A stretch of 11,841 nt of DNA from Candidatus Heimdallarchaeota archaeon (GTDB lineage: Archaea; Asgardarchaeota; Heimdallarchaeia; JABLTI01), in the NCBI GenBank assembly GCA_019056785.1, contig DXJV01000080.1, positions 1-11,841 of the forward strand, given 5' to 3'. The translations under genes were made by a program, and so were the position numbers. Under the pieces are notes generated by a model, which did no database searches, was not told the DNA's origin, and saw nothing but the letters and a program-made list of their open reading frames with translations. Shown here one piece after another: positions 1 to 11,841 of the stretch (positions within the stretch are counted from its first letter, which is position 1; every line of letters starts with the position of its first letter).

Positions 1-753
1 ATCTCTTACTCTCGAGTCATTTGCAAGTTTCTTATGGTGCCATTGCATGTGTTCAGAGAAAATCTTGTACCAGCGGATTTCCAAGCGTGAAAGAACAACA
101 GCAATAACAATTGCCCCGGCAAAAATTAATACTGCTGCAAGAAAGAAAATTGCTGTTATAAGAGAAGAATCTAAAACAGTGATACTATCAACGACAAAGG
201 AAACCCCACCAAAAGCAAACATTGCCAAAGAGCCCAAAAGGAACAAGTCTAAAAGAACGTATGACCAAAAAATTGTTTGGCCTTTTTGAGGAAGAGGATG
301 GTCTTCTTGATAGTTAGGCATGTGAAGGAGATGCTGGCGCAGTTTCTTATAGCGAGTATATTGAAGAAAGGGAATAAAAAAAACATTTAATGTCACGAGT
401 AAGAGAGTAGCAACAAACATATCAGTAGTGGTACTAAGTTCATTTTTCCGGTGCGGAAGATACCAATGGTCATTAAGTGCTTTTAGAGATTCGAGGAGAT
501 AAATGAAATAGGAAATCCCAAAGGAAAACGGTCCGAGAAGAATCATTTCTTTGCAGTTAATTTTCCGGATCGGGACTTTCGTTGAAGTAATCTTTGGTTT
601 GCGGGGTGGCTTTGTGGGGAAATATTCTTCCAAGTAATTAAAGAGCTCTTCTCTTGTGAAACGGTCTCTTTGGACAGCAAAACAATGCGGGCAAATGGGT
701 TTTGTTTCCGGAATGGGTTTGTGGCAATTAGAACAATGATAAGGCAAAGACAT
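1..753 (-). CDS. Zinc-ribbon membrane protein (N-terminal CxxC..CxxC plus about 4 TM helices, DUF4234-like); 3' end runs off the window
   Basis: Not in the ORF track. Manual translation from ATG at 753 is open for 251 codons to position 1: MSLPYHCSNCHKPIPETKPICPHCFAVQ..., then hydrophobic segments (ILLGPFSFGISYFIYLL; FVATLLLVTLNVFFIPFL; IFWSYVLLDLFLLGSLAMFAFGGVSFVV; LITAIFFLAAVLIFAGAIVIAVVL). An in-frame GTG at 756 is an alternative start. The DUF4234 resemblance is by eye. Confidence 0.85.
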   Translation of the reverse strand, partial: MSLPYHCSNCHKPIPETKPICPHCFAVQRDRFTREELFNYLEEYFPTKPPRKPKITSTKVPIRKINCKEMILLGPFSFGISYFIYLLESLKALNDHWYLPHRKNELSTTTDMFVATLLLVTLNVFFIPFLQYTRYKKLRQHLLHMPNYQEDHPLPQKGQTIFWSYVLLDLFLLGSLAMFAFGGVSFVVDSITVLDSSLITAIFFLAAVLIFAGAIVIAVVLSRLEIRWYKIFSEHMQWHHKKLANDSRVRD

Positions 754-1037
754 CACCAGAGCTTGTACCAAGTAGATTATTTTTAAGTCTCCACTAATAA
801 AGTCTTACATTTTGTATTAATAGTTCTTTCTTCTATACCTTCAATAAGTGAGAAAAACATTTCCAAAGTGATGGTTAGAAGCATGAAAAAACTTGAATGG
901 AAAATGTTAATGTTTAAATAGACTATTAGACCATTTCAAAACAACAAAATGTCTTTCAAGAGCGAAAGTCATTAGTAATCAAGGGAGAAAAAAAAATTCT
1001 TTTTCAAACTCCAAATCGGAAAAAAACGGAGAAAAAA

Positions 1038-2180
1038 ATGATTGGAAAAAAACCTATAAAACAAATTTTCTTAGGAATTCTAATAATAACTTTGTTTAAT
1101 TCACTTTCACTAAACAACATATTCGTATTTTGTCATGCATCTCAACTCGAGTCGAGCGCTACTTCAAACACACTCCAAACCAACACTGGAGAATTAACAC
1201 TAATGAAGCTAGGGGAATATGTAGGTATAGAAGCGATGAGTGTTTGGGTTTCAGGTGATTTGGCGTTTCTTGCTGATGATACAAATGGTTTAATCATCTT
1301 AAATGTCAGTGATCCAAGTGACCCCCGACGAATTAAACGATTTGATGATGGAGGATATGCCTTAGACATAACCTCAGAAGGGCCTTATGTTTTTGTTGCT
1401 GATGGCGATAATGGCTTGGAAATTCTTGATGTGAGTTTCCCTGATGCACCAAAGAAAAAAGGGCAATTTTATGACGGTGGATTTGCAGAAGACGTTGTCG
1501 TTGTTGGTTATTACGCTTTTGTAGCAGATTTGACTGACGGACTTGAAATCATTGATCTACATAATCTCAGTGCGCCCACAGAGGTAGGGCAGTATTCTGA
1601 TGGCAGTTATGTCTATGGCGTGTGCGTTGCAGGAGACTACGCGTATTTGGCAGCCTATTATGAAGGTTTGAAAATAATAAATATTAGCGACCCTTCTTCA
1701 CCAACGAAAGTAGCTGAACTACCAACAAATTTTATCCCCGCAGTAGATGTTACCTTGAAAAATGACATGGCATTTATCGCAAATGATAAAAATGGGCTTG
1801 TAATCGTCGATGTTAGTTATCCAACCATCCCGGTACAAGTTGGGCATTTTTATGATAAGGGAATTGCTCAAGGAATTTTCGTAACGGATGAGTATGTTTT
1901 TGTCGCAGACGGTTATGATGGTCTTGAAGTCATAAATGTGACTAATCCAAGCAACCCCATCGAACTGGGACAGTTTGATGACGGTGGAAACGGGCGGAAT
2001 GTCTTTGTTGAAGGGGATCTGATATATTTTGCCGCGGGTGCTAAAGGATTGGAAATCCTTAGAATAATCTCAAATGATGCTACAAATGAGGGTGGGATTT
2101 CAATACTACCTCTTTTAATGACAAGTACTCTTTGTTTTTTGCTTGTTTTGTTGCTAAAAAAACGAAGACAGCATGAATAA
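1038..2180 (+). CDS. Secreted, C-terminally membrane-anchored LVIVD-repeat protein (probable 7-bladed beta-propeller)
   Basis: Basic plus hydrophobic N-terminal signal (MIGKKPIKQIFLGILIITLF). Seven ~42-aa repeats of the form A-x-D-V-x-V-x-G-x-Y-A-F-V-A-D-x3-G-L-x-I-x-D-V-S-x-P-x2-P, one containing literal LVIVD. C-terminal TM helix plus basic tail (ISILPLLMTSTLCFLLVLLLKKRRQHE). Confidence 0.92.
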   Translation: MIGKKPIKQIFLGILIITLFNSLSLNNIFVFCHASQLESSATSNTLQTNTGELTLMKLGEYVGIEAMSVWVSGDLAFLADDTNGLIILNVSDPSDPRRIKRFDDGGYALDITSEGPYVFVADGDNGLEILDVSFPDAPKKKGQFYDGGFAEDVVVVGYYAFVADLTDGLEIIDLHNLSAPTEVGQYSDGSYVYGVCVAGDYAYLAAYYEGLKIINISDPSSPTKVAELPTNFIPAVDVTLKNDMAFIANDKNGLVIVDVSYPTIPVQVGHFYDKGIAQGIFVTDEYVFVADGYDGLEVINVTNPSNPIELGQFDDGGNGRNVFVEGDLIYFAAGAKGLEILRIISNDATNEGGISILPLLMTSTLCFLLVLLLKKRRQHE

Positions 2181-2190
2181 GCTGTCCTCC

Positions 2191-2210
2191 TTATTTTTTC
2201 TATTCATTTT
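2191..2210 (+). terminator. Possible archaeal oligo(T) terminator of the LVIVD gene
   Basis: TTATTTTTTCTATTCATTTT starts 11 nt after the stop codon; another T7 tract lies at 2270-2276. Confidence 0.4.
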
Positions 2211-2441
2211 AATGCCATTTTCACTCGAGACTCAAAAAGAAAAATAACCTATTACCGATATGTTGTCTCTTTTTTTATGTTTAAGTGCCAAAGAATTTGC
2301 CTGCTGATATATACTTATCAATTCTATTCTCAAAACAATAGATTTTTTAATTTAGATAGAATGAATAATTTGTTTCATAGGTTAATGACCTTCAGATTGT
2401 TTTGTAATGATCAATCTTTTCCTTCAAAGAGCGTATACTAA

Positions 2442-3587
2442 ATGCAGAATATAAATGTCATTATCGATGCCCTTGCAATCCCTTTCGGCTCAATTGCGAC
2501 AATTGTTATTATTTCTAAAAACAAACGAAATGTTGTTAATATTCTCATGGGTTTAACTGTGTTTTTTGGTAGCGTGGCGAGTATAATTTTTGCTTTGTTA
2601 AAAGAACTTTATTTTTTCCATAACCTCTCCTTGGCTATTTTTTTCGCCAAAATGACCTATTTCTGCATTTATTTTATGACAATTCCGGTGTTCCACTTTT
2701 CCATCTTTTTCTGGCGCTCCCAAAATAAGAACATTCCTCGTTTCCTTCATTTTCTTGTTTTCTTACCAATCCTCTCTCTGTCTCTCTGGCTTTTTCTGCA
2801 ACAGGATATTATCCACCTGTCAGACATCTATCTTGGCGATAAATTCTATATTGTTTTTAATTATGTTTCAATCCCCTTTACAATCTATTCCAGTGTTATC
2901 ATGCTTTTCACAGTAGTGTTATTAATCGTAGAATTACAGCTCATAGCCCAAAGGACAAAAGACTTTCCGAGTTTAAAAAGGCGAATGCATATTTTAGCAG
3001 CAGTCTTTGCTCTGGGCTTTCTAGGGAGTTTAGTATCAATTTTCTTTGTTCAATTTTTAACTTCTAAAGTGAAATATCAACCAGCTGTTATTTTTGTCAT
3101 AGCGTCAACAATCAGCATTTCACTCATTCTCCTCAAAACGATAAGTCGTGAACACCGAAAACTTTGGCATGGCTGTCCTAAACTCCTCAGAGAAAAAGAT
3201 GGAACAACTTATTGTTTAAATACGCCAGATGGTGTTCCTAAACAGGTGAAATTACTGGACCTTGGTAATATTATTGAGAAAATCCAAATCGAGGTAGATA
3301 TTTTAAGAACGGGCGAAGAGAATTGTGCTAATGTCCTGTTTTCTGATGATGAGAATAATGTTCGATGTTTAACTACACATGAGTATATAATGGTGCTTGA
3401 TGAAATTGTTCAGCAAAAAGAGATGGAACTTGCTCAAGAAATGGATATTATGGAAAACAATAAACTCTGCTCAGAGTGTCTGCACAAAATTATTGCCTAT
3501 CGCAAAACCCACAAGGATAAATCAGACGCTGAAATCCGGACGTTCTTTTTGGGCGTCCGTGCGGAAGAATTTTTCGGCCTTGTTTAA
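2442..3587 (+). CDS. 7-transmembrane sensor-like protein (HisKA_7TM-like N-terminal region) with a C-terminal Cys-rich soluble domain
   Basis: Seven hydrophobic segments in aa ~5-232, with the basic loop plus Asn (SKNKRNVVN) after TM1 that is typical of prokaryotic 7TM sensor domains. The soluble tail has GCPKL...YCLN, NCANV...RCLTTH and CSEC motifs. No kinase H-box or GHKL motifs. Confidence 0.8.
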   Translation: MQNINVIIDALAIPFGSIATIVIISKNKRNVVNILMGLTVFFGSVASIIFALLKELYFFHNLSLAIFFAKMTYFCIYFMTIPVFHFSIFFWRSQNKNIPRFLHFLVFLPILSLSLWLFLQQDIIHLSDIYLGDKFYIVFNYVSIPFTIYSSVIMLFTVVLLIVELQLIAQRTKDFPSLKRRMHILAAVFALGFLGSLVSIFFVQFLTSKVKYQPAVIFVIASTISISLILLKTISREHRKLWHGCPKLLREKDGTTYCLNTPDGVPKQVKLLDLGNIIEKIQIEVDILRTGEENCANVLFSDDENNVRCLTTHEYIMVLDEIVQQKEMELAQEMDIMENNKLCSECLHKIIAYRKTHKDKSDAEIRTFFLGVRAEEFFGLV

Positions 3588-4078
3588 ATTTTCCAACTTG
3601 ATGAATGATATGTCCGAACAATCGGATCAAAGTTCACAAGAAGTTCTAAATCACTATATGCTATTCGCCCAATTCTAAAGGTAGCTTTCTTGCAATTTAA
3701 TAACTCTCGAGATAATTTTCCTTCTTCAACCAAAGATTGAATGTGAGGAAATGTATAGCCCCGTTTCAGCGTGGTAAAAGGTTTGAGAACAATTTGATTG
3801 CCGATTTTAGATGCCACTTGAAAGATAAATTTAATCTGATCAGGCGAGTGAGGAATTAAAGCGTTGCAATAGACAACGATATAATCATTAATTTTCACCT
3901 CGTGAAAATCAGAGTTGTGCTGAAGGGCAAGATTATCCAGCGTGAAACGATTATGCAACAAAACATCCTCTGCAAAAATTGGCATACCATGCCTGTTATC
4001 GAATTTTGCTCGTGAGTAGTTTTTTCTTGTGCTGTCCACCTTAATTAAGAAGGCGTCTGCTTTTTTAAGAACAACCAT
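3584..4078 (-). CDS. Stand-alone EVE/PUA-like domain protein (putative nucleic-acid binder)
   Basis: Pattern FHEVKINDYIVVYC...IKFIFQV...IVLKPFTTLKRGYTFPHIQ...IGRIAYSDLELL follows the EVE layout (xKxGD-hhhY...hhGhhxV...VxhxxxxxLxxPhxL...hxxhxxxxhxhh). ATG at 4078 is preferred to the TTG at 4090. The CDS is well supported; the fold call is by eye. Confidence 0.65.
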   Translation of the reverse strand: MVVLKKADAFLIKVDSTRKNYSRAKFDNRHGMPIFAEDVLLHNRFTLDNLALQHNSDFHEVKINDYIVVYCNALIPHSPDQIKFIFQVASKIGNQIVLKPFTTLKRGYTFPHIQSLVEEGKLSRELLNCKKATFRIGRIAYSDLELLVNFDPIVRTYHSSSWKI

Positions 4079-4255
4079 TTTTCCCAACAAAACTCTTTAG
4101 CAAAGTTCTAGCTTTAAATGTTTCCTATTTCTTTGCTCAAAAAACCGGTGTCTCTCTCCTGAAATTTTGCTCTTTGCTTTTTTTATTTTCTCTTTTAGCG
4201 AAAAGTTAAAAGTAAAAATAACGAATACCATTTTATAAGTCTAAGGTGAACAGTT

Positions 4256-5185
4256 TTGCATGATTTGATTAGCATTAAATATTCCGACCTTGCCGATGCA
4301 CTCTATTATTTTGAATTTATGGGCCCTCTCTATAAGCGGATCAAATGGCTCGAACGTGACAAAAATGTTTTCCAGCTTTACAAATTGATCCGCGAAATCA
4401 AATTCCCGAGGTTTAAAAATTTCCTCCCTTATACACGCTTTGTATCCATAAGCAATGATATTTCGTCGCCAACTCAATTGGCAAAACACATCCGTGACCA
4501 CCCCCCCAAAGGCAAGTTTGCCGAGAAATGGGTGGCAGAGTATGAGAAGATGCGGGATATTCTCCGGGAGATTTACAACTATTTCATGAAAAATGTTCTT
4601 ACTAATGAAAAGAAAGAAGAGCTGGAAAAGCTCCGGAAAAAAATCGAAAAGAAATACGGGAAAATTTGGCACAAATTAAAAGTCGAGTCTGAAAAATTGC
4701 CGGGAATATCCTGGAAGCGAAAGAGCCCTATTGTCTGTCTTCTCTATCCTCTTGATGGCAAACTTTCCCATAAACTCAAATTTTCAGATATCGCCTTTAT
4801 TGAGACTTCGCAAGCAATGGTGGATGATGAGGCGCTCTTTTTACATGAAGTGGTAAAATTACTAAATTACACAAAACCTGTTGGCTCCTGGGTCCGGCAA
4901 GATAGGCGAGGCATTCGAGCCATTGCATATGAAATCTTTACAGAATTACAAACATTGAAAATCGTAAACGCACTCTTTGATAAGAAACCCAATTATAAAA
5001 CAGTTATTAATTTAAAGCTGGATTCCATTTGGATCCCCTTCATCCGCCCTGAGACCTCCCTTGATGAAGATGAACTCGAGCGTGTCTTAGCAAAAGCTTA
5101 CAAAAAAATTAGTAAGCATGAATATGATGCAATGTTTCAAATGAGTGAGCTCTACACTGAATTAAATATCATCCTTCTCACCTAA
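4256..5185 (+). CDS. Hypothetical soluble protein, possibly a degenerate zincin-like fold (HEVVK in place of HExxH)
   Basis: 309-aa ORF with a TTG start 6 nt after AGGTGA (4244-4249). LFLHEVVKLL (HEVVK at 4844-4858) follows beta-strand-like segments (PIVCLLYP, IAFIET) and precedes a helix with a Glu (AIAYEIFTEL). The CDS is confident; the function is tentative. Confidence 0.75.
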   Translation: MHDLISIKYSDLADALYYFEFMGPLYKRIKWLERDKNVFQLYKLIREIKFPRFKNFLPYTRFVSISNDISSPTQLAKHIRDHPPKGKFAEKWVAEYEKMRDILREIYNYFMKNVLTNEKKEELEKLRKKIEKKYGKIWHKLKVESEKLPGISWKRKSPIVCLLYPLDGKLSHKLKFSDIAFIETSQAMVDDEALFLHEVVKLLNYTKPVGSWVRQDRRGIRAIAYEIFTELQTLKIVNALFDKKPNYKTVINLKLDSIWIPFIRPETSLDEDELERVLAKAYKKISKHEYDAMFQMSELYTELNIILLT

Positions 5186-5225
5186 AATTAAAGGGGAAAA
5201 ATGCGCAATTTCATTTGCATATTTT

Positions 5226-5273
5226 TTTATAAGAAAATCAAACAAATAAACATTAGTATCAGATATTTGGTGA
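5226..5273 (+). promoter_or_regulatory. Putative TATA box (TTTATAAG, 5226-5233) and Shine-Dalgarno site (GGTGA, 5269-5273) for the gene starting at 5282
   Basis: Archaeal TATA consensus about 50 nt upstream of the ATG, and an SD 8 nt upstream of it. Confidence 0.5.
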
Positions 5274-5281
5274 AAAAAAAC

Positions 5282-5761
5282 ATGAATGAGGAAATATTCT
5301 ATTGCCCCTATTGTGGTGCGTTGCAAAAGAAAGGGCAGCAGTTTTGTAGCTCTTGTGGTGCCTCCTTAGAGTTTTCTGATTCTCCTCCTCAAGAGGAAAA
5401 AAAGGTTCAAATCATTAAAGAAACACCTGTTGTTGAAAGTGCATCTGTAACAACACCACAACCGCAACCATCTCCGTATGGTGCCTATCCTTCGGCGGTG
5501 CCTTCAACTCCTGCCGCTCCAGCAAGAGATAATGCAATAATTGCTCTTATTCTTGGAATTCTTGGCTTCTTTGTAAATTGCTTTATCTTTCCGATATTCG
5601 GTTTAATTTTTGTGAAAAAAGCAGAGGAGAATAATGAGGACAGAGGAATAACTGTTGCAGCAAAGGTTTTAAATTGGATTTTAATGGGCTTAACAATTCT
5701 TTCCATTATCGGACTAATAATCTATTTAATTCTCTTTTTCACAATAGGCTTTTCTTACTAA
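5282..5761 (+). CDS. Zinc-ribbon / Pro-rich linker / 2-TM (DUF4190-like) membrane protein
   Basis: MNEEIFYCPYCG-x9-CSSCGASL zinc ribbon, linker PQPQPSPYGAYPSAVPSTPAAP, then AIIALILGILGFF...IFGLIF and A-K-V-L-N-W-I-L-M-G hydrophobic helices typical of DUF4190-like domains. Start moved from 5201 to 5282 on the SD and TATA positions. Confidence 0.85.
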   Translation: MNEEIFYCPYCGALQKKGQQFCSSCGASLEFSDSPPQEEKKVQIIKETPVVESASVTTPQPQPSPYGAYPSAVPSTPAAPARDNAIIALILGILGFFVNCFIFPIFGLIFVKKAEENNEDRGITVAAKVLNWILMGLTILSIIGLIIYLILFFTIGFSY

Positions 5762-5769
5762 AAGCCCAC

Positions 5770-5787
5770 TTTTTTCTTTTCTTTTTT
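5770..5787 (+). terminator. Archaeal oligo(T) terminator
   Basis: TTTTTTCTTTTCTTTTTT starts 9 nt after the stop at 5761, in a convergent intergenic gap. Confidence 0.6.
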
Positions 5788-5859
5788 AAAATGTAAAAGC
5801 TGATAATAGGCGAGTCTGTGAGGAAGAGAATCGATAAGCCGGAGAAAAAGTTCCGTGCA

Positions 5860-6516
5860 TTATCGAAAAATGCTCCGAATGAATGGATGTAAACCAAACC
5901 GTTCAGAGCCATCTAACTCTTCGAATCGTTGTAGATACTGCTTCTGTTCCAAAAGGTTGATTAGTTCTTCTGCGTCTCGCTCCGAGATTTTGAGATATTG
6001 AATTATATCCGTTAAAGTAACTCGTCTTTTATATCTGATGAAGGAAATCAATCGTGCTTCATTCGAATTGAATTGAAATTTAGGGCTGTTAGCAATTATT
6101 GGCTGCTTGAAAAAGGTGCTTTGATTCTCTTCCTCTGTAAGGCCAAAGATACGAGATACTGTTGGTTCTATTTTCCGGAAGATATCAATGGGGATTGGGT
6201 CACCTGAATTGAAAACCTCATTTTTAAACAGCAAATGGAATTGATCGGCAATTCTGACCAATCGTTTGTACGTGAGAGGGGCATGGTCAAGAGTATCCGT
6301 GCAAGCAACAAAAATAATGTGGTTGCTCATCTTGAACACAAAACGGAATTTATTGGTTTCAATCCATTTGATTTCAACGTCAAAAATGCCTACAAAAGAA
6401 TTCACCGCACTTAGAAAACCGCTTACGAGATTTTCGTCATTCGTGTTATTATCATATTTTTTGTGGAAAAGACAAGTCCCTGATTCTTCCAAGATCCAGA
6501 TCTGTTTTAAGCCCAC
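5860..6516 (-). CDS. Asgard-type longin domain protein fused to a C-terminal winged helix-turn-helix
   Basis: aa 1-125: IWILEESGTCLF...DENLVSGFLSAVNSF...IKWIETNKFRFVF...IIFVACTD...LVRIADQF...F is the longin beta-beta-alpha-beta-beta-beta-alpha-alpha pattern. aa ~148-210: EARLISFIRYKRRVTLTDIIQYLKISERDAEELINLLEQKQYLQR...ERFGL is a wHTH. GTG start with AGGTGA at 6529-6524. Confidence 0.85.
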   Translation of the reverse strand: MGLKQIWILEESGTCLFHKKYDNNTNDENLVSGFLSAVNSFVGIFDVEIKWIETNKFRFVFKMSNHIIFVACTDTLDHAPLTYKRLVRIADQFHLLFKNEVFNSGDPIPIDIFRKIEPTVSRIFGLTEEENQSTFFKQPIIANSPKFQFNSNEARLISFIRYKRRVTLTDIIQYLKISERDAEELINLLEQKQYLQRFEELDGSERFGLHPFIRSIFR

Positions 6517-6674
6517 CGTTTCTTCACCTAACTAGTTTCACACATCCGTTTTTGCTCAATGGATAGATAAGATTGCCAAGATTAAAAGAAATGTAATATT
6601 GAGATACTCTTTTCATATCATCTCCCCAAATTTTCTCTTCCTCTCACATGTATTTCAGACTGAAAGGGTAATTA

Positions 6675-6682
6675 TTATAAAG
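6675..6682 (+). promoter_or_regulatory. Putative TATA box of lysS in the divergent longin/lysS intergenic region
   Basis: TTATAAAG preceded by a purine-rich GAAAGGG (BRE-like), about 57 nt upstream of ATG 6739. The same site reads TTTATAAT on the minus strand. Confidence 0.45.
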
Positions 6683-6738
6683 GACTACCTTTGCTTCAGT
6701 ACTAAAAGAAAAATTGCTAAACAAAATTAGTGGTTAAA

Positions 6739-8361
6739 ATGGCTCACGAATTTGACTTTGGAGATGATAGCGGGGAAATAATCGGTCGTGGAACATGGAT
6801 CGACAAGCTTGCTGTTGAAGTCATCAAACGAAAAGATAACTTGCCAGGCAAACATCCTGAGGTGATTCGCACCGAAAGTGGGTTGGGCGCTTCCGGTTTC
6901 CCGCATATTGGTTCGTTTGCTGACGCATCTCGCGCTTATGCATTCAAACTTGCCATCGATGATCAAGGAAGAAAAGCAGAATACATTGCTTTTGCAGATG
7001 ATTTAGATGGCTTGCGGAAGGTTCCAGCGGGTACTCCTCCTGAACTAGCTGAGCATCTCGGAAAACCTGTTTCCATGATCCCTGACCCTTGGGGTTGTCA
7101 TAAAAGTTATGGACAGCATATGTCTTCCTTGCTTATTGAAGCACTCGAGATAGCCGGCATAGAGTTTACTGCTGGTTCGGCCTATGAATTTTACAGTTCA
7201 GGAAAAATGGCTCCCCAAGTTAAAAAAGTATTAACAAAGGCTTCTCTTGCAGGCCAAATTATTAAAGAGACAACAGGCCAAGAAAAGTATCTTAAAGCCC
7301 TCCCCTATCATGCCATTTGTAAACAATGCGGGCGGATTTACACCACAAAGGCAATCAGTTTTGACGCTAAAAAAGGGCTTGTTGAGTATATTTGTAGTGG
7401 TGATGAGATCAAAGGTAAACAGCTCAAGGGTTGTGGCTATCATGGCTGGGCTGATATCTCCAAAGCAGAAGGAAAATTAACCTGGAAGGTAGAATTCGCC
7501 GCAAGATGGCACCTCCAGCAAATTGATTTCGAAGCTTTTGGCAAAGATATCTTTGAATCGGTCATCTGTAACGATAAAATCAGCCGGCAAATTTTCAAGT
7601 ACGAACCTCCTGCCCATGCACGCTATGAAATGTTCCTTGATAAAGGCGGGTCAAAGATTTCAAAATCTGCTGGAAATGTCTTTACACCGCAAACATGGTT
7701 CCGCTATGGTTCACCTCAATCTCTGAATCTCTTAACCTATAAGCGAATGACTGGGAGCAGAACACTTGCAATAGACGATATCCCTATTTACATGAAGGAA
7801 TTAGACTACCTCGAAAGTGTTTATTTCGGTCGCATTAAAGAGAAGAACCAAGCGAGAAAGCGAAAGTTGCGGGGACTATATGAGTATTGCTGGCATTTAC
7901 ACCCACCCGAAAAGATGTCCATTCAAATACCATACGCTCTCCTTGTTAATCTCCTCTCGGTTGCTCCAGAAAATAAAAAATACGAGTTTCTTGAATCTCG
8001 CTTGATCGAATACGGCTATCTCAGAGATGGAGCGACAATCAATGATGTTAAAGAACGAATCACCTTCGCCGAAAATTGGGTGGCTGACTTCAAGCAACTC
8101 GAGGAATTTAAGCTCTCCCTCACTCCAGAGCAAAAAGCTGCGCTGAAATCTTTGGTGAAAGTGTTGGAAAAAGTAAAAACAGCAGACGAAATTCAGACCA
8201 GCATTTTTGAAACGGCTCGGAAGCACGAGCTAAAACCCGGTGACTTTTTCAAATTGTTGTATAACATTTTACTTAACACCAATCGTGGACCTAAACTGGG
8301 GCCTTACATTCATACGATTGGTACCAAATTAGCCATTCAAAAAATTCGAAAACAACTCTAA
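6739..8361 (+). CDS. lysS: Class I lysyl-tRNA synthetase
   Basis: HIGH-type motif SGFPHIGS, DDLDGLRKVP, IPDP, CKQCG...C...GCG zinc region, KLTWKVEFAARW, DFEAFGKD, KMSKS-type KISKSAGN, and C-terminal anticodon-binding FFKLLY..LL....GPKLG. ATG at 6739 or GTG at 6730. Confidence 0.97.
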   Translation: MAHEFDFGDDSGEIIGRGTWIDKLAVEVIKRKDNLPGKHPEVIRTESGLGASGFPHIGSFADASRAYAFKLAIDDQGRKAEYIAFADDLDGLRKVPAGTPPELAEHLGKPVSMIPDPWGCHKSYGQHMSSLLIEALEIAGIEFTAGSAYEFYSSGKMAPQVKKVLTKASLAGQIIKETTGQEKYLKALPYHAICKQCGRIYTTKAISFDAKKGLVEYICSGDEIKGKQLKGCGYHGWADISKAEGKLTWKVEFAARWHLQQIDFEAFGKDIFESVICNDKISRQIFKYEPPAHARYEMFLDKGGSKISKSAGNVFTPQTWFRYGSPQSLNLLTYKRMTGSRTLAIDDIPIYMKELDYLESVYFGRIKEKNQARKRKLRGLYEYCWHLHPPEKMSIQIPYALLVNLLSVAPENKKYEFLESRLIEYGYLRDGATINDVKERITFAENWVADFKQLEEFKLSLTPEQKAALKSLVKVLEKVKTADEIQTSIFETARKHELKPGDFFKLLYNILLNTNRGPKLGPYIHTIGTKLAIQKIRKQL

Positions 8362-8369
8362 TTCAGCAG

Positions 8370-9410
8370 CTAACTTTTTTTTGTTAGCTCTTCCTCCTTT
8401 TTCCCTATTTTTTGAAAGTCAATTTTTAATGGTTGCTTGTCATTTGAGAGAATGACAACCTTGCTGTCTTCCATCTCGTAAACGAGTTTATACTCAGGCA
8501 ACCCCTCAAGAATCTTATTTGCAAAAGCACGAATTTCTTCATGAAAGGGCATGTTCCCTCGCGTGACCCGGTACTGAGAAAAGCCAACATGGACATAGCC
8601 CTTAATTTCTATAAATGCGGGATGAGCTTTTTTAATTAAAGCTACATATTCTACTGGGTTTTTCATGTTCAATTCTTTCGCCATCGTTAGGCGAGTAACC
8701 GTTCGTCCGCCTAACTCTCCAAGCAACTCGAGGCTTTTATTTAATCGGTCCCAGCCATTTTGAATTATAGGTTTGCAAACATGTAAGTAGTCCTTTTTAT
8801 TCGGGGCAGGAATCGTGATGTAGAGTTGTGTCGGTCGTACACCCGTGGTAATCATTTTCGAAATGCTTTCAGGCATTGTTCCGTTGGAAACGAGAAAAGT
8901 AGATAAGCCTTTTGCATGTAAAAGTTCAAGGAGTTCTGTAAGGAAAGGATAAAGAGTGGGTTCTCCGGCCAAGCTTAATGCTACATGCTGTGGGTCCATT
9001 GCCTGGTCAAAAAGCTCTTTCGGAACAATCGGCTTGTAGCCGGAAATGGCTCGTTTCCATCCCCAGAGCAATCCCTTGTAGACTTCTTCTGGTGAGTCAA
9101 ATTCCGAATCGGGGACATTCCAGACCGGTTTTAAGCCTACATCTTTTTCTTGGAGGCGCCAGCAAAAAGTGCATTGATGGGTACACAGCAGTGTGGGCGT
9201 TGCTTGAATACACCGGTGGCTTTCTATCCCATAAGCGTTTTTATAACAATATTGCTCTTCTTTGAGATATTTGTGGGTCCAAAGGCATTTTTTTACTGCC
9301 ACTTGTTTTCCATAAAGCTGATAACCCTGTTTTTTCAAGCGTTCTTTGATTATAGGATGAATGACTGATTTTTTCTCAGGATTGAAACGCAAGTTTTCAT
9401 ACGCCACCAA
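8370..9410 (-). CDS. taw1: 4-demethylwyosine (imG-14) synthase Taw1/TYW1, radical SAM tRNA-modifying enzyme
   Basis: Radical SAM CxxxCxxC (CTHQCTFCWR); auxiliary-cluster/Schiff-base region KKCLWT...CYK..YGIESHRCIQATP; HVALSLAGEPTLYP; TFLVSNG; PTQLY; FIEIKGYVHVGFS; NMPFHEEI. No flavodoxin domain, as expected for the archaeal form. Start is TTG 9410 or GTG 9407. Confidence 0.97.
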   Translation of the reverse strand: MVAYENLRFNPEKKSVIHPIIKERLKKQGYQLYGKQVAVKKCLWTHKYLKEEQYCYKNAYGIESHRCIQATPTLLCTHQCTFCWRLQEKDVGLKPVWNVPDSEFDSPEEVYKGLLWGWKRAISGYKPIVPKELFDQAMDPQHVALSLAGEPTLYPFLTELLELLHAKGLSTFLVSNGTMPESISKMITTGVRPTQLYITIPAPNKKDYLHVCKPIIQNGWDRLNKSLELLGELGGRTVTRLTMAKELNMKNPVEYVALIKKAHPAFIEIKGYVHVGFSQYRVTRGNMPFHEEIRAFANKILEGLPEYKLVYEMEDSKVVILSNDKQPLKIDFQKIGKKEEELTKKS

Positions 9411-9416
9411 TTATTT

Positions 9417-10004
9417 TTAAGGTTTGGTCCAGACAAAACCGTAATAGCGGACTTCATTGTTAGAAAGAATAGTTGCAATAACAAATTTCTTTTTTACTGA
9501 GGTTGCCAATCGCCCTGCACGAATGAGTTCGAGGGCTGTTAATTTACTCCCGCGTGGGAGAGCAGAAATAACATACGGGGAATGATCAATTCCGGGTCCA
9601 TGTTGATAGACTGCAAAATCAGCACCAAATTTCAAACCAGGCCGGGGGACCAATCCTCTTCGTCGCATGTCTTTATAAATGAGCATCTTCTCTTCGAAGA
9701 GAGGGATCGTTCTTTTTCCAATTGTTTCCAACTCTTCTAGAGAAATTTTGTTCTCAGTTGTTGTTTTATAGATAATTATTCTTCGTTTTTCAAGTAAAAA
9801 GCATGCTTCTATTAAAGATAATTCCAAAGGACGATCAAAACTTTCGCCTTTTGGTTTGCGAATGCCAACAGGTTTGCCATAAAAACCACTTGCATACAAT
9901 TTCGAACCTTGATTATGCTCCCAAATCATTACTCTATCTTTCACCAGTTCTGCAAGAATGGGCATGGAACTGGTAGTAGATTCAGTTGGTTGCTTCATAG
10001 CCAT
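9417..10004 (-). CDS. endA: tRNA-splicing endonuclease (tRNA-intron lyase), catalytic subunit
   Basis: LELSLIEA; YKDMRRRG..PRPGLKFGADFAVY..GP..DHSPY; RLATSVKKK (Tyr-His-Lys catalytic triad); C-terminal YY...W.KP. ATG at 10004 has SD GAGGT at 10018-10014; the ORF-track start at 10007 is a TTG. Confidence 0.96.
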   Translation of the reverse strand: MAMKQPTESTTSSMPILAELVKDRVMIWEHNQGSKLYASGFYGKPVGIRKPKGESFDRPLELSLIEACFLLEKRRIIIYKTTTENKISLEELETIGKRTIPLFEEKMLIYKDMRRRGLVPRPGLKFGADFAVYQHGPGIDHSPYVISALPRGSKLTALELIRAGRLATSVKKKFVIATILSNNEVRYYGFVWTKP

Positions 10005-10031
10005 CAAAGTTCGACCTCTTAAGAGTTATCG

Positions 10032-10051
10032 AAAATACTCGAGAGTATTTT
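10032..10051. repeat. Perfect 9-bp inverted repeat upstream of endA
   Basis: AAAATACTC-GA-GAGTATTTT (10032-10040 / 10043-10051). A second palindrome, CTCTTAAGAG, lies at 10016-10025. Confidence 0.85.
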
Positions 10052-10073
10052 ACGTACTTTACTTTAGAAAGCC

Positions 10074-10085
10074 CTTTAAATAAAA
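10074..10085 (-). promoter_or_regulatory. Putative TATA box for endA-taw1
   Basis: The minus strand reads TTTTATTTAAAG about 70-80 nt upstream of the endA ATG. Confidence 0.45.
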
Positions 10086-10109
10086 ATGCTTCTTAGTTGC
10101 TTGTTTTTT

Positions 10110-10769
10110 TTAACGAGACATTGCATATTGTCGGATGAAGAGTGCCGCGTCGCGGGCTTTATCAACCATTTCCTCAATACGGTCCACCGCTTCACGAATA
10201 ATTATCGGCGTGCTGTGTAAGGCTGTCATTCTTGCTAAGTCAATAATTAATGCGCGATAGTTATTGTCAGCATCATTTTCAATCATTTCAATTGTTTCAG
10301 AAAGCTCTATCACTTTATCTAGTTTTTGATATAAGGCACGTATCAAATCAATGAGATTTTTTGTCGCGTAGAGAGTTTTCTCAGCCAGTTGAATCATGTT
10401 CTCGACAATTTCGCGAGGGGGAATCCAATCAGCTTCCAGGTTGTTCAAAAAAAATGCCGCTCCCTGGGCGAGGTCGAGAATCTGATCTGTGGTTCGAATG
10501 ATCCACATAAGGTCTTGTCGAAAGAGTAATACAGGCCCAGCTAATGATATCTCTTTCATAATATCTTTTTTAATTTCATTGGCTTGTGCCTCGAGAGAAT
10601 CAAGTAACTCAACATTTGCGTTAAATTTCTCTCTACCGGGGGATTTCCAATTATCAATTAATGCTGTGAGAACTTCTGTACCTTTTTGTACGATTCTGAC
10701 GTGATCTAGCAACATGTCTATTACTTTATTTTCAACCAGATTGTTGCCATTTGCTTTTTGGTAAACCAT
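10110..10769 (-). CDS. DUF47 / PhoU-like phosphate transport regulator family protein
   Basis: Two helical-bundle repeats with acidic motifs LEAQANEIK...FRQDL...DQILD and IENDADNNYR...DRIEEMVDKARD, typical of DUF47 (PhoU_div); 219 aa. Confidence 0.9.
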   Translation of the reverse strand: MVYQKANGNNLVENKVIDMLLDHVRIVQKGTEVLTALIDNWKSPGREKFNANVELLDSLEAQANEIKKDIMKEISLAGPVLLFRQDLMWIIRTTDQILDLAQGAAFFLNNLEADWIPPREIVENMIQLAEKTLYATKNLIDLIRALYQKLDKVIELSETIEMIENDADNNYRALIIDLARMTALHSTPIIIREAVDRIEEMVDKARDAALFIRQYAMSR

Positions 10770-10980
10770 TTCTCATCTTCCTAAAACAATTGCTCTGTTT
10801 GCTCGAAAAACACCTCGTTTGCTTTTTAACCTTTTAGATATACTCCAGAAATTTCTCTTAGTATTTTAAGAAAACGTTTTTCATACTTTTTATAACAAGA
10901 AAAAAGATAATATTAAAAGGAACTATTATCAATAAGGAATATCTATTTCAAACATGTAATTCGCTTGTTGGATGATTTTC

Positions 10981-11841
10981 ATGAGAAAAAGTACCTTTCA
11001 AGAATTTGCAGAAGTGGCGTCCAAAGAATATTCCAACCAAGCAAGAAAATCCTTGGAAGAAACACTCAACCATTTCGCTAAAGAAACAACAAGCGATGTT
11101 GTAAGACAGCTGGGGCTACCCCAAGTGTTGATGTTTTTCTCTTCCACAATAGCAAAGCAAAACCAAAATAAAGTCATCCAAAGCACAGATGTTGAAGAAG
11201 CATTTTCCCTTTTACAGTATTTACTCGAGCGTGACTTAAATTCTACTCTCCTTGTAAATGATGAGTTAAATCTTGGCTTGCCGTTTGCAATGAGACAACA
11301 AAACCGGCTAGCCATTCTTCTCAAAGTTAAGGGGAACATGAAAACAAAGAATAATCTTGACTCCAAGATCTCCAGACTTGTTGATTTCCTAAAAAGTCAA
11401 AAATTGGCCCAAAAACACATCAATCGTATTGTCACAGAGTTAAAAGCCACAATCTTGTTTATTGCAAGACTCCTCACTCTCACACGGTCTGCAAGGCGAT
11501 TGCAGGTTTCCAATGAGGATATAGATTTTGCCTATGACTTTGCTCGCTATTTGATTTTGCGTCTTGACTTGACGAAAATCAAGATTTTGACGACGCTTTA
11601 TTCAGTGGAAGATAAAGAAATTTGGGGAAAGTTCTCGAAAATTGTTTTTGATACAACAGCTTATGATCATTTGAGTAGCACAGCTTATGCGGGCTGGGAA
11701 AACGATCTACCAGAAGCTTTTGAGACCCTTAAACAATACATTAATTGTGCCTCGCGCCTATTTGTTTCAGCAATTTTCGGCTATTCGGAAATTTTTTGCG
11801 CGAGAAAGAAGATTTCCAGGGTAACTACCGATGAATTAACC
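10981..11841 (+). CDS. Hypothetical all-helical protein with three AAA+-lid/histone-fold-like repeats; 3' end runs off the window
   Basis: Not in the ORF track. Open for 287 codons from ATG 10981 (alternative ATG 10972) to the window end: MRKSTFQEFAEVASKEYSNQARKSLEE...IAKQNQNKVIQSTDVEEAFSLLQYLL...RSARRLQVSNEDIDFAYDFARYLI...FCARKKISRVTTDELT. Confidence 0.85.
   Translation, partial: MRKSTFQEFAEVASKEYSNQARKSLEETLNHFAKETTSDVVRQLGLPQVLMFFSSTIAKQNQNKVIQSTDVEEAFSLLQYLLERDLNSTLLVNDELNLGLPFAMRQQNRLAILLKVKGNMKTKNNLDSKISRLVDFLKSQKLAQKHINRIVTELKATILFIARLLTLTRSARRLQVSNEDIDFAYDFARYLILRLDLTKIKILTTLYSVEDKEIWGKFSKIVFDTTAYDHLSSTAYAGWENDLPEAFETLKQYINCASRLFVSAIFGYSEIFCARKKISRVTTDELT

Follow-up and report, generated by a model that had tools for sequence, protein, structure and literature searches.

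We found that the 3′ end of the analysed DNA carries the truncated 5′ part of a gene for an Asgard-archaeal protein which, on balance, probably consists of four lid-like modules without a motor and serves as a non-catalytic scaffold or adaptor. The analysed stretch, called the window here, is a whole contig (C54, 11.8 kb) of a 2.87-Mb, 82.5%-complete assembly. Computation showed that the gene is real, that its product comprises four homologous units and that it has no ATPase domain. In the explanation we favour, the window ORF is the 5′ part of a conserved, single-copy Asgard-archaeal gene, cut by the contig end, and its product would be a soluble, all-helical protein of ~400 aa that evolved from a ~100-aa module by tandem amplification to four copies. 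The four modules are predicted to pack as one rigid body, and the protein would act through protein-protein contacts, without catalysis.

The sequence-only reading had proposed an unlisted ORF at 10981-11841, and this ORF proved to be real. The reading frame has no stop from ATG 10972 or ATG 10981 through the last base of the window, and in the alignment the start at 10981 lines up with the first methionine of 19 relatives.

10981..11841, + strand: lid-array gene, 5′ part; 861 nt, residues 1-287 of a ~398-aa gene; alternative ATG at 10972

The rest of the ORF was recovered from another contig of the same assembly, C6. The complete protein has ~398 aa if it starts at 10981 and 401 aa if it starts at 10972; P0002 (401 aa, 98% identical) was used as its full-length proxy. 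The final 81 bases of the window were found again at C6:286-366 with 95% identity, and from base 286 on the reading frame of C6 supplies the last 138 residues of the protein, at 97% identity to P0002. The remaining ~112 codons thus lie on C6 (L002:367-702). Beyond the 3′ end of the gene, C6 carries a TraB-family gene and then a convergent GPN-loop GTPase gene. Near-identical metagenome contigs have the order PhoU_div (reverse), the lid-array gene (forward), TraB (forward) and GPN (reverse). From the coding match and this shared gene order, we took C6 from base 286 as the true continuation of the window gene. Bases 1-285 of C6 are unrelated: they carry part of an AAA_24-type P-loop gene (Pfam E 9e-7) on the minus strand, joined at 286 to the 3′ third of our gene. 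Genes of the AAA_24 type are common in mobile elements. Either C6 is chimeric at this junction, or it represents a strain variant whose gene has taken up an insertion.

Three ~100-aa units had been read from the visible part of the gene. Their homology was borne out, and their number rose to four in the full protein. The six peptides quoted for them were found in place, with the motifs starting at 11149, 11485 and 11794 and the preceding helices at 11026, 11329 and 11644. The part of the protein encoded in the window is laid out as follows.

10981..11241, + strand: unit 1; two helix-strand-helix motifs on either side of a hinge that holds a short helix; model helices 5-13, 19-35, 38-43, 46-60 and 68-83; bridges 16-17 and 65-66
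11149..11214, + strand: motif 1, IAKQNQNKVIQSTDVEEAFSLL; end of helix c, loop/strand and start of helix d of unit 1
11242..11292, + strand: linker between units 1 and 2; a small beta-hairpin, the least confident stretch of the model (pLDDT 56-79)
11293..11583, + strand: unit 2; helices 109-115, 120-139, 144-169 and 178-194; single bridges 117 and 175
11485..11544, + strand: motif 2, RSARRLQVSNEDIDFAYDFA, in unit 2
11602..11841, + strand: unit 3, incomplete; last helix beyond the contig end; i-E 6e-11
11794..11838, + strand: motif 3, FCARKKISRVTTDEL, in unit 3

The fourth unit is encoded at C6:286-702 and has a motif of the same type near the C-terminus (K-I-x3-H-I-x2-A-I-x-K-W). The internal repeat was examined with a 28-sequence family alignment including distant lineages, which was split into four units and compared pairwise by hhalign. 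All six unit pairs aligned over 77-95 columns with scores of 25-56. The P values were 8e-11 (units 1 and 2), 3e-9 (2 and 4), 2e-8 (1 and 4), 2e-6 (2 and 3), 1e-5 (1 and 3) and 2e-4 (3 and 4). Comparatively, control profiles with reversed or shuffled columns scored only 8-16. Therefore, the protein repeats a ~100-aa unit four times in tandem, and the repeat that had been suspected from the letters was confirmed. The close subfamily (A2) by itself gave a weak unit-unit signal, and the repeat stood out only with the broader alignment. Among the four, unit 3 diverges most; it contains an H-D-H motif specific to one subfamily.

The absence of Walker A and B motifs, claimed earlier for the 287 residues in the window, also held: the pattern search (Walker A or hhhhD[DE]) and Pfam were both empty there. 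Across the family, the only pattern match was a loose A-x4-G-K-[ST] in P0022 (residue 226), and Pfam showed no P-loop domain in the family members searched. No column of the alignment is invariant family-wide; the only nearly invariant residues are R192 and F196, both in unit 2 (P0002 numbering). As there is neither a nucleotide-binding core nor a polar residue conserved throughout the family, a non-catalytic scaffold or adaptor is the most likely reading, and it is from these features that we infer the scaffold function. We weighed the H-D-H motif (residues 231-233) as a metal-binding or catalytic site of the family and rejected it, since only the Heimdall-labelled subfamily has it.

One ancient helix-strand-helix peptide is thought to be the common ancestor of the AAA+ lid, the histone fold and the Clp N-domain. 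According to Alva et al. (2007; PMC1847821), they differ in how the motifs are joined: the AAA+ C-domain has two consecutive motifs with a hinge between them and a bridge within one chain, the histone has motifs continuous via one long helix and a bridge between partners, and in the Clp N-domain each motif is bridged to the symmetry-related repeat. AlphaFold2 on the family alignment gave an all-helical full-length model with pLDDT 89 and pTM 0.88; residues 1-205 of the window protein alone gave 90 and 0.89. All four units showed the same secondary structure, namely helix, short strand and helix, a break with a short helix, and again helix, short strand and helix. The bridges would pair residues 19-20 with 68-69, 120 with 178, 225-226 with 283-284 and 317-318 with 376-377. 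Their lengths are equal within each unit (2:2, 1:1, 2:2 and 2:2, with the partners deduced from DSSP strings), and the bridges of units 1 and 2 remain in the half-protein model that lacks units 3 and 4. The short bridges are most simply read as paired inside each predicted unit. Thus, the structure prediction gave two motifs and a hinge per unit, the model fits the C-domain definition, and a lid-type topology is predicted with good confidence.

The sequence-only reading had left two interpretations side by side, fused histones or free lids, and the evidence came down on the side of the lids, through the hinge, the bridges most simply read as lying within units, and the top structure matches. 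If the protein were made of fused divergent histone folds, units 1 and 2 and units 3 and 4 would pair in handshakes, forming an intramolecular pseudo-tetramer that binds or wraps DNA, in the manner of the viral histone doublets and quadruplets or of M. kandleri HMk. The likeness to such proteins (M. kandleri HMk 1F1E, Melbournevirus doublets, SOS, Spt3; PMC13088155) is that they too string helix-strand-helix units in tandem along one chain of about 4 x 100 aa and share the type of C-terminal motif, and they appeared as weak structural and Foldseek matches. However, the predicted structure lacks the continuous long alpha2 (two to four helices with breaks lie between the bridges of each unit) and probably also the inter-unit handshake, against which speak the bridges that survive in the half-protein and are equal in length within units. 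Single-chain histone pairs formed the top Foldseek rows, but they superposed at a TM of about 0.2 with an rmsd of 16-19 A, which means that the local order of motifs is alike and the three-dimensional arrangement is not. The matches to histones spanned either the second motif only or about 80-90 of about 150 residues. None of the 28 members matched a Pfam histone family (PF00808, PF00125) at E<=1. Nor is charge conserved in the family: net charge ranges from -8 to +31 among members, and unit 2 is strongly basic (+6 to +13) only in the Heimdall-labelled subfamily and a few other members. A general histone-like role in wrapping DNA is thus disfavoured, and altogether we regard fused histones as improbable. 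A conserved basic DNA-binding surface, considered separately as a feature of the family, was rejected.

The structure searches pointed to lids. In an exhaustive VIA alignment against 48,161 chains, the top ranks were occupied almost only by AAA+ lids, and the best superpositions covered 57-91 residues at 1.8-4.2 A with 10-23% identity, so that most of the predicted domain superposes on solved lids. Foldseek against the PDB gave nothing at E<=0.001 for the full or the half model. In the ESM Atlas, the feature search reached best scores of 0.77-0.79, which is noise level. The shape search there gave a TM of at most 0.28 for the whole chain and a single MCM_lid cluster at TM 0.45 by target. The Clp/Hsp100 N-domain, the third fold built on the helix-strand-helix motif, would make the units a module for substrate or adaptor recognition. 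Its structure matches ranked far below the AAA+ lids, with none in the top 50 for the N-terminal half, and Clp_N gave no Pfam match; we consider this reading very improbable.

By sequence, no lid family was matched at the Pfam gathering score. The sub-threshold matches were nearly all to lids. Four members matched TIP49_C, the best of them at E 1.6e-4 and 22.2 bits (cut-off 24.5), and MCM_lid, the LonB lid and the C-terminal part of DUF3987 were matched on unit 1, 2 or 4. AAA_lid families likewise stayed below threshold. The NCBIfam model of the MCM C-terminal region was reached at E 0.018, also below threshold. A pooled unit HMM was run on about 12,000 six-frame ORFs of the window's own genome. 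Its best non-self match was to residues 222-278 of a MoxR-type ATPase (E 0.022), in which Pfam places an AAA_lid_2 domain at 233-304.

We also compared the unit profiles by hhalign with reference profiles of 30 Asgard MCM lids and 30 histones. Unit 1 gave the best unit-lid score, matching the MCM lid over 68 columns at P 5e-5, with motif 1 paired with the second helix-strand-helix of the lid. It matched the histone over 46 columns at P 2e-4; this was the best score of any unit with the Asgard histone profile, and such matches covered the second motif only. The pooled unit profile reached lid and histone alike at P of about 1e-3, again over the second motif only. As the lid profile itself matched the histone profile at P 8e-3, similarity at the histone level is expected for any helix-strand-helix fold. 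At the sequence level, the lid matches were sub-threshold, and the profile-profile comparison was not discriminating.

A lineage-specific helical repeat might have converged on a lid-like bundle without sharing ancestry with AAA+ C-domains. However, three units found the same domain class independently with most of the lid covered, at 2-3 A and 13-23% identity, the sub-threshold Pfam matches were nearly all to lid families and fell on the right segments, and the blind genome-wide HMM search reached a MoxR lid. Convergence therefore seems rather unlikely.

The closest known fold is the AAA+ lid of the MCM/MoxR/Mg-chelatase clade (MCM_lid PF17855, AAA_lid_2 PF17863). Like it, each unit is predicted to have two helix-strand-helix motifs and a hinge, and probably a short intra-domain bridge, and both share the motif of a hydrophobic helix followed by x-x-V/I-x3-D-V/I-x2-A. 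Unlike it, the units have no P-loop alpha/beta domain ahead of them, four of them stand in tandem in one chain and pack rigidly in the model, each has an extra short helix in its hinge, and all the sequence matches stay below family thresholds. Few examples of a lid fold outside an ATPase are known. The first was reported to be Dpoe2NT (PF12213; PMC2528186), which forms the N-terminal domain of subunit B of DNA polymerase epsilon and is the closest precedent for a motor-less lid. Dpoe2NT is a single domain on OB and phosphoesterase domains, whereas the Asgard protein has four copies and nothing else, and no significant sequence relationship was found between the two. In the literature searched, we found no account of such a tandem-lid or lid-only protein. 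It seems that a chain of four lids only, conserved over several Asgard lineages, is an undescribed architecture. The fold is known, while its arrangement and the family would be new, and the protein would be a natural case of motif amplification.

Lids natively dock on P-loop NTPase domains. In our alignment, the arginine of the MCM sensor-2 position is kept only by unit 4, where 18 of the 28 members have R, four K, four Q and two H, so unit 4 often resembles the MCM lid at this position. On these two grounds, our best guess at a partner would be a P-loop NTPase, which we offer tentatively. Sensor-2 acts in trans in rings of the MCM and MoxR type. A bolder proposal is that the protein is a free array of four AAA+ C-domains released from their motor, docking on MCM or MoxR-type rings, for example, and regulating P-loop machines in trans, or else a living intermediate between lid bundles and multi-histone assemblies; we give it little chance. 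Such an intermediate, if real, would occur in those prokaryotes that are most closely related to eukaryotes. Should a partner come to light, the family may show a new mode in which NTPase machines are regulated or scaffolded in these archaea. Its present value lies in structure and evolution.

The claim that the repeat protein stands outside known families was upheld. Pfam and NCBIfam gave no significant family match, and the family profile matched no PDB sequence in hmmsearch, even at E 10. A word-indexed search returned 23 relatives, most of them 395-402 aa long with 49-98% identity; the named ones were labelled Heimdallarchaeota or 'Asgard group' and were all 'hypothetical'. When 1.84 billion cluster representatives were searched exhaustively by HMM, only 24 proteins emerged at E<=1e-3, of ~391-440 aa or fragments at contig ends, and no form fused to an ATPase domain was among them. 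The distant members, where named also 'hypothetical', carry Hel-, Loki-, Odin- and Thorarchaeota names; one of them is OdinLCB4_001545 from Odinarchaeum yellowstonii. This unannotated family could receive a domain model.

Within the phylum, the gene was present in 21 of 81 sampled genomes (13 of 36 genera), as a single full-length copy in each. All sampled members of some families had it (9/9, 4/4, 3/3 and 2/2). The taxonomic survey asked for earlier thus found the gene in several Asgard lineages. Other families lacked it, among them all 10 genomes sampled from the GTDB class to which the window belongs (G003, G015, G026, G036, G045, G054, G062, G068, G074, G080; two consist of a single contig), whereas more distant classes have it. 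Its distribution within the window's class is patchy. Two loci (G037:C47:105292-106482 and G046:C34:66543-67736) each contain one in-frame stop (TAA and TAG, respectively) within the family match, and the match may merely overrun the gene end there.

The gene order around the lid-array gene is conserved across classes, with an Arf-like GTPase, a Roadblock protein and an UppS-type cis-prenyltransferase upstream and an ATP-grasp protein, a GPN-loop GTPase and MoCF convergent downstream. UppS lies upstream, co-directional and within 5 kb, in 15 of 20 genomes (4 of 6 GTDB families), immediately adjoining the gene in nine; GPN lies downstream in 10 of the 20 and also in contigs of the window's own, Heimdall-labelled subfamily. 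We regard this order as a lead and do not take it as a sign that the proteins interact. It would suit an accessory subunit of one of these neighbours, the upstream cis-prenyltransferase or the convergent GPN-loop GTPase, instead of an NTPase adaptor. However, the window's own subfamily has no UppS link, gaps of 69-111 bp leave room for separate promoters, the GPN pair is convergent, and related genomes are non-independent samples in which gene order by itself is weak evidence. We consider an accessory subunit unlikely. A complex prediction for a Thor-type protein with the upstream cis-prenyltransferase gave no answer (score 0.00) and is neutral on binding.

In L008, L071-L072 and nine genomes of GTDB family f7 (L073-L078, L080-L082), the lid-array gene closes a co-directional array of two Roadblock/LAMTOR-like genes, an Arf-like GTPase, another Roadblock gene and UppS, which in L008, L069 and L072 begins with a Sec23-like gene. 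L069, named Thorarchaeota, and L075 are one and the same contig. In L008, L069 and L071 an SMC gene is found immediately upstream.

Elsewhere in the window, the ORFs at 1-771 (-), 2442-3587 (+), 3584-4090 (-) and 4256-5185 (+), of 168-381 aa, had no Pfam match at E<=0.001. A 218-aa protein at 5860-6516 (-) has a first longin domain of the Fuz/MON1/HPS1 type (E 8e-6) and by sequence looks like a eukaryote-like trafficking protein. A longin-type protein occupies the equivalent relative position in the related contigs L005 and L006. Positions 6730-10007 form a tRNA-related cluster, which related contigs follow up, a few kb further along, with genes for Trm5/Tyw2 and RNase P subunits. The other features of the window are listed below.

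1038-2180: LVIVD-repeat protein
5201-5761: zinc-ribbon/DUF4190 protein
6730-8361, + strand: class I lysyl-tRNA synthetase
8370-9410, - strand: Tyw1 wyosine radical-SAM enzyme
9417-10007, - strand: tRNA-splicing endonuclease
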